Source of the DNA: Chloroflexota bacterium
GTDB taxonomy: Bacteria > Chloroflexota > Limnocylindria > Limnocylindrales > CSP1-4
Assembly (NCBI GenBank): GCA_025935925.1
Contig: JAICUI010000010.1
Location: forward strand, 6,307-70,306
Direction: 5' to 3'
Length of the DNA: 64,000 nucleotides
This document shows positions 1 through 64,000 of the stretch, piece by piece. The notes below the pieces were generated by a model, which was given only the letters and a program-made list of their open reading frames with translations, ran no database searches and was not told the DNA's origin. Each line of letters starts with the position of its first letter. Position 1 is the stretch's first letter. The position numbers were made by a program, and so were the translations under genes.

Positions 1-113
1 CCGAAGACGGGGAGTCTTTCAGCCCCGCGCGGCCGACTCGATCACGCTCCTCACGGTTTCCGCCGAGGCAGATCGCGGACACCGTCGCCGACCACAGGAG
101 TGGATCGCACCCC

Positions 114-512
114 ATGAACGTCGACAAGACGCTCACCTGCGCCGATTGCGGCCAGGAGTTCACCTTCACTGCCTCTGAGCAGGATTTCTATGCCGAGCGC
201 GGGTTCACCGAGCCCCGCCGGTGCCCGTCGTGCCGCGCGGCCCGCAAGGCCCAGCGTGGTGACAGCGGCGGTTCGTACGGCGGCAGCTCGTACGGTGGCG
301 GCAGCTCGTACGGCGCCGGCAGCTCCTCCTACGGGTCCGGCTCGTCGTTCGGCTCCCGCAGCAGTGGCGGCGGCTACGGCGGCTCGCGCGGCCCGCGCGA
401 GATGTTCCCGGCCACCTGCTCGTCGTGTGGCAAGGAGACCGAGGTCCCCTTCCGCCCGACGTCCGGGAAGCCCGTCTACTGCAGCGACTGCTTCGCCCAG
501 CGGCGAGCCTGA
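114..512 (+). CDS. Zinc-ribbon protein with C-terminal CxxC-x17-CxxC domain and Gly/Ser/Tyr-rich linker (putative nucleic-acid binding)
   Basis: N-terminal DKTLTCADCGQEFTFTASEQDFY..GFTEPRRCPSCR; GGSSYGG-type low-complexity linker; C-terminal CSSCGKETEVPFRPTSGKPVYCSDCF; AGGAG upstream. Confidence 0.9.
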   Translation: MNVDKTLTCADCGQEFTFTASEQDFYAERGFTEPRRCPSCRAARKAQRGDSGGSYGGSSYGGGSSYGAGSSSYGSGSSFGSRSSGGGYGGSRGPREMFPATCSSCGKETEVPFRPTSGKPVYCSDCFAQRRA

Positions 513-514
513 GC

Positions 515-724
515 ATGGCCGACGTCCGGCGCCCCGGCTCGGGCCTGCCTTCGCGGCGGCCCGCCCCCGAGCCCGATGCCCGCAAGCACGTCATCGCCGA
601 GTACCGGCATGCGATGCAGCAGGTCACCTGCGTCTGCGGGTGGGTCGGGAGCTCGGAGTCGCCGGACGGCCGGACCTCGGACTGGAGCCGTCACGTGACC
701 GCGTCGCGGAGCGGCCAGGGCTGA
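515..724 (+). CDS. Small hypothetical protein (69 aa) with His/CxC motif
   Basis: ATG 2 nt after the upstream stop; HVIAEY..TCVCGWVG..WSRH reads like a folded domain rather than a shadow frame. Confidence 0.6.
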   Translation: MADVRRPGSGLPSRRPAPEPDARKHVIAEYRHAMQQVTCVCGWVGSSESPDGRTSDWSRHVTASRSGQG

Positions 725-794
725 CCGCCCACCGCTCCTGACGCGACCATCGAGGCCGCCGGCACCGCCGGCGGCCGTTCGATTCCGGGGAGCC

Positions 795-2306
795 TCAGCT
801 CCCCTTGGAGAGCAGCTCGACGGCGCGCTTGAGCTGCGCGTCGCCCGACTTCGCGAGCTGCGCGGCGGTCATGTCGCGGAGCGTGTCGGGGACGACGAGG
901 TCGGCGTTGTCCGGGACCGCGATCTTCACGTCCGGCTCCAGGCCCTCGTGCCAGATCGGCCGGCCGTTGCGGGTCAGCCAGCGCTCGACGCCGATCCGCA
1001 GCGAGGACCCATCCGCGAGGTCGAAGCGCCCGAGGACCGTCCCGGTCCCGAACGTCTTCTCGCCCACCACCTGGCCGCGCTTCGCGTCCTGGATCGCGCC
1101 CGTGACGATCTCGGCCGAGCTCGCGGTGTTGCCGTCCGCGAGCACGACCAGTGGCGTCTGCGTCGCAAGGCCACCCGGCTGGACCTGCGCGTCCTTGGAC
1201 GCACCGTCCCGCTCGAACGCCTGGTAGACGATCCCGTCGCCCACGAACTGGCTGGCCACGCCGACCGCCTCGCTGACGAAGCCGCCCGGGTTGGAGCGGA
1301 GATCGAGGATGATCGACGTCGCGCCGGCCGCCTTCGCGTCCTGGATGTCCTTCTTGATCGAATCGGTCGCGCCGCTCGCGAACTGCTCGAGCCGGATCAT
1401 CGCGATCTTCGTGCCCGGCACCATCGCCCAGCTGCTGAGCGGCAGGTCGTACTGGCGCCGCGTGATCGTCACGTCGAAGTCGGCCTTGCCGTCCCGGCCG
1501 ATCGTCAGCGTCACGTCCTTGCCCTCGGGACCGCGGACGCGCGACACCGTCTCGTCGAGCGACTCGCCCTTGGTCGACGTGCCGTCGACGGCGACGATCC
1601 GGTCGCCCCGCTGCAGGCCCGCCTTCTCGGCCGGCGTGTTGGGGAAGACGTTGTTGATCGTGACGCCGTTGCCCGTGTCCTGCTCGCCGACCTGGACGCC
1701 GATGCCCACGAACTGGCCGCTCAGCGACTGGTCGACCGCCTTCGCCTCGTCGGCGGTCATGAACTCCGTGTGGCCCTCGTCGCCGACGGCCTCGGTCATC
1801 GCGCGGATCGCCGCGTAGGCGAGCTTCTGGTTGTCGAGATCCTTGGCGTCGACGTAGTTGTCCTGGATCGCGGTCCAGGCCTGGTCGATCAGCGCGAGCT
1901 CCGTTGCGGCGTTCGCCGAGGGCGCCGAGCTGGCAACGGGCGACGCCGACGGGGCGCCGAGCACGCCCGTGCGCTCGACGAACACGCCGCCCGCGAACAT
2001 CGCCACGGCGAGCACGGGGGCGAGCACCAGCACGAGCGCGGCCGGCACGCGCGCGCCGCCGTGGCCGCCGCGCCGGGCGGCGACGGGGGCGACGGGCACG
2101 GGATCGAGGGGCGCGCCGCCCTCGACGGGCGCGGGATCGACGGGGGCGCCGCCCGCGACGGGCGCAGGCTCCGGGCGGAGCGCCGGCTGCGGTCCGGTCC
2201 CGAAGGGCGGCGGGCTGGCGGTGGGCGCGAAGGGCGGCGCGTCGGGCGAGGCGGCCGCCGGCGCGGCGTCGAGCCGCGCGGTGGGGTCGTGGGTCGGGTC
2301 GGTCAT
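795..2306 (-). CDS. S41 family carboxy-terminal processing protease (TM anchor, PDZ domain)
   Basis: FVGIG PDZ motif, ILDLRSNPGG, catalytic TASSAE, GEKTFGTG; start taken at MTDPTHDP. Confidence 0.92.
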   Translation of the reverse strand: MTDPTHDPTARLDAAPAAASPDAPPFAPTASPPPFGTGPQPALRPEPAPVAGGAPVDPAPVEGGAPLDPVPVAPVAARRGGHGGARVPAALVLVLAPVLAVAMFAGGVFVERTGVLGAPSASPVASSAPSANAATELALIDQAWTAIQDNYVDAKDLDNQKLAYAAIRAMTEAVGDEGHTEFMTADEAKAVDQSLSGQFVGIGVQVGEQDTGNGVTINNVFPNTPAEKAGLQRGDRIVAVDGTSTKGESLDETVSRVRGPEGKDVTLTIGRDGKADFDVTITRRQYDLPLSSWAMVPGTKIAMIRLEQFASGATDSIKKDIQDAKAAGATSIILDLRSNPGGFVSEAVGVASQFVGDGIVYQAFERDGASKDAQVQPGGLATQTPLVVLADGNTASSAEIVTGAIQDAKRGQVVGEKTFGTGTVLGRFDLADGSSLRIGVERWLTRNGRPIWHEGLEPDVKIAVPDNADLVVPDTLRDMTAAQLAKSGDAQLKRAVELLSKGS

Positions 2307-2591
2307 CGTCTCGGAGGCAGGGGAACACGGGCCGAGGCAGGGTCGGCAGCGCAAGCATGACGCCTCCGGCTTCAGGTCGGGTGGACGGCGGGTGAAGTTG
2401 CGTTACGGAACCCGACACGAACGCGCCCCCGGTCGTCGAGTCCGAGGACCCGTCCACCGGGGGCGCGAGGAGCGGCGCGTGGCGCTGGGGGCGCGGTGCC
2501 GCCGCTCCGACGACGGCGTTCCGCCGGCGGCGTTCCGCCGGGGGCTCCGACGCCGGTCCGGCCGTCCGGAAGCCGTGCCCGAACGGCGTCC

Positions 2592-4085
2592 CTAGGGCCG
2601 GATGTTGTGGTTGCCCCGGAAGACGTTCTCCGGGTCGACGCGCCGCTTGACGGCGGCGAGCCGCTCGAGCGTGGCCGCGGGGTACGCCTCGCGGAGCCGG
2701 GCGTCGCCCTCGTTGCCGAGGAAGTTCGAGTACACGCCGCGGGCCGCGCCGGCGAGCTCGGCGTGGTACGCGTCGGCCCACGCCTCGGTCTCGGCGACGT
2801 CGCCCGCGACGTGGGCGATGACGGCGGTCATCAGCGGCGCGTCCCGGTGGGCGAACGCCGTCGCATCGGCCGGCACGCGGCCCATCGCGCCGCCGAGGAC
2901 GCGGATCTGGGTGATCGAGGCGGTGCCCTGCGGGGTGGCGTGGCGGTCGACGATCGCGTCGAGCGCCGCGTCGGACAGCTCGTCCGCGAACGAGGAGCGC
3001 GTCACCGCCGCGCCGGGCATCGCGCCACCCGCCGTGAGCTGGTACATCGTCTCGTACGGCATCGGCTGGACCATGTCGACGATGGGCGTTGCGATCGACC
3101 GGAACGGCGCCATCGCCGCGGCACCGGCCGCCGGGTCGCCGACGACCACCGGCATCATCAGCACGGCCGGCGTGCCGACGAGCTCCGCCGGCACGAACGG
3201 CGCCGGCGGCAGGCTCATGACGAACGAGATCTGGGTGAGATCCTCGGGCGCCTCGAGCGACGCGTCGATCACGCCGCGGAGGACGTCCCGGGTCAACGGC
3301 AGGACGAGCGCGCCCGCCGTCACGATGTGGACGGGCTGGAGGCGGTAGCGGAACCGCGCCGCGATGCCGAAGTTGCCGCCGCCGCCGCGAAGCGCCCAGA
3401 ACAGCTCGGCGTCGGACGACTCGCTGATCGTCTCGATGTCGCCGTCGGCGGTCACGAGGTCGACCGCGAGGAGGTTGTCGATCGTCATCCCGTGCTTGCG
3501 CGCGAGCCAGCCGATGCCGCCGCCGAGCGTCAGCCCGCCGAGGCCGACGTGCCCCGTGTCGCCGAACGGCGTCGCGAGGCCGTGCGCCTGGGCCGCGGTC
3601 GTGTACTCGCCGGCCGACGTCCCGCCCTGGGCCGTGCCGGTCATGCGGAACGGGTCGATGTCGACGGCATGCATGTCGCCGAGGTCCACCAGGAGCCCCC
3701 CGTCCGACGTCGAATGGCCGGCGACGCTGTGGCCGCCACCGCGGACGGCGATGTCGAGATCCAGCGCACGCGCCGCGAGGACCGCCGCCGCGATCTCCTG
3801 GGCGTCGCGCGGCCGGACGATCGCCGCGGGGCGCCGGTCGTAGCCCAGGTTGTGGGCGAACCGGCCCGTCTCGTAGCCGCTGTCGCCGGGGAGCACGAGC
3901 CGCTCCCCGAAGCGCGCCCGCAGCGTCCGGACGTCGGAATGCGACAGGACCTCCGCGGCGCGGACGTCGCGGCGGGCGAGGGCGGCGCGACGCGCCGGAG
4001 CGACGGTGCGCGTCCCGGTCGACGGGCGCCGCGGGCTGCGGACGGGGGCGGCGGTCCGGGCGGGCGCGGGTCGGGTGGCGGGCAT
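2592..4085 (-). CDS. FAD-binding oxidoreductase (VAO/berberine-bridge-like)
   Basis: RGGGHS covalent-FAD motif, GGLTLGGGIG, LFWALRGGGGNFG, YSNF..RLAAVKRRVDPENVF; CAGGAG before ATG 4085. Confidence 0.92.
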   Translation of the reverse strand: MPATRPAPARTAAPVRSPRRPSTGTRTVAPARRAALARRDVRAAEVLSHSDVRTLRARFGERLVLPGDSGYETGRFAHNLGYDRRPAAIVRPRDAQEIAAAVLAARALDLDIAVRGGGHSVAGHSTSDGGLLVDLGDMHAVDIDPFRMTGTAQGGTSAGEYTTAAQAHGLATPFGDTGHVGLGGLTLGGGIGWLARKHGMTIDNLLAVDLVTADGDIETISESSDAELFWALRGGGGNFGIAARFRYRLQPVHIVTAGALVLPLTRDVLRGVIDASLEAPEDLTQISFVMSLPPAPFVPAELVGTPAVLMMPVVVGDPAAGAAAMAPFRSIATPIVDMVQPMPYETMYQLTAGGAMPGAAVTRSSFADELSDAALDAIVDRHATPQGTASITQIRVLGGAMGRVPADATAFAHRDAPLMTAVIAHVAGDVAETEAWADAYHAELAGAARGVYSNFLGNEGDARLREAYPAATLERLAAVKRRVDPENVFRGNHNIRP

Positions 4086-4258
4086 CGGGGACTCCTGTTG
4101 GCATCGCGGAGGAGGTGGTGCCCAGATGCTCGCGGCCGGCGCGTGGCCCGCCACCGGACGAGCGCCCGCGACCGTGCGCGACGATCGCCGCCAATGCTGG
4201 ATGGACGGATGACGATGACCCGGTGCGGCCGGTTTCGGTGGCCCTCGCGGGCGCGCGA

Positions 4259-4966
4259 TCAGCCCTGCTCGCGCATCAGCCTTCGGGCGGCGCGTGTCGC
4301 GCGGACGAAGTGCCGGAGATGCGCGAGCGGCCGGACGTGGCTCGGCTCGCCGGCGTAGATCGTCGAGATCGGCACCCACTCGAGCGTCCAGCCCCGTCGC
4401 AGGCAGACGGCGATCATCTCGACCTCGAGCTCGAACCCTGCCTCGTGGCTGTCCAGCATCGCGGTCATCAGCCGGCGGCCGAGGAGCCGGTAGCCCGACT
4501 GGTTGTCCGGGATCGCCTGCCCGACGGCCCACGAGAAGGCCGCGGTTCCAAGGCGGTTGGCGAGCCGCCGCGTCGCGGGCATCCGCGTGAAGTCGCGACG
4601 GCCGATGACGAGCTCCGGGCGCGGACCCGATGCGCCGGCCGTCGCGAACGCGGCGGTGAAGCGCGGGATCTCGGCCGGATCGTGCTGGCCGTCCGCGTCG
4701 AGCGTGACGACCGCGTCCCACCCCTCGTCCAGCGCGGCGCGGAACCCCGCGCGCAGCGCGGCGCCCTTGCCCTGGTTCGGGACCTGGCGCAGCACCCGCG
4801 CCCCGGCCGCCTCGGCCTGGGCGGCGGTGTCGTCGGTCGAGCCGTCGTCGATGACCAGGACGCCGAGGTGCCGCGCCGCGCCCGTGACGACGGCGCCGAT
4901 CCGCGGGCCCTCGTCGTAGCCTGGGACGAGTGCCAGGATCCGCGGACGGGAGGCCGCCTCCGTCAC
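4259..4966 (-). CDS. Glycosyltransferase family 2 (DPM1-like)
   Basis: VPGYDE, IDDGSTD, NQGKGAA, LDADGQH, DNQSGYR; GTG overlaps the mmuM stop (GTGA). Confidence 0.9.
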   Translation of the reverse strand: MTEAASRPRILALVPGYDEGPRIGAVVTGAARHLGVLVIDDGSTDDTAAQAEAAGARVLRQVPNQGKGAALRAGFRAALDEGWDAVVTLDADGQHDPAEIPRFTAAFATAGASGPRPELVIGRRDFTRMPATRRLANRLGTAAFSWAVGQAIPDNQSGYRLLGRRLMTAMLDSHEAGFELEVEMIAVCLRRGWTLEWVPISTIYAGEPSHVRPLAHLRHFVRATRAARRLMREQG

Positions 4967-5910
4967 GCCACCGCGCCCCCGACGGCCGAGGCGATCGAGG
5001 CGACCTCGGCGGGACCCACCCGGCAGCACCCGCCCACGAGCGTCGCCCCGGCCGCGACCCAGCTCGCGGCGGCGCCGCCGTCGACGCGATCGGCCGCGGA
5101 GCCCGTCCAGCGCCGGCCGACGGCGTCCCAGCCCTCGCCGCTGTTGGGGTAGGCGAGCACCGGCAGCCGGGTCGCCGCGCGGATCCGCCCGACGAGCTCC
5201 GGCACGTGGTGCGGCGCGGTGCAGTTGACGCCGACCGCGACGAGCGCGCGCGACCCGGCCGCAGATTCGACCACCCTGACCGCGTCCTCGACCCGCGCAC
5301 CGCCGCGAAGGCGCTCGCCGTCCGCGCAGGTGAAGCTCAGCCACGCGGTGGCGCCCGGCATCCCCGCGACCAGCGACGCGAGCGCCTCCGCCTCGTCGAT
5401 GTCCGGGATGGTCTCGAGTGCGAGCACGTCGGCGCCTGTCGCCGCGAGGGTCTTGATCCGTTCGCGGTGGAACGCCTCGAGCTCCGTCCGCGTCAGGCCG
5501 TAGCGGCCGCGGTACTCCGACCCGTCGGCGAGGAACGCGCCGTACGGCCCGACCGACGCCGCGACGAACAGCGGGCCCGGGACGCCGTCGGCGAGCGCCC
5601 GCCGGCGGGCCTGATCGGCCAGCTGTACGGATCGCCGGAGCAGCGCGGCCGCCTCGTCGTGCGCGATGCCGCGCTCGGCGAATCCCTGGAACGTGGCCTG
5701 GTAGCTCGCGGTCGTCGCGACGCGCGCCCCCGCCCGGTAGAACGCGAGGTGTGCCGCCTCGATCCGGTCCGGCGCATCCGCGAGGAGGCGCGCGGACCAC
5801 AGCCCGTCGCCCAGGTCCTCGCCCAGCGCCTCGAGCTGCGTGGCGAGGCCGCCGTCGAGGACGATCGGCTTCCCGGAGCTCAGCGCTTCGACGAACGGGG
5901 CCGGGTCCAT
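4963..5910 (-). CDS. mmuM: Homocysteine S-methyltransferase
   Basis: LDGGLATQLE, TASYQA, GPYGAFLADGSEYRGRY, GVNC, YPNSGE, GGCC zinc ligands. Confidence 0.93.
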   Translation of the reverse strand: MDPAPFVEALSSGKPIVLDGGLATQLEALGEDLGDGLWSARLLADAPDRIEAAHLAFYRAGARVATTASYQATFQGFAERGIAHDEAAALLRRSVQLADQARRRALADGVPGPLFVAASVGPYGAFLADGSEYRGRYGLTRTELEAFHRERIKTLAATGADVLALETIPDIDEAEALASLVAGMPGATAWLSFTCADGERLRGGARVEDAVRVVESAAGSRALVAVGVNCTAPHHVPELVGRIRAATRLPVLAYPNSGEGWDAVGRRWTGSAADRVDGGAAASWVAAGATLVGGCCRVGPAEVASIASAVGGAVA

Positions 5911-5971
5911 CGCCCGATGGTGCCACGCCGGAGGACCGGCGGCCGGCCGGGCTGCGGCCCCGGTCAGCGCG

Positions 5972-6199
5972 TCAGGTGCGGCGGACCTGCAGCGGCCAGG
6001 CCAGCGCGAACCGCCGGCGGGCGCGTGGCACGGGCAGCGAGACGACGCGCCGGACGCCCACGGCGAGCCCGATCAGCGACGGGTCGGCGCTCGCGGTCCA
6101 GCCGGGGCCGTGGTCCTCGGGGCAGACGGGGCTCTGGCAGGCACACGTGGTCAGCGGCGGCACCGCCTCGGGCACGTGATCGGTGCGCACGAACGCCAT
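5972..6199 (-). CDS. Small hypothetical protein, Cys-rich (CACQSPVC)
   Basis: Fills the gap between same-strand genes; no recognised family; start at MAFVRTD. Confidence 0.35.
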   Translation of the reverse strand: MAFVRTDHVPEAVPPLTTCACQSPVCPEDHGPGWTASADPSLIGLAVGVRRVVSLPVPRARRRFALAWPLQVRRT

Positions 6200-6319
6200 C
6201 AGGACCCCCCCGGCTGCGACAGGACCCGAAGCGTCGCCCGGGCCCATTGCACCGGGCAGGAGATCGCCGCGACGGACGTTGCAACGGCATATCAGCGGTC
6301 CGGGAGCCCCGACCCGGCG

Positions 6320-7249
6320 TCACGCGCCGACGCCGACCGCCAGCTCCACGGTAAGCCCGTCCGGGATCGACCCGGAGATGGCCCCGAGCTGGTGCGCGCC
6401 CACGTCCTCGCCGAACACCATGTCCGACGCCAGGCTGACCTCGCTCAGCGTGCCGACGCTCGCCTCGTACCCGGCGGTCGCGTACACCGCCTGACACGTG
6501 TCGGCCGGCAGCGCGATCTGCGACGTCGCGATCCGGTTCGCCTGGGCGGTCGCCTTGTCGAGGCTGGGATAGACCTCGAAGTGGACGTGCGGCCAGCGAC
6601 CCTGGTAGCACGCCGGAAAGACGCTCTGGAACTCGACGATGCCGTCGTGGCCCGCGGCCTGGACGCCACGCAGGTAGTTCTCGCCCTCGGCGCCCTGCGA
6701 ATACATCGAGTACCGCCCGGCCTGGTCGCAGTGCCACACGTACACCGCCGCGCCGGCGTACGGCTGGCAGGCGTGGGCGAGGTCGAGGATCGCGAACCGG
6801 ATCGTCAGCGGGACGCCGGCGGCGATGGTGGTGCTCGTGCCGAAGCTCGACCGGATGTCCCTGCGCACCACGCCGGACTGGCCGAGGACGTCCGGCCCGT
6901 TCGACCCGTCGCCGGGGTACGGGCCGGCCGTCTCCTCCGGGATCTCGACGGGGCAGTCGGCCGCCGCACTGGAGCCCGAGCCGGCGGCCGCGGCAGGCAT
7001 GACGGAGGCGGCCGGGCTCGACGATCCGGCGCCGCATGCGGCCAGCCCGGCGCCGAGCAGGCCGAGCCCCATCGCCTGGAGGACGCGCCGCCGCCCGAGC
7101 AGCGTCTGCACGTCGAACGCGAGGCCCTGGTCCCAGGCGGGCTCCGACGGGTCGGGCAGGAGGCGGCCCTCGAAGGTCGCGGGCAGGACGCCCGAGCCGC
7201 CCGTGAGCGGCTCGGCGGCGGCGGTCGTCGGGGCGGTCGATCGGGTCAC
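6320..7249 (-). CDS. Intradiol ring-cleavage dioxygenase-like protein with Tat/lipoprotein signal
   Basis: RRRVLQ..LAAC signal; ETAGPY, VWHCD, YLRG, CYQGRWPHVHF; GGAG before GTG 7249. Confidence 0.88.
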   Translation of the reverse strand: MTRSTAPTTAAAEPLTGGSGVLPATFEGRLLPDPSEPAWDQGLAFDVQTLLGRRRVLQAMGLGLLGAGLAACGAGSSSPAASVMPAAAAGSGSSAAADCPVEIPEETAGPYPGDGSNGPDVLGQSGVVRRDIRSSFGTSTTIAAGVPLTIRFAILDLAHACQPYAGAAVYVWHCDQAGRYSMYSQGAEGENYLRGVQAAGHDGIVEFQSVFPACYQGRWPHVHFEVYPSLDKATAQANRIATSQIALPADTCQAVYATAGYEASVGTLSEVSLASDMVFGEDVGAHQLGAISGSIPDGLTVELAVGVGA

Positions 7250-7593
7250 GTGATTGGCTCCGTGCGGGGTCGTGGCAACAGGATGGGCGGACTCCGTGGC
7301 AATCCCCTGAGAGCGGGCGCGGAGCGTTCTCGTGGCGAACGACCGGGACACGATTGGCCACAGGTGCCGCGACCGGTCGCCGGGGAGAACCAAGCGCCGC
7401 CGTTGTGCGCCTGAACGGCCCAATCCTCGCCCGATGGTCGCCGTAGCGAACCAGGGGCAGGCCGTCCGAGCGGCGCCCGACGACGAGCGGCAGCGGGCGC
7501 AGCAGCCCGCGCCGGGACGATGCACCCGCGCCGAAACGACGAAGCCCGGGCGTGGCGCCCGGGCTCCTGCCGACGATGTGTGCGCGGAACCGC

Positions 7594-8667
7594 CTATGGG
7601 ATGCGGTTGAACCAGAACGCCGCCAGGCCCGCGCCGGCGAGCACGAGGACGAGCGCCCCGGCGGCGAACCACTGGGTCACCTCGCGCTCCTCGTTCGTGA
7701 ACCCGACCTTGGAGCCGATGCCCTGGTAGATCGCCTGGAGGTCGCTTGACGTCGGCGCCTCGAAGAAGCGCGCGCCGGTTCGCTCGGCGATGTCGGCAAG
7801 GGTCGTCGGGTCCGGCGGCACCGGGATGGTCTGCGCCTGCCCGAACTGATCCGTGACCTCGACCTGGCCGTCGGCCGTCCCCAGCGCGATCGTGTACACC
7901 GGGACGCCCGCCTGGGCGGCCTCGTCGGCGGCGTCGAGCGGGTCGAGCTGGCCCGTCGAGCTCTTGCCGTCGCTGAGGACGACCATCGCGGTCAGCGGCG
8001 TGCCCTTGTCGTCGGTGCCGGCCGACGGCGCGGGTGCGCCGGACGGTCCGGGCTCGGCGGACGGGTCGGCCGATGCCGATGGCGCCGGCGACCCGGTGTT
8101 GCCGACGGCCGGGTCGGCCGGTGTTCCCGTCCCCACACCCGCCGCCTGGAGCGACAGGTCGATGGCGTCACCGAGCGCCGTGCCGCCGTCGGCGCGGAGG
8201 CCGTCGATCGCCTCGTGGACCTGCGTCCGGTCGGCGGTCGGCGAGAGCACCACGCGCGCCTCGGTCGAGAACGCGACCAGGCCCACCTTGAACCCCGCCG
8301 GGAGGCTGTCGACGAACTCGGTCGCGGCCTGCTTGGCGGCGGCCAGCCGGTTCGGATCGACGTCCGTCGCGATCATCGAGCGCGACGTGTCCATCGTCAG
8401 GATCACGGTCGCCTCCTCGCGCGGCACGGGGACGACCATGGACGGCCTCGCGAGCGCGATCGCGAGCGCCGCGACCGCTGCGAGGTACAGCGCGACCGGC
8501 ACGTGGCGGCGCCACGCGGGACGGCGCGGGACGAGGTTCTCGAGCAGGCTCACGTTGGTGAACCGCACGACGTAGCGCTCCCGCCGGCGCTGGACCAGGA
8601 CGTAGCCCACGACCGCGATGGGGATCAGGAGGAGCGCGAGCAGGAGGATCGGATCGGCGAAGGTCAT
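7594..8667 (-). CDS. VWA domain membrane protein (BatA-like)
   Basis: MTFADP N-terminal TM, MIDAS DTSRSM, GGTALGDA, LSDG, C-terminal TM. Confidence 0.9.
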   Translation of the reverse strand: MTFADPILLLALLLIPIAVVGYVLVQRRRERYVVRFTNVSLLENLVPRRPAWRRHVPVALYLAAVAALAIALARPSMVVPVPREEATVILTMDTSRSMIATDVDPNRLAAAKQAATEFVDSLPAGFKVGLVAFSTEARVVLSPTADRTQVHEAIDGLRADGGTALGDAIDLSLQAAGVGTGTPADPAVGNTGSPAPSASADPSAEPGPSGAPAPSAGTDDKGTPLTAMVVLSDGKSSTGQLDPLDAADEAAQAGVPVYTIALGTADGQVEVTDQFGQAQTIPVPPDPTTLADIAERTGARFFEAPTSSDLQAIYQGIGSKVGFTNEEREVTQWFAAGALVLVLAGAGLAAFWFNRIP

Positions 8668-9626
8668 GCGTGGAACCTCCCGGCACGCAGCTGGGTCGCG
8701 AGGGACCGCAGCCAGTCGCCGGACGTGGACAGGACGAGATGGCGCGCACCGAGGCGCCGGAGCTCGGTGGCGAGGGACGCGCGGTCCGCGGCGGCCGCCT
8801 CGGCGAACCGGTGACGGAGTCGCCGCGATGACGTGTCGACGCGGACCTCGCGGCCGGTCTCGGCATCGACGAGCGTCAGCTCGCCGACGTCGGGCAGCTC
8901 ATCCTCCCGCGGGTCGCGGATCTCGACCGCGAGCAGCTGGTGACGCGCCGCCACAGGCGCCAGGAGCGGCAGCCAGTCCCGTGGCCCGCGGAAGTCGGAG
9001 ACCAGCGTCACGAGGCCGCCGCGGGCGTCCCCGCCCGAGAGGAACCGGAGCGCGGCCGCCGGCGAGGCCGGCTCCGTGCGCGTCGCGGGCCGTGCGTCCG
9101 TCACCCACGCGGCCTGCGCCGCGGAGAGCACCGCGAGCAGCCCGGACCGCCCGCCGCGCGGCGCGAGGCGGCGCGGACCGTCGTCGCCGAAGGTCAGGAC
9201 GCCGAGCCGGTTGCCGCGCTGCGTCGACAAGTGCCCGAACGCCAGCGCGACGCCCTCGGCGACGTCCGCCTTGCGGCGATCCGCCGTGCCGAAGCTCATC
9301 GACGCGGACGCATCCAGCACCAGCCACGTCGTCAGCGATCGCTCCGGCACGTTCACCCGGACGTGCGGCACGAGCATCCGCGCCGTGACGTTCCAGTCGA
9401 TCCGCCGGACGTCGTCGCCCGGCTCGTACGGCCGGACCTGCGCGAGCTCCGTGCCGCCGCCCAGGTCGTGCGCCCGGAACTCCCCGGGGACGAGGCCCCG
9501 GATCCGCCGGCCGATCGTGACGTCGAGGGCGCGCAGGAGCGCCTCGGGCGTCGGACCCGGCCCCGGCCTGGCCGGCGTGCGGACGATGGAACCGGGCCGC
9601 GCGGCCGGTGTGACGACGGCGGTCAC
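8664..9626 (-). CDS. DUF58 domain protein
   Basis: RPYEPGDDVRRIDWNVTAR, LDASASM, VSDF, DPRE; GTG overlaps the MoxR stop. Confidence 0.9.
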   Translation of the reverse strand: MTAVVTPAARPGSIVRTPARPGPGPTPEALLRALDVTIGRRIRGLVPGEFRAHDLGGGTELAQVRPYEPGDDVRRIDWNVTARMLVPHVRVNVPERSLTTWLVLDASASMSFGTADRRKADVAEGVALAFGHLSTQRGNRLGVLTFGDDGPRRLAPRGGRSGLLAVLSAAQAAWVTDARPATRTEPASPAAALRFLSGGDARGGLVTLVSDFRGPRDWLPLLAPVAARHQLLAVEIRDPREDELPDVGELTLVDAETGREVRVDTSSRRLRHRFAEAAAADRASLATELRRLGARHLVLSTSGDWLRSLATQLRAGRFHA

Positions 9627-10681
9627 GCCGACTGCGCCTCGGTGACGAGCCGCGGCTGCGGCACCGCCGGGATGATCTGGCGGAGCAGCGAGTCGACCGT
9701 GACCTCCTCGGCGAGCGCCGTGAACGAGGGGACGACCCGATGGCGGAGGACGTCGGGGGCCAGCTCGGCGACGTCGGCCGGGACGACGTACCGCCGGCCG
9801 CGGATGAGCGCCAGAGCGCGGGCGGCGTGGATCAGGCCGATCGAGCCGCGCGGGCTCGCCCCGAAGCCGATGTACGGCGCGAGGTGGCCGAGCCCGTAGC
9901 GACCCGGCTCGCGCGTGGCCGCGACGATGGCGACGGCGTAGGCGACGATCGCCGGGTCGACGTAGATGCCCGGGCTCGCAGCCTGGAGCCGCGCGAGCCC
10001 GTCGGCGGTCAGCACCGGGCGGATCTCGGCCGACGGGCGGAGCGATCGCTCGACGACCGTCGCCTCTTCGGCGGCGGTCGGATACCCCACGACGACCTTC
10101 ATCAGGAACCGGTCGACCTGCGCCTCGGGCAGCGGGTAGGTGCCCTCCGATTCGATCGGGTTCTGCGTCGCCATCACGAGGAACGGGCGCGGGACGAGGT
10201 GCGTCTCCTGGCCGATCGTGACCTGGCGCTCCTGCATGACCTCGAGCAGCGCCGACTGGACCTTCGCGGGAGCGCGGTTGATCTCGTCCGCGAGCAGGAA
10301 GTTGCAGAACACCGGGCCGAGCTCGGTGTCGAAGGTGCCGCTGTCCGAGCGGTAGATGCGCGTGCCGACGAGGTCGCCCGGGACGAGGTCGGGCGTGAAC
10401 TGGATGCGGCGGAAGGACGCGTCGAGCGCGTCGGCGAGGGTCCGGATGGTGAGGGTCTTGGCGAGGCCCGGGACACCCTCGAGGAGCAGATGGCCGCCTG
10501 CCAGCAGCGCCACGAGCACCCGCTCGAGCATCTGGTCCTGGCCGACGATGACGCGCCGGATCTCGAACAGGACGGCCTCGGCGGTGAGGCGCGGATCGAG
10601 GCCTTCGCCCGCATTCGGGGCAGCGGGCTCGACGGCGGCGAGGGGCGCGGGCGCGCTCGCGCCACGGGTGACGTCGGTCAT
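9623..10681 (-). CDS. MoxR family AAA+ ATPase
   Basis: EGVPGLAKT, RIQFTPDL, DEINRAPAKVQSALLEVMQE, ATQNPIE..GTYPLPEAQVDRF, GASPRG. Confidence 0.95.
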   Translation of the reverse strand: MTDVTRGASAPAPLAAVEPAAPNAGEGLDPRLTAEAVLFEIRRVIVGQDQMLERVLVALLAGGHLLLEGVPGLAKTLTIRTLADALDASFRRIQFTPDLVPGDLVGTRIYRSDSGTFDTELGPVFCNFLLADEINRAPAKVQSALLEVMQERQVTIGQETHLVPRPFLVMATQNPIESEGTYPLPEAQVDRFLMKVVVGYPTAAEEATVVERSLRPSAEIRPVLTADGLARLQAASPGIYVDPAIVAYAVAIVAATREPGRYGLGHLAPYIGFGASPRGSIGLIHAARALALIRGRRYVVPADVAELAPDVLRHRVVPSFTALAEEVTVDSLLRQIIPAVPQPRLVTEAQSA

Positions 10682-10822
10682 GGGACCTCCTCTTCGCCCG
10701 TGGGCGCGGGCGGGGCGGGACTGGCACTGGTCGATCGCGGCACCTCCCTGGTGCCCGACCGGTCAGCGCAGATTGCCCTCCACCGCTGAGAGGTTCATGA
10801 GGATCGGGCGCGACCCCTCCGG

Positions 10823-11125
10823 TCAGGACGTGTAGCCGGCGCGCGCCTCCGGGATGTCCACGAGCACGGTCCCCTCGTGCTCCGCGACGACCGCCTCGAT
10901 CTCCGGCAGCCGCTCCACGCGGAACCGTCCGGCGAGGAGCGCAGGTCCGGTGCCGCCGGCGTCTCCGCCCGCCGGGCCCACCGCCACGTCGTCGTCCCCG
11001 ACGTCGAGCAGCGCGAACAGCTCGCGCTCGGCCGCCCGCGCGCCGTCCCAGTCCGGAAACACGGCGGCGACGAGGTGCAGCGAGTCAACGGCGCCCACGG
11101 AGTCAGGATCGGCCGCGACCGTCAT
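10823..11125 (-). CDS. Hypothetical protein (~100 aa)
   Basis: Protein-like composition (LVAAVFPDWDGARAAE..) downstream of the response regulator; start may instead be 11140. Confidence 0.55.
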   Translation of the reverse strand: MTVAADPDSVGAVDSLHLVAAVFPDWDGARAAERELFALLDVGDDDVAVGPAGGDAGGTGPALLAGRFRVERLPEIEAVVAEHEGTVLVDIPEARAGYTS

Positions 11126-11193
11126 GACCCTGCGGGACATCCCCGACGCCGCGTTACAGGCGCGTTGCGACGGCCCTCGCGGGTCGCCGAGCG

Positions 11194-11817
11194 TCAGCCG
11201 GCGGGGCCCGGGACCCAGGACTGGAGCCACCCCTGGCGCGCGGCGTAGCGCGCGAGCTGCGTCCGGTTGTCGACGCAGTAGCGGTCGAACAGCCGCCGGA
11301 GCATGCCCTCGACGGTCTTCGCGCGGATCCCGAGCGCCGACGCGATCTCGTCGTTCGTCGCGCCCTCGCTGAGCAGCTCGAGGAGCTGCATCTCGCGGCG
11401 AGTCGGGGGCGCCGGGGCCTGCGATGCGCTCCGGAGGACGTCGATCGAGAACCCGCGGTGGCCGGCGTGGATCCGGCGGATCGTGGCGGCGATCGTCTTG
11501 GCGTCGCTCATCTTGGACAGGTAGCCCGCGGCGCCGACCCGGATCGCGCGGACGTGATAGCTCTGGTAGTCGTAGGCCGTGAGCATCAGGAACCGCGAGC
11601 TGCCGCCGCAGCGCTGCACGAGGTCGAACCCCGCGTCCCGGCCGCCCAGCATGACGTCGCACAGGACGACGTCCGGAGCGAGCTCGTCGATCATGCGCTC
11701 GGCGCGCTCGGCACCCGTCGCGATGCCGGCGACGCGGATGTCGGGCTCCGCGCCAAGCAGCGCCGCGAGCGCCTCGGCGATCGCGGGGTGGTCTTCGACG
11801 ATGACGAGGCGGATCAC
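11194..11817 (-). CDS. NarL/LuxR-type response regulator
   Basis: IVEDHP, phosphoacceptor CDVML, GYLSK, C-terminal HTH (TRRE..GATNDEIA..KTV); AAGGAGG before GTG. Confidence 0.92.
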   Translation of the reverse strand: MIRLVIVEDHPAIAEALAALLGAEPDIRVAGIATGAERAERMIDELAPDVVLCDVMLGGRDAGFDLVQRCGGSSRFLMLTAYDYQSYHVRAIRVGAAGYLSKMSDAKTIAATIRRIHAGHRGFSIDVLRSASQAPAPPTRREMQLLELLSEGATNDEIASALGIRAKTVEGMLRRLFDRYCVDNRTQLARYAARQGWLQSWVPGPAG

Positions 11818-13205
11818 GGGGCAGCCTCCTTTCGTGACCGCGACCGGCCAGGCGTCGGACCACGACCGGCATCCCCTGTGAGCGGAAGCGTAAGCCTGGC
11901 GACGGTCCCGCCGCCCTCGCGGGGCTCGACCGCGAGGTTGCCGCCGTGTTCCAGCGTGATCTCGTGGGCGACGAACAGCCCGAGTCCCAGGCCGGACACC
12001 GCATCGGTGGACACCGCGGCGAACGGCGTGAACAGCCGCGGCAGCGCCTCCGGCGCGATCCCGCGACCGCGGTCGGAGACCGTCACGATGGCCGAACCGT
12101 CGCGGTCGCGGAGCGAGACGTCGACGGCCTGCGACGACGCGCCGTGCGTGACCGCGTTGACGAGGAGGTTCGACAGGACCTGTCGCAGGCGCAGGCGGTC
12201 GCCCGCCACGACCATCCGGCGCGATCCGGCATGGAGCCGGAGCTCGACCTCGGGGTGCAGCTCGCGGACGTTGGCCACGGCGAGCGTGAGCAGCTCCCGG
12301 AGGTCGACCGGCGTGCGCTGCACGACCACCCGACCGTGGCGGATCAGCGACACGTCGAACAGCCGCGCGGCGAGTTCGCCGAGGTAGCGCGACTGCTCGA
12401 GCGCGCCCGCGAGGTAGCGCTGCGCGGCTTCGTCGAGGCCGTCGGCGCGCTCGACGAGCTGGAGGTAGTTGTGGAGCGCCGCGAGCGGCGTCTGCAGCTC
12501 GTGGCTGGCGGTGTCGATGAACCGCTCCTGGAGGTGGCGCAGGCTGCGCTCGGTGATGTCCCGGATGACGATGATCCCGCCCCAGTCGCCGCCCGGCCGA
12601 CCCGACGCCTCGTACCACCGCCGGTCACCGTCCTCGTCGACGCGCGTGAAGGACATCGCGAACGCCTCGCCGCGGGCGGCACGCGCCTGCGGCCACTCAT
12701 CCTCCGGGAGCCGCCGTCCCGAGCCGTCCTCGGGCACGAGCTGCCGGTCGGGGCCGAAGCTCGCCCGGTAGGCCCGGTTGCTCGCCACGATCCCGCCGTC
12801 CCGGTCCACGACCAGGACGGCCTCGGACATCCCGTCGAAGATGAGCGCCAGGCCCTCGCGCTCGGTCGCCTCGAGGTCGTCCTGCGGTTCCCGCGTCTCG
12901 CGGGCCTCCACGGCATGCTCGGTGATCACGATCGTGTGGTCGGACGGGACGACGTACACGGTCCCGGGCACGAGCCGCTCGCGCTGCTCGACCGCGGTCA
13001 CCCGCAGCGCCGTCCGGCCCGAGAGGATCTCCGCGAGGTCGGTCGCGCGCGCCGGCTCCGCCGGTTGCTCGTGGTGCGCGACCACGATCGACGCGGGGAA
13101 CGCGGCCTGCAGCGGTGCCAGCAGGTCCGACAGCGCGTCGATACCGCCCGCCGACGCACCGATCACCACGGCGACGCGGAATGCGGAGGCGGGGTCGTCG
13201 CTCAC
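11814..13205 (-). CDS. Cytoplasmic sensor histidine kinase: truncated CheB-like domain + PAS + HisKA + HATPase
   Basis: GASAGG..VVAHH at the N-terminus; PAS (IFDGMSEAVLVVD..RDITE); ASHELQTPL; NLLVNA, DRGRG, GLGLGL; GGAGGA before GTG. Confidence 0.88.
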   Translation of the reverse strand: MSDDPASAFRVAVVIGASAGGIDALSDLLAPLQAAFPASIVVAHHEQPAEPARATDLAEILSGRTALRVTAVEQRERLVPGTVYVVPSDHTIVITEHAVEARETREPQDDLEATEREGLALIFDGMSEAVLVVDRDGGIVASNRAYRASFGPDRQLVPEDGSGRRLPEDEWPQARAARGEAFAMSFTRVDEDGDRRWYEASGRPGGDWGGIIVIRDITERSLRHLQERFIDTASHELQTPLAALHNYLQLVERADGLDEAAQRYLAGALEQSRYLGELAARLFDVSLIRHGRVVVQRTPVDLRELLTLAVANVRELHPEVELRLHAGSRRMVVAGDRLRLRQVLSNLLVNAVTHGASSQAVDVSLRDRDGSAIVTVSDRGRGIAPEALPRLFTPFAAVSTDAVSGLGLGLFVAHEITLEHGGNLAVEPREGGGTVARLTLPLTGDAGRGPTPGRSRSRKEAAP

Positions 13206-13350
13206 GATTCCTCCGGTCGCGTGCCCAGATGCCCGGGCGCCGCCACGCACGCATCCCCCGCTGATCCGGCGGCCATTCTAGACCCGTGGGCGCGGACGGA
13301 GCCCGTGGCACCATGGCGGGGACGACGATGCCAGGCACGGAGGCCCACCG

Positions 13351-14304
13351 ATGACCGAGACCCGCCTCGGGGTCCTGCTATGGAACCAGGCCACGGGGTG
13401 GCCGGAGTACGAGGCCGCGGCGCGCAAGGTCGACGCGCTCGGCTACGACTCGTTGTGGTCGTGGGACCACCTGTACGCGATCTTCGGCGACCCGCACCAG
13501 GCGATCTTCGAGGGCTACACGACCCTCGCCGCGTGGGCGAAGGCGACGTCGAGGGTGAAGCTCGGGCTGCTCGTCGGGGCGAACACGTTCCGCAACCCGG
13601 GTGTCGTGGCCAAGGCGATCACGACGATCGACCACGTGAGCGGCGGGCGGGCGATCTGCGGCCTCGGCGGCGCCTGGATGGAACCCGAGCACACCGCGAC
13701 GGGGATCGAGTTCTTCAGCGGCTTCGGCGAGCGGCTCGACCGGCTGGACGAGGCGGTGGCGGCGCTGCGGGCCGCGCTGGACGGGGAGGCCGTCACGTCA
13801 CCGGAGGGCGGGGCGTACGCCTTCCAGGACTTCGTCGTGCTCCCGCGGCCCGTCCAGGCGCACCTGCCGATCATGATCGGCGGGTCGGGCGAGAAGAAGA
13901 CGCTGCGCACGGTGGCGAAGTACGCGGACCAGTGGAATGCGATGGGTGCGGTCGACATGCTGGCGCGCAAGGTCGAGGTGCTCAAGGGCCACTGCGACGC
14001 CGTGGGCCGCGACGTCTCGACGATCCAGTTCACCGCCGGCTGCAAGCCGATCATCCGGGACTCCGAGGCCGAGGCGCGTCGCGTCTGGGAGGCGCAGATG
14101 GCGCACAACCGGACGCCGATGGACGACGTCCTCGACGACGACACGTTCTGGGTCGGGACGCCGGATCTCATCGTCGAGCGGATGCTGGAGCGCAAGGCGC
14201 TCGGCTTCCACACGTTCCTCGCCGAGCTCGCGGCGCCGTTCGACGACGAGACGATCGAGCGCTGGATCGGCGAGGTGCTCCCGATGGTGGATCGCGCGTC
14301 GTAG
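13351..14304 (+). CDS. LLM-class (luciferase-like) flavin/F420-dependent oxidoreductase
   Basis: GYDSLWSWDH, FRNPG..AK..TIDHVSGGR, PIMIGGSGEKKTLR..AKYADQWN; GGAGG RBS. Confidence 0.92.
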   Translation: MTETRLGVLLWNQATGWPEYEAAARKVDALGYDSLWSWDHLYAIFGDPHQAIFEGYTTLAAWAKATSRVKLGLLVGANTFRNPGVVAKAITTIDHVSGGRAICGLGGAWMEPEHTATGIEFFSGFGERLDRLDEAVAALRAALDGEAVTSPEGGAYAFQDFVVLPRPVQAHLPIMIGGSGEKKTLRTVAKYADQWNAMGAVDMLARKVEVLKGHCDAVGRDVSTIQFTAGCKPIIRDSEAEARRVWEAQMAHNRTPMDDVLDDDTFWVGTPDLIVERMLERKALGFHTFLAELAAPFDDETIERWIGEVLPMVDRAS

Positions 14305-14400
14305 CGATCTCGCTCCGGAGTCCGATCGCGCGCGCATCATCCGGCGCCCGGTGCGGCGACCGCGGGGCGCCGCCCGTGCGACGCCCGCGGGGCGCCGTCG

Positions 14401-15015
14401 CTAGCCGACGCGGGCCTGAGCCGGCACCTGGTAGCCGTGCTCCGCGATCTCGCCGGCACGCTCGCGATACGCCTCCGTGGTCGGCGCCGTCCGCGCGCGG
14501 AAGCCTTCCACCAGCCGGTTGTACATCGAGAACGCCGACGCGATGAGGACCGCGAGCTGGACGTCCTGGTCGGTGGCGCCGGCATCGAGCGCGGCCTGGA
14601 CGTCCGCCGCGTCGAGCCCGCGCGGCGTCTCGGCGAGGGTCCGCGCGATGGACAGGAGTGCGCACATCTTCTCGTCGAGGCCGTCGGACGAGCCGGTCTT
14701 GACGATGTCGATCAGCGGCACGAGGTCGGTCGCGCCCTCGCGCTCGAGGAGCGCCGTCGCGAACGCGCCGTGCGAGTCCATGCAGAAGAAGCAGTCGTTG
14801 CTCGCGGACACGGCCGTCGCGAGCAGCTCGCGCTGGTCGCGGCGGAGCGTCGCGCCCGGGTAGTCGTTGACGAGCAGCTCGTCGGCGAGGCCGCGCAGGT
14901 GGAGCCCGAGCCCGGGCCGCAGGCGCATCGCGACGCCGATCCCCGGGACGTCGGGCAGGCTCCCGACGATGGGATCCTGCTCGGCGCGCTCCGCGCGCTC
15001 CTCGTCGCGTGCCAT
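14401..15015 (-). CDS. AhpD/carboxymuconolactone decarboxylase family peroxidase-related protein
   Basis: RELLATAVSASNDCFFCMDSH (E..CxxC..H) and FSMYNR motifs. Confidence 0.85.
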   Translation of the reverse strand: MARDEERAERAEQDPIVGSLPDVPGIGVAMRLRPGLGLHLRGLADELLVNDYPGATLRRDQRELLATAVSASNDCFFCMDSHGAFATALLEREGATDLVPLIDIVKTGSSDGLDEKMCALLSIARTLAETPRGLDAADVQAALDAGATDQDVQLAVLIASAFSMYNRLVEGFRARTAPTTEAYRERAGEIAEHGYQVPAQARVG

Positions 15016-15119
15016 CCGCTTCTCCTCGAGACCGGCCGTCGGGGTGCGTGGGAAGTATCATCCGGGACCGTCATGCCTGCAGCGCCCCTGTTCCCTCCCG
15101 CGCGCGACCGGCGTCACCC

Positions 15120-16727
15120 GTGACCGCGGCTCCGGCGACCCGCCCCGCGGGCCGCACGCTGACCCTCGGCGGGACGGCCTACCCGCTCGTCCTGCCCAAC
15201 ATCCGCGACCCGCGGCTCCACGTGGCGTCCGTGATCATCACGATCCACGTGCTCGGCCAGGTCGGGCTGCATTTCCATGTCAGCGTCCCCCAGATCCTCG
15301 CCGCGATCGCCGCATGCTGGGTGCTCGAGGTGGCGCTCACGTTCCGTTCGGCACGGATGTTCGTGTGGCCGGCGAGCGCGATGCTCACGGGCTCCGGCGT
15401 CGCGCTCATCCTGCGGGTCGTCGGGACGCCGGCCGATCAGCCCTGGTACACCGGCGACTGGTGGGTGTTCGCGGCGGTCGCGGCGTTCTCGCTCGCCACG
15501 AAGTACGTCATCAAGTACCGCGGCTCGCACGTGTTCAACCCGTCGAACGTGGGCCTCGTCATCGCCTTCATCGTCCTCGGCAGCTCGCGCGTCGAGCCGC
15601 TCGACTTCTGGTGGGGGCCGCTGAGCGTCTGGCTCGTCATCGCGTACGCGGTGATCCTCGTCGGCGGGACGCTGATCACGCGGCGGCTCAAGCTGCTCGC
15701 GCTCGCCGTGACGTTCTGGGTCGCGTTCGCCGCCGCGCAGGGTGTGCTCGCGGCGTCCGGCCACTGCATGACCGCCAACTGGGCGTTCGCCCCCGTGTGC
15801 GGCGCCGACTACTGGCGCGTCGTGGTGACGTCGCCGGAGGTGCTGATCTTCCTGTTCTTCATGATCACGGACCCGAAGACGACGCCCTCGGGACGCGTCG
15901 GGCGGGTGCTGTTCGGGCTGCTGGTCGCCGTCGCGAGCACGCTGCTGATGGCACCCCAGGTCGACGAGTTCGGCACCAAGGTCGCGCTGCTGTCGGGCCT
16001 CGTCCTGATGTGCGCGCTGCGGCCGCTGATCGACCGCGTGGTCCCGGAGCCGCGCTCCGCAGCCGACCGGCTGCGGCCGTTCGCGGCTCGCCTCGTCCCG
16101 TCGAGGATCACCGGCCCCGCCCGCGGGATCGCCGGGATTGCGCTCGCGGCCGTCGCGGTCGCCGTCGTCGGCAGCGGCATCGTCCTCGCCGGGTCGCCGG
16201 CGAGGGCAAGTCACGCCGCGGTGTCGTCCGAGGCGCTCACCCGGCCGCCGACGACCGTCAACACCGACACGCTGCCGGCGATCACGGTCGGCGACGACGT
16301 CCTGTCGTTCGACCACACGCTCGACGCGTCGGGGATGGCGGCCGTGGTCGTGACGCTTGCCCAGAACCTCGAGCTCGAGAACCGGGCACTGCTGACCCGC
16401 GACGCCGGCCTGCTGGCCGAGATCGACCACGGCGACCGGCTCGACGAGATGCGGGCGACGCTCGCGAGCGAGGCCGCGACGGGCACCACGCACGTCGAGC
16501 ACTACGCCTTCGACACCATCGACGCCCACCTCATCGTCCCGTTCGGCAAGCAGACGGGGGCGTCGCTCGGGCTCGACGCGAAGGGCACGGTGACCGAGGA
16601 GACCTACGACGCGAATGGCACGCTGCTGTCGACCCGCGCGGCGCCGTTCGCGCAGACGTTCGCGGTGCGCCGGGCGCTGGGCGACCGATGGCTCAACGTG
16701 GGCGTGCTTCCCTATGGGACGAGATAG
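15120..16727 (+). CDS. RnfD/NqrB-like (UnbU-like) polytopic membrane protein with C-terminal extracytoplasmic domain
   Basis: DPR, SAMLTG, KYVI..HVFNPSN, FFMITDPKTTP, many TM helices, soluble ~170-aa tail; start uncertain. Confidence 0.75.
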   Translation: MTAAPATRPAGRTLTLGGTAYPLVLPNIRDPRLHVASVIITIHVLGQVGLHFHVSVPQILAAIAACWVLEVALTFRSARMFVWPASAMLTGSGVALILRVVGTPADQPWYTGDWWVFAAVAAFSLATKYVIKYRGSHVFNPSNVGLVIAFIVLGSSRVEPLDFWWGPLSVWLVIAYAVILVGGTLITRRLKLLALAVTFWVAFAAAQGVLAASGHCMTANWAFAPVCGADYWRVVVTSPEVLIFLFFMITDPKTTPSGRVGRVLFGLLVAVASTLLMAPQVDEFGTKVALLSGLVLMCALRPLIDRVVPEPRSAADRLRPFAARLVPSRITGPARGIAGIALAAVAVAVVGSGIVLAGSPARASHAAVSSEALTRPPTTVNTDTLPAITVGDDVLSFDHTLDASGMAAVVVTLAQNLELENRALLTRDAGLLAEIDHGDRLDEMRATLASEAATGTTHVEHYAFDTIDAHLIVPFGKQTGASLGLDAKGTVTEETYDANGTLLSTRAAPFAQTFAVRRALGDRWLNVGVLPYGTR

Positions 16728-16743
16728 GGTCCCGGTGAAAAGG

Positions 16744-16773
16744 TTGCACGGGATCCGCGTCGTCGTGCATAGT
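16744..16773 (+). promoter_or_regulatory. Putative sigma70 promoter of the dap/lysA leader
   Basis: TTGCAC (16744-49), 18-nt spacer, CATAGT (16768-73). Confidence 0.55.
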
Positions 16774-16782
16774 GCGCGAGCC

Positions 16783-16863
16783 ATGTCGCACCACCACGCC
16801 GGCTTCGACGCAAAGCAGAAGCTCTGGCGGCCCTGCCGGAAGGCTCGGGCCCTGGGGCTCTGA
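16783..16863 (+). CDS. Putative Lys-sensing leader peptide (26 aa, MSHHHAGFDAKQKLWRPCRKARALGL)
   Basis: Short ORF between a promoter-like site and a terminator upstream of dapB; AAG codons at 16813, 16819 and 16840. Confidence 0.55.
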   Translation: MSHHHAGFDAKQKLWRPCRKARALGL

Positions 16864-16913
16864 CGGCGCGCGAGCGACGACCAGCGGAGCCTCCGGGACC
16901 GGAGGCGCCGAGG

Positions 16914-16956
16914 GGCCGCGGACACCACGAACGGTGCCGCGGCCTTTGTGATTCTT
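16914..16956 (+). terminator. Intrinsic terminator/attenuator upstream of dapB
   Basis: Stem GGCCGCGG(A)CACC / GGTGCCGCGGCC, loop ACGAAC, tail TTTGTGATTCTT. Confidence 0.7.
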
Positions 16957-17004
16957 CGGACCTCCTCCGGCCCCGCGGCCCGCACCCGCGGAGGACGTTC
17001 GAAG

Positions 17005-17778
17005 ATGCAGCTCCTGATCTACGGCCCGGGCCGGCTCGGCGGCGCGATCGCCGCGGCGGCCGTCGGGGCGGGCTGGCCGGCGCCGGGCATGCTCGGCCGC
17101 CCCGACGGCGCGTCGCGGCGGCTCGGTGCGCCCGGGGTGGACGTCGTCGTGGACGCGTCCGCCGGCGCGTCGGTCGCCGGGAACCTCGGGCACGCGCTCG
17201 ACGCCGGAAACCGGGCGTTCGTCCTCGCGGCGACCGGTTGGGATGGCGACCTGCCGCTCGTACGGTCGCTCCTCCTCGAGCATGGCGCGGCGGCCGTCGT
17301 GGCGCCCAACCTCTCGCTCGGCGCCGCGGTGTTCGGCCGCGTCGTCGAGGCGGCTGCCGGGTGGTATGCCCGGGCCGGCGGCTTCGAGCCGTCGATCGTC
17401 GAATGGCACCGTCGGGGGAAGGCCGACCGGCCGTCGGGCACCGCGCGGTCGCTGGCCCGGAGGATCGAGGCGGCGGACGGGCGATGGTCCACGGCCGCGG
17501 ACGACGGCCGCGACGGCCGCGACGGCACCCACGGCGACCGGCCGCGCCTCGAGGTCGCCGGGATCCGTGCCGGGGCTGCGCCAGGCACGCACCTCGTGAC
17601 GTTCGACGGCGCCGGCGAGTCCGTCGAGCTCCGCCTCACGGCCCGCGATCGGTCCGCGTACGCCGACGGCGCGCTCGCGGCGGCGCGCTGGCTCGTGGCC
17701 GAGCCGCGGGAGCCGGGCATCCATCCGTTCGACGCCGTCGTCGCCGGCCTCCTCGTCCCACCGGCCGTCGTGGCCTGA
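17005..17778 (+). CDS. dapB: 4-hydroxy-tetrahydrodipicolinate reductase
   Basis: GPGRLG Rossmann, ATGW, APNLSLG, EWHRRGKADRPSGTA, RAG..PGTH; first gene of the dap operon; GGAGG RBS. Confidence 0.8.
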   Translation: MQLLIYGPGRLGGAIAAAAVGAGWPAPGMLGRPDGASRRLGAPGVDVVVDASAGASVAGNLGHALDAGNRAFVLAATGWDGDLPLVRSLLLEHGAAAVVAPNLSLGAAVFGRVVEAAAGWYARAGGFEPSIVEWHRRGKADRPSGTARSLARRIEAADGRWSTAADDGRDGRDGTHGDRPRLEVAGIRAGAAPGTHLVTFDGAGESVELRLTARDRSAYADGALAAARWLVAEPREPGIHPFDAVVAGLLVPPAVVA

Positions 17779-17804
17779 ATCCCGATCGAGCAAGGAGCAT
17801 CACC

Positions 17805-18797
17805 ATGTCCTCCGCCCCGCTCCATCTCCGCGGCGCGCTCACCGCGCTCGTCACGCCGTTCGCGGCCGACCGGTCGCTCGACGAGGCCGCCTATCGTCGC
17901 CTGTGCTCCTGGCAGGTCATGGCCGGGACGGACGGCCTCGTCCCGGTCGGCACGACCGGCGAGTCCCCAACCCTGACCCAGGCCGAGCGCGAGCGATGCA
18001 TCGAGATCGCCGTCTCGGTCGTCGCGGACCGCGTCGCCGCCGGCGCACCGCGGATCCCCATCGTCGCGGGCACCGGGACGAACGACACGCGCGCGTCGAT
18101 CGAGGCGACCCGCCGTGCGGCGGCCATCGGCGCCGATGCGGCGCTGATCGTCACGCCGTACTACAACAAGCCCGACCAGCGGATGCTCGAGGCGCACTTC
18201 CGCGCGGTGGCCGACGAGGGCGGGCTGCCGATCGTCGTGTACACCGTCCCGGGACGAACGGGCGCCAACGTGGAGGCCGACACGTTCCTCCGGCTGGCCG
18301 AGCATCCGCGAGTGATTGCCGTGAAGGAGGCGAGCGCGAACCTGGAGCAGATCGCCGTGATCTGTCGGGACCGCCCGGCCGGCGTGTCGGTGCTGTCCGG
18401 CGACGACGCCGCGACCCTCCCGATCCTCGCGCTCGGCGGCGACGGCGTCGTATCCGTGGCGAGCAACCAGGTTCCGGGCGAGGTGTCGGCGATGGTCGAC
18501 GCGTGGCGGTTCGGCGACGTGGGCGAGGCGCGGCGGATCCACGAGCGGCTGCTGCCGCTGTTCCGGGCGAACTTCCAGGGCGCCCCGAACCCGGTTCCGG
18601 CGAAGGCCGCGATGCTCGCGATGGGCCTCCTCGACCGGGACGCGGTTCGTGCGCCGCTGCTTCCGCTCGACGATGCGCCGCGCGACCGGCTCGTCGCGAT
18701 CCTGCGCTCGCTCGGGCTGGTCGACGGCGGGGGCCGGGAGCGGTCGGGCGCGACGGTGGCCGCCACGCGCGACCTCGGCGCCGGGGCCGCGGCGTGA
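17805..18797 (+). CDS. dapA: 4-hydroxy-tetrahydrodipicolinate synthase
   Basis: ALVTPF, GTTGESPTL, TPYYNKP, YTVPGRTG, Schiff-base KEAS, LSGDD, NPVPAK. Confidence 0.95.
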   Translation: MSSAPLHLRGALTALVTPFAADRSLDEAAYRRLCSWQVMAGTDGLVPVGTTGESPTLTQAERERCIEIAVSVVADRVAAGAPRIPIVAGTGTNDTRASIEATRRAAAIGADAALIVTPYYNKPDQRMLEAHFRAVADEGGLPIVVYTVPGRTGANVEADTFLRLAEHPRVIAVKEASANLEQIAVICRDRPAGVSVLSGDDAATLPILALGGDGVVSVASNQVPGEVSAMVDAWRFGDVGEARRIHERLLPLFRANFQGAPNPVPAKAAMLAMGLLDRDAVRAPLLPLDDAPRDRLVAILRSLGLVDGGGRERSGATVAATRDLGAGAAA

Positions 18798-19684
18798 GGG
18801 CCGTCGACGGTCGAACGGAGGCGCGCACGGCGCCGCCGGCGCGGCGCGACGTTGCGCCGGTCCGGGCGCCGGATCGCGCGCCGGTCCGGGCGCCGGTCCG
18901 GGCGCCGGCCAGGGCGCCGGACCTTGCCCCGATCCTCGCGGACCTCGACGCCGGGACGCGTCGTGCCGCCGTGCCCGACCCCACGGCGCCCGGCGGGTGG
19001 CGCGCGGACCCAGAGGTGAAGGCCGGGATCCTTGCCTGTTTCCGCGATCGATCGACGTCGGCATGGGACCTCGACGGCGCGCTCCAATTCCGCGACCGCG
19101 TGGGCGTGCCGCCGAAGGCGCTCCTGGCCGGTGGATGGCGGATCGTGCCCGGCGGCACGTCCGTGCGCGCGGGGGCGTACCTCGGGTCCGGCGTCGTCGT
19201 CATGCCGCCGTCGTTCGTCAACGTCGGCGCGTGGATCGGCGAGGACACCATGGTCGACTCGCACGTGCTCGTGGGCTCGTGTGCCCAGGTCGGCGCGCGC
19301 GTCCACCTGTCCGCCGGCGTCACCATCGGCGGAGTGCTCGAGCCGGCCGGCGCGCGCCCGGTCATCATCGAGGACGACGCGTTCGTGGGTGCGGGGTCGT
19401 CGCTGCTGGAGGGCGTGCTGGTGGGTCGCGGCGCGGTGATCGGGGCGGGCGTCGTCCTCACCGCGACGTCCCGGCTGTACGACCTCGTCCGTGAGCGGGT
19501 GCTCGCCGGGACCGCGGACGCGCCGCTCGCGGTGCCGGCGGGCGCGGTGGTCGTGCCGGGAACGCGGGCGGTGAGCGGCGCGTTCGCGGCGGCGCACGGG
19601 CTCGGCGCGAGCGTCGCGCTCCTGGTCAAGGACCGCGATGCGGGCACCGACGCCCGGCTCGTGCTCGAGGAGGCGCTGCGATGA
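18794..19684 (+). CDS. dapD: Tetrahydrodipicolinate N-succinyl/acyltransferase
   Basis: RIVPGG, MPPSFVNVGA, MVDSHVLVGSCAQVG, IGGVLEP..ARPVIIED, ends LEEALR; GTGA overlap with dapA. Confidence 0.9.
   Translation: MRAVDGRTEARTAPPARRDVAPVRAPDRAPVRAPVRAPARAPDLAPILADLDAGTRRAAVPDPTAPGGWRADPEVKAGILACFRDRSTSAWDLDGALQFRDRVGVPPKALLAGGWRIVPGGTSVRAGAYLGSGVVVMPPSFVNVGAWIGEDTMVDSHVLVGSCAQVGARVHLSAGVTIGGVLEPAGARPVIIEDDAFVGAGSSLLEGVLVGRGAVIGAGVVLTATSRLYDLVRERVLAGTADAPLAVPAGAVVVPGTRAVSGAFAAAHGLGASVALLVKDRDAGTDARLVLEEALR
18854..18925 (+). repeat. Six tandem 12-nt units (GCGCCGGnnnnn) encoding APVR-APDR-APVR-APVR-APAR-APDL in the dapD N-terminus
   Basis: Read directly: gcgccggtccgg occurs three times plus three variants, in register. 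Confidence 0.85.
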
Positions 19685-21036
19685 GCATGCTCCGTGAACC
19701 CGGCCCGCAACCGGGCAGGGCGGCGGACGGGACGCGGCGCGGCCGGCCGCCCGCCCGTGACGAGATCCTGCGCAACGGGCGCCTCGGCGGGATGGACCCG
19801 GCGGAGCTCGCGGCGCGGTTCGGGACGCCGTTCTACGCCTACGACCTGGACGTCGTGACACGCCAGGTCGCGGGTCTCCAGGCGGTGCTGCCGGTGCAGG
19901 CGGACCTCGCCTTCGCGGTCAAGGCGAACCCCAACCTGTCCGTGCTGCGGCACCTCGCCGGGGCCGGGCTCGGCGCGGACGTCGCATCGGCCGGCGAGCT
20001 CGGCCAGGCGCTGCGTGCCGGGTTCGCGCCGGACCGCATCGTGTTCACCGGTCCCGGGAAGCGTGACGAGGAGCTCCGCGCCGCCGTCGAGGCCGGCGTC
20101 CGCGTCGTGACGGTCGAGTCGCCGGGCGAGCTGCGGCGCCTCGCCGCGATCGCGGAGGCACTCGGACGTCGCCAGCCGGTCCTGCTCCGTGCCGCCGTCT
20201 CGGAGGCGGCGCGCCTCGAGCGCGTACGACTGGTCGGGGACGATGGCGCCGGGAAGTTCGGGATGGACGCCGCGGACCTGCGGGTCGCCGCGGCGGAGGC
20301 GGTCGCATCAGCATGGCTCGAGCCGATCGGCGTGCACGCGTTTGGCGCGTCGAACCTGCTCGACGCCGCGGCCCTTGCCGCGCACGCCGAAGCGACGGTC
20401 GAGGCCGCGCTGGACCTCGCGGCCGAGGCGGGCTTCGCGCCGCGGCTGGTTGACGTCGGCGGTGGGCTCGGCATCCCGTACGACACGGGCGATGACCCGC
20501 TCGACGCCAGGCGGCTCGGCGCGCGGCTCCAGGCGCTGGCCGACCGGCTGGCCACGAGCCCGGCGGCGCGCGGCGCCCGGATCCTGCTCGAGCCGGGTCG
20601 GTTCCTCGTCGGCGCGGCCGGCGCCTACGTCGCGCGCGTCGTCGACCGCAAGACCGTGGGTGGCCGCCACGTCGTCGTCCTGGACGGCGGGATCCACCAC
20701 GTGCTGCGCCCCGCGCTCGTCGGCCAGGAGCACCGGTTGCGGGTCCTCACCGGTCCGGCGGCGACGCGCACCGCCGCGAACGCGCAGCGCTTTCCGGTCA
20801 CCGTCGCCGGCCCCTTGTGCTCCGGGCTCGACGTGTTCGCCGAGGCCGCGGTCATGGCACCCCCGGATATCGGCGACCTCGTCGCGGTGCTCGACGTCGG
20901 GGCGTACGGGGCGACCGAATCGATGCCGTTCTTCCTGTCCCACCCGTTGCCGCCGGAGATCGCGCTCCGCGGCGGGGCGGCCTGGGTCGCGCGGCCGAGG
21001 ATCGACCCGGAGGTCTGGCTCGGCTGGCAGACGTAG
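19681..21036 (+). CDS. lysA: Diaminopimelate decarboxylase
   Basis: GTPFYAYD, PLP lysine FAVKAN, DVAS.GE, GKFG, DVGGG, EPGR, GPLC, GAYG; last gene of the dap operon. Confidence 0.88.
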   Translation: MSMLREPGPQPGRAADGTRRGRPPARDEILRNGRLGGMDPAELAARFGTPFYAYDLDVVTRQVAGLQAVLPVQADLAFAVKANPNLSVLRHLAGAGLGADVASAGELGQALRAGFAPDRIVFTGPGKRDEELRAAVEAGVRVVTVESPGELRRLAAIAEALGRRQPVLLRAAVSEAARLERVRLVGDDGAGKFGMDAADLRVAAAEAVASAWLEPIGVHAFGASNLLDAAALAAHAEATVEAALDLAAEAGFAPRLVDVGGGLGIPYDTGDDPLDARRLGARLQALADRLATSPAARGARILLEPGRFLVGAAGAYVARVVDRKTVGGRHVVVLDGGIHHVLRPALVGQEHRLRVLTGPAATRTAANAQRFPVTVAGPLCSGLDVFAEAAVMAPPDIGDLVAVLDVGAYGATESMPFFLSHPLPPEIALRGGAAWVARPRIDPEVWLGWQT

Positions 21037-21116
21037 CGGGGCTCACCCCGCGAACGGCGGCCGCGCGCGGGGCGAGGGCCGATCGCGCGCGCGAGCCGCG
21101 CCGAACGCGCGCGACC

Positions 21117-21314
21117 CTACATCGAGGGCTGCGACGAGGAGTCGTACTCCTTCGGGTGGTCGACCTGGTCGCGCTCGCGGGTTCGATCGAAGATCTGGAA
21201 CGTCTCGTCGACCGACTTCCCGTTCTCCCGCGCGGCCGCCTGCAGGTCCTCGTACGTGATGTTGTTCTGGCCCATCTCCTTGTGGGCATCCATGCAGCCA
21301 CAGGTCAGACACAT
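21117..21314 (-). CDS. Small hypothetical protein (65 aa) with N-terminal CxxCGC..H motif
   Basis: MCLTCGCMDAHKEMG..; GAGGAG RBS 8 nt upstream; GC3-rich codons. Confidence 0.75.
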   Translation of the reverse strand: MCLTCGCMDAHKEMGQNNITYEDLQAAARENGKSVDETFQIFDRTRERDQVDHPKEYDSSSQPSM

Positions 21315-21468
21315 GGCGTTGGCTCCTCGTGCGTGAGTGGACGTCCTGACCGTGCGCCCGGCGGCGACGACCACGTCACGACAAGCCGCGAGACCGTGTC
21401 GCAGGCGGCTTGCAGTCCGCCGCCGCTGCCGCCCGCCGGCCAGCAACGCGTTCGTCAGCGTCGCTTCG

Positions 21469-22551
21469 TCACGCCCTGGCGCCAAGCCGGAACTCGGGCC
21501 GCCGACCGAGGAGGACCCACGGCACGACCAGCGGCGCCACGAGCCGGATGAGCACGTCGGCGAGGATCGCAGGCGCCGGGATGTCGAACGACGGGTACGC
21601 GAGCAGGACGGCGAGCAGCGGGGTCATCGTCGGCATCGCCATCGTCTGGTAGTGGAACTGCGTCGCGGGCCACAGCGCGGGCACCGCGAGCCACCCGGCC
21701 GCCCGCCGGTCGCGCACGGCGAGCAGCAGCAGCGCCACGAGGAGCGCCACGAACAGCGGCCAGCGCCCGAAGGCCGAGAAGCCGCCGAACGCCTCGCGCA
21801 GGAGGCGCCCGTTGATGTCGGCGGAGTCGCCGAGCCACGCCCGCCACAGGTCGAACGCGAGGACGATGGTCACCGCATTCGCCGCGATCGCCAGCGCGAT
21901 GTGCCGCCACCGTGCCTCGCCGAAGAGCGGCACGAACGCATAGACCTTGAGCATCGTCGCGAGCGCCGACGCCGGACCCCAGCCGACGAGCAGCAGACCG
22001 ACGACGAGGATCTGCGGATTGGCCGAGAACAGCCCCTCGACGAGCGGCGGGAACAGCAGCCAGTACCAGTCGAGCTTGAGCCGCCACACGGTGAACGCGG
22101 CGGCGGCAAGCCCGGCGCTGACCGCGAGCAGCGTGAACAGCTCTTCGGGCAGGACGGTGAACGGCGCGTAGACGAGCGTCGTGACCGGCGTGCCCGCGTA
22201 GTGGAACGTCGTCCCGAGGACGTTGACGCCGGCCTCCCACGGGTCGCCGCCGTGGACCCACGCCCACGCGCCGCGGTAGTAGATCCGCGAGTCGATGCCG
22301 ATGGGGAACGTGCGGTCGACGAAGAACGACACGCGCTGCCAGCTGTTCCACGCGAACCACAGCGCGAGCCCGATGGGCCAGACGAACCGCGCCAGCGCGT
22401 CGAGCTGCCGCGCCCACTCGCGGCCCGGCGCCGCGAGCCACGTGTCGAGCGTCTCGCGGATGCCCCACGGGTCCCGCCGTCGCAGCTCGGCCACCGCCCG
22501 GGGATCGCCCGGCGCGAACAGCCGGTCGATCAGCCTGCGCAGCGCATCCAC
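21469..22551 (-). CDS. GT-C fold membrane glycosyltransferase (GT87/DUF2029-like)
   Basis: DSRIYYRGAWAW..GGDPW..FHYAGTP followed by multiple TM helices and LKVY. Confidence 0.65.
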   Translation of the reverse strand: MDALRRLIDRLFAPGDPRAVAELRRRDPWGIRETLDTWLAAPGREWARQLDALARFVWPIGLALWFAWNSWQRVSFFVDRTFPIGIDSRIYYRGAWAWVHGGDPWEAGVNVLGTTFHYAGTPVTTLVYAPFTVLPEELFTLLAVSAGLAAAAFTVWRLKLDWYWLLFPPLVEGLFSANPQILVVGLLLVGWGPASALATMLKVYAFVPLFGEARWRHIALAIAANAVTIVLAFDLWRAWLGDSADINGRLLREAFGGFSAFGRWPLFVALLVALLLLAVRDRRAAGWLAVPALWPATQFHYQTMAMPTMTPLLAVLLAYPSFDIPAPAILADVLIRLVAPLVVPWVLLGRRPEFRLGARA

Positions 22552-22598
22552 CCGCCGATGATCCCCAACCGGACGGCGCGTCGCAACCGGCCGGCGCG

Positions 22599-24956
22599 CT
22601 ACTCCACGACCGACGGGGTCACGAACCGCGTCCGCGAAGCGACCTCGACGACGGGCCCGGTCAGCGTGATCGTCGTGGCCAGCGCCAGGTCGGCGGAGGA
22701 GGTGCCGACCTGGATGGCCACGTCGCCGGGTTCGACGACCCGGCGGTAGTCGATGCCGGAGAACGCCAGCTGCTCCGCGGCGAGCTCGAACCGGACGCGG
22801 CGGCACTCCCCCGGCCGGAGCGCGACGCGCCGGAACCCGCGCAGCTCGAGGACCGGGCGCACCACCGAGGCCTCGAGGTCGCGGACGTACAGCTGCACGA
22901 CGGCGTCCCCGGCCCGCGCCCCGGTGTTCGTGACCTCGACGGAGACGCTCACCGTGCCGCCGTCGGTGGGCACGCGCGCCTGGTCGACCGCGAGGTTCGC
23001 GAGCGCGAAGGTCGTGTACGAGAGCCCGTGCCCGAACGGCCACAGGGGCGTGGTCGGCCCGTCCACGTACGGGCCCTTGGGGTTGGAGCGACCGCCCGTC
23101 GGGTGATGGCGGTACGTGACCGGGACCTGGCCGACGGTCCTCGGAAACGACACCGGCAGCCTGCCGCCCGGGACGACGTCCCCGGCGAGGACCTCGGCGA
23201 TCGCCTGCGGGCCGGCATCGCCCGGCACCCAGGCGAGCACGACGGCGGCGCAGTGCTCCGCGGCCCAGGCGAGCTCCAGCGGCCGGCCGCTCACGACCAC
23301 GAGGACGCACGGCGTCCCGGTCGCGACGACCCGCTCCAGCAGCTCCTGCTGGCGGCCGAGGAAGCCGAGCGTCGATCGGTCGCGGAACTCGCCGGTCGTG
23401 GCGTCGTCGGTCAGCCCCGAGCGCTCGCCGAGGACGACGATCGCGACGTCGGCGGCGCCCGCGGCCTCGACGGCGGAGGCGAGCTCCTCGTCGCTGCCAT
23501 CCCTGAGGCCCGACCCGCGCGCGTAGGTCACGACGTCCTCGCCGAACCGCTCGCGGAGCCCGGTCAGGATCGTCGGTGCGCCGGCGAGGTCCGGGATGGG
23601 CAGCGGATCGGTGAGCGGGAACCCGAAGGTGTCGTCGCGGAGCCGGCCCTCGTTGAGCGTCTCGAGATGGAGCACGTGCCCGTAGTCGCCGATGAGGTCG
23701 CGGGCGCTGTCGGCGAGCGGCCCGACGACCGCGATCCGACCCGGCGTCCGGCCGAGGGGCAGCGTGCCGTCGTTCGCGGCAAGCACGATCGACCGCCGGA
23801 CGAGCTCGAGGGCCGCCGCGCGCTCGGTGGCCTCGAGCGCGGTCACGGCGTCGTCCGATGGCGCGTCGACATACGGCCGCTCGAAGAGTCCCAGCCGCAG
23901 CTTGAGCCGGAGCACCCGCTCGACGGCGGCATCGACGTCCGCCTCGCGGATCCGTCCGTCGGCGATGGCGGCGAGCAACGGCGACCCGTACGCGGACGTG
24001 CTCGGCAGCTCCGCGTCGACGCCCGCGCGGAGCGCCATGCCGGCCGCCACTCCCAGGTCGCCGGTGAGCCGGTGCGCGGTCGACAGCATCTCGACGGCCA
24101 TGTAGTCCGACGCGACGATGCCGTCGAACGCCCAGCGCCGGCGCAGCACGTCGTCGAGCAGCGCCGCGGAGGCGTGGCACGGCACGCCGTCGACGTCGCA
24201 GTACGCCGGCATGATCGAGGCGATGCGGCCCTGTCGCACGGCGGCCTCGAACGGCGCCAGCTGTTCGTCCTCGAGCTCCCGCCGGCCCGCGTGCACCGGC
24301 GCCTGGTTGAGCCCGCCCTCCGCGAGGCCGTGGCCGACCATGTGCTTCGCGGTCGCCGCCACGCCGTGCGCGAGCGACGGGCCCTGGATCGCCTCGACAT
24401 AGGCGAGGCCCATGACCGTGGCGAGGTATGGATCCTCGCCGTACGTCTCCTCGATGCGGCCCCAGCGGGGGTCGCGGCCGGTGTCGAGCACCGGTGCGAG
24501 CGCGTGACGCCCGCCCATCAGCAGCATCCGGCGGCGGAGCGTGTCGGCCATCGCGCTGACCGAGTCGGGGTCGAACGACGCCGCGGCACCGATCGACTGC
24601 TGGAACACGGGTGCGCCCGCGGCAAGCACGCCGTGGAGGGTCTCCTCGTGGAGGATCGCCGGGATCCCCAGGCGCGTCTCCTTGACGAGGAACCGCTGGA
24701 TCTCGTTGCCCAGCGCCGCCGCCGTCGCCAGCCCGGCGTTCGACGCGCCGGCCACCCGGCTGACGTGCCCGATCCCCTGCCCCAGCAGCCCGCGCGCCCG
24801 CGACGGGTCGAGCGACCCGCGACCGACGAGCTCGAACGACCACGCGGAGCCCAGCTGCGCCACCTTCTCGCCGAGCGTCATCCGCGCGAGCAGGTCGGCC
24901 GCGCGCACCTCCACGGGAAGCGACGGGTCGCGGTAGCGCTCCTCGGTCGTCGCCAT
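22599..24956 (-). CDS. GH3 beta-xylosidase/beta-glucosidase (BxlA-like) with Fn3-like tail
   Basis: MTLGEKVAQL, HEETLHG, RDPRWGRIEETYGEDP, KH, nucleophile SDY, FGHGLSYT. Confidence 0.93.
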   Translation of the reverse strand: MATTEERYRDPSLPVEVRAADLLARMTLGEKVAQLGSAWSFELVGRGSLDPSRARGLLGQGIGHVSRVAGASNAGLATAAALGNEIQRFLVKETRLGIPAILHEETLHGVLAAGAPVFQQSIGAAASFDPDSVSAMADTLRRRMLLMGGRHALAPVLDTGRDPRWGRIEETYGEDPYLATVMGLAYVEAIQGPSLAHGVAATAKHMVGHGLAEGGLNQAPVHAGRRELEDEQLAPFEAAVRQGRIASIMPAYCDVDGVPCHASAALLDDVLRRRWAFDGIVASDYMAVEMLSTAHRLTGDLGVAAGMALRAGVDAELPSTSAYGSPLLAAIADGRIREADVDAAVERVLRLKLRLGLFERPYVDAPSDDAVTALEATERAAALELVRRSIVLAANDGTLPLGRTPGRIAVVGPLADSARDLIGDYGHVLHLETLNEGRLRDDTFGFPLTDPLPIPDLAGAPTILTGLRERFGEDVVTYARGSGLRDGSDEELASAVEAAGAADVAIVVLGERSGLTDDATTGEFRDRSTLGFLGRQQELLERVVATGTPCVLVVVSGRPLELAWAAEHCAAVVLAWVPGDAGPQAIAEVLAGDVVPGGRLPVSFPRTVGQVPVTYRHHPTGGRSNPKGPYVDGPTTPLWPFGHGLSYTTFALANLAVDQARVPTDGGTVSVSVEVTNTGARAGDAVVQLYVRDLEASVVRPVLELRGFRRVALRPGECRRVRFELAAEQLAFSGIDYRRVVEPGDVAIQVGTSSADLALATTITLTGPVVEVASRTRFVTPSVVE

Positions 24957-25876
24957 CAGCCCTTGACCGCGCCGCTCGTGAGCCCGCCGACGAGCTGGCG
25001 TTCCGCGACGGCGTAGAAGGCGATCGCCGGGATCAGCGACACGACCGTGAACGCGAGCACCTTCGCGTGGTCCGACGAGTACTGGGTCGAGAAGTTCATG
25101 ACGCCCAGCGGCAGCGTCCACTGGTCGGCGCCATTGAGGACGACCAGCGGCAGCAGGAACGCGTTCCACGTGCCGACGACGGCCAGGACGGACACCGTGG
25201 CGAGCGCCGGCCGCGCGAGCGGCAGCAGCACCCGCCAGAAGAACCCGAACGACGAGCAGCCGTCGATCCGGGCGGCGTCCTCGAGCTCGGCGGGGATCGC
25301 GCGGAAGAACGGGCGAAGGATCACGATCGACAGCGGCAGCGCGAAGGCCGCCTGCGGCAGCGCCACCCCGAGCAGGTTCCCGCTGAGCCCGACCTGCTTG
25401 ACCAGGATGAACAAGGGCAGGATCGCGACGGCCGACGGGAACAGCAGCCCGAACACGAACAGCGTGAACAGCGCTTCGCGGCCGCGGAACGCGAACCGGG
25501 CGAACACGAACGCCGCAAGCGACGCGAACAGCACGGTGAGCCCCACCGCGACGACGGCCACGATCAGGCTGTTGAGGAACTCCCGCCAGAAGGTCGGCGC
25601 GAACGAGCCGACGAGCACCTCGCGGTAGTTGTCGAACACCCACGGATCGGGGATCACGTGGACGGGGTTCGCGACGAGCTGGCCGTTGGTCTTGAACCCA
25701 CCGAGGATCGAGTACCCGATCGGGACGAGGATCGCGGTCGCGACGACGAGCATCACCACGAACGAGGTCACGCCGATCACGGAGATCCGGCGCGCCGCCG
25801 CGCGGGACCGCGCGCCGGTCGCCGCGCCGATGTCGGCGCCGGTGCCCGGGGCGGAGGTCGAGGTCGACGTCGCCAT
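24956..25876 (-). CDS. Carbohydrate ABC transporter permease (MalG/BxlG-like)
   Basis: EAA loop ELEDAARIDG, WNAFLLPL, TLPLG. Confidence 0.93.
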   Translation of the reverse strand: MATSTSTSAPGTGADIGAATGARSRAAARRISVIGVTSFVVMLVVATAILVPIGYSILGGFKTNGQLVANPVHVIPDPWVFDNYREVLVGSFAPTFWREFLNSLIVAVVAVGLTVLFASLAAFVFARFAFRGREALFTLFVFGLLFPSAVAILPLFILVKQVGLSGNLLGVALPQAAFALPLSIVILRPFFRAIPAELEDAARIDGCSSFGFFWRVLLPLARPALATVSVLAVVGTWNAFLLPLVVLNGADQWTLPLGVMNFSTQYSSDHAKVLAFTVVSLIPAIAFYAVAERQLVGGLTSGAVKG

Positions 25877-25878
25877 CG

Positions 25879-26805
25879 TCAGCCGCCGAAGGTGGTGAGG
25901 GCGCCATCGGTGTCGCGCCGCAGCACGAACCGCTGGTACGCGAGGGCGACGACGAGGCTGACGAGAAACAGCAGCACCGCGAGCGCCGACCCGTAGCCCA
26001 TCGCCTGGCTCTTGAAGCCCGCCTTGAACATGGCGATCGCCATCGTGGTCGAGGCGTTCAGCGGCCCGCCGTTCGTCGTGACCCACACCATGTCGAACAG
26101 CTGGAGCGCGCCGATGACCGACAGGAAGACGGACACCCGGATCGTCGGCCCGAGGAGCGGCAGCGTGACGTAGCGGAATGCGCCGCGCCGATCGGCGCCG
26201 TCGATCAGCGCGGCCTCCTCGAGCTCCTTCGGGATCCCCTGGAGGCCCGCGAGCATCAGGATCATGTGGAACCCGAAGTACTTCCACGAGACGATCACGA
26301 ACAGCGTGAGCATCACGATCGCGGGATCGCCCAGCCAGTCCTGGACGAGCGACCCGAGACCGACGCTCGTGAGCGCCGAGTCGACGAAGGCGCCCGGCTG
26401 GAGCAGCAGCCGGAACACGATCCCGGTCACCGCCTCGGACAGCACGTAGGGCAGGAAGAACAGGAGGCGGAACACCCACCGGCCGGGGAACCGACGGTTG
26501 AGCATCACCGCCAGCGCGAGCGAGAACGGGATCTGGATCGCGAGCGAGAGCACGACGATCAGCAGGTTGTTGCCGAACGCGTTGACGAACCCGCCCGATC
26601 CCAGCGCGACCTGGTAGTTCTTGAGGCCGATGAACTCGGTGAGCGGCGTCAGGCCGTTCCACTTGTACAGGCTGAAGTGCGCCGCCTGCGCGATCGGGAA
26701 CAGGACGAACACGACGTACAGCGCGAGGGCGGGCGCGAGGAACAGCGCGATCGCGAGCGTCTTCGATCGGCGGTTACCGGTGCGCGCGCGGCTGAGCGCC
26801 GTCAT
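25879..26805 (-). CDS. Carbohydrate ABC transporter permease (MalF/BxlF-like)
   Basis: FIGLKNY, EEAALIDGA..FRYVTLPLL, GGP, GYGSA. Confidence 0.93.
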   Translation of the reverse strand: MTALSRARTGNRRSKTLAIALFLAPALALYVVFVLFPIAQAAHFSLYKWNGLTPLTEFIGLKNYQVALGSGGFVNAFGNNLLIVVLSLAIQIPFSLALAVMLNRRFPGRWVFRLLFFLPYVLSEAVTGIVFRLLLQPGAFVDSALTSVGLGSLVQDWLGDPAIVMLTLFVIVSWKYFGFHMILMLAGLQGIPKELEEAALIDGADRRGAFRYVTLPLLGPTIRVSVFLSVIGALQLFDMVWVTTNGGPLNASTTMAIAMFKAGFKSQAMGYGSALAVLLFLVSLVVALAYQRFVLRRDTDGALTTFGG

Positions 26806-26832
26806 CTGCGTCCTCGATCGCGCCGGGGAATC

Positions 26833-26860
26833 GAGCGGGCCGGCCGGGGCCGGCCCGCTC
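26833..26860. other. GC-rich stem-loop between the binding-protein and permease genes (likely mRNA stabiliser/attenuator)
   Basis: GAGCGGGCCGGCC-gg-GGCCGGCCCGCTC, perfect 13-bp inverted repeat. Confidence 0.7.
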
Positions 26861-26911
26861 CTGCCATGGGTCTACGAGCGCCGCTCGCGGACTCCGGCAA
26901 CTCCCTCGGAC

Positions 26912-28270
26912 CTACTGCGTGGCCGCGGCGTCGGTGATGGCCTGGCACGCCTTCGCCGGATCTGAGGCGCCCAGGAAGAGCGCCACGGTCGCGTCGTTGA
27001 TCGCCTGGCCCATCGCGGGCGACGTCGCCTGGTCGAGGTACAGCTGCATGAACTTGGCGGCGCCGCGTCCTGCGAGCACGGCCTGCAGGTTGGGATCCTT
27101 GACCGACGATTCGGTGCCGACCGTCGTGGACAGGCCGACGTTGTCGGTGTTGAGCTTGTTGCCGTTGTCGACGGAGTTGAAGAACTTGAGGAAGTCGAGC
27201 GCCTCGGGCGGCGCGTCCTTGCCGACCGCAATGCCGTTGCCGCCACCGACGCCGTCGGTCGGCGCACCCGCCCCGCCCTCGACGGACGGGAACGGGAACC
27301 AGCCGAGCTTGTCGCCGAGGCCCTTCTTGTCGGCGCTCTGGTCCATCTGGACCGACGGCGCCCACTGGCCCATCAGCTCCATCGCCGCCTTGCCGTTGCC
27401 GACCGCCGCGGCCTCGTCGTTGTAGACGGCGGACTTGTATCCGGGCTGGTACGGGTCGAGCTTGTTCAGGGCGAGGACCTGGTCACCGGCCTTGGTGCAC
27501 GCGTCGGTGTTCCAGTTCTTGCTCTGGATCATCTGGCTCAGGTTGTCGCCACCGCCGATGCGCAGGAGGAGGTACGTCCACAGGTGCATGGACGGCCACT
27601 TGTCCTGGCCCGCGATCGCGAGCGGGGCGATCCCGGACGCCTTCAGCTTCGAGACGTCCGAGAGGAAGTCCGCCCAGGTCGTCGGCGGGGCCGAGATTCC
27701 GGCCTTCGAGAACGCGTCCTTGTTGTACCAGAAGCCGATCATCCCCATGTCCCAGGGCACGCCGTACTGCTTGCCGTTGTACTGGTAGATCGACAGTGCG
27801 CCCGGGTTGATCGTGCTTGCCCAGGACGAGATGTCGGACGTGATGTCCTTCAGCGCACCCGCGTCGGCCTGCGCGGCCATCGCGCCACCGCCCCACGACT
27901 GGAACAGGTCCGGGACGTCGCCCGCCTGGATCGAGGTGGCGAGCTTGGTCTTGAACGCCTCGTTCTCGAGGACGGTGATGTTGATCTTCACGTTGGGATG
28001 CGCGGCGGTGTACGCGTCCGCGATCGCCTGGAAGTCGGACTTGCCGGGATCGGCCGTGGTGATGTGCCACCAGTCGACCGTGACCGGGGCGCCCCCGCCG
28101 GCCTGCGACGGGGCCTCGCTGCCGGAACCGGCGGGCGCCTCGGACGCCGCCGTGCTGGCGGCCGTCGTCGGGGCGGTGGTCGGGGCATTGGTCGCGCTGC
28201 TGCCACCACAGGCGGCTGCGACGATGGAGATCATGGCGACGGCACCGGCCAATCGCCAACGCGTGGACAC
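26912..28270 (-). CDS. Sugar ABC transporter substrate-binding lipoprotein (BxlE-like)
   Basis: Lipobox AAAC, PDLFQSWGGG, YNKDAF..PPTTW, MELMGQW; AGGAGGAGG before GTG. Confidence 0.92.
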   Translation of the reverse strand: MSTRWRLAGAVAMISIVAAACGGSSATNAPTTAPTTAASTAASEAPAGSGSEAPSQAGGGAPVTVDWWHITTADPGKSDFQAIADAYTAAHPNVKINITVLENEAFKTKLATSIQAGDVPDLFQSWGGGAMAAQADAGALKDITSDISSWASTINPGALSIYQYNGKQYGVPWDMGMIGFWYNKDAFSKAGISAPPTTWADFLSDVSKLKASGIAPLAIAGQDKWPSMHLWTYLLLRIGGGDNLSQMIQSKNWNTDACTKAGDQVLALNKLDPYQPGYKSAVYNDEAAAVGNGKAAMELMGQWAPSVQMDQSADKKGLGDKLGWFPFPSVEGGAGAPTDGVGGGNGIAVGKDAPPEALDFLKFFNSVDNGNKLNTDNVGLSTTVGTESSVKDPNLQAVLAGRGAAKFMQLYLDQATSPAMGQAINDATVALFLGASDPAKACQAITDAAATQ

Positions 28271-28334
28271 GATCGGAACCTCCTCCTGTACCGGTGTACC
28301 CGCGGATCGCCGTCGGTACGGCTCGCTGTCGGTG

Positions 28335-28345
28335 CGAAAGTTTCG
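28335..28345. promoter_or_regulatory. LacI-family operator 1 (CGAAAGTTTCG)
   Basis: Palindrome repeated identically at 28428 between the divergent LacI and ABC genes. Confidence 0.75.
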
Positions 28346-28427
28346 GTCCACGGGCCGCCACGTTTCGGGCGCACTCTAGGCGCCGTTGCGACGGCTCGTC
28401 AACCCCGCGTCGCGACCCCTCGCGGCC

Positions 28428-28438
28428 CGAAAGTTTCG
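28428..28438. promoter_or_regulatory. LacI-family operator 2 (CGAAAGTTTCG)
   Basis: Second copy, just upstream of the TAGACT -10 box of the regulator gene. Confidence 0.75.
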
Positions 28439-28453
28439 CGCTAGACTCCGCGC

Positions 28454-29524
28454 ATGTCGGCGACTCGTTCGCGCCAGTCCTCGCCCGATAGGCCGACCGT
28501 CGCCGAGATCGCGCGCCTCGCCGGCGTGTCCGTCCCGACCGTGTCCAAGGTCATCAACGGCCGGCCCGACGTGGCGCCCGAGACGCGGCGACGGGTCGAG
28601 GCGATCATCGCCGACAAGGGCTATCGGCGCTCGGACCGGGCCTCGCGCCGCGCGGCGCTGCTCGAGGTGATCTTCCACGAGCTCGAGTCGGAGTGGGCGC
28701 TCGAGATCGTCCACGGCGTCGAGGCGGCGGCTCGCGAGCATCACCTCGCGGTCGTGATCACCGAGTCGCAGGGACGGCGCATCCCGGGCCGCGGATGGAT
28801 CGAGGGCATCCTCGAGCGGCGCCCGGTCGGGCTCGTCGTCGTGTTCTCGAACCTCTCGGAGGGCATGCAGGCACAGCTCAAGGCGCGCGGCATCCCGTTC
28901 GTGGTCGTCGATCCGACGGGCGAGCCGGTGCACGAGATGGCGTCCGTCGGTGCGACGAATTGGAACGGCGGGTTGGCGGCGACCCGCCATCTCCTGTCGC
29001 TCGGCCACCGGCGGATCGGGATGATCACGGGGCCGTCCGAGATCCTGTGCTCGCGGGCCCGGCTGGACGGCTACCGGTCCGCGATGGACGCGGCGGGCGT
29101 GCCGGTGGACCCGTACCTCATCCGGTTCGGGGACTTCCACGTGGCGTCGGGGCTGCGCTACGCGCGCGAGATGCTGCGCAACCCGGACCCGCCGACCGCG
29201 ATCTTCGCGGGCAACGACCTGATGGCGATGGGCGTGTACCAGGCGGCCCGCGAGGCGCGGCTGCACATCCCGGAGGACCTGTCCGTCGTGGGGTTCGACG
29301 ACCTGCCGGTCGCGAAGTGGGTGGGGCCGAACCTCACCACCGTGCGCCAGCCGCTCGCGGAGATGGCCCGGACCGCGACCGAACTCGTGGTCCGGATGGC
29401 CGCGGGCGAGGCGCCGCCGCAGACGCGGCTGGAGCTCGCGACCGAGCTGATCGTCCGCGAGAGCACCGGGGCACCGTCGACGGGACGCGGCCGCTCGAGC
29501 GCACCCGCGGCGGCCGGGGCCTGA
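28454..29524 (+). CDS. LacI family transcriptional regulator (BxlR-like)
   Basis: TVAEIARLAGVSVPTVSKVING HTH; NDLMAMG, PEDLSVVGFDD, LTTVRQP. Confidence 0.95.
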   Translation: MSATRSRQSSPDRPTVAEIARLAGVSVPTVSKVINGRPDVAPETRRRVEAIIADKGYRRSDRASRRAALLEVIFHELESEWALEIVHGVEAAAREHHLAVVITESQGRRIPGRGWIEGILERRPVGLVVVFSNLSEGMQAQLKARGIPFVVVDPTGEPVHEMASVGATNWNGGLAATRHLLSLGHRRIGMITGPSEILCSRARLDGYRSAMDAAGVPVDPYLIRFGDFHVASGLRYAREMLRNPDPPTAIFAGNDLMAMGVYQAAREARLHIPEDLSVVGFDDLPVAKWVGPNLTTVRQPLAEMARTATELVVRMAAGEAPPQTRLELATELIVRESTGAPSTGRGRSSAPAAAGA

Positions 29525-29574
29525 CGGCGTTCGGGGTGACGGGGCGGGCGTCGCCCGCTGGCGCGTGTTGTTCT

Positions 29575-29880
29575 CAGACGCCCACCGGGTGGGCGCCGAC
29601 TCGTTGCTCGGGATGGAAGCGCTCCGTGGCGGCCCAAATCGGTCGCCCGGATGGACGTCCGGCAAGCAGACGCCCACGCCATGGGCGTTCGATCATCTCG
29701 GGACCGACCGACCCGATCCAACGCCCACCACGTCGGCATCTGACGACCAGCCCGGCCTGGGCGCCCATCTGGCGGGCATCTGACGGCGGGACGCAGATCG
29801 ACGGAGCTGCCGGCCCACCTGGCGGGCGTCTGGCGACGTCGCGGTCGGCACTCGAAGGTGCCACGATCCGGCGCCCAAGG
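29575..29880. repeat. Degenerate intergenic array of short (C/G)GCCCA..GGGCG-type palindromic units
   Basis: Motif at 29579, 29631, 29671, 29722, 29762, 29812 and 29872; near-identical 26-mers at 29763-88 and 29813-38. Confidence 0.45.
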
Positions 29881-29999
29881 CGCCGTACCGTCGGTCCATG
29901 AGCACCTCGATCGACCCGACGCGGCGTTTCGTGCTGGTCTCCTGACGGTCAGCCAGCGCGAGGGCCCCCTGACCTCGGCGAGCGTGATGTCTCTTGCGG

Positions 30000-31718
30000 T
30001 CAGTGCGACTCGCGCGCCACGTGCGAACCGCTGGAGCCGACGAGGAAGTCGAGGTCGGCGCCGGTGTCCGCCTGGAGCACGTGGTCGATGTACAGCCGCT
30101 CCCAGCCTCGTGCCGGGTTGGCGTAGCCGGCGGCGGCCGCGGCGCTCGGCATGCGGGCCGCGAGGACGTCCGCCGGGACGTCGAGCGTCAGGCGGCGGGC
30201 CGGAACGTCGAGCTCGATCCAGTCGTCGTTCTCGACCCGGGCCAGGGGTCCGCCCGCGGCCGCCTCCGGCGCGACGTGGAGCACGACCGTCCCGTACGCC
30301 GTCCCGCTCATCCGGCCGTCGCAGATCCGGACCATGTCGCGCACCCCGCGCTCGAGGAGCGTCGTCGGCAAGGGCAGGTTCGAGACCTCGGGCATTCCCG
30401 GGTAGCCCTTCGGCCCGCAGCCGCGGAGGACGAGGACGGAGCCGGCGTCCACGTCGAGGTCCGGGTCGTCGAACCGGGCGTGGAAGTCCTCGATCGAATC
30501 GAACACCACCGCCCGTCCCCGGTGGCGGAGGAGGGACGGGGTCGCGGCGGCAGGCTTGATGATCGCGCCATCCGGAGCGAGGTTCCCGCGCAGCACCGCG
30601 ATCCCGGCGTCGGGCTGCAGCGGCTCGACCCGCTGCCTGATGACCTCGCGATCCCAGGCGATGGCCGGCTCCACGTACTCCACGAGGGGCCGGCCCGTCA
30701 CGGTGGTCGCCGCCGGGTCCAGCAGGTCGATCACCTCGCGCAGGGCCGCGAGCAGCCCGCCCGCGCGGTGCAGGTCGTCCATCAGGAAGCGGCCCGCGGG
30801 CTGGAGGTCGACGACCAGCGGCACCCCCGATCCGATCCGGTCGAAGTCGTCGAGCGTCAGGGGCACGCCGAGCCGGCCCGCGATCGCAAGGAGGTGGACG
30901 ACGGCGTTCGTCGATCCGCCGATGGCCGCCAGCGCCAAGATCGCGTTGCGGAACGACGCCTCGGTCATGACCGTCGATGGCCGCCGGTCCGCCTCCACGA
31001 GGGCCACCGCCAGCCGGCCGGTCTCGTGCGAGGCGCGGAGCAGGCGGCTGTCGGGTGCGGGCAGCCCGGCCGTCCCGGGCAGCGTCATGCCCAGGGCCTC
31101 GGCGACGAGCGCCATCGTCGACGCGGTGCCCATGGCGTTGCAGTGGCCGCGGCTCCGGACCAGGCACGACTCCGACTCGAGGAACAGGTGCTCCGGCATC
31201 GTCCCGGCGCGCACGTCCTCGGACATCCGCCAGACGTCCGTGGCGGAGTTCAGGACCCGGCCCTGGAACGTCCCCGTCAGCATCGGGCCGCCCGGGAGCA
31301 CCACCGCCGGCAGGTCCACCGAGGCTGCCGCCATCAGCAGCGACGGGATCGTCTTGTCGCAGCCGCCGAGGAGGACGAGGCCGTCGATGGGATTGGCGCG
31401 GAACATCTCCTCCGCGGCCATCGCGGCCATGTTCCGCCAGAGCATCGCGGTGGGCCGGACCTGCGTCTCGCCGAGCGACACGACGGGCAGGTTGAGCGGC
31501 ACGCCGCCCGCCTCCCAGACGCCGTTCGCCACCGATCGGGCGAGCTCGTCCATGTGCGCGTTGCACGGCGTCAGGTCCGATGCGGTGTTCGCGATCGCGA
31601 TCTGCGGCCGGCCCTCGAACGCCGAGTCCGGCGCGCCACGCCGCATCCACGCCCGGTGGATGTAGGCATTGCGATCCCGGCCCGCGTACCAGTCGGCGCT
31701 GCGCAACCGCTCCCTCAC
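30000..31718 (-). CDS. IlvD/Edd family sugar-acid (pentonate-type) dehydratase
   Basis: TPCN, GCDKT, GHCNAMGTAS, GGSTN, GPKGYPGMPE, DGRMSGT, HVAPE; C-terminal RESH as in AraD/XylD-like enzymes. Confidence 0.9.
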   Translation of the reverse strand: MRERLRSADWYAGRDRNAYIHRAWMRRGAPDSAFEGRPQIAIANTASDLTPCNAHMDELARSVANGVWEAGGVPLNLPVVSLGETQVRPTAMLWRNMAAMAAEEMFRANPIDGLVLLGGCDKTIPSLLMAAASVDLPAVVLPGGPMLTGTFQGRVLNSATDVWRMSEDVRAGTMPEHLFLESESCLVRSRGHCNAMGTASTMALVAEALGMTLPGTAGLPAPDSRLLRASHETGRLAVALVEADRRPSTVMTEASFRNAILALAAIGGSTNAVVHLLAIAGRLGVPLTLDDFDRIGSGVPLVVDLQPAGRFLMDDLHRAGGLLAALREVIDLLDPAATTVTGRPLVEYVEPAIAWDREVIRQRVEPLQPDAGIAVLRGNLAPDGAIIKPAAATPSLLRHRGRAVVFDSIEDFHARFDDPDLDVDAGSVLVLRGCGPKGYPGMPEVSNLPLPTTLLERGVRDMVRICDGRMSGTAYGTVVLHVAPEAAAGGPLARVENDDWIELDVPARRLTLDVPADVLAARMPSAAAAAGYANPARGWERLYIDHVLQADTGADLDFLVGSSGSHVARESH

Positions 31719-31736
31719 CTCTCTAGGATGCTCGCG
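31719..31736. promoter_or_regulatory. Putative bidirectional -10 element serving two divergent leaderless genes
   Basis: TAGGAT (+, 31724-29) 7 nt before GTG 31737; CATCCT (-, 31730-25) 6 nt before GTG 31718. Confidence 0.55.
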
Positions 31737-32741
31737 GTGAAGGCCTTCGTCATCACGAGCCCGCGCGAGGCCGGCGTGCAGGACGTCCCGGATCCCGTCG
31801 TCGCGCCCGGCGAGGCCGTCGTCGACGTGCGGCGCGTCGGGATCTGCGGCACGGACCTGGAGCTGTACACGGGCGACATGGCGTACCTCCGGACGGGCCG
31901 CAGCCGGTACCCGCTGCGGATCGGGCACGAATGGGCAGGGATCGTGCGCGACGTCGGCCCGGGCGTCGATCCGGCGTGGTGCGGGAGGCGCGTGACCGGC
32001 GACACGATGCTCGGCTGCGGCGCGTGCCGGCGCTGTCGGCGCGGCCGGCACCATGTGTGCGAGCGGCTGGTCGAGGTCGGGATCAGCCTGGGGCGGCCGG
32101 GGGCCATGGCGGAACGCGTCGCGGTGCCCGCAACCGCCCTGCGCGAGCTTCCCGACGCCGTCGACGACACGCTGGGCGCCCTCGTCGAGCCCGGGGGGAA
32201 TGCCGTGCGCGCCGTTCGGGCCGCCGCGCTGGAACCGGGCGACCGGCTGCTCGTCGCGGGTGCCGGGCCCATCGGGCTCCTGTGCGCCCTGTTCGCGCGG
32301 GCGGCCCGGCTGGACGTGCACGTGGTGGGCCGGTCCGGGAGGTCGATCGCCTTCGCGCGCGAGCTCGGGCTCGAGCACGCCTCGGACTGGGACGGGCTGG
32401 CCGCCGGGCCGTGGGATGCGGTCATCGACACGACCAACGATCCCGGGCTGCCGGCGCGCGCCGTGGCGCTCGTCGAGCCGGGCGGCCGGGTCGTGTGCAT
32501 CGGCCTCGCCGGCGACCCGAGCCTCGTCGACACCCGCGACGTCGTCCTGCGCGACGTCACGATCGTCGGCATCCTTGGCGCGTCGGACGGACTCGACGAG
32601 GCGATCCGTGCCTACGCGAGCGGGACGGTCGACCCGCGGCCGCTCGTGGGGCTCACCGTGCCGCTGGGCGGCCTCGCGGGAGCGCTCGCGGGCGACGGAT
32701 CGCGCGGCGGCGGCGCGCCCAAGCTCCACGTCACGATCTGA
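31737..32741 (+). CDS. Zinc-dependent alcohol/polyol dehydrogenase (MDR family)
   Basis: GICGTD, GHEW.G, CGACRRC..HVC structural zinc site, GAGPIG. Confidence 0.92.
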   Translation: MKAFVITSPREAGVQDVPDPVVAPGEAVVDVRRVGICGTDLELYTGDMAYLRTGRSRYPLRIGHEWAGIVRDVGPGVDPAWCGRRVTGDTMLGCGACRRCRRGRHHVCERLVEVGISLGRPGAMAERVAVPATALRELPDAVDDTLGALVEPGGNAVRAVRAAALEPGDRLLVAGAGPIGLLCALFARAARLDVHVVGRSGRSIAFARELGLEHASDWDGLAAGPWDAVIDTTNDPGLPARAVALVEPGGRVVCIGLAGDPSLVDTRDVVLRDVTIVGILGASDGLDEAIRAYASGTVDPRPLVGLTVPLGGLAGALAGDGSRGGGAPKLHVTI

Positions 32742-32752
32742 AGGGAGCGACG

Positions 32753-33427
32753 ATGCGACGAGCGGTGGTCACGGGCGGCGCGAGCGGCCTCGGCGCGGCG
32801 ACGGCCGTCCGGCTGCGAGCCGACGGGCTGGAGGTCATCACCGCGGACATCGCGCCGGGCGCGGACGCCGCGCTCGACGTCACCGATGCCGCCGCGGTCG
32901 ACGCGTTCGCGCGCTCGGCGGGCGCCATCGACGTCCTCGTCAACTCCGCGGGGATCGTCGGCGCCAACGTGCCCATCGTCGACACGACGCCCGACGACTG
33001 GCGCGGCGTGTTCGAGGTGAACGTGTTCGGGACGGTGAACCTGATCCGCGCGTTCGCGCCCGGGATGGTCGAGCGCGGCTGGGGCCGTATCGTCAACTTC
33101 GCGAGCATGGCCGGAAAGGACGGCAACCCGAACCTGTCGATCTACTCGGCGTCGAAGGCGGCAGTGATCGGGCTGACGAAGTCGACCGGAAAGGAGCTCG
33201 CGCGAACGGGGGTGCTGGTCAACGCGATCGCGCCCGCGGTGTTCGAGACGCCGATGAACGCGACCAACACGCCGGAGGTCCTCGAGTACATGACGAGCCT
33301 GATCCCGATGCGTCGTCTCGGCCAGCCGCCGGAGCTCGCGGCCCTCGTGTCGTGGCTGGTGTCGGACGAGCTGTCGTTCTCGACGGGCGCGGTCTACGAC
33401 ATCAGCGGCGGCCGGGCGACGTACTGA
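32753..33427 (+). CDS. SDR family oxidoreductase (2-keto-3-deoxy sugar-acid dehydrogenase-like)
   Basis: TGGASGLG, NSAG, ASMAGKDGNPN, YSASK, ends DISGGRATY. Confidence 0.9.
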   Translation: MRRAVVTGGASGLGAATAVRLRADGLEVITADIAPGADAALDVTDAAAVDAFARSAGAIDVLVNSAGIVGANVPIVDTTPDDWRGVFEVNVFGTVNLIRAFAPGMVERGWGRIVNFASMAGKDGNPNLSIYSASKAAVIGLTKSTGKELARTGVLVNAIAPAVFETPMNATNTPEVLEYMTSLIPMRRLGQPPELAALVSWLVSDELSFSTGAVYDISGGRATY

Positions 33428-34644
33428 TGACCGACCGACGGATCCCGCGCTGGGCCGACCTCCGGCCGTACCTGCGCACCGGGCCCGTGCGCCTGTCGCC
33501 CGTCGAGCGCCGGCTGGCGTCGGCGGCGACGATCCGGGACCTGCGCCGCGTCGCGCGGCGGCACGTCCCGCGCGCGGTCTTCGACTACACCGACGGCGCC
33601 GCGGAGACGGAGACGAGCCTGCGCCGCTCCCGCGAGGCGTTCCGGCGCATCGAGTTCGTGCCGCGAGTGCTGCGGGACGTCTCGAACGTCGACCTCTCGA
33701 CGACCATCCTCGGCCGCGACTCGAGGATGCCGCTGATCTTCGCCCCGACCGGCTTCACCCGGCTGATGCACGCCGAGGGCGAGCCGTCCGTGGGGCGCGT
33801 CGCACGGCGCCTCGGCATCCCGTACGCGCTCTCGACGCTCGGGACCACGTCGCCGGAAGCCCTGGCCGCGGCCGTCCCCGGCGCCGACCTCTGGTTCCAG
33901 CTCTACATCTGGAACGACCGCGACGCGGTGCTGGAGCTGGTCCGGCGTGCGAAGGCCTCCGGGTTCCGCGTGCTCGTCCTGACCGTCGACACGCCCGTGG
34001 CGGGGGCCCGCCTCCGCGACGTCCACAACGGCTTCACGATCCCGCCCACGCTCTCGACGCGGACGCTGATCGACATCGGGCTCCACCCGGGCTGGTGGTT
34101 CGACAAGCTCACGACCGAGCCGCTCACGTTCGCGGTGTTCACCGAGACCGGCGGCACCGTCGCCGACCTGATCAACCGGGTGTTCGACCCGACGATCACG
34201 ATCGCCGACCTCGCCTGGATGCGGCGGGAGTGGGACGGGCCGATCGTGATCAAGGGGATCCAGACGCCCGACGATGCCCGGGCCGTGGTCGACGCCGGCG
34301 CGGACGGCGTGATCGTGTCGAACCACGGCGGCCGCCAGCTCGACCGCGCACCGACACCTCTGGAGCAGCTCGCGCCGATCCTCGCCGCGGTCGGCGGCCG
34401 CGCGGAGGTCTACCTCGACGGCGGGGTGATGAGCGGCGCGGACGTCATCGCGGCGGTGGCGCTCGGCGCGCGGGCCGCCCTCGTCGGGCGGGCGTACCTC
34501 TACGGCCTCATGGCGGGCGGCGAGCGCGGCGTCGAGCGGGCCGGGGGGATCCTCCGCGCCGAGGCGGTCCGGACGATGCAGCTCCTGGGCGTCGGCCGGG
34601 TCGCGGACCTCGACCGCTCCAGCGTGCGGCTCCGCGACCGCTGA
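33427..34644 (+). CDS. FMN-dependent alpha-hydroxy-acid oxidase/dehydrogenase (L-lactate/glycolate type)
   Basis: FDYTDGAA, APTG, WFQLY, LTVD, IKGI, SNHGGRQLD; TGATG coupling to the SDR. Confidence 0.92.
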   Translation: MTDRRIPRWADLRPYLRTGPVRLSPVERRLASAATIRDLRRVARRHVPRAVFDYTDGAAETETSLRRSREAFRRIEFVPRVLRDVSNVDLSTTILGRDSRMPLIFAPTGFTRLMHAEGEPSVGRVARRLGIPYALSTLGTTSPEALAAAVPGADLWFQLYIWNDRDAVLELVRRAKASGFRVLVLTVDTPVAGARLRDVHNGFTIPPTLSTRTLIDIGLHPGWWFDKLTTEPLTFAVFTETGGTVADLINRVFDPTITIADLAWMRREWDGPIVIKGIQTPDDARAVVDAGADGVIVSNHGGRQLDRAPTPLEQLAPILAAVGGRAEVYLDGGVMSGADVIAAVALGARAALVGRAYLYGLMAGGERGVERAGGILRAEAVRTMQLLGVGRVADLDRSSVRLRDR

Positions 34645-34733
34645 CCCTCAGCGCCGCGACGCCGGCGGTCCGTCGCGGTCGTCGAGACGGCCCGACGTGG
34701 ATGGTCCGGTCCCGGCGGCGCTCGCGGATCGCG

Positions 34734-35273
34734 TCACGAACCGAGGACGCGGCGCTTCGCCGCGGCAAACTCCTCGTGTGTCAGGACGCCGTCGTCGTGC
34801 AGCCGTGCCAGCCGGGCGACCTGGTCGGCGATGGACGGCGCCCCCGCCGATGCCGGGGATGCCGGCGACACCCCCGCGTCAGGACCCGCCTGCGCGGGCG
34901 GCGGGATCGACGGCGCGGCATGGAGGACTTGGGCGCCCGCCCCGTCGACGCCGAGCTGGGACCAGAAGCGGGCGACCTGGCCCTGGTACGCCTCGATCGC
35001 GAGGCCGCCGCGCCGGAACAGGCGCGTCGCCGAGGCCATCGAGTCGACGGCGTGTCCGTGCTCCGGGCGGACCTGGATCCCGTTGCGGCAGATCGGGCAC
35101 AGCAGGTAGTCGTTGGCGGCGTACGTCGCGAGCGGCACGAAGTACAGGCTGAACTGGCGGTCCGACCGGACGTGGTGCAGGAACACCTGGTTGCGGCAGC
35201 GCGGGCAGGTCGTCGGCGCGACCTCGCCCAGGTCCTTCGTGTTGCCGCCGCCCCACCCGAAGATCACAACCAT
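34734..35273 (-). CDS. Zinc-ribbon + SHOCT domain protein
   Basis: IFGWG..CPRC..FSLYFVPL..CPIC; C-terminal LARLHDDGVLTHEEFAAAKRRVL. Confidence 0.82.
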   Translation of the reverse strand: MVVIFGWGGGNTKDLGEVAPTTCPRCRNQVFLHHVRSDRQFSLYFVPLATYAANDYLLCPICRNGIQVRPEHGHAVDSMASATRLFRRGGLAIEAYQGQVARFWSQLGVDGAGAQVLHAAPSIPPPAQAGPDAGVSPASPASAGAPSIADQVARLARLHDDGVLTHEEFAAAKRRVLGS

Positions 35274-35353
35274 CCGGCGATCGACCCCTGCGTGCGTCTG
35301 CCGGCGCCAGCATCGCATCGCGGCCGGATGGCCGCCTGCCGCAGAATCGGCGC

Positions 35354-37570
35354 ATGCCCCACGAGCCCGTCGACGACCGGCCGTTCCGCGCCATCGGGGT
35401 GCCACGCCCGCGGGCGGATTCGCGGGCGAAGGTCACCGGAGCCGCGCGCTACGCCGCGGACCTGCCGGCGCCCGCCCGCGAGCTCCTGCACGCGCGCCTC
35501 GTCCCCTCGCTCTACGCGCACGCCCGGATCCGCCGGATCGACGCCTCCGCGGCGCTGGCGATGCCGGGCGTCGTCGCGGTGCTCACCGCGGCCGACCTCC
35601 CGCTCCGAGCCACCGGCGACGGCCGCCGGTCCGAGCCGCTCGCACGCGACATCGCGAGGTTCGCGGGCCAGCCGGTTGCGCTGATCGTCGCGCGGAGCGA
35701 GGCGATCGCCGAGGACGCGGTCGAAGCGGTCGTCGTCGACGCCGAACCGCTCCAGCCGGAGCTCGACGCGGTCGCCATCGCAGCGTCGGCAGGCGACGGC
35801 GACCCGAGGATCGTCTCGACCCATCACACCGCGCACGGGGACGCCGTCGCGGCGCTGACGACCGCCCACGTCCTCGTCGAGGGCCGGTTCGTCGCGCCCT
35901 GGGTCCACCAGGGCTACCTCGAGCCGCATGCCGCGACCGCGTTCCTGGACGAGGACGGGACGCTCGCGATCACGGCGAGCACGCAGGGGACGTTCGACGC
36001 GCGGAACGAGGTCGCCCAGCTGTACGGGCTGCCCGTGTCGCGCGTCCGGGTCACCGCGCCGACGATCGGCGGCGCGTTCGGGTCGAAGGAGTGCCTCCTC
36101 GAGCCGCTCGTCGCCGGGGCGGCGCTCCGGCTCCGCCGCGCGGTGCGACTCGTGCTGACCCGTCGCGAGGACCTGGCCGCGACCGACCCGGCCCAGGCGG
36201 TCGTGACGGAGCTCCGGATCGGTGCGGGCGAGGACGGGCGGTTCACGGCCCTCGACGCGCGGCTCGTGTACGACGCCGGCGCGTACCCCGACGCCTCGTG
36301 GGAATGGTTCGCGGCGGGCCTGATGGCAGGTCCGTACCACTGGCCCGCCATCGACGTGACCGGGACCGGCGTCCGCACGAACCGCTTCGGCTCCGGCAAC
36401 TACCGCGCGCCATCCGGGCCGCAGGGCCTCTTCGCGCTCGAGTCGCTGATCGACGAGCTGGCGGCCCGGCTCGACATCGACCCGATCGAGCTGCGGCTCC
36501 GGAACCTCGCCCGCGAAGGCGACCCGATGGTCGCCGGCGGCCCGTGGCCGCGGGTCGGTCTCGCCGAGTGCCTTCGCGAGCTCCGCGCACACCCTGCGTG
36601 GACCGGTCGCGGCTCGCTGCCGCCGCACGAGGGCGTCGGGGTGGCCGCCGGCGTGTGGCGCAACGCCGCGCTGCCCGCGGCGGCGACGTGCCGGCTCGAG
36701 CCCGACGGGACCTTGACGGTGGCGACGGGCGTCGTCGACCTCGCCGGCAGCGTGACGATCCTCGCGGCGATCGCCGCCGAGGCGTTCGGCGTGCCGTTCG
36801 AGGCCGTTCGCGTGGTGGTGGCGTCGACCGACAGCGCGCCGCCGACGCCGGCCACGAGCGCGAGCGCCATCACGTACGGCGTCGGCCCCGCGGTCCGCGC
36901 CGCGGCCGAGGCGGCGCGCGACCAGCTGCTGGCGATCGCGGCCGACGACGTCGAGATCGATCCCGGCGACCTCGAGATCGTGGACGGCGTCATCCGGCCG
37001 CGCGGCGCACCGGCGGAGGGGCGGAGCGTCGCCGAGGTCGCCGAGGCGCTCGCGTTCGCCTGGGGCTCGCCGTACCCGCCGGTCGAGGGCCACGGGGCGA
37101 CGGCGCACACCGAGCTCGCGCCTTCGGGAACCGCGCACCTCGCGCACGTCCGGGTCGACCCGGAGACGGGCGACGTCCAGCTGCTCGCGTACGTCGCGGT
37201 CCAGGACGTCGGCCGGGCGCTCAACCCGGCCCTCGTCGAAGGCCAGATGGCGGGCGGCGCGGTCCAGGGCATCGGCCGGGCCTTCGTCGAGGCGCTCGTC
37301 CACGACGACGCCGGCCAGCTGCTCACCGGGACGCTCCTCGACTACGCGCTCCCCCGGGCGTCGATGCTGCCGCCGATCGAGACGCGCTGGGTCGAGGTCC
37401 CCGCGCCGGAGGGCCCGTTCGGGGCTCGCGGGATGGCGGAGGCCCCGGTCCTGCCCGGGCCCGCGGCCATCGCCAACGCCATCGCGGCGGCAACCGGCGC
37501 GCGGCCCCGAGAGCTCCCGATGACCGCGGAACGGGTCTGGGCCGCCATCCGGGAGGCCGGCTCGCCGTAG
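35354..37570 (+). CDS. Xanthine dehydrogenase family molybdopterin-binding (large) subunit
   Basis: KVTGAARYAAD, YLEP, GGAFGSK, YRAP, GQMAGGAVQGIG, GARGMAE with the catalytic Glu. Confidence 0.9.
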   Translation: MPHEPVDDRPFRAIGVPRPRADSRAKVTGAARYAADLPAPARELLHARLVPSLYAHARIRRIDASAALAMPGVVAVLTAADLPLRATGDGRRSEPLARDIARFAGQPVALIVARSEAIAEDAVEAVVVDAEPLQPELDAVAIAASAGDGDPRIVSTHHTAHGDAVAALTTAHVLVEGRFVAPWVHQGYLEPHAATAFLDEDGTLAITASTQGTFDARNEVAQLYGLPVSRVRVTAPTIGGAFGSKECLLEPLVAGAALRLRRAVRLVLTRREDLAATDPAQAVVTELRIGAGEDGRFTALDARLVYDAGAYPDASWEWFAAGLMAGPYHWPAIDVTGTGVRTNRFGSGNYRAPSGPQGLFALESLIDELAARLDIDPIELRLRNLAREGDPMVAGGPWPRVGLAECLRELRAHPAWTGRGSLPPHEGVGVAAGVWRNAALPAAATCRLEPDGTLTVATGVVDLAGSVTILAAIAAEAFGVPFEAVRVVVASTDSAPPTPATSASAITYGVGPAVRAAAEAARDQLLAIAADDVEIDPGDLEIVDGVIRPRGAPAEGRSVAEVAEALAFAWGSPYPPVEGHGATAHTELAPSGTAHLAHVRVDPETGDVQLLAYVAVQDVGRALNPALVEGQMAGGAVQGIGRAFVEALVHDDAGQLLTGTLLDYALPRASMLPPIETRWVEVPAPEGPFGARGMAEAPVLPGPAAIANAIAAATGARPRELPMTAERVWAAIREAGSP

Positions 37571-37771
37571 CGGCCGGCGGCGCGGGCGCTGGCCGCGTCG
37601 CGGGGCGCGCCGCCCGGTGCGGACCGCCGGAAGGCGATCACGCCGGCGACCAGCAGGATCGCGCCGGCGGTCACGATCACGGCGGTCAGGCCGAGATGCA
37701 CGACGGCATGCCAGGGCGGGAGACCCGCCCCGGTGCCACCGATCGGACAGACGAACGTGAGCACGCTGCGC

Positions 37772-38203
37772 TCAGCTGGCGATCGCCGTGCTCCGCTCGC
37801 GCGCCATGTACCCGAGCGCGAGGCTCACCACGGCAAGCGCGATGTGGAGGAGGTGGTCCGCGGCGTTGGTCGGCGCGTCCGAGAAGATCCCGAACATCGT
37901 CGGATCGACGACGAGGAGCACGGCAACGACGGCGTACAGCACGCCGAAGCCCATCGTCGCGCTCCCGAGGTTCCGGCCCCGGGTCCCGAACGCAATCGCC
38001 AGGGCGAGGATGCCCGTGATGATGTGGACGAGGTTGTGCGCGGCGTTCACGCGGAACAGCGCCGACGGGTCGGAGCTCGCGAGCGGGTTGTCGGGCACGA
38101 ACCCGATGAGGCCGGCTGCGAGCAGCGCGATGCCCGCGATGATCATCCAGTAGCGGGCGATGGCCTCGTTGGTATCCGTCGTCCCGGTGCGAAAGCTGTC
38201 CAT
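37772..38203 (-). CDS. DUF4383-like membrane protein
   Basis: GLIGF..LFRVNAAHNLVH..NAADHLLH, four TM segments. Confidence 0.8.
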   Translation of the reverse strand: MDSFRTGTTDTNEAIARYWMIIAGIALLAAGLIGFVPDNPLASSDPSALFRVNAAHNLVHIITGILALAIAFGTRGRNLGSATMGFGVLYAVVAVLLVVDPTMFGIFSDAPTNAADHLLHIALAVVSLALGYMARERSTAIAS

Positions 38204-38411
38204 CCTGTCTCCCTGAAGCGTCTTCACGACCGCGCCCGTCGCCGGGCGCTCGACCCACCTTCGGGACGGCTTCGGGTCCGGATGGGCGTCCGCGGGCACC
38301 GGCCGTTGCATTCGCCTGCCAACGGCTTCGGTCGTGCCCGCGATGGAGATGCGATCCCGCCCGCTCGGCCATCACCACGGCCGTCGCGCGGACGGGTCGA
38401 TCGTGGTCCTG

Positions 38412-39470
38412 ATGGCACCCGTGGAGCCGCCCGTCGCGCCGATGCTCGCCGCCCTCACGCGCGAGCTTCCACGCGGCGCGTTCAGCTACGAGCCGAAGTG
38501 GGACGGGTTCCGCTGTCTCGCCTTCGTTGCCCCCGAGCGCATCGACCTCCGGAGCCGCCACGACCGCCCGCTCGCGCGCTACTTTCCGGAGCTGGTCGCC
38601 GGCTTCGGCGCGCTGCTCGAGCGGCGTGCCGGCCGCCCGCTCGTGCTCGACGGCGAGATCGTGCTCGCGGCGGAGACGCCCGATTTCGCGGCGCTGATGG
38701 GCCGCCTCCACCCTGCCGCGTCGCGCGTCCGGCTCCTGAGCGAGGCGATGCCGGCGCGCTACGTGGCGTTCGACCTCCTGTCCGACGGCGACGAGGATCT
38801 GCGGCCGTGCGCGTTCCGCGACCGGCGTGCGCGGCTGGAGCGGGTCCTCGACGACGGCGCCGGTCCCGTCCGCCTGACGCCCGCGACCCGCGACCTCGAT
38901 CTCGCCGCGGGTTGGCTCGACGCCGCGGGGACGGGAATCGACGGCGTCGTCGCGAAGCCGGACGACGTGCCGTACCGCGAAGGCCGGCGCGCCCTCGTCA
39001 AGGTCAAGCGGCTGCGGACGGCCGAGTGCGTCGTTGCGGGGGTCCGCCTCACCGCCGACGGGACCGTGGCGACGCTGCTGCTCGGGCTGTATGGCCGGTC
39101 GGGCGAGCTCCGCCACGTCGGCGTGGTCACGCAGCTCCCGGTTGCGACCCGGCGCGAGCTCGTCGGTGAGCTCATCCCGCTCGCCGTGCCGCTCGAGGCG
39201 CACCCGTGGCGCGAGGGGTTCACGATCGGACGCAGCACCCTCGGCCGGCTCCCGGGGTCCGCGTCCCGGTGGCTCCCGGGCATGGAGCACGACTGGGTGC
39301 CGCTGCGCCCGGAGCGCGTCGCGGAGGTCGGCTTCGACCAGGTCGACGGCGACCGGTTCCGCCACCCGGCCCGCCTGCTCCGCTGGAGACCGGACCGCGA
39401 CGCGCGCTCCTGCTCGATCGACCAGCTGGGCATGGGCGCGACGGTCACCGCGACCACGGGCGCCCGATGA
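38412..39470 (+). CDS. ligC: ATP-dependent DNA ligase (LigC type)
   Basis: PMLA, adenylation EPKWDGFR, LDGEI, FDLL, DGVVAK, KVK, RFRHPARLLRWRPDR. Confidence 0.88.
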   Translation: MAPVEPPVAPMLAALTRELPRGAFSYEPKWDGFRCLAFVAPERIDLRSRHDRPLARYFPELVAGFGALLERRAGRPLVLDGEIVLAAETPDFAALMGRLHPAASRVRLLSEAMPARYVAFDLLSDGDEDLRPCAFRDRRARLERVLDDGAGPVRLTPATRDLDLAAGWLDAAGTGIDGVVAKPDDVPYREGRRALVKVKRLRTAECVVAGVRLTADGTVATLLLGLYGRSGELRHVGVVTQLPVATRRELVGELIPLAVPLEAHPWREGFTIGRSTLGRLPGSASRWLPGMEHDWVPLRPERVAEVGFDQVDGDRFRHPARLLRWRPDRDARSCSIDQLGMGATVTATTGAR

Positions 39471-40474
39471 CGTCGTCCGACCCCGGCGGCGAGCCGCTCG
39501 ACGTCGTCGCGGGCGGCCGCCGCGTGACGATCACCCACCCCGATCGCGTGGTGTGGCCCGTGACCGGGACGACCAAGCGCGAGCTCGTCGCGTACCTCGT
39601 CGCCGCCGCGCCGGCGCTGCTGCCCCACCTCGCGGGGCGGGCGACGATGCTCTGGCGGTTCCCTGAGGGCGTGGACGGCAAGGGCTGGTTCCAGGCGCAG
39701 TGCCGCAGCCGCCCACCGTGGGTGCGGACCGCCGACGTCATCGGCCGGCGGGGCGACCTCCTCCGCTACTGCCTCATCGAGGAACCGGCGACCCTCGCCT
39801 GGCTCGCGAACCTCGGCACGATCGAGCTCCATCCGCACGGCTGGACGGTGGATGCGCCCGAAACGCCGACCGCCGTGCTGTTCGACCTCGACCCGGGGCC
39901 GCCCGCCGGCCTCGTCGATGCCGCCCGGGTCGCGCTTCGCATCGCCGATCGGCTCCGCGACGACGGCCTGGATCCGGTGGTGAAGACGTCGGGGTCGCTC
40001 GGCCTGCACGTCGCGGCCGCCGTCGAGACGTGCGCGACGTTCGCCGCCGCCAAGCAGTACGCACGCGACATCGCCGATGCCCTCGCCGCGGAGGCACCCG
40101 ACACGGTCATCGCCCGGAGCGACCGTGCCGCGCGCGCCGGCCGCGTGTACATCGACTGGGTCGAGAACGACCACAACCGGCAGCTCGTCGCGCCGTGGTC
40201 GCCGCGCGCCACGCCCGTGCCCCGGGTCTCGCTGCCGCTCGCGTGGGACGAGGTCGCCGCGATCGCGACCGGCCGCCCGCGACTGCCGGACGTCGGGTTC
40301 GACGCGGCGCTGGCCCGGATCCCCGACGCGGCTGCCCTGTGGCTGCCGCCGCCGCGCGCCGGGCCACCGCCGACGCTCGCCGCCCGCGACCACGCCTTGA
40401 GGGTCGCGTCATTATCCTCCGTCCATGCACAGCCGGACGGCCGACCGGTTCTCCCTCCTCCCCCGGCCAGTTGA
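39467..40474 (+). CDS. Stand-alone LigD polymerase-domain primase-polymerase (Prim-PolC-like)
   Basis: THPDRV, RFPEG, NLGTIELH, FDLDPG, KTSGSLGLHV, VYIDW..N, APWSPR; ATGA overlap with the ligase. Confidence 0.88.
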   Translation: MTSSDPGGEPLDVVAGGRRVTITHPDRVVWPVTGTTKRELVAYLVAAAPALLPHLAGRATMLWRFPEGVDGKGWFQAQCRSRPPWVRTADVIGRRGDLLRYCLIEEPATLAWLANLGTIELHPHGWTVDAPETPTAVLFDLDPGPPAGLVDAARVALRIADRLRDDGLDPVVKTSGSLGLHVAAAVETCATFAAAKQYARDIADALAAEAPDTVIARSDRAARAGRVYIDWVENDHNRQLVAPWSPRATPVPRVSLPLAWDEVAAIATGRPRLPDVGFDAALARIPDAAALWLPPPRAGPPPTLAARDHALRVASLSSVHAQPDGRPVLPPPPAS

Positions 40475-40535
40475 CGCATGGGGCCGGGTTCGCCGCACAA
40501 TGGCGTCGGGGTCGGCGAGACGACCGGAGGCGAGG

Positions 40536-40913
40536 ATGGTGGAGCGAGGCACGACGACCAGCGAAGCGCTGCAGGAGTGGCGAGAAGCCGAGCAGGCGGC
40601 AGCGGTCGCTCGTCGCGGCAAGACGGCGGCGGAGACCGCCTCGGCTGCCGCGGCCCTCGCGGCCGAGGCGGCGCTTGCGACCGCGGAGGCCGCCAAGGCG
40701 GCGCTCGAGGCGGCGACCCGTGCGGAGGCGTCGGCGGCGGCGACGGCCGAGGCGGCCAAGACCCTCGCCCTGCATGCCGTGAACGATCTCGCTGACGCGA
40801 ACGCCGAGGCGCAGATCGCGGACGCGACGGAGCTCGCCGCGAAGGAGCGGTACCGCGCGGCCGCCGCGGAGGCGGAGGACCGGCAGCGGACCCGCAACCC
40901 CTCGTTGTCCTGA
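40536..40913 (+). CDS. Ala-rich helical hypothetical protein
   Basis: GGAGG upstream of ATG 40536; Ala/Glu-rich helical sequence; alternative starts further upstream. Confidence 0.65.
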   Translation: MVERGTTTSEALQEWREAEQAAAVARRGKTAAETASAAAALAAEAALATAEAAKAALEAATRAEASAAATAEAAKTLALHAVNDLADANAEAQIADATELAAKERYRAAAAEAEDRQRTRNPSLS

Positions 40914-40959
40914 CGCGGGGCTATGATCCCGCGGTCACGCGCCGGGGCGGAGCGCCGTC

Positions 40960-41403
40960 ATGCCGTCCGCGTCTCGCTCGATCACGATCCGGCGATCGCC
41001 GGAGGACGTCTTCGCCTTCGTCGCCGATGGCACCACGGCCACCCAGTGGCGGCCCGGCGTCACGGACATCCGGCTCGTCTCCGGGTCCGGGATGGGTGCC
41101 CGCTACGCGCAGGGGGTCACGGGCCCGGGCGGCCGGCGCGTCGATGCCGACTACGAGGTGACGGCGTGGGACCCGCCGCGCCGCATGGCGTTCGCCGCCA
41201 CCGCGGGTCCCGTCCGGCCGACGGGTGAGTACCGACTGGCGGCCGACCCCGGCGGCACGAGCCTGACGTTCTCACTCGATGCCAAGGTCGGCGGTCTCAA
41301 GGGGCTCCTGATGGGCCGCGCGGTGCAGTCGTCGATGGACGCGGAGATGGCGGCACTCGACCGGTTGAAGCAGGTGCTGGAGTCGACGGCGTCCGGCGTC
41401 TGA
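40960..41403 (+). CDS. SRPBCC (polyketide cyclase-like) family protein
   Basis: SITIRRSPEDVFAFVAD..QW, EVTAWDPPRR, LDRLKQVLE. Confidence 0.88.
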   Translation: MPSASRSITIRRSPEDVFAFVADGTTATQWRPGVTDIRLVSGSGMGARYAQGVTGPGGRRVDADYEVTAWDPPRRMAFAATAGPVRPTGEYRLAADPGGTSLTFSLDAKVGGLKGLLMGRAVQSSMDAEMAALDRLKQVLESTASGV

Positions 41404-41415
41404 CGGGCCGACGGA

Positions 41416-43071
41416 TCAGGCCGAGGCCGCCGCCTCCTCGCTCGACTCGCTGCCCGCGCCCTCCTCGAGCGGCAGCGTGAACCGGAACATCGCGCCGCCG
41501 CCCGGCCGATTGCTGCCGCTGATCTCGCCGCCCATCGCGCGGACGAGGTCGCGCGCAACGTACAGGCCGATGCCCGTCCCGGACGCCCGCTTGCGCGTGT
41601 GCGCGGCCCGGTGGAACAGCGCGAAGACCTGCTCCGGCTCGGCACCCAGGCCCGGACCGTGGTCGGTGACCGACACGGCCGCCATGGCGCCGGCCTCCTC
41701 GATGGTGACCTCGATCGGACCGTCCTGGCCCGCGTACTTGATCGCGTTCGTGACGAGGTTGTGGACGACCTGCACGAGCGCCGTCGGGTCGGCCTCCGCC
41801 GTGGGCAGGAACTTCGGCGCGTCGAATCGGAGCTCGGCCGCGGGGTAGCGGCGTCCGATGTCCTCGACGATGCCGCGGACCGTGCGCTGCAGGAGCATCG
41901 GCTCGGGCGCGACCTGGATCGCGCCGCGCTCGGAGCGCGACAGCACGAGGAGATCGTCGACGATGCGCCGCAGTCGCTCGGCCTCGTCCTGGATGTCCGC
42001 CAGCAGGCCCGTGTCGTCGTCGGCCGCCCGGGCGAGCAGCGCGCTCGCGCCGAAGATCGTCGTGACCGGCGTCCGGAGCTCGTGCGACAGCACGGCGAGG
42101 AACGCCTCCCGCACCTCCTCGCGCTCGGCGAGGTCCTCGATCCGCGCCGCCTGGAGCGCGTACAGGTCCGCCCGCTCGAGCGCCTGCGCGGTGATCCGCG
42201 CGATCGCCCGCTTGAGGTCGCGGTTCGCCGGCCGGAACTCGTGCGGCGTGTGCCAGCCGAGGAGCAGCGCGCCGAACGGCCGGCCGTCGCCACGCGCCAT
42301 CGGCACCACCGCGATCGCGGCGAACCGTGCGAAGCCCGGCGCCTCGCCGGCGACGAGCCGGGCGTGCTCGTCGGTGCCACCCTGGACCCACAGCTCCTCG
42401 CCCGCACCGATCGCATGGCCCGCGGCCGTGGCGGCCGCGGCGTCCTCGTCGCCCGACCGGACGGTCCCCGGGTGGTCGAGGACGCCGAGCACCGTCGGCG
42501 TCCCCTCGTGGTCGACGAAGACCCACGCCCGGTCGCACCCGACGAGCGCCGACGACCGCTCGATGACCGCCCGCGCGATCGCCGCGGGCTCGGTCTCCGA
42601 CGCGACCCGGGCGGTCAGGTCCTGGAGCAGCACGGTGCGACCGTGCTCCAGGTCCGCCTCCCCGCGCGACGCCGTCAGCTGCCGCATCACCTCGCGGAGC
42701 GTCCCCGCCAGCGCAGACAGCAGGAAACCGTCCGCGAGGAACAACGCGAGCCGGCCGCCCGTCTCGGGGTCGGAGATGCCCACCTGGAACGCGGGGTCCA
42801 CGGTGAGGTACGTGGCGCCGGCCGCGATGCACGTCGCCAGGATCCCGGGTCCCACGCCCCCCAGCAACGCCGCGATGAGCACCGCGGGAATCAGCAGCAG
42901 GAAGAAGCTGTCCAGCCCCGCGACGGCGAGCGCGTACTTCGCCACGAGCGCGACCACCATGACGGCGACGGCGATTCCGTAGCGGAGCGGCGCCGGCGCG
43001 TCGAGCCAGTGCGACATCTCGCGGGCGAAGGCGGCCTGGCCGAAGCGGGCGTACAAGCGGTGACGCTCCAT
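41416..43071 (-). CDS. Membrane sensor histidine kinase (DUF4118-like TM + GAF-like + HisKA + HATPase)
   Basis: N-terminal TMs (RYGIAV..GGVGPG), LSHELRTP, NLVTNAIKY, DHGPG, GTGIGL. Confidence 0.9.
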   Translation of the reverse strand: MERHRLYARFGQAAFAREMSHWLDAPAPLRYGIAVAVMVVALVAKYALAVAGLDSFFLLLIPAVLIAALLGGVGPGILATCIAAGATYLTVDPAFQVGISDPETGGRLALFLADGFLLSALAGTLREVMRQLTASRGEADLEHGRTVLLQDLTARVASETEPAAIARAVIERSSALVGCDRAWVFVDHEGTPTVLGVLDHPGTVRSGDEDAAAATAAGHAIGAGEELWVQGGTDEHARLVAGEAPGFARFAAIAVVPMARGDGRPFGALLLGWHTPHEFRPANRDLKRAIARITAQALERADLYALQAARIEDLAEREEVREAFLAVLSHELRTPVTTIFGASALLARAADDDTGLLADIQDEAERLRRIVDDLLVLSRSERGAIQVAPEPMLLQRTVRGIVEDIGRRYPAAELRFDAPKFLPTAEADPTALVQVVHNLVTNAIKYAGQDGPIEVTIEEAGAMAAVSVTDHGPGLGAEPEQVFALFHRAAHTRKRASGTGIGLYVARDLVRAMGGEISGSNRPGGGAMFRFTLPLEEGAGSESSEEAAASA

Positions 43072-43200
43072 CCCCGGCTCGCTGGACAGGCGCGGTGCCG
43101 GACGGTGAGGTGACGCGGGCGGCGGCGCGCGGGGAGCCGCGAAGGTTACCGGCGGACCGGGGATCCCGCCGTCGATGGCCTGTCCCGATGGCGACGACCG

Positions 43201-43974
43201 TCAGTCGGTCACGAACAGTGTCAACGTCGCCGGACGGCCCCGCAACCCCCCTTCGAGGTCCACGACCCACCGCTCGCCGAGGACGCTCGCGAGCTCGCCG
43301 GCGTCCTCAGGATCCGTGCCCCGGTCGAGGAGGTGGCGAGCGGCCTCGCCGCGCGCCCGCTTCGCGACCACGTCGCCGATCCGCCGGCCGCCGAGGTCGG
43401 ACTGGGACACGCGGCAGATCACGGTCCTGGCGCCGAGACCGTCCGGCAGGCCGATGGCGCGGTAGCCGTCGGAGCGGAGGTCGACGACGATCCCCGTCGG
43501 ACCGGCCGCCTCGGTAAGGACCGCCGGCAGCACCTCGCGCCACACGGGCTCGAGCCGGTCGATGCCCGCGAGACGGGCGCACACGTGCAACCGGTAGGGC
43601 GGGATCCTGTCGGCGGGGCGGAGCGCCCCCCACAGCGACGAGGCGACGACGAGCTGCCGGTCGGCGCGTTCGCGAGCCGCCGCCGACAGCGACGCCGCAT
43701 CGAGGCCGAGATGGAGCGGCCCGCGGTAGACCTCGAGCGCAGGCAGCGCCGGCACGTCGAGGAGGTGCGCGTTGCGGGCGACGTCGGCGGCGTGCGTCGG
43801 GCGGACGAGGAGCCGGCGGAACGCGTCGGGGCCGGCGCTGGTCTCGACCAGCGCCTCGATGACCCGGGCCCGCGTCGGGGTCAGCGCCGGGAACGACAGC
43901 GCGTCGAGGTCGACGGGATCGCCGTGGTCCGGCGCGCCGCGCTTCGTCTCGGACGGCGGCAGGACGATCAGCAT
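43201..43974 (-). CDS. yaaA: Peroxide stress protein YaaA family
   Basis: MLIVLPPSETK, PALEVYRG, SSLWG..D.IPPYRL, DLRS, AKRARG. Confidence 0.85.
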   Translation of the reverse strand: MLIVLPPSETKRGAPDHGDPVDLDALSFPALTPTRARVIEALVETSAGPDAFRRLLVRPTHAADVARNAHLLDVPALPALEVYRGPLHLGLDAASLSAAARERADRQLVVASSLWGALRPADRIPPYRLHVCARLAGIDRLEPVWREVLPAVLTEAAGPTGIVVDLRSDGYRAIGLPDGLGARTVICRVSQSDLGGRRIGDVVAKRARGEAARHLLDRGTDPEDAGELASVLGERWVVDLEGGLRGRPATLTLFVTD

Positions 43975-44007
43975 CCGGGCATCGTAGGGCGCGCGCGGCA
44001 TACAGCA

Positions 44008-44037
44008 TTGACTTATATAAGGCGGTGCTCATAAAGT
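44008..44037 (+). promoter_or_regulatory. Promoter and palindromic operator of the ArsR-SRPBCC operon
   Basis: TTGACT (44008-13), TAAAGT (44032-37); perfect palindrome CTTATATAAG (44012-21) in a GC-rich background. Confidence 0.65.
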
Positions 44038-44045
44038 CGCGACCG

Positions 44046-44405
44046 ATGCACGCATTCGACGTCCTGGGCGACCCGGTCCGTCGGCGGATCCTCGAGCTCC
44101 TCGCGGAGGGCGAGCAGCCGTCCGGCGCGGTCACCACCGTCGTACAGGACGAGTTCGGGATCACCCAACCCGCGGTGTCGCAGCACCTGCGCGTCCTGCG
44201 CGAGAGCGGCTTCGCGACGGTCCGCCGCGACGGCGCCCGCCGGCTGTACGCCGTCGATGCGACGCCATTCCGCGAGGTCGACGCGTGGCTCGCGCCGTTC
44301 CACCAGTTCTGGGAGCAGCGCCTCGATTCGCTCGAGACCGAGCTCGCCCGCGGGCGCCGGGCGCGACGGCTCGCCTCCACCACGGACCCGAAGGAGACCG
44401 GATGA
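44046..44405 (+). CDS. ArsR/SmtB family transcriptional regulator
   Basis: FDVLGDPVRRRILELL, ITQPAVSQHLRVLRESG, RRLY. Confidence 0.92.
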   Translation: MHAFDVLGDPVRRRILELLAEGEQPSGAVTTVVQDEFGITQPAVSQHLRVLRESGFATVRRDGARRLYAVDATPFREVDAWLAPFHQFWEQRLDSLETELARGRRARRLASTTDPKETG

Positions 44406-45058
44406 TCGACGTCGAGCACCAGATCGAGGCGATCCAGCGCGAGCTGGGTGCCGGCCGGATCCCGGCCGGCGACGGCCGGACCGTCCGGCTGCGGCGGGTG
44501 TACCAGGCGGGCATCGACGACGTCTGGGACGCCGTGACCGACCCCGACCGGATCTCGCGCTGGTTCCTGCCGGTCAGCGGCGACCTGCATGTCGGCGGCC
44601 GGTTCCAGCTCGAGGGCAACGCCGGCGGCGAGATCCTCGCGTGCGAGCCGCCCCGCCGGTACCGGATCACGTGGTCGGCCATGGACACGGGCAACCCGTC
44701 GGACGTCTCCGAGGTCGAGGTCAGGCTCATCCCCGACGGGGACGATCGCACGACCCTCGAGCTCGAGCACACGGCGGTCGTGCCCGAGGACGTGTGGCCG
44801 GTCTACGGACCGGGCGCCGTCGGCGTCGGCTGGGATGGCGGGCTGCTCGGGCTGGCGCTGCACCTCGAGGGCGGCGGCAGCGTCGACGACCCGGCGGCGT
44901 GGCCGGCGTCCGACGAGGGCCGCGCGTTCTACACCCGGAGCAGCGAGGCGTGGGGCCGGGCCAACGTCGCGGCGGGCGCCGACCCCGACGTCGCGCGGCA
45001 GGGCGTGGCGAACACGATCGCGTTCTACACCGTGCCGCCGGATGGCGACGCCGGATAA
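44402..45058 (+). CDS. SRPBCC (AHA1-like) family protein
   Basis: DDVWDAVTDPDRISRWF..GGRFQLEGNAGGEI, GPGAVGVGWD; ATGA coupling to ArsR. Confidence 0.88.
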   Translation: MIDVEHQIEAIQRELGAGRIPAGDGRTVRLRRVYQAGIDDVWDAVTDPDRISRWFLPVSGDLHVGGRFQLEGNAGGEILACEPPRRYRITWSAMDTGNPSDVSEVEVRLIPDGDDRTTLELEHTAVVPEDVWPVYGPGAVGVGWDGGLLGLALHLEGGGSVDDPAAWPASDEGRAFYTRSSEAWGRANVAAGADPDVARQGVANTIAFYTVPPDGDAG

Positions 45059-45225
45059 GGCACGCGACCGCGGTTCGGCCGCAGTTTGAGGTAGGCGGCG
45101 CGCCGCGGCATGGCCACCAGCCCGATGGCGCGCCGCCCGTGGCGAGCGGAGCATGCGAGACATCACGAGACGCCGTTCCGAACGGCCCGATGGACGGGCC
45201 GGGACCGGCGCCAAGGGAGGTCCCG

Positions 45226-45540
45226 ATGTCCGCCGCTCCCCGCACCGCCTCCACCACGCCCGACCTGCGCTCCCTCGCGCTGGCGCTCGGCGCGGTCCTC
45301 GTCGCCATCGCGCTGGTCGCCGCCGTCGCGCTGGCGCGGCCCGCCGCCACGGCGCCGTCGGCCCCGGCCGGCGCCACCACCACGCAGTTCGACCACGGCA
45401 CGAGCTCGGCCGCGTCCGAGACGCGGTCGCTGACCGTCTCCGGGTCGCGCGGCGGCGCGATCCAGTACACCGGCATCCCGTACCCGGCGACGGACCGGAA
45501 CCCGTCGCACGGTGGCCGGGGGTCCCGCTTCGCACAGTGA
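45226..45540 (+). CDS. Small membrane-anchored/secreted hypothetical protein
   Basis: AGGGAGG RBS, N-terminal hydrophobic helix, terminator downstream. Confidence 0.65.
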   Translation: MSAAPRTASTTPDLRSLALALGAVLVAIALVAAVALARPAATAPSAPAGATTTQFDHGTSSAASETRSLTVSGSRGGAIQYTGIPYPATDRNPSHGGRGSRFAQ

Positions 45541-45584
45541 CCGCGGCCCGGCCGCGATGCTGGGGTCGCGGCACCCGGGTTGCC

Positions 45585-45622
45585 GAGGGCGCCGTCCCGC
45601 GATGGGGCGGCGCCTTCGTTTG
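45585..45622 (+). terminator. Intrinsic terminator
   Basis: GAGGGCGCCGTCCC / GGGGCGGCGCCTTC stem followed by GTTTG. Confidence 0.6.
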
Positions 45623-45764
45623 TCGTCGCTCGCGCGAACACCCGATGCCCGGCCGTCGGTGCGGCGCATGGTCCTGCAACGCGCCGGGCGGGCGCGACGT
45701 GCATGAATCGTGCCACCGGCCGCGGACCCCGGCCGATCAGCGACGACCAGCGAGGGACTGCCCG

Positions 45765-46328
45765 ATGACATCGCCTGCCGGCAACCCATCCGACCCGTCG
45801 GACGCGGTGCGCCCGCTCCTGCGGACGCGTCAGATCCGCGAGTTCACCGACGAGCCGCTGAGCGACGACGTGCTGACCGCGATCGCGGACGTGGCGCGCT
45901 GGTCGGGCAGCAGCAGCAACCAGCAGCCGTGGCGGTTCATCGTGCTGACCGATGCGCCGACGATCCGGCGGCTCGGCGAGACCGGGCTGCCGCAGACGCG
46001 ATCCCTCGCGACGGCGTCGGCGGCCCTCGTGATCGTCCTGCCGGCCGCCGAGGACCGCGCGGTCCGCGACGCGTACGACGACGGCCGCGTCGCCGAGCGG
46101 GTCCTCGTCGCGGCATCGCTGCTCGACATCGGCGCCGGCATCGCCTGGATCCGTAGCGAGCACCGGCAGGCCGTGAACGAGCTGCTCGGGATCCCCGACG
46201 ACCACCTCGTCCGCACGGTCATGGCCCTCGGCCACCCCACGGACGCGGCGCGCCAGCCGAAGGCGGCGCCCGGGACGGCGCGGCTGCCGCGGGAGGAGAC
46301 GGTGTTCCGCGACCGCTGGCCGCGCTGA
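45765..46328 (+). CDS. Nitroreductase family protein
   Basis: RTRQIREFTDEP, SSSNQQPWRFIV, DDGR..GIAW, LGHP. Confidence 0.88.
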   Translation: MTSPAGNPSDPSDAVRPLLRTRQIREFTDEPLSDDVLTAIADVARWSGSSSNQQPWRFIVLTDAPTIRRLGETGLPQTRSLATASAALVIVLPAAEDRAVRDAYDDGRVAERVLVAASLLDIGAGIAWIRSEHRQAVNELLGIPDDHLVRTVMALGHPTDAARQPKAAPGTARLPREETVFRDRWPR

Positions 46329-46367
46329 GGCCGCGCGCCGCCACGCGCCCGAGCCCGGCGGCGACCC

Positions 46368-47306
46368 TCAGGGGACCTTCGTGACCTCGTCGATGTTGGG
46401 GTTGATCCCGGTCCCCTGCTTCACCCCGTGGCCATTGTTGGTGTCGTAGGTCGTGTTGTCGGTCTTCGCCTGCCCCTCGGCGGCGTCGAGCTTCGCGTCG
46501 GCGTCCTTCTGCGACAGCCCGACCATCTTCGCGTGCACCCCGGCGTAGGCCGTCTTGTCGAGCGCGACATGCCCATGCTCGTGGGTCGTGATCGCGGCGA
46601 AGAAGCGGTCCCACTCCGCCTGCTGGTTCGCGGTGGCCTTCGACTTGTCCGTCCAGTCCGGCAGCTCCATCGCCTGGTCCACCGTCACGCGGGCGGCCGT
46701 GACCTTCTCGGTGGCGCCGTCGGGCGCGAAGGTGTCGGTGTCCGAGCTGGGCGTCGTCGTCACCGAGCCCGCCTCGGTCCGCGCGGCGATCGCGTTGGCC
46801 ACGGTCCGCAGCGAGCCCGAGACGGCGTAGGTCGTGTTCGTCGGCGGACCGACCTTCGTCCAGCTCGCGCCGGGCGCCGGCGCGCCGGCGCCGAGCTGGG
46901 TCGCGCCTCCGGCGCCGGTCGAATCGCTCGAGCCCGCGGCGTCCGTACCAGGCGTGCCGGTCGCGTCTGTCGTGCCCGCGGTGCCGTTGCCACCGGAGAG
47001 CGCCTCCGGGTCCGTGGCCGCCCTCGGATCGAGCGGGTTGTCCGCCGGCTTCTCCTCATCGTCGCCCGGCGCCCGCTGCACGACGCGCGCATCGGCGATG
47101 GCGTGCGCGCCGTGCGTCACCCGGGACCCGCCGCGGTGGCGGGTGGCCGGACGCCCGAGGAGCGACGCGACCGCCGCGTTCCCCGCCGTGGTCTGGAGGC
47201 TCTCGATCGAGCGCTCGACGGCGGGCGCACGCTGCTCGTCCCGTTCGGCGGCGGCCTGCAGCGCGCGAACGGGCTGGGACTCCTCCTCGAGGTGGCGATG
47301 GCTCAT
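46368..47306 (-). CDS. Putative eCIS-type effector: LQxxAGNxAV/VQR leader + DUF922-like Zn protease
   Basis: LQTTAGNAAVASLL (aa 37-50), VVQR (aa 75-78), Gly/Thr linker, LPDW..WDRF..HEHGH..YD..HGVKQG. Confidence 0.7.
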   Translation of the reverse strand: MSHRHLEEESQPVRALQAAAERDEQRAPAVERSIESLQTTAGNAAVASLLGRPATRHRGGSRVTHGAHAIADARVVQRAPGDDEEKPADNPLDPRAATDPEALSGGNGTAGTTDATGTPGTDAAGSSDSTGAGGATQLGAGAPAPGASWTKVGPPTNTTYAVSGSLRTVANAIAARTEAGSVTTTPSSDTDTFAPDGATEKVTAARVTVDQAMELPDWTDKSKATANQQAEWDRFFAAITTHEHGHVALDKTAYAGVHAKMVGLSQKDADAKLDAAEGQAKTDNTTYDTNNGHGVKQGTGINPNIDEVTKVP

Positions 47307-47397
47307 GCCCCGGCGATTGTCCGGCTCCGGCCACGACGCGAACAGCGACGCGCGGGCAGCGTGGCCCGCCCGATCGGGCACGCACCCGGGTCGAGGA

Positions 47398-47820
47398 TCA
47401 GGCGGCGTCGTCGGGATCGAGCGTGAGCGCCGCCGAGTTCATGCAGTACCGGAGGCCCGTCGGCCGCGGCCCGTCGTCGAAGACGTGGCCGAGGTGGCCA
47501 CCGCAGCTCGCGCACATCGCCTCGGTCCGCGTCATCCAGAAGGACCGGTCCGTCTCCGTGGCGACGGCGCCGTCGTCGACCGGGGCGAAGAAGCTCGGCC
47601 AGCCCGTGCCCGACTCGAACTTCGTGTCCGAGCGGAAGAGCTCGGCGCCGCAGCCCGCACAGTGATACGTGCCTGACCGGTGCTCGTCCCAGAGCGCGCC
47701 CGTGAAGGCGCGCTCGGTGCCCTTCTCGCGGAGGACGTGGTACTGCTCGGGCGTCAGGGCGGCCCGCCACTCGGCGTCGGACTTCCGGGCACTGGCGGTT
47801 GGCGTTCGGTTCGTCGTCAT
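47398..47820 (-). CDS. msrB: Peptide methionine sulfoxide reductase B
   Basis: [36 protein letters not shown]. Confidence 0.96.
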
Positions 47821-47851
47821 GGCCTCATCCTGCCACCGCACCGTGACGACC

Positions 47852-48385
47852 TCATGACGTTGGCTCCCGCTCGACCATCGCGGCGAGCTCGCGGAACCAG
47901 CGCAGCCGCTCCGCGTACGGGACCGCGGCGTTCGCGGGCGACGTCGACGGCAGGACGAAGAGCGGCGTCGCCTCGAGCCGGTTCCCCTGGAGGCCGAGCG
48001 CCGGGCGAGCGCCGAAGGTGCCGCGGTACGCCTCCTTGCCGACGAAGGCGATCACGCGCGGCCGCAGCGTCCGCGCGAGCACCGTGAGCCGGTCGGCGGC
48101 CCCGCTGAAGTCCGCGCCGCGGAGGTCGCCCGAGCCCGGCGTCGTGCGGAGCGCGGCGTTGGTGATGCCGATGCCGAACCCGAGGGCGTCGTGCTGACGA
48201 GCCGGGCCGAGGAGCTCGGGCGTGAGGCCGCTCTCGTGGACGAGCCGCCAGAAGTCGTTCCGCGGGTTCGCGAAGTGGGCGTGCGCCGCCGCCGACCGGC
48301 GGCCGGGATTGATGCCGACGAACAGGACGCGGAGGCCCGGCGCGAGGATGTCCGGGACGTCCGAGATGTTCGGCTCGGTGGCCAC
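47852..48385 (-). CDS. mug: Mismatch-specific uracil/thymine DNA glycosylase
   Basis: [28 protein letters not shown]. Confidence 0.92.
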
Positions 48386-48387
48386 GG

Positions 48388-49035
48388 CTACCCGGCCCGG
48401 TGCTCCCTGGCGCGACGCATCGCCGCCGAGACCCCGTGCTCACCCTCGGCGTCGAGACCGGCGATGACGCCGTCCACGTCCTCGACGGACCGGTTCTGGT
48501 TGAGCTTCGCCTTCGTCTCCAGCCGGTCGATCAGCAGCTCGACGCCGACGATCGCCCGCAGCTGCCCCGCGATGTACGCCGGCGGCGCATCGTCGACGGC
48601 CCACGGGTGCGCGCGCGGGCCCTCGTGCAGCGTCACCAGGCGGCGCACGTTCGCGTCGAGCCACTCCGGGTCCTCGTGGATCAGGAGCCGGCCGTACGCG
48701 TGGGCGACCACGTAATTCCACGTCGGCACGACCCGCCCGTGCTCGCGCTTCGTGGCGTACCACGACGGCGTGATGTAGGCATCGGGCCCGCGGACGATCG
48801 CGAGCGCCTCGCCGATGGCGGGCTCCCGCCACTGGTCGTTGCGGATCGCCACGTGGCCGACGAGCGCACCGTGCTCGCCGAGACCCGCCCGGGATCCCGG
48901 CTCGTCCCAGGCCATCGGCAGCATCGTCGCGAGGATGCCCCTCGCCGTGACGGTCACGAGGTCGACCGCGCCGGGATGGCGCAGGAGCTCGCGAATCTCG
49001 TCGTCGGTCGGCCGGAAGTGCTCGGGAACGTACAT
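48388..49035 (-). CDS. PaiB-like FMN-binding negative transcriptional regulator family protein
   Basis: MYVPEHF, GHVA..N.QW, GPDAYITPSWY, VPTWNY..HAYG, KLNQN. Confidence 0.9.
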   Translation of the reverse strand: MYVPEHFRPTDDEIRELLRHPGAVDLVTVTARGILATMLPMAWDEPGSRAGLGEHGALVGHVAIRNDQWREPAIGEALAIVRGPDAYITPSWYATKREHGRVVPTWNYVVAHAYGRLLIHEDPEWLDANVRRLVTLHEGPRAHPWAVDDAPPAYIAGQLRAIVGVELLIDRLETKAKLNQNRSVEDVDGVIAGLDAEGEHGVSAAMRRAREHRAG

Positions 49036-49058
49036 CGATCGCCGCGCCGCGTCCCGCG

Positions 49059-49190
49059 TCACGCGCCGGGCGGGATGACGTACCGCAGGTGCGCGATGCC
49101 GCCGTCACCCATGCCGTTGCCGACCGCGACGTTCGGCCCCGCGATGTAGCCGTCGAGCGTGCCGGACAGGTCGGCGCAGATCAGTCCCAC
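49059..49190 (-). pseudogene. Internally deleted RibD-C/dihydrofolate-reductase-like remnant (43 codons)
   Basis: Family N-terminus ADLSGTLDGYIAGPN..GMGDGG joined directly to the family C-terminus HLRYV. Confidence 0.6.
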
Positions 49191-49329
49191 GCGGTCATGG
49201 TGCCGGTCGGCGGCGGCTTCGACAACCGGGCGGGCGCCACCGGCCGCGGTGCAACGCGCCGATCTCGCGACCGACCGATACTCGGGCGCCGCGGTGTCGT
49301 CGCGGCGGCGAGCAACGGAGGCCGAAGCC

Positions 49330-49740
49330 ATGGGTCATGTCGTCACGACCGCCATCCCGGGTGTCCACGAGCCGGTCGGCTATCGCCACGTCGCGCGGGT
49401 GGGAACCACGCTGTATGTCGCCGGCCAGGTCGCGCGGGCGGTCGACGGGTCGCTCGTCGGCGCCGCGGACTTCGGCGCCCAGGCGAGGCAGGTGTTCGCG
49501 AACCTCCAGGCCGTGCTGGCATCGCAGGGCGCCGCGCTGGCCGACGTCGTGAAGTCGACCGTGTACCTGACCGACGCCCGGCACATCCCCGCCTTCCGCG
49601 AGGTCCGCAACAGCGTCCTCGGCGACGTGCTGCCGCCGAGCACCATGGTCGTCGTGCAGGGTCTCGCGCTCCCGGAGCTGCTGATCGAGATCGAGGTGAT
49701 CGCCATCGTCCCGACGGAGGACGGCGGCACGGGGGCCTGA
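49330..49740 (+). CDS. RidA/Rid family protein
   Basis: LYVAGQ, QARQVFANL, DVVK..YLTD, conserved Arg (EVRN), PPST, LIEIE. Confidence 0.9.
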   Translation: MGHVVTTAIPGVHEPVGYRHVARVGTTLYVAGQVARAVDGSLVGAADFGAQARQVFANLQAVLASQGAALADVVKSTVYLTDARHIPAFREVRNSVLGDVLPPSTMVVVQGLALPELLIEIEVIAIVPTEDGGTGA

Positions 49741-49791
49741 CGGGGAGCGACGGTCACCGGGGCCGCTTCGCGGACCTGCCACACTCCCGCC

Positions 49792-50997
49792 ATGCCGACG
49801 GACCCTCGCACCGCGCCACGCCTGTACCGCGACGGAGCCCTGGCGGACGGCCGCTCGGAACGGCTGCGGACAGGCGTCTCGGTCCTCGCCGAGGGCGGGC
49901 GCGTCGCGTGGATCCGGCCGTCCGACGACGAGGGCCCGCTGCCGCCCGAGACGGAGGTCGTCGATGCGAGCGGCTCGACGATCGTCCCGGGCATGGTGGA
50001 CGCCCACAGCCACCTCACGATGCCGGGCGGCGCGCACTGGATCGACCGGGCCCGCGACTCGACCGAGACGCTGCTGGGCGTCGCCGAGGCGAACGCGCGG
50101 CTGCTGACCGGGGCGGGCGTGCGCTGGGCACGCGACGTCGGCTCGGCCCGGCGGGTCGATCCGGACGGCGGGCCGGAGCGGGCGCTCGCGATCGCCGTGC
50201 GCGAGCGGTGGCGCGGTCGGCGCGGCTACCCGCAGGTCCGAGCCGCGGGCACGTGGATCATGGCGGCCGGGACGCTCCCAGGGCTCTCCGTCGAGGCCGC
50301 GAACGCCGACGAGCTCGTCGCGGCGGCGGTGGGCCAGCTCGACGACGGCGCCGACCTCGTCAAGCTCTATCTCGACGGCCCCGAGAAGGGCGTCTGCCCG
50401 TGGACCGCGGCGGAGCTCCGACGCGTGGTCGACGCGGTGCACGCCCGGGACGCGCGGGTCACGGCGCACTCCGGCGAGTACGGCGGCGCGCGGGCCGGCG
50501 CCGAGGCAGGTGTGGACGCGCTCGAGCACGGCTTCGAGCTGGACGACGAGACGGCGCGGCTGATGGCCGCCAACGGCGTCCGGCTCGTGTCGACGCTGTG
50601 CGTGCTCGCGTCGTGGACGACGTTCGCCGCGACGACGACGATGCCGCGCTTCGCGGCGGACGAGGGCCGGGCCCGCGTCGCGACGCGTCGCGAGGCGGCG
50701 CTCGCGTCCGTTGCGGCCGCCCATCGGGCAGGCGTGGCCATCGCGACCGGCACGGACTTCGGCGGCGGCTCCACGCGCGCGAACCAGCTCGCGTGGGAGG
50801 TGGAGCAGCTGGTCGCGGCGGGCTTGGCGCCCTGGGAGGCGCTCGGAGCGGCGACGTGGCGGGGCGGCGAGCTGCTCGGCGAGCCGGATGCGGGCGTCCT
50901 CCGCGAGGGCGGGCCCGCGGACCTCGCGCTCGTGCACGGCGACCCGCTGACCGATCCGACCGCGCTGTGGCGCGTATGGCACGCGTCCTGGGCGTGA
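49792..50997 (+). CDS. Metal-dependent amidohydrolase (prolidase-like)
   Basis: PGMVDAHSH, GADLVK, AH, EHG, GTD, ADL..GDPL.D. Confidence 0.9.
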   Translation: MPTDPRTAPRLYRDGALADGRSERLRTGVSVLAEGGRVAWIRPSDDEGPLPPETEVVDASGSTIVPGMVDAHSHLTMPGGAHWIDRARDSTETLLGVAEANARLLTGAGVRWARDVGSARRVDPDGGPERALAIAVRERWRGRRGYPQVRAAGTWIMAAGTLPGLSVEAANADELVAAAVGQLDDGADLVKLYLDGPEKGVCPWTAAELRRVVDAVHARDARVTAHSGEYGGARAGAEAGVDALEHGFELDDETARLMAANGVRLVSTLCVLASWTTFAATTTMPRFAADEGRARVATRREAALASVAAAHRAGVAIATGTDFGGGSTRANQLAWEVEQLVAAGLAPWEALGAATWRGGELLGEPDAGVLREGGPADLALVHGDPLTDPTALWRVWHASWA

Positions 50998-51032
50998 CGG
51001 CCCCGTCCGGCCCGACGCGGTTCAGCGACCGA

Positions 51033-51419
51033 TCATCGATCCCCGCCGAGGCGGAGCCGCTCGAGCTCCCGCCGCAGGCGCTTGCTCGGCCGGCCTTCGC
51101 CGCGGACCGCCATGATCCCTGGGCGCACCTCGGTGACGACCGCCGGCGGGGTGTGGTCGACGTAGCACGTCACGGCCACCGGGGCTCCGACGCGCGACTC
51201 GATCGGGCGCACGACCTCCAGCACCCGTTCCCGGTCCGCGATTCGCGCCTCGACCCGGTCGCCCGGGCGAACCCTGGTCGACGGCTTCGCCGGCGATCCG
51301 TTCACCCGGACGTGGCCGCCGTCGCACAGCTCGGTCGCGAGCGGCCGCGTCTTCACGAGGCGCACCGCGCACAGCCAGCGATCGATGCGCGTCTCGACGG
51401 GAGTGCCGGGGTCCGCCAT
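51033..51419 (-). CDS. S4-domain RNA-binding protein (Hsp15-like)
   Basis: RIDRWLCAVRLVKTR..GHVRVNG..KPS, C-terminal GRPSKRLRR. Confidence 0.9.
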   Translation of the reverse strand: MADPGTPVETRIDRWLCAVRLVKTRPLATELCDGGHVRVNGSPAKPSTRVRPGDRVEARIADRERVLEVVRPIESRVGAPVAVTCYVDHTPPAVVTEVRPGIMAVRGEGRPSKRLRRELERLRLGGDR

Positions 51420-51461
51420 GCGGTCAAGGATCGCACGGGCGGACGCCCGGCCCGTTCCGGC

Positions 51462-51983
51462 TCAGCGAGGTTCGTCACCGAGCGTCGCGACCAGCTCGTC
51501 GAGCTGCGCCAGCGACTCCGGCATCGCGTCCATGCCCGACGCGCCCGAGGCGATCGCCGCGTCGAGCGCCTCCTTCGTGGGATACAGCTCGTGCACCGCG
51601 ACCTTCGTCGCGCCGTCCGCCTCCTCGAAGGTCACCGTGGTGACCGGGCCGCCGTCGTCCCCCTCCTCGTTGGTCCAGGACAGGCGCGATGGCCGCGTGA
51701 CCTCGAGGTAGCGGCCGAAGAACTCGAAGGTCGAGCCCTCGTGGCCGAACACCAGCTTGTAGCGCCCGCCGACGCGAGGATCGGTCTCGCACGACCGCAG
51801 GGTGATCGGGAACGACGCCGGCGTCCACCAGCGCTTCAGCAGCTCGGCGTTGGTCCACGCGTCGAACACGATCCGCGCGGGACCGTTGATCGTCCGCGTG
51901 ACGACCAGCTCGCGCTCGGATGCGCGCTCCACGGTCGCGCCGCCGTTCGCGCTGGTGGGCTCAGTCACGGTCGTGGTGTCCAT
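51462..51983 (-). CDS. SRPBCC (AHA1-like) family protein
   Basis: ERELVVTRT..VFDAWT..LKRWW, DPRVGG, F.G.YLEV..P.RL. Confidence 0.9.
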   Translation of the reverse strand: MDTTTVTEPTSANGGATVERASERELVVTRTINGPARIVFDAWTNAELLKRWWTPASFPITLRSCETDPRVGGRYKLVFGHEGSTFEFFGRYLEVTRPSRLSWTNEEGDDGGPVTTVTFEEADGATKVAVHELYPTKEALDAAIASGASGMDAMPESLAQLDELVATLGDEPR

Positions 51984-52326
51984 GGACCATCTCCTGTTGC
52001 TTGAGGTCAGCGACGACCTTGTCGAGCTCGTCGAACCGGGCGTCCCAGAGCTCGCGGTACTGCTCGATCCACGCCGTCTCGTCGTCGAGCCGGCGCGGAC
52101 CGAGGCGGCAGGTGCGCACGCGCCCGACCTTCTCGGTCGTCACGAGCCTCGCCTGTTCGAGGACGCCGACGTGCTTGCGCATGCCCGTCAGGGTCATGTG
52201 GAACGCCTGCGCCAGGTCCGTGATCGAAGCGTCGGCACGGCCGAGCTGCTCGAGGACGCCACGCCGGGTGGCGTCCGAGAGGGCAGCGAAGGAGGCATCC
52301 AGCTGTCCGCCCGAATACTGAACCAT
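51961..52326 (-). CDS. ArsR/SmtB family transcriptional regulator
   Basis: FAALSDATRRGVLEQL, MTLTGMRKHVGVLE, GRVRTC. Confidence 0.9.
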   Translation of the reverse strand: MVQYSGGQLDASFAALSDATRRGVLEQLGRADASITDLAQAFHMTLTGMRKHVGVLEQARLVTTEKVGRVRTCRLGPRRLDDETAWIEQYRELWDARFDELDKVVADLKQQEMVHGHHDRD

Positions 52327-52338
52327 GTAGTTCAGTAT
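52315..52338. promoter_or_regulatory. ArsR autoregulatory operator straddling its start codon
   Basis: Perfect 9-6-9 inverted repeat ATACTGAAC-catgta-GTTCAGTAT. Confidence 0.75.
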
Positions 52339-52372
52339 CACCCATCGGACCTCACGCTGCAAGCGGGTTCGG

Positions 52373-53695
52373 TCACGCGGCGACCGACGACGCCGGTGTC
52401 CCCGGGTCGGCGTGCTCGTCGACGTCGCGCCGCCGCTCGTCGACCGGACGCAGCAGAAGCGCCCCGGCGAGGAACCAGGCGGGCGCGAGGAGGAACGCGA
52501 CGCGCGGGCCGAGGTCCGGCGATCCGGACCGGCTGAAGGCGTCGATGACCAGGCCGCCGACGAAGGCGGCGACGACGGCGTTGGTGGCCGTGGCGATGTT
52601 CGCGATGCCCATGTACCGGCCCGCCGACGCCTGCGGGATCGTGTCGGTCAGCAGCGCCCAGTCGACGGCGAGGAAGCTGCCGCCGCCGATGCCGACGAGG
52701 ATCGCCCCGGCGGCGAGCAGCAGCGGGCCCGGGGCGAGCGCCGCGATGGCCATGCCGAGCGCGCTCATGGCCGCTGCCGCATAGATCACGCGCTTGCGCC
52801 CGACCCGCTGCGACAGCCGGGCAGCGGGGATCGTCGCCCCGGCCGTGCAGATGACGGCGACCACGGTCGTGCCGAGAATCCACGCGGCGCGGACATCGGG
52901 GTCGGTCATGCCCAGCGCCCGCTCGAGGTACGGCACCTGGAGCACGAGCAGGAACGCGCTGCCGCCGAGGATGAAGAAGCGCGACGCCACGAGGAACAGG
53001 AAGCTCCGCTCGCGCAGGACGTCGCGGCCCCACGCCTCGGCGGCGATCGACCGCCAGCTGCGTCCGCGGCGAGGCTTCGCGCGACGACCTTCGTCGAGCC
53101 GGAACAAGAGGATGCCCATCGTGGCGAGGTGGACGACGGCGAGGCCGATCGTCGGCCACACGAAGTCGCCCGTCGCCACGCCGATCGTCGCGAGCGCGGT
53201 GCCGGTGACGACGCCGAGCACCGTGAACAGGCCGATCATCCCGCTCGCGAGGCCGACCTGCGGAGCGGCCACGAGGTCCGGGACGTAGCCCTGGAACGGG
53301 CCCTGGGCGAGGTTCGAGCTGAACTGGAGGAGGGTGACGAACGCGGCCACCGCGAGCACCGTGTTCGATGTCGCGAGAGCCACGAGGAACGCGAGGTCGA
53401 GCAGCGTGCCCACGACGATGTACGGCTTTCGCCGCCCGAACCGGCTGACCGTGTAGTCGCTGATCGTGCCGACCGTGGGCTGGACGACGACCGCGATCGC
53501 GACGCCCGCGACCTGGAGGAGACCGAGCGTCGTGTACTGGACGCTGGCGTCCGGGACGAGGACCTTGATCCGTTCCTGGAGGATGATGCCGACGCCCTGG
53601 ACGATGGCGACGAGCCCGAGCCAGTAGACGGACAGCCGGACGAGGTGGGTGACCGGGAGCAGCTTGGTCGGTCGGCCGGCGTCCGAGCGATCCAT
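52373..53695 (-). CDS. MFS transporter
   Basis: GTISD..SRFGRRKP motif A, about 12 TMs, second-half SQRVGRK. Confidence 0.9.
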   Translation of the reverse strand: MDRSDAGRPTKLLPVTHLVRLSVYWLGLVAIVQGVGIILQERIKVLVPDASVQYTTLGLLQVAGVAIAVVVQPTVGTISDYTVSRFGRRKPYIVVGTLLDLAFLVALATSNTVLAVAAFVTLLQFSSNLAQGPFQGYVPDLVAAPQVGLASGMIGLFTVLGVVTGTALATIGVATGDFVWPTIGLAVVHLATMGILLFRLDEGRRAKPRRGRSWRSIAAEAWGRDVLRERSFLFLVASRFFILGGSAFLLVLQVPYLERALGMTDPDVRAAWILGTTVVAVICTAGATIPAARLSQRVGRKRVIYAAAAMSALGMAIAALAPGPLLLAAGAILVGIGGGSFLAVDWALLTDTIPQASAGRYMGIANIATATNAVVAAFVGGLVIDAFSRSGSPDLGPRVAFLLAPAWFLAGALLLRPVDERRRDVDEHADPGTPASSVAA

Positions 53696-53875
53696 CACGC
53701 GACGATGGACGCGAGCCGACGGAACGGCGCCTCGCCCGACATGCCGCGATTGTAGGAATTCGCGGCGTGCGACTCGGTCGTTGCCGCTCCACCATCGGCT
53801 TCCCCCTTTACAGCCGCGCGCCGGCGTCTACAGTTGCCGCTCCGGGGCCAGGACGTGAGGGTGGGGTCGTTCGAC

Positions 53876-56074
53876 ATGCGTGTTGGTCTCGTTCGCCGGT
53901 TCCTGGCGTCGTCCGTTCCGCTCCTGCTCGCCGCGGCCTGGCTGCTCGCGAGCGCGGCACCGGCGGTGGCCGCCAACCCGCTGCCGTGGCGGTTCACGAC
54001 GGTCTCGGAGAACTTCAGCCTCGCGGCGACCTCGTCGGTCGGCAAGGTCCTGTATTGCCCGGACGGCTTCCGCCCGGTGTGGGGCGGCGTGTCCAGCAGC
54101 CTCCACGGCATCCAGCGGCAGCTCGAGTACATCGACGTGCCGACGAACTCGTACCACGTCGGGCTGCGCAGCCGGTACGGCGCCGGCGGCCCCACCGCCG
54201 CGATCCGGATCGCGGTGCAGTGCGTGTGGGCCGCGAGCCTCGGCGACATCCAGTACCGCACGAATACCTTCCTCCGCGACGGGTCCACGGGATTTGCCGG
54301 CGGCGAGGTCGATTGCCCTGCCGGCTACCGTGCGATCAGCGGTGGTGCCGACTGGACCTACTTCGGTGCCACGCGGACCATCGACTACAGCTCGCCCGTC
54401 CTCGACGGCAGCAGCAACGCGACGGGCTGGTTCGCGTCCGGGTCCAGCCCGACCGTCGGCGACGGACTGGTGGTCGAGGTCTACTGCATCGAGGCGAGCT
54501 ACCTCAGCGGGTTCGGCACGCAGTTCGTCGCCCAGTCGCAGACCGCCACCGCGTCTTTCACGGGCCAGGACCTCAGCGCGAACGCCAACTGCCCGACGGA
54601 CTACCGGATCCTGACCGCCGGGGCGCGGCCGCTCGCTGGGCCGTATCCGTTCCTCGATCGGGGCTGGGCGTTCGTCTCCGGGCCGACGACCACCCGGCAG
54701 TGGGCCGGGTCGGCGACGCTCATCGCGAACGACCGGTTGCTCACCGTCGCCGTCTGTGTCAAGGCCAGCAAGCCGACCGTGACCATCTCGCCCACGCCAC
54801 CGTCGGTGACGTCGTCGACGAGTGCGACGCTCGGCTACCTCGGAGTGGATCCGACGGGCGAGAACACCATCGCGAGCTGCCACATCGACGCGCAGTCCTC
54901 CTTCAGCTGCCTGCCCGGCAGCACGTACACCTTCAACAGCCTCTCGAACGGCCAGCACACGTTCTACGCGACCGTGACGAACGAGTCCGGCGCCTCGACG
55001 ACCGCGACCTACTCGTGGCTCGTCGACACGGTCGCTCCGACCGTCGGCGGCGTCATCGAGACCCCGTCGGCGGCCGTGACGAGCACGTTCACCGTGGGCT
55101 TCTCCGAGGATGTCGCGGGTGCCAGCGACGCCTCGATCGTCGTCCACGGGCAGACGACGAATGCCGACGCGGCGGGCTCGGTGACCATGACCGACGCACA
55201 CACGGCCGTGTGGCGGCCGAGCAAGCCGCTCGTGCCCGGCGAGACCTACCGCGTCTCGCTCGGCTCCGCGATCCACGACGCGGCGAACAACCCGCTGACC
55301 GCGACGTTTGCCGACGTGCGGGCGAGCACCGTCGTCGACGACAAGGCGGCGACGCTCGAGCGGCGCTGGGACCGGGATGGCTCCGCGAAGGCGAGCGGCG
55401 GGTCGTACATCGTCGACAAGCTCGCGGGCGGACGGGCTGACCTGACCTTCAGCGCGAAGGCCGGGCAGACCGTGTCGCTGTACGGCATCCGCGCGTCCGA
55501 CGGCGGGAACGCGGCGATCTACCTCGACGGCGCGAAGAAGGCGACGAAGTCGTTCTATGCGTCGGGGACGGGTCGGTTCCTCGTCTACAAGAGCGGCGGT
55601 CTGAGCGCCGGCAAGCACACGATCTCGGTCCGGCCGACGGGCACCAAGGCGAGCGCCTCGTCCGCGGCGTGGGTACGAGTCGACAGCACCCTCGTCGGCG
55701 CCACGATCAGCCAGGAGACGGCCTTCCGCCAGACCTTCCGGACCGTCACGTCGGCGAGCGCCTTCGACGGGACGTACGGCCAGATCGTCGGCAAGAACGC
55801 GACCGACACGACGCCGGCCCAGTACCGGCTCACGGCCGTCGGCACCGGGTTCAAGGTGTACGCGACGAAGACGTCGACCTCCGGCAAGGCGAGGATCTAT
55901 GTCGACAACGTCCTCAAGGCGACGGTCAACCTGCGTGCTGCGACCACGGTGTCGAGGGCGCTCGTGTATTCGACGACCGTCGGTGCCGGGATCCACAGCC
56001 TGCGCATCGAGGTCGTGGGCACGTCGTCCGGCGGTGGCTCCGCCGTCAACCTCGATCGCATCACCGTGAACTGA
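53876..56074 (+). CDS. Large secreted modular surface protein (Cys-containing repeats, Ig-like domains, two C-terminal beta-sandwich modules)
   Basis: Signal peptide ending AVA; three CPxG/D repeats; DTVAPTV, FSEDV, D.ANNPL Ig motifs; Thr/Ser-rich. Confidence 0.8.
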   Translation: MRVGLVRRFLASSVPLLLAAAWLLASAAPAVAANPLPWRFTTVSENFSLAATSSVGKVLYCPDGFRPVWGGVSSSLHGIQRQLEYIDVPTNSYHVGLRSRYGAGGPTAAIRIAVQCVWAASLGDIQYRTNTFLRDGSTGFAGGEVDCPAGYRAISGGADWTYFGATRTIDYSSPVLDGSSNATGWFASGSSPTVGDGLVVEVYCIEASYLSGFGTQFVAQSQTATASFTGQDLSANANCPTDYRILTAGARPLAGPYPFLDRGWAFVSGPTTTRQWAGSATLIANDRLLTVAVCVKASKPTVTISPTPPSVTSSTSATLGYLGVDPTGENTIASCHIDAQSSFSCLPGSTYTFNSLSNGQHTFYATVTNESGASTTATYSWLVDTVAPTVGGVIETPSAAVTSTFTVGFSEDVAGASDASIVVHGQTTNADAAGSVTMTDAHTAVWRPSKPLVPGETYRVSLGSAIHDAANNPLTATFADVRASTVVDDKAATLERRWDRDGSAKASGGSYIVDKLAGGRADLTFSAKAGQTVSLYGIRASDGGNAAIYLDGAKKATKSFYASGTGRFLVYKSGGLSAGKHTISVRPTGTKASASSAAWVRVDSTLVGATISQETAFRQTFRTVTSASAFDGTYGQIVGKNATDTTPAQYRLTAVGTGFKVYATKTSTSGKARIYVDNVLKATVNLRAATTVSRALVYSTTVGAGIHSLRIEVVGTSSGGGSAVNLDRITVN

Positions 56075-56183
56075 TCCCGAGCCGGCGGCGCTGGCCGGCG
56101 GGTGCCGAAGACGCAACGGCGTCGATGGCATCTGCCGGGTCGATCGATTGGACTGATGGAACGCGAGGGTGTTCGATCGGTGC

Positions 56184-57038
56184 ATGCCGACCGCGGATCC
56201 GGGACCGATCATGCTCGCGCTCCTCGGCGCGAGCATGATCGCGGGCGTCGTCGGCGCGCTGGCCGGCGTCGGCGGCGGCGTGGTGCTGGTACCGACGCTC
56301 ACGCTGCTGTTCGGCGTCGACATCCGGCTCGCGATCGGCGCCAGCATCATCAGCGTCATCGCAACGAGCTCGGGCGCGGCCGCCGCGTACGTTCGGGACC
56401 AGCTGACCGACCTGCGCATCGGCATGTTCCTCGAGCTCGCGACGACATCCGGGGCGATCGTCGGCGCCCTCCTCGCCGCGATCGTCGCCCCGACCCTCCT
56501 GTACGTCCTGCTCGGGGTCGTACTGCTGTTGTCGGCAGGCCAGCAGGTCCTGCGGCTCGGGGCGGACGTGGAGCCCGCGCGCGAACCTTCGCCGGCCGCG
56601 CGTCGGCTTCGGCTCGCGGGCAGCTACCCTGATCCGCAGCTCGGCCGGACCGTTTCCTACGCCGCCCGGCGCGTCCCCCTGGGCTTCGCGCTCATGGCCG
56701 CCGCCGGCGTGGTCTCGGGTCTTCTCGGGATCGGTTCTGGCGCGCTCAAGGTCGTCGCCATGGACGGCGCGATGCGGATCCCGCTGAAGGTCAGCTCGGC
56801 GACGAGCAACTTCATGATCGGGGTGACCGCAGCAGCGTCGGCGGGCATCTACCTGGCGCGCGGCGACATCGATCCCGTCATCGCGGCGCCCGTCGCGCTC
56901 GGCGTGCTCGCGGGCGCGGTCATCGGCGCGCGCATCATGCCTCGCATGGCGAGCGGTCACGTGCGCCTCGTGCTGCTACCGGTGCTGTTGCTCGTCGGGT
57001 TCGAGATGGTCGCGCGCGGCGTCGGCGGCCCGGTGTGA
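56184..57038 (+). CDS. Sulfite exporter TauE/SafE family protein
   Basis: GVGGGVVLVP, IATSSG, GLLGIGSGALKV, SATSNFMIGVT; start may instead be 56211. Confidence 0.9.
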   Translation: MPTADPGPIMLALLGASMIAGVVGALAGVGGGVVLVPTLTLLFGVDIRLAIGASIISVIATSSGAAAAYVRDQLTDLRIGMFLELATTSGAIVGALLAAIVAPTLLYVLLGVVLLLSAGQQVLRLGADVEPAREPSPAARRLRLAGSYPDPQLGRTVSYAARRVPLGFALMAAAGVVSGLLGIGSGALKVVAMDGAMRIPLKVSSATSNFMIGVTAAASAGIYLARGDIDPVIAAPVALGVLAGAVIGARIMPRMASGHVRLVLLPVLLLVGFEMVARGVGGPV

Positions 57039-57412
57039 GCGACGCGGGCCAGGCGCGGCCGGACCGCTTCCGCCGCGTCGTCAGCGCCGTGCTGCTGATC
57101 GGCGTGAGCACCAGCGCGATCCTGATCGCCGTCGGACTCGTGGGCTCGGCCCTCGTCGGCTGGAACGGCTCGCTGTCGGGTGCGCCGACCGTGGTGCGCT
57201 CTCCGACGGACTTCGGCGTCCTCCCTCGCGGCATCACGACGGTCCGGCCGGTGGCGCTCGTCCAGGTCGGGCTCGTCGTCCTCCTGCTGACGCCCGTGGC
57301 GCGAGTGTTTGCGTCGGTGGTGGCGTTCGCGCTGGAGCGCGACTGGCTCTACGTCGCGATCACGACGGCCGTGCTCGTGATGCTGCTGACAAGCCTCGCG
57401 CTGCTCCGCTGA
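57035..57412 (+). CDS. DUF1634 family membrane protein
   Basis: GL..LLLTPVARV..ERDWLY; GTGA-coupled to TauE, the usual partner. Confidence 0.85.
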   Translation: MSDAGQARPDRFRRVVSAVLLIGVSTSAILIAVGLVGSALVGWNGSLSGAPTVVRSPTDFGVLPRGITTVRPVALVQVGLVVLLLTPVARVFASVVAFALERDWLYVAITTAVLVMLLTSLALLR

Positions 57413-57438
57413 GGGATCGGCGGCCTCGACGTCCCGAG

Positions 57439-57702
57439 CTAGGGATCGAGGATCACGAGGTCGTCACGGCCTCCGTGCGTCGCATCGATGGTGGCGTGTC
57501 CGAGCCTCGGGACCAGGGCTGACTCGATGAGCACGGTCACGCCGCCCGCATCCACGCGCTCGTCGTCGAACACCGGCGTGTCGGTGAAGGTCAGCTCGAC
57601 CTTGCCGTGGGCGCTCCGCAATCGCGGCGAGCGCCGTGCCCCGCCCGACGAAGCGCCGGCCTGCGTCAGGTAGTCCACTGCTGAGCGCGTAAATCTCGTC
57701 AT
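57439..57702 (-). CDS. Small hypothetical protein, possibly a Cys-less HesB/IscA-like fold
   Basis: FTRSAVDYL..PRLR..DDERVDAGGVTVLIE..LGHATID pattern. Confidence 0.45.
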   Translation of the reverse strand: MTRFTRSAVDYLTQAGASSGGARRSPRLRSAHGKVELTFTDTPVFDDERVDAGGVTVLIESALVPRLGHATIDATHGGRDDLVILDP

Positions 57703-57756
57703 GCCGCCACCTGCTCGTGCCGGCCTCGAGCCGGCGTAGCCGCCTCCGGATATATG

Positions 57757-57781
57757 CCTTACGGCAACTAGTGCCATAAGG
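57757..57781. promoter_or_regulatory. Imperfect palindrome, candidate transcription-factor site
   Basis: CCTTACGGCA-actag-TGCCATAAGG (9/10 symmetric) in an AT-richer divergent intergenic region. Confidence 0.45.
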
Positions 57782-57963
57782 ATAGCAATCCCGATCGGCG
57801 CGAGCAAGGGGAGGGCTCGCAGCTCACACGAATGCAGCCGCAGGAACGCACGGTGCAGCGCGTCTGGATCCCCGACCGAACCCGGCGTCGCGCCGTCGAG
57901 CGCGGGAGGTCGTCGGTGATTCGACAGATGATTCACGTCCAGCGAGTTCCTACACTCCGCGTC

Positions 57964-60852
57964 ATGTCGCACGTCGGAGCGCTGCTGTCGCCGGTCATCG
58001 TCGGGCGTGACGAGTCCCTGTCGCTCGCCCGGCGACGCATCGCCGAGGTCCGCGGCGGCAAGGGCCAGCTCCTGCTCGTCTCCGGCGAGGCCGGGATCGG
58101 GAAGTCGCGGCTCCTCGCCGAGATCGGGCGTGCGGCGGCCGAGGATGGCTTCCGCGTCGCGAAGGGCGACGTCGCGCCCCAGGACCGCGATGTCCTCGCC
58201 GCGTCGTTCCTCGACATGGGCAGGGCCATGCGGCGCGATGCTGCGTTCGGAACGATCGGGCGGGACCTGCTCGAGGTGGCCGCGTCGCGCTTGAACGAGC
58301 GAACGCCGCGCCGCCGCGACTTCGTGATGGAGCTCGTCGATCTGTTCGCAAGCGGTGAACGGCCGACCGCGCTCGTCTTCGAGGACCTCCAGTGGGCGGA
58401 CGACCTGAGCCTGGAGGCGCTCGCGGAGCTCGCCCGCCAAAGCCGCGAGTCGCCGGTGCTGATCGTGGCCGCGTATCGCACGAGCGAGGCGCTGCAGGGA
58501 TCGGTCCTCCGCGAGTGGCGTTCGAGGCTGGTGACCCAGCGGATCGCCGAGGAGGTGCGCCTCCAGCGGCTGACCCGCGCGGAGACCGCCGACGTCGTCA
58601 CGGCCATCCTCGGCAACGGCCTGCCGGCGCCGCGTGACGTGGTGGATGCCATCTACGCGCGCACGGACGGCGTGCCGCTCCACATCGAGGAGCTGTGCAG
58701 CGCGCTCGGCCGCGAACGGCTCGCCGACAGCGCCGCCGTCCTCGAGGCGGCGGTGCCCGAGACCCTCGAGGACGCGACGCTGGCCCGCATGGCACGGCTC
58801 TCTCCCGACGCCCAGGCCGTCGCCCGCGCGGGCGCCGTCATCGGCCGGTCGTTCGTGCCGTCCGTGCTCGCCGGCGTGATGAACGTGCCCGCCGAGGAGC
58901 TCGACGCGCCGATTGAGGAGCTCGTGGACCACGACGTCCTCGACGCGGTCCAGGGCGGCACCCAGTTCGACTTCCGGCACCAGCTGCTCCGCGACGCGCT
59001 GTATCGGTCCGTGCCGGCAGGCGATCGGCGTCGGTTCCACGCGCGAGCGGCGGAGTTCGGCGGCCAGCTCGAGGGGGCGTCGAGCACGCATGCATCGGTG
59101 CATTTCGAGCGCGCGGGGATGACCGCGGAGGCGTTCCGGACCGCGCTCGCCGCCGGGGAGCACGCGATGCGGCTCGCGTCGCACCGGGAGGCGTTCGTCC
59201 TGCTGCGGCGCGCCGTCGACAACATGCCCGCCTCGCTCCCGGACGCCGAGCGTGCCCGCATCCTGCTCCTCTTCGCCGACGCCCACGGGAACATCGATTC
59301 CAATGCCAGCTCGGCCGAGCTCTCGATGCGCGCCGGCGAGCTCGCACGCCGCGCCGGGAACGAGCAGGTGGCCCTCGAGGCATCGTTCAACCTCCTCGAG
59401 TGCGCCCGCCGTGAAGGCGTCGGCATCACGTTCCGCCGCGATCGCGCGCGCAGCTTCCTCAACGAGATCGAGGCCACGCCGCCGGGCGAGGCGCGGGACT
59501 TCTTCCGACCCTACGGGCTGTATCACCTCGCCTACACGGAGTTGGACGCGAGCCGGTTCGACGATGCTCGCGCGCTGTTGGCGGAAGCAGCTGAACAGGG
59601 AACCGACCCGACCGGGGCGCCGCCTCCATGGGTGGTCAACGCGGGCGCGAAGCTCGATGTGCTCGGCGGCCGCACCGCGGAGGGCCTAGCGAGGATTCGC
59701 GCAACCGCGGACGCACGGCGCTCGGCCGGCGACGAAGACACCAGCATCAGCCTGTATCGAGACGTCGCGCTGCTCGCGATCCGCGCCATGGACTACCGGG
59801 AGGCGCGGCGCGCCATCGTGGAGGGTCTCCGCTACGCGGAATCCGTCGAACAGACCTCGTGCGGCCACAGCCTCGGCTCGTGCGACGCCCTCGTCGCGTG
59901 GTCCGAAGGCCGCTGGGACGACGCGCTGCGGCTCGGCGGCCACGCGCTGAGTGATGGCGGTGCGGCCGCGTCGCGGAACATGGCGCAGTGGGCGCTCGGG
60001 TACGTCGAGGCCGGACGAGGGCGTCGAGGCGAGGCCGAGGAGCACCTGCTGTCCGCGCTCGAATACGGCACCCGGTCGGAGCGCCCGGATCTGATCCTGC
60101 CGGCGCTGTGGGGCCTCGCCGAGGCAGCGCTGCACGCCGGGGATCCGGCGCCGGCGGCGGCGCGCTGCGACGAGGCGCTCACAGCCGGGCAGGAATGTGG
60201 CGACGCGATGCTGCTGGCGCCCTTCGCGGTGACCGCCGTGCGAGCCCATCAGGCGGCCGGCGCGCCGGCGGCCGCGGACCGCTACCTCGACGAGGTTGTC
60301 CGCCTCAGCAAGCCCATCGCCGAGGTCGTCGGACCGGCGATCCAGCATGCAACGGCCCTGGTCCGGCTCTCGGAAGGCTCGACGGTGGCCGCGCGGGGCG
60401 CGCTCGAGGGCGCCATCCTGGGCTGGGAGGCGCGAGGGCGCCGCTGGGAGGCGCTGTGGGCGCGGCTGGACCTCGCAACGGCCCACCTTCGATCGTCGCG
60501 CTTCGCGGACGCGATGACCCTCGTGCAGGAGGTGAGGGCGGCGGCGGAGCCGATCGGCGCTGCGCCGCTCCTCGCCCGCGCGGACCAGCTCGCCCGCTCG
60601 GCGAAGGGTCGTGGCACCGAGCAGGAGCCGTGGCACCCGCTGACGACCCGCGAGTTCGAGGTGGCACGCAAGGTTGCGGAGGGGTTGACGAACGCGGCGC
60701 TTGCCGAGGAGCTGTCGATCTCACCCAGGACGGCGAGCTCGCACGTCGAGCACATCCTGGCCAAGCTCGGCGTGTCGCGCCGGGCGGAGATCGCGGCGTG
60801 GGCGACCTCGGTCGCGCCAGGCAAGAGCGCCGGCGGGCCACGTCGGAGCTGA
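57964..60852 (+). CDS. Large ATP-binding LuxR-family regulator (AAA ATPase + TPR-like + HTH)
   Basis: IVGRD, GEAGIGKSRL, EDLQWAD, TDGVPL, FRHQL, C-terminal LTTRE..GLTN..LAKLGV. Confidence 0.92.
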   Translation: MSHVGALLSPVIVGRDESLSLARRRIAEVRGGKGQLLLVSGEAGIGKSRLLAEIGRAAAEDGFRVAKGDVAPQDRDVLAASFLDMGRAMRRDAAFGTIGRDLLEVAASRLNERTPRRRDFVMELVDLFASGERPTALVFEDLQWADDLSLEALAELARQSRESPVLIVAAYRTSEALQGSVLREWRSRLVTQRIAEEVRLQRLTRAETADVVTAILGNGLPAPRDVVDAIYARTDGVPLHIEELCSALGRERLADSAAVLEAAVPETLEDATLARMARLSPDAQAVARAGAVIGRSFVPSVLAGVMNVPAEELDAPIEELVDHDVLDAVQGGTQFDFRHQLLRDALYRSVPAGDRRRFHARAAEFGGQLEGASSTHASVHFERAGMTAEAFRTALAAGEHAMRLASHREAFVLLRRAVDNMPASLPDAERARILLLFADAHGNIDSNASSAELSMRAGELARRAGNEQVALEASFNLLECARREGVGITFRRDRARSFLNEIEATPPGEARDFFRPYGLYHLAYTELDASRFDDARALLAEAAEQGTDPTGAPPPWVVNAGAKLDVLGGRTAEGLARIRATADARRSAGDEDTSISLYRDVALLAIRAMDYREARRAIVEGLRYAESVEQTSCGHSLGSCDALVAWSEGRWDDALRLGGHALSDGGAAASRNMAQWALGYVEAGRGRRGEAEEHLLSALEYGTRSERPDLILPALWGLAEAALHAGDPAPAAARCDEALTAGQECGDAMLLAPFAVTAVRAHQAAGAPAAADRYLDEVVRLSKPIAEVVGPAIQHATALVRLSEGSTVAARGALEGAILGWEARGRRWEALWARLDLATAHLRSSRFADAMTLVQEVRAAAEPIGAAPLLARADQLARSAKGRGTEQEPWHPLTTREFEVARKVAEGLTNAALAEELSISPRTASSHVEHILAKLGVSRRAEIAAWATSVAPGKSAGGPRRS

Positions 60853-60891
60853 CGCTCGCCGACGCGAAGGCCGGTCCGGCCGGGCCGGCGC

Positions 60892-61326
60892 TCAGCGGTA
60901 GCGGTCGAATGCCTCCGCGATCCTCTCGAGCTGGCGAAGGACCGTCGGTGACACGGGCAACCGGTCCGTCGTCTCGGCGATCCGATCGCGGCGATAGGAC
61001 AGGATCGCCGTCCGCGTCGCTGCGCCGTGCGCCGTCAGGCGGGACCGCACCGCCCGTCGGTCCAGCTCGTCGGGCGCGATCGACACCAGGCCCCGCCGCT
61101 CGAGGCGGCGCAATTGGCGGCTCGTCGCCGGAAGGGTCACGCCGACCCTTGCGGCGACCTCGCTGACCGTCGCGCCATCGGGCTCATCGCCGAGCACGAG
61201 CAGCACGCGCCACTGGGGGAAGGTCACGTCCAGGCCAGGGCTCGCCTCGGCGAGCGCGCGCGTCGTCAGACCCACGCCCGCCACGACGAGTCGTTCGACA
61301 ACCTCGGCCAGATCGCCTTGATGCAT
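60892..61326 (-). CDS. MarR family transcriptional regulator
   Basis: TFPQWRVL, TSRQLRRLERRGLV, DRR..LTAHG. Confidence 0.88.
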   Translation of the reverse strand: MHQGDLAEVVERLVVAGVGLTTRALAEASPGLDVTFPQWRVLLVLGDEPDGATVSEVAARVGVTLPATSRQLRRLERRGLVSIAPDELDRRAVRSRLTAHGAATRTAILSYRRDRIAETTDRLPVSPTVLRQLERIAEAFDRYR

Positions 61327-61419
61327 GTCCGGAGTCTGCCGGGTTTCCCACACGCGCGCCCGATCGTCACCCCTCGGCGTGGCGCGACGAAAGACGACCC
61401 CACATCTCGGCCGTTCGGT

Positions 61420-62856
61420 TCATCGCTCCACTCGAGCACCGGAAACCGGCTCGGAAACGCCATCGCCCGAGCGAGCGGCCCTCGGCCAGCGGACCTCGGA
61501 GACGGCTGCACCAGCCAGCGTGGAGGCTGCGGCAACCTCGCGGTCGACGACGATGCCACCAGCGGGCAGCGTCCGAAGATGCCTCACGTTCCCGCTCAGA
61601 GCCGATCGGTATGCCGCGATGGCATCACGGACAGAGAGGCCCCGTCAGGCGCCCCTGCGAGACGACCGGCGCCCAATCCCGACGATGGTCGGCCAGGGCT
61701 CCCAGGGCGTCATCGAGCGCGTCCTCGGTCGTCAGCAGCGGCTCACGCGAAGTGAGATGCGCTCCCACCGGATCCTGTCCATCTGCTGCTGCCAGCGCGT
61801 CGAGGTCGACCAGCCCCGATGGCCTCGCATTCCCAGCGAGCACCGGGGCGCCGGGACCCCGGCCGAGGCCAGCCGCCCTTTGGCGCTCTCGACGAGATCG
61901 TCGTGGCGGAGGACCAGCCGCGCGCGGCGGGCCGCGTCGCCGACGGGGACCGCGGCGAGCAGCGGCATGGCAAACCGGAACCGGTGCGCGGGCGAGTCGG
62001 CTCGGGTCGCCAGCTGGCTTCGGTAGATCGTCCGGCCGCCGACGACGAACATCGCCAGGCCGACGGCGACCATGGCCGGCGCGAGCATCGACAGGTTGCC
62101 GGTCATCTCGGCCACCATCAGCATGACGGCGAGCGGCGCATGGGCGACGCTGCCGAACAGCGCCATCATCGCGACGATCACGAACGGGGCCGGGTCGACG
62201 GGGATCGCAGGTGCGATCGGCTCCAGCAACCGCCAGATGCCGGCGCCGAGCAGACCACCCACGACCATCCCCGGGCCGAAGATGCCACCGGAACCCCTGA
62301 GCCGATTGAGAGGGAGGTCGCGAGGATCTTCGCGAACGGGAGCGCCAGGACGACCCACAGCGGCACGGCGAGCAGCGTCTGGCGGTCCAGTCCGGCCTGG
62401 ACGTGGCCGTAGCCAGTTCCGAGCACGCCCGGCAGGGCGAGACCGATGAGGCCGACCAAGAGGCCCGCGATGGCCGGCTTGAGCGCGGGATCGACCACCG
62501 TGGGTGATGGTGGAACGCCGCGATCGGGGCGTCCGTCCCGTGCCCCTCTGCCTCGGGCGCGAAGCGGAAGACGATCAGTCCGGAGAGCAGGCCGCCGAGC
62601 GCGACGGCGAGCGGGATCGCCCACGGCCGGGCGGCCTCGGTGATCGGCGCCCCGCCCTCGCCCGCGGGCGTCGGCGGACATACCCCGCAATGACACCCAG
62701 CAGGAGCCGCGTCGCGACCTCGAGCGCGGTGTATAAGACGATGGCGCCGAGGCCGCCGACCACGCCGATCATCGCGCCGAGGAGGACCCACTTCCGCAGG
62801 TAGTTCGCCGCCCGGATCCGCCGCCGAAGGTCATGCAGCGCCGCGGAGAGGATCAC
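61420..62856 (-). pseudogene. Decayed ClC chloride channel/antiporter with CBS pair and truncated C-terminal domain
   Basis: Consecutive fragments in different frames: KWVLLGAMIG / APEAEGHGTDA / GTGYG..KILATSLSIGSG / GSGGIFGP..HAPL..EMTG / CBS; the GREGP-containing middle is absent. Confidence 0.85.
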
Positions 62857-62953
62857 GCTTGCAGGATACCCGATACTTGCCAGGTGGCTAGCGATGCTCG
62901 GAGAGATCGCCGGCCACCGGCGCGGTCCGCGCCACGACGAAGAGGAGCGCCGC

Positions 62954-63910
62954 ATGCATGCGTCCAGGTCGGTCATCCGCGTCGAGGATCTGATCAAGAC
63001 CTTCGGTCACGTCCGGGCGCTCGACGGCCTCGACCTCGACGTGGCGCAGGGAGAGGTGCACGGGTTCCTCGGCCCCAACGGAGCCGGCAAGACGACGACG
63101 ATCCGGATCGTCCTTGGCCTGATGCGGGCCGGTGGCGGTCGCGTCGAGCTGTTCGGCGGCGACCCGTGGGCCGAGGCCGCCGAGCTCCACGCGCGGCTCG
63201 CCTACGTTCCCGGCGACGTCGCGCTGTGGTCCGGGCTGACCGGCGGGCAGTGCCTGGATGTTCTCGGCGCGACCCACGGCGGGCTTCCGGAGCGTCGCCG
63301 CGCCGCCCTCATCGAGCGCTTCGAGCTCGACCCGAGCAAGCGGATCCGCGACTACTCGAAGGGCAATCGGCAGAAGGTCGCGTTGATCGCGGCCCTCGCC
63401 GCGGATGTCGACCTGCTCATCCTCGACGAGCCCACGTCCGGGCTGGACCCGCTCATGGAGCAGGCGTTCCAGGACGTCGTCCGGGAGCGGCGCGCGGACG
63501 GCTGCACGGTGCTCCTGTCGAGCCACATCCTCGCCGAGGTCGAGGCGCTCGCCGATCGGGTCAGCATCATCCGAAGCGGCCGAACGGTCACGACCGGCAC
63601 CCTCGCCGACCTCCGCCGGCACACGCGGACCCACATCCACGCGGTCACTGTCGATCCCCCGGCGGGGCTGCGCGACGCCCCGGGCGTCGCGGATCATCGG
63701 TCGACGGACGTCGATGGCCATGTCGAGAGCCGGCTCACCGTCGATGCGGCACACCTCGACGCCGTGATCGGCATGCTGCATGCCGCGCGGGTGGACACCC
63801 TGACCGTCACGCCACCGAGCCTCGACGCCCTGTTCCTCCGCACCTACGACGCCTCGCCGTCGGCCGCCGATGCGACCGACCCGGCAGCCGAGCCCGGTGC
63901 GCCGCGATGA
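62954..63910 (+). CDS. ABC-2 type exporter ATP-binding protein
   Basis: GPNGAGKTT, YSKGNRQK, LILDEPTSGLDP, SSH; GAGGAG RBS. Confidence 0.93.
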   Translation: MHASRSVIRVEDLIKTFGHVRALDGLDLDVAQGEVHGFLGPNGAGKTTTIRIVLGLMRAGGGRVELFGGDPWAEAAELHARLAYVPGDVALWSGLTGGQCLDVLGATHGGLPERRRAALIERFELDPSKRIRDYSKGNRQKVALIAALAADVDLLILDEPTSGLDPLMEQAFQDVVRERRADGCTVLLSSHILAEVEALADRVSIIRSGRTVTTGTLADLRRHTRTHIHAVTVDPPAGLRDAPGVADHRSTDVDGHVESRLTVDAAHLDAVIGMLHAARVDTLTVTPPSLDALFLRTYDASPSAADATDPAAEPGAPR

Positions 63911-64000
63911 GCGCAACCGGCCTCGGGCCGATGCTCGCGATCCAGTGGCGCACGCATCGCCGCGCGACGGTCACGTGGATGATCGTGCTGGTCGCGGGCA
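63907..64000 (+). CDS. ABC exporter permease, 5' fragment (runs off the window)
   Basis: ATGA overlap with the ATPase; MSATGLGPMLAIQWRTHRRATVTWMIVL entering a TM helix. Confidence 0.65.
   Translation, partial: MSATGLGPMLAIQWRTHRRATVTWMIVLVAG

What the first reader, a model, noticed from the sequence alone, without database searches (positions are those of the whole stretch)
16744..16956. Candidate lysine-sensing leader-peptide attenuator controlling dapB-dapA-dapD-lysA
Seen, in order: a promoter-like TTGCAC-18-CATAGT; a near-leaderless 26-codon ORF (16783-16863) with Lys codons at 11, 13 and 20 (KQK..K) although Lys is scarce in this window's cytoplasmic proteins; then a strong hairpin with a U-rich tail (16914-56) before dapB. 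Competing nested pairings exist: GGCCCT (16848-53) with GGGGCC (16912-17), CGGCGC (16864-69) with GCGCCG (16905-10), and GCGGCCC (16827-33) with GGGCCGC (16913-19). Two of these invade the terminator 5' arm. Inference: a ribosome reaching the stop codon would mask 16848-69 and allow termination, while stalling at K11/K13 would free it for antitermination. Established: leader-peptide attenuation is classic for trp, his, phe, thr, leu and ilv, whereas lysine operons are typically run by the lysine riboswitch or by protein regulators. I know of no characterised Lys-codon attenuator, so this may be a new regulatory system. The HHH run at codons 3-5 is unexplained.
Basis: partly seen in the sequence, partly recalled or inferred. 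Interest (0 to 1): 0.85.

Follow-up and report, generated by a model that had tools for sequence, protein, structure and literature searches.

The report
Lysine-codon leader-peptide attenuator before dapB operon
A tiny upstream reading frame carrying lysine codons, followed by a transcription stop signal, most likely lets this uncultured soil bacterium switch on its lysine-making genes only when lysine runs short; it is a new example of a classic control mechanism.

Summary
Window 16744-17004 holds a promoter, a near-leaderless 26-codon uORF (K-Q-K at codons 11-13), three hairpins, a strong terminator and an SD-masking hairpin before dapB-dapA-dapD-lysA. No Rfam family matches.

The leader is conserved across a family of Limnocylindria-type Chloroflexota MAGs. 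I found 119 distinct Lys-type copies, 115 directly upstream of a DapB-like gene. All keep at least 2 Lys codons in the 5 codons just before the first hairpin. An in-frame ATG occurs in 115/119, against 17 and 9 in the other frames.

A paralogous leader sits before metY, also in this genome. It has ATG-NNN-ATG at the same position and spacing (18 of 23 metY loci). The sensor codons therefore match the pathway regulated.

The 5' arm of hairpin P1 (GCGGCCC) is complementary to the base of the terminator. Two lineages show compensating changes there. Folding with a ribosome parked on the Lys codons favours this antiterminator.

Verdict: a ribosome-mediated, Lys-responsive transcription attenuator. 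Support is comparative and computational, not experimental. It is a new member of a known kind. A Thermus Lys-leader precedent is recalled from memory only.

The parts
16744..16773 (+). Promoter: -35 TTGCAC (16744-49), 18-nt spacer, -10 CATAGT (16768-73)
   Evidence: Read. The equivalent TTGnnn-17..19-nAnnnT lies 4-10 nt before the start codon in 55 of 62 related leaders. It was not called by the consensus scanner.
16783..16863 (+). Near-leaderless leader ORF, 26 codons plus TGA: MSHHHAGFDAKQKLWRPCRKARALGL*
   Evidence: The ATG is invariant in 21/21 genus copies. An in-frame ATG is present in 115/119 distinct leaders, against 17 and 9 for the other frames. N-terminal length changes come in whole codons.
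16813..16821 (+). Sensor codons AAG-CAG-AAG (K11, Q12, K13)
   Evidence: The first and third codons are AAG at 96-100% per base in 97 aligned leaders, while the middle codon varies. All 119 Lys-type leaders were grouped by having at least 2 K in the 5 codons before the spacer. Met-type leaders have ATG-NNN-ATG at the same place.
16816..16862 (+). Hairpin P1 (anti-antiterminator). 5' arm includes 1b GCTCTGG (16821-16827); inner loop GGAA; 3' arm is 2a GGGCC (16847-51) plus 2b CTGGGGCTCT (16852-61), overlapping the last codons and the stop
   Evidence: MFE fold. Covariation: helices 1-2 are 91.0% and 99.0% paired, with 9 of 17 pairs changed on both sides.
16827..16834 (+). Segment 1a GCGGCCCT: pairs with 2a in P1, or with the base of the terminator (antiterminator)
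   Evidence: Complementary to 16912/13-16919. Paired in 96.9% of cells in 97 leaders. Compensating changes in L089 and L250. Always 5 nt after the last sensor codon.
16864..16884 (+). Linker CGGCGCGCGAGCGACGACCAG with a small hairpin. Nearly invariant in the genus, variable in length across the family
   Evidence: Helices 3-4 are 97.9% and 82.2% paired, with 4 of 5 pairs changed on both sides. Function unknown; a pause site is speculation.
16885..16910 (+). Hairpin P2 (core GCCTCCG / CGGAGGC, loop GGAC). Its 5' arm can instead pair with 2b
   Evidence: Helix 5: 93.1% paired, 6 of 10 pairs changed on both sides. The alternative 2b:3 helix is 86.3% paired, with 5 of 10 pairs changed on both sides.
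16912..16956 (+). Intrinsic terminator: stem-loop 16912-16944 plus U-rich tail TTTGTGATTCTT
   Evidence: -27.2 kcal/mol. Helix 6: 97.6% paired, 8 of 11 pairs changed on both sides. Relatives mostly have stronger T tracts.
16958..16999 (+). Hairpin that pairs CCTCC (16962-66) with the dapB Shine-Dalgarno GGAGGA (16990-95)
   Evidence: MFE fold. Conserved in the genus alignment. Not universal in other genera. With downstream RNA included, the MFE pairs CCGGAGG of P2 with CCTCCGG instead.
17005..17778 (+). dapB-like gene (4-hydroxy-tetrahydrodipicolinate reductase)
   Evidence: Pfam DapB_C 8.4e-24. TIGR00036 scores 102 bits, below its cut-off of 122.
17805..18797 (+). dapA
   Evidence: TIGR00674 301 bits against a cut-off of 206. 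Start chosen (AAGGAG upstream).
18794..19684 (+). dapD (N-succinyltransferase); its GTG start overlaps the dapA stop
   Evidence: NF008808 252 bits against a cut-off of 204.
19681..21036 (+). lysA-like diaminopimelate decarboxylase; its ATG overlaps the dapD stop
   Evidence: Pfam Orn_Arg_deC_N 1.3e-44. TIGR01048 scores 267 bits, below its cut-off of 297.9.

Best explanation
This is a ribosome-mediated, leader-peptide transcription attenuator that senses the supply of charged tRNA-Lys and gates read-through into dapB-dapA-dapD-lysA.

Transcription starts at or within a few bases of the uORF ATG (inferred).

When no ribosome is held on the leader, the RNA folds into P1, a linker hairpin, P2 and the terminator, and the transcript ends at the U tract (16945-56).

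When Lys-tRNA is scarce, the ribosome waits with AAG codon 11 or 13 in its A site. Its leading edge covers the outer 5' strand of P1 (1b) but leaves 1a (GCGGCCC, exactly 5 nt past the last sensor codon) free. The released 3' strand of P1 (2b) pairs with the 5' arm of P2. 1a then pairs with the first 7-8 bases of the terminator stem, so the terminator cannot close next to its U tract and RNA polymerase reads on.

Shown: the conserved parts, the reading frame, the match between codon identity and pathway, and the complementarity with its covariation.

Inferred: the transcription start, stalling itself, the order of folding events, and the response to lysine.
For: 1. Conservation. The leader lies before a DapB-like gene in all 21 aligned copies from 20 genomes of the genus. 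The covariance model R1 finds it in 66/151 genomes of the order: 65/108 in family f1 and 0/42 in the small-genome sister family, where no DapB was found in the 16 of its genomes searched with the protein. Of 119 distinct Lys-type leaders, 115 have a DapB-like gene just downstream.

2. Translation. An in-frame ATG is present in 115/119 leaders, against 17 and 9 in the other frames. Indels in the N-terminal part come in whole codons. The promoter lies 4-10 nt from the start codon in 55/62.

3. Sensor codons. AAG-NNN-AAG is nearly invariant, although Lys is 1.69% of residues and K-x-K is expected in 0.66% of random 25-mers.

4. Codon swap. Leaders before metY carry ATG-NNN-ATG with the same 5-nt spacer in 18 of 23 distinct loci (3 more were cut off by my window, 2 have none). 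One of these is in this genome. One reads MRMAMGMQMMQM....

5. The RNA, not the peptide, is constrained after the sensor. Third codon positions are as conserved as the others (0.95 against 0.94 and 0.91). In dapB the third position is 0.69 against 0.94 and 0.97.

6. OFF structure. 94.5% of cells are paired, 27/43 pairs are changed on both sides, and 0/500 shuffles reach this.

7. Antiterminator. 91.8% of cells are paired against at most 59.8% when slid, with 21 doubly changed cells (0/500 shuffles). 1a and the terminator 5' base are invariant, while their OFF-state partners wobble. Compensating changes: 1a GCGACCC with GGGTCGC in L089, and GCGGTCC with GGACCGC in L250.

8. Folding before the terminator 3' arm exists. 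P(1a:T5) is 0.33 with no ribosome (37/120 above 0.5). It is 0.86 (106/120) with the last sensor codon in the A site and a +11 edge, and 0.78 (97/120) with the first sensor codon in the A site and a +14 edge.

9. No Rfam family explains the region.

10. Weak hint of expression. Contigs from 4 of 4 laid soil metatranscriptome runs (4 studies) cover about 16792-16965/17023 at 90-97% likeness.
Against: - No experiment, and no read-level 5' or 3' ends. RNA-library contigs can derive from DNA and cannot show ends.
- The same folding model gives P(1a:T5) of 0.73-0.75 for a ribosome on the stop codon. It therefore does not separate 'stalled on Lys' from 'terminating', and the order of events has to be assumed.
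- The result depends on the footprint assumed. With the last sensor codon in the A site and a +14 edge, P is 0.17. With it in the P site, P is 0.14 or 0.00.
- At equilibrium the terminator wins in every state. The gain on adding the 3' arm is -16.7 kcal/mol without a ribosome against -12.9 when stalled, and the MFE keeps the terminator in 85/120 stalled cases. The switch would have to be kinetic.
- The 1a:T5 helix is almost invariant, so covariation rests on two lineages seen by eye. For the whole ON structure, 'pairs changed on both sides' is not beyond shuffles (76/500).
- A4 was aligned to the OFF structure, which favours it.
- Only 2-3 sensor codons are present, fewer than in most classical leaders. 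One relative (L252) has K-x-x-x-K.
- The consensus scanner called neither the promoter nor the terminator.
Confidence: 0.8

Rival explanations
1. A metabolite- or protein-binding RNA switch (an undescribed riboswitch, or a site for an RNA-binding regulator) controls the terminator. On this view the short ORF is incidental or only modulatory.
For: Nucleotide conservation of the leader is unusually high, more than in dapB, including unpaired linker bases in the genus. At equilibrium a stalled ribosome shifts the balance by only about 4 kcal/mol.
Against: No Rfam family matches at E up to 10. The in-frame ATG bias is 115 against 17 and 9. Indels come in whole codons. The sensor position changes from AAG to ATG exactly where the operon changes from lysine to methionine synthesis. 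The linker is not conserved in sequence or length outside the genus.
Confidence: 0.07
2. Control is mainly translational, as in the mycobacterial Cys leaderless sORFs. Ribosome position on the uORF would decide whether the dapB Shine-Dalgarno is masked (CCTCC:GGAGG, against P2's GGAGG pairing with CCTCC). The hairpin with the U tract would be a constitutive, leaky terminator.
For: An SD-masking hairpin is present and conserved in the genus. With downstream RNA included, the MFE pairs the P2 3' arm with the anti-SD and frees the SD. The terminator is thermodynamically favoured in all modelled states. Precedent: Canestrari et al. 2020, bioRxiv 10.1101/834739 (abstract read).
Against: The SD-masking hairpin and the GGAGG in P2 are missing in some genera that keep the sensor, P1, P2 and the terminator (genus g5). 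1a and the terminator base are co-conserved and covary. A pure translational model does not need this.
Confidence: 0.08
3. The nascent peptide (conserved ...WRPCREAR...) arrests the ribosome in response to free lysine or methionine in the exit tunnel, in the manner of TnaC or SpeFL. Codon supply would not be what is sensed.
For: W-R-P and R-E-A-R are conserved in both Lys and Met leaders. The stop codon lies inside P1. Arrest-peptide systems are described in passages of PMC12360218.
Against: Third codon positions are as conserved as first and second in that stretch. This points to RNA-level rather than peptide-level selection. Radical substitutions are tolerated (C to S, R, G; K to E, T; L to Q). 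The logic would be inverted: arrest at high lysine would have to repress.
Confidence: 0.04

Closest known systems
Classical leader-peptide transcription attenuators of amino-acid operons (trpL, hisL, pheL, thrL, leuL, ilvL of enterobacteria). Named from established knowledge; hisL attenuation is also described in a passage of PMC12360218.
   Same: A short ORF with codons for the end-product amino acid, followed by mutually exclusive hairpins and an intrinsic terminator before the first biosynthetic gene. Ribosome position is proposed to choose the fold.
   Different: No sequence relation. The start is leaderless or near-leaderless instead of SD-led. Only 2-3 sensor codons (K-x-K). The antiterminator uses the 5' arm of the first hairpin (1a) with the terminator base, plus 2b with P2, rather than a simple 2:3 pair. 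The specificity is for lysine. The host is an uncultured Chloroflexota lineage.
Leader-peptide attenuation of the lysine (alpha-aminoadipate pathway) gene cluster of Thermus thermophilus (Tsubouchi et al., J Biol Chem 2005). RECALLED only: the paper was not retrieved, and nothing of it was seen.
   Same: As I recall it, a leader peptide with tandem Lys codons controls a lysine-biosynthesis cluster by attenuation.
   Different: A different pathway (AAA rather than DAP), a different phylum, and no known sequence relation. I could not compare details because the paper was not available.
Polycysteine leaderless short-ORF attenuators of mycobacteria (Canestrari et al. 2020, bioRxiv 10.1101/834739; search listing, abstract and outline read)
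   Same: A leaderless short ORF as first cistron. Codons of the regulated amino acid act as the sensor. Several loci share one sensing principle (a 'ribulon').
   Different: There, stalled ribosomes unmask the RBS of the next gene (translational control). Here a canonical terminator with a U tract and a conserved antiterminator point to transcriptional control, possibly with an SD-masking layer on top. The sensed amino acids are Lys and Met rather than Cys.
Lysine riboswitch (L-box, RF00168) and T-box leaders (RF00230)
   Same: They regulate lysine or other amino-acid genes through terminator/antiterminator choice in a 5' leader.
   Different: No match to either model, or to any of the 4227 Rfam families, at E up to 10. 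Here a translated frame with sensor codons is conserved instead.

Membership tests
Leader-peptide (ribosome-mediated) transcription attenuator | A short translated ORF in the leader of a biosynthetic operon | tested here: met
   The ORF is conserved. An in-frame ATG is present in 115/119 leaders, against 17 and 9 in the other frames. Indels come in whole codons. Translation itself is inferred, not observed.
Leader-peptide (ribosome-mediated) transcription attenuator | Codons for the pathway's end-product amino acid are enriched at a fixed place in the ORF | tested here: met
   AAG-NNN-AAG is nearly invariant. K-x-K is expected in 0.66% of random peptides. metY leaders carry ATG-NNN-ATG at the same place.
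Leader-peptide (ribosome-mediated) transcription attenuator | An intrinsic terminator between the leader ORF and the first structural gene | tested here: met
   A hairpin of -27.2 kcal/mol with a U-rich tail. 8 of 11 pairs are changed on both sides. It was not called by the simple scanner.
Leader-peptide (ribosome-mediated) transcription attenuator | A mutually exclusive antiterminator whose formation depends on ribosome position | tested here: inconclusive
   1a:T5 plus 2b:3 is conserved (91.8% paired), with two compensating lineages. It is favoured when a ribosome is modelled on the sensor codons. But it is also favoured with a ribosome on the stop codon, and the terminator wins at equilibrium.
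Leader-peptide (ribosome-mediated) transcription attenuator | Read-through responds to the supply of the charged cognate tRNA | not testable with these tools
   Needs coupled in vitro transcription-translation or reporter assays.
Lysine riboswitch (RF00168) | A match to the covariance model (five-helix junction with conserved core) | tested here: not met
   cmscan of 16000-17600 at E up to 10 gave 3 chance-level matches (E 0.45-4.2), none of them RF00168.
T-box leader (RF00230) | A match to the model (specifier loop and T-box antiterminator bulge) | tested here: not met
   No match at E up to 10. The in-frame ATG and stop argue for translated codons rather than a specifier loop.
Leaderless short-ORF attenuators (mycobacterial Cys type) | The transcript begins at the start codon of the sensory ORF | tested here: inconclusive
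   The -10 element ends 4-10 nt (mostly 6-9) before the start codon in 55/62 leaders, and there is no room for an SD. Three RNA contigs begin at 16792-16802, but contigs cannot show ends.
Leaderless short-ORF attenuators (mycobacterial Cys type) | Stalling unmasks the RBS of the downstream gene | tested here: inconclusive
   An SD-masking hairpin and an alternative partner exist in the genus. They are not present in all genera.

The most novel reading that the evidence does not exclude
The leader is a modular, re-programmable attenuator chassis. The same RNA scaffold (1a GCGGCCC, P1, P2, terminator base GGGCCGC) has been reused in one bacterial class for at least two amino acids. On this reading, specificity is set only by two codons placed exactly 5 nt before segment 1a, so that the helicase edge of a ribosome waiting on the last sensor codon abuts the antiterminator strand. 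That would be a minimal two-codon sensor. It would include what may be the first methionine-codon leader-peptide attenuator, and it may couple terminator read-through to unmasking of the dapB Shine-Dalgarno through the P2 GGAGG / CCTCC exchange.
Probability: 0.3. Interest if true: 0.75.

Novelty: new member of a known kind. Interest (0 to 1): 0.6.

Why it matters
Lysine synthesis is usually described as controlled by the L-box riboswitch or by protein regulators. A conserved Lys-codon leader peptide before a DAP-pathway operon adds another solution. It also extends classical attenuation to an uncultured soil lineage of Chloroflexota.

The paired Lys and Met versions on one scaffold act as a natural codon-swap experiment, which is unusually direct comparative evidence for codon-based sensing.

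The element is small (about 175 nt) and its specificity appears to sit in two codons. That makes it an attractive test case for how few sensor codons and what spacing an attenuator needs.

It also flags about 120 unannotated small ORFs that gene callers will miss.

Tried and rejected
Rfam. All families were scanned at E up to 10 over 16000-17600, and at E up to 1 over the metY leader. Only chance-level hits came back (CcsR1, mir-278 and sot2652; mir-6827). The lysine riboswitch and T-box readings are rejected.

Consensus scan. It found no promoter, and its only terminator call was elsewhere.

GGCCCT:GGGGCC can pair (88-98% of cells) but shows no covariation. CGGCGC:GCGCCG is paired in 73%, and its centre pair is not standard in 62 of the 83 sequences with letters there, so it is a genus-level feature only.

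4:5 pairing as in the his leader (P2 3' arm with terminator 5' arm). I checked this by eye and found no usable complementarity.

Equilibrium folding as a switch. The terminator is favoured in all ribosome states, so thermodynamics alone does not explain regulation.

Ribosome at the stop codon. The model does not give termination there. I suspect steric exclusion of a helix closing around a ribosome, but I could not test this.

Other attenuators on the same scaffold in this genome. R1 found only the dapB leader and a weak metY leader. A strict regex found only the dapB one. A crude scan for terminators in non-coding DNA upstream of ORFs gave 22 candidates, of which only these two have convincing leader peptides.

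The HHH run is not conserved.

Hits of the DNA pattern in Streptomyces, Micromonospora, Bradyrhizobium, Mycolicibacterium and others lie inside long ORFs without the short frame. I treat them as chance matches.

A3 contained spurious low-score rows and was not used for counts. A4 was made with a stricter threshold.

Literature. A Lys-leader paper from Thermus, which I recall, could not be found. Searches for lysine-codon, dapB, Chloroflexi or methionine-codon leader peptides found nothing relevant. The library lacks most subscription journals, so this is not proof of absence.

Read laying. No read-level data were available, only contigs. Parts without cover say nothing.
Full report
**What is there.** The stretch 16728-17004 separates an RnfD-like ORF (15009-16727; Pfam NQR2_RnfD_RnfE 7.3e-08) from a compact operon. 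The operon is:
- dapB-like, 17005-17778
- dapA, 17805-18797
- dapD, 18794-19684
- lysA-like, 19681-21036

dapA and dapD score above their NCBIfam cut-offs. dapB and lysA are the best hits but fall below theirs.

- TTGCAC (16744-49), 18 nt, CATAGT (16768-73), then 9 nt to the start codon.
- ATG at 16783, opening a 26-codon frame MSHHHAGFDAKQKLWRPCRKARALGL* that ends at 16863.
- A GC-rich hairpin at 16912-16944 followed by TTTGTGATTCTT.

The MFE fold of 16770-17010 (z = -3.83, 0 of 200 shuffles as stable) shows four elements in series:
- P1, inside the 3' half of the uORF.
- P2, 16885-16910.
- The terminator.
- A hairpin pairing CCTCC with the dapB Shine-Dalgarno GGAGGA.

The consensus scanner called neither the promoter nor the terminator. 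No Rfam family, including the lysine riboswitch and T-box, matches at E up to 10.

**Conservation.**
- A DapB search in 41 relatives found the gene in 20 of 24 same-genus genomes and in 0 of 16 genomes of a sister family with 1.1-Mb genomes.
- All 21 aligned dapB copies from those 20 genomes carry the leader.
- The leader core is more conserved at the nucleotide level than dapB itself. The DNA upstream of the -35 is not conserved. The terminator is therefore not simply the end of the upstream gene.
- A covariance model R1 finds the leader in 66 of 151 genomes of the order: family f1 65/108 (20 of 27 genera sampled) and the sister family 0/42.
- In a phylum-wide sample it is found in 6 of 151 genomes, all inside the class.
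- In a class-wide sample: f1 28/44, f3 3/50, f46 1/49 (weak), f2 0/6, f47 0/1.
- In f3 this DapB type is found in 3 of 41 genomes. Two are the genomes where R1 found the leader, and the third carries a leader that I read by eye.
The true ones are MAGs titled Chloroflexota, Chloroflexia or Candidatus Limnocylindria/Limnocylindrales, plus a few with other labels. Hits in Streptomyces and similar genera lie inside long ORFs and are chance matches.
- Pooling all loci gives 124 distinct segments: 119 Lys-type, 3 Met-type and 2 chance.
- Of the 119 Lys-type, 115 have a DapB-like gene immediately downstream on the same strand. Three of the four misses have 504 nt or less of downstream DNA.

**Is the ORF translated, and are the Lys codons the point?**
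- The ATG is invariant in the genus. Length differences in the variable N-terminal part come in whole codons.
- Among the 119 leaders, an ATG in the sensor frame occurs within 46 nt upstream in 115. The other two frames have one in 17 and 9.
- A TTGnnn-17..19-nAnnnT promoter ends 4-10 nt before the start codon in 55 of 62 leaders. There is no room for a Shine-Dalgarno, so the ORF is leaderless or nearly so. The 7 misses stem from my choice of start codon.
- The peptides read ...KKK..., KQK, KRK, KPK, KAK, KSK, KPKSK or RKK. In 97 aligned leaders the first and third sensor codons are AAG at 96-100% per base, while the middle codon varies.
- One relative has K-x-x-x-K.
- Lys is 1.69% of residues in this genome, and AAG outnumbers AAA by 7121 to 101. 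K-x-K is expected in 0.66% of random 25-mers.
- After the sensor, third codon positions are as conserved as first and second (0.95 against 0.94 and 0.91). In dapB the values are 0.69 against 0.94 and 0.97. Radical amino-acid changes are tolerated. Selection there acts on the RNA, not on the peptide.

**A natural codon swap.**
- R1 also gave weak second hits. They have the same layout, but the sensor reads ATG-TGT-ATG and the next gene is O-acetylhomoserine sulfhydrylase (MetY; TIGR01326 669 bits against a cut-off of 495).
- One such leader is in this very genome, on another contig (L031; uORF MTHTSVSWLMCMRGRPRRSETGAELSPR).
- A MetY search across the family found 27 of 61 genomes with the gene.
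- Of 23 distinct upstream regions examined, 18 have ATG-NNN-ATG, the same 5-nt spacer, 1a GCGGCCCC (GCGGCTC in one) and a terminator base GGGGCCGC. Three more were cut off by my 330-nt window, and 2 have no leader.
- One leader reads MRMAMGMQMMQMPWRPRRAEDGV.
- A further copy with M-A-M precedes a threonine-synthase-family gene.
- The sensor codons therefore follow the pathway: Lys codons before the lysine operon and Met codons before methionine genes.
- The two leader types differ elsewhere too. They are diverged paralogues, so the codons are not the only difference.

**Structures.** On A4 (97 leaders, aligned to R1, which favours the OFF fold):

| Structure | Cells paired | Pairs changed on both sides | Shuffles reaching this | Best slid control |
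|---|---|---|---|---|
| OFF: P1, linker hairpin, P2, terminator | 94.5% | 27 of 43 | 0 of 500 | at most 12 pairs changed on both sides |
| ON: 1a with terminator base; 2a with the P2 loop; 2b with the P2 5' arm | 91.8% | 6 of 20 | 76 of 500 | at most 59.8% paired |

- The ON structure has 21 doubly changed cells (0 of 500 shuffles reach this).
- The 1a:T5 helix is paired in 96.9% of cells but hardly varies, so the alignment-wide counts neither prove nor disprove it.
- Three further observations support it:
  1. 1a and the terminator 5' base are invariant, while their OFF-state partners (2a and the terminator 3' arm) vary by G-U wobble. This is what dual constraint predicts.
  2. In L089, 1a is GCGACCC, and both 2a (GGGTC) and the terminator base (GGGTCGC) carry the matching change.
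  3. In L250, from another family, 1a is GCGGTCC and the terminator base is GGACCGC.
- Position 8 of the helix is U:G or U:A in Lys leaders and C:G in Met leaders.
- The last sensor codon is always 5 nt from 1a, in both types.

**Folding with a ribosome.** I masked a footprint of -12 to +11 or +14 from the first P-site base. I folded 120 leaders up to, but not including, the terminator 3' arm.

| Ribosome position | Edge | P(1a:T5) | Leaders above 0.5 |
|---|---|---|---|
| None | - | 0.33 | 37/120 |
| Last sensor codon in A site | +11 | 0.86 | 106/120 |
| First sensor position in A site | +14 | 0.78 | 97/120 |
| Last sensor codon in A site | +14 | 0.17 | 20/120 |
| Last sensor codon in P site | +11 / +14 | 0.14 / 0.00 | 13/120 / 0/120 |
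| Stop codon | +11 / +14 | 0.73 / 0.75 | 90/120 / 95/120 |

The model supports 'stalling on the sensor frees and favours the antiterminator'. It depends on the assumed footprint, and it does not show that a terminating ribosome enforces termination.

With the 3' arm present, the terminator is favoured in every state. The gain is -16.7 kcal/mol with no ribosome and -12.9 when stalled, and the MFE holds the terminator in 111 and 85 of 120. As in classical attenuators, the choice would have to be kinetic.

**Expression.** Twenty public runs hold part of the stretch, and six are soil metatranscriptomes holding about a fifth of its words. Laying four of these, from four studies, placed contigs at 90-97% likeness over 16736-17023, 16792-17022, 16802-16965 and 16799-16965. 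Three of the contigs start 9-19 nt after the predicted transcript start. These are contigs from relatives in RNA libraries. They cannot show ends or exclude DNA, so this is only a weak hint that the leader is transcribed.

**Comparison and novelty.**
- The element works like the classical leader-peptide attenuators (established knowledge; hisL is described in a passage of PMC12360218).
- Its leaderless start recalls the mycobacterial polycysteine sORFs, which act on translation (bioRxiv 10.1101/834739, abstract read).
- I recall a report of Lys-leader attenuation of the Thermus thermophilus AAA-pathway cluster (Tsubouchi et al. 2005). I could not retrieve it. If my recollection is right, a Lys-codon attenuator is not unprecedented.
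- Searches for lysine-codon, dapB, Chloroflexi or methionine-codon leader peptides found nothing relevant. The library misses most subscription journals.
- I file this as a new member of a known kind. It is a non-homologous, Lys-specific attenuator of a DAP-pathway operon in Limnocylindria-type Chloroflexota, with a Met-specific sister.

**Verdict.** The detailed order of folding events and the response to lysine remain to be shown.

Noticed in passing
Not in the window: G000 contig C10, about 111130-111300 (+) (locus L031/L100, about 1475-1660): A Met-type sister leader in the same genome. Its uORF MTHTSVSWLMCMRGRPRRSETGAELSPR has ATG-TGT-ATG at the sensor position. It is followed by hairpins and a terminator, then metY (O-acetylhomoserine sulfhydrylase) about 100 nt further on. 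The same design occurs before metY in 18 of 23 distinct loci of the family. One leader has 8 Met in 23 residues (L107).
   Followed up: partly
L099 (G142:C3, about 1299408-1299544, - strand): A leader of the same layout with M-A-M sensor codons (MKPHGSRMAMPEAPPGSVGV) precedes a threonine-synthase-family gene (TIGR00260 257 bits). It may be a Met-pathway ThrC-like enzyme; the neighbouring genes were not examined.
   Followed up: partly
metY leaders, e.g. L100 about 1585-1605 and most loci listed: Just after the Met-type terminator there is a conserved motif, ACGCGACGGGTAGCCGCCGA. It is followed by a long spacer (about 100-200 nt) before metY. There is no Rfam match, and its function is unknown.
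   Followed up: no
Relatives' dapB leaders, 20-60 nt upstream of the -35 (e.g. L004, L009, L012-L016, L080-L088): Recurrent TGAATAT / TATGCA / ATGCAT-like words, partly palindromic, lie upstream of the promoter in many genera but not in this window. They could be an operator or a divergent promoter.
   Followed up: no
window 17005-17778: The DapB here is atypical. Only the C-terminal Pfam domain is hit (no DapB_N), and TIGR00036 scores 102 bits, below its cut-off of 122. This DapB type is found in only 3 of 41 genomes of family f3. Two of these are the genomes where R1 found the leader, and the third carries one read by eye.
   Followed up: partly
window 16958-16999: A hairpin masks the dapB Shine-Dalgarno. 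The GGAGG in the 3' arm of P2 (16902-06) can pair with the same CCTCC, which suggests a second, translational layer of control. This is not conserved in all genera.
   Followed up: partly
window 11946-14546 and 21337-22749 (+): Two long ORFs (866 and 470 aa) have no Pfam family at E up to 0.001. The second also has no NCBIfam hit. In a genome of 73% G+C, such ORFs may be spurious.
   Followed up: no
window 16600-17400 in public runs: Six soil metatranscriptome runs hold about a fifth of the sampled words of this stretch. In the four that were laid, this share corresponds to the conserved leader. Short RNA-library contigs of relatives cover the leader and little else of dapB.
   Followed up: partly
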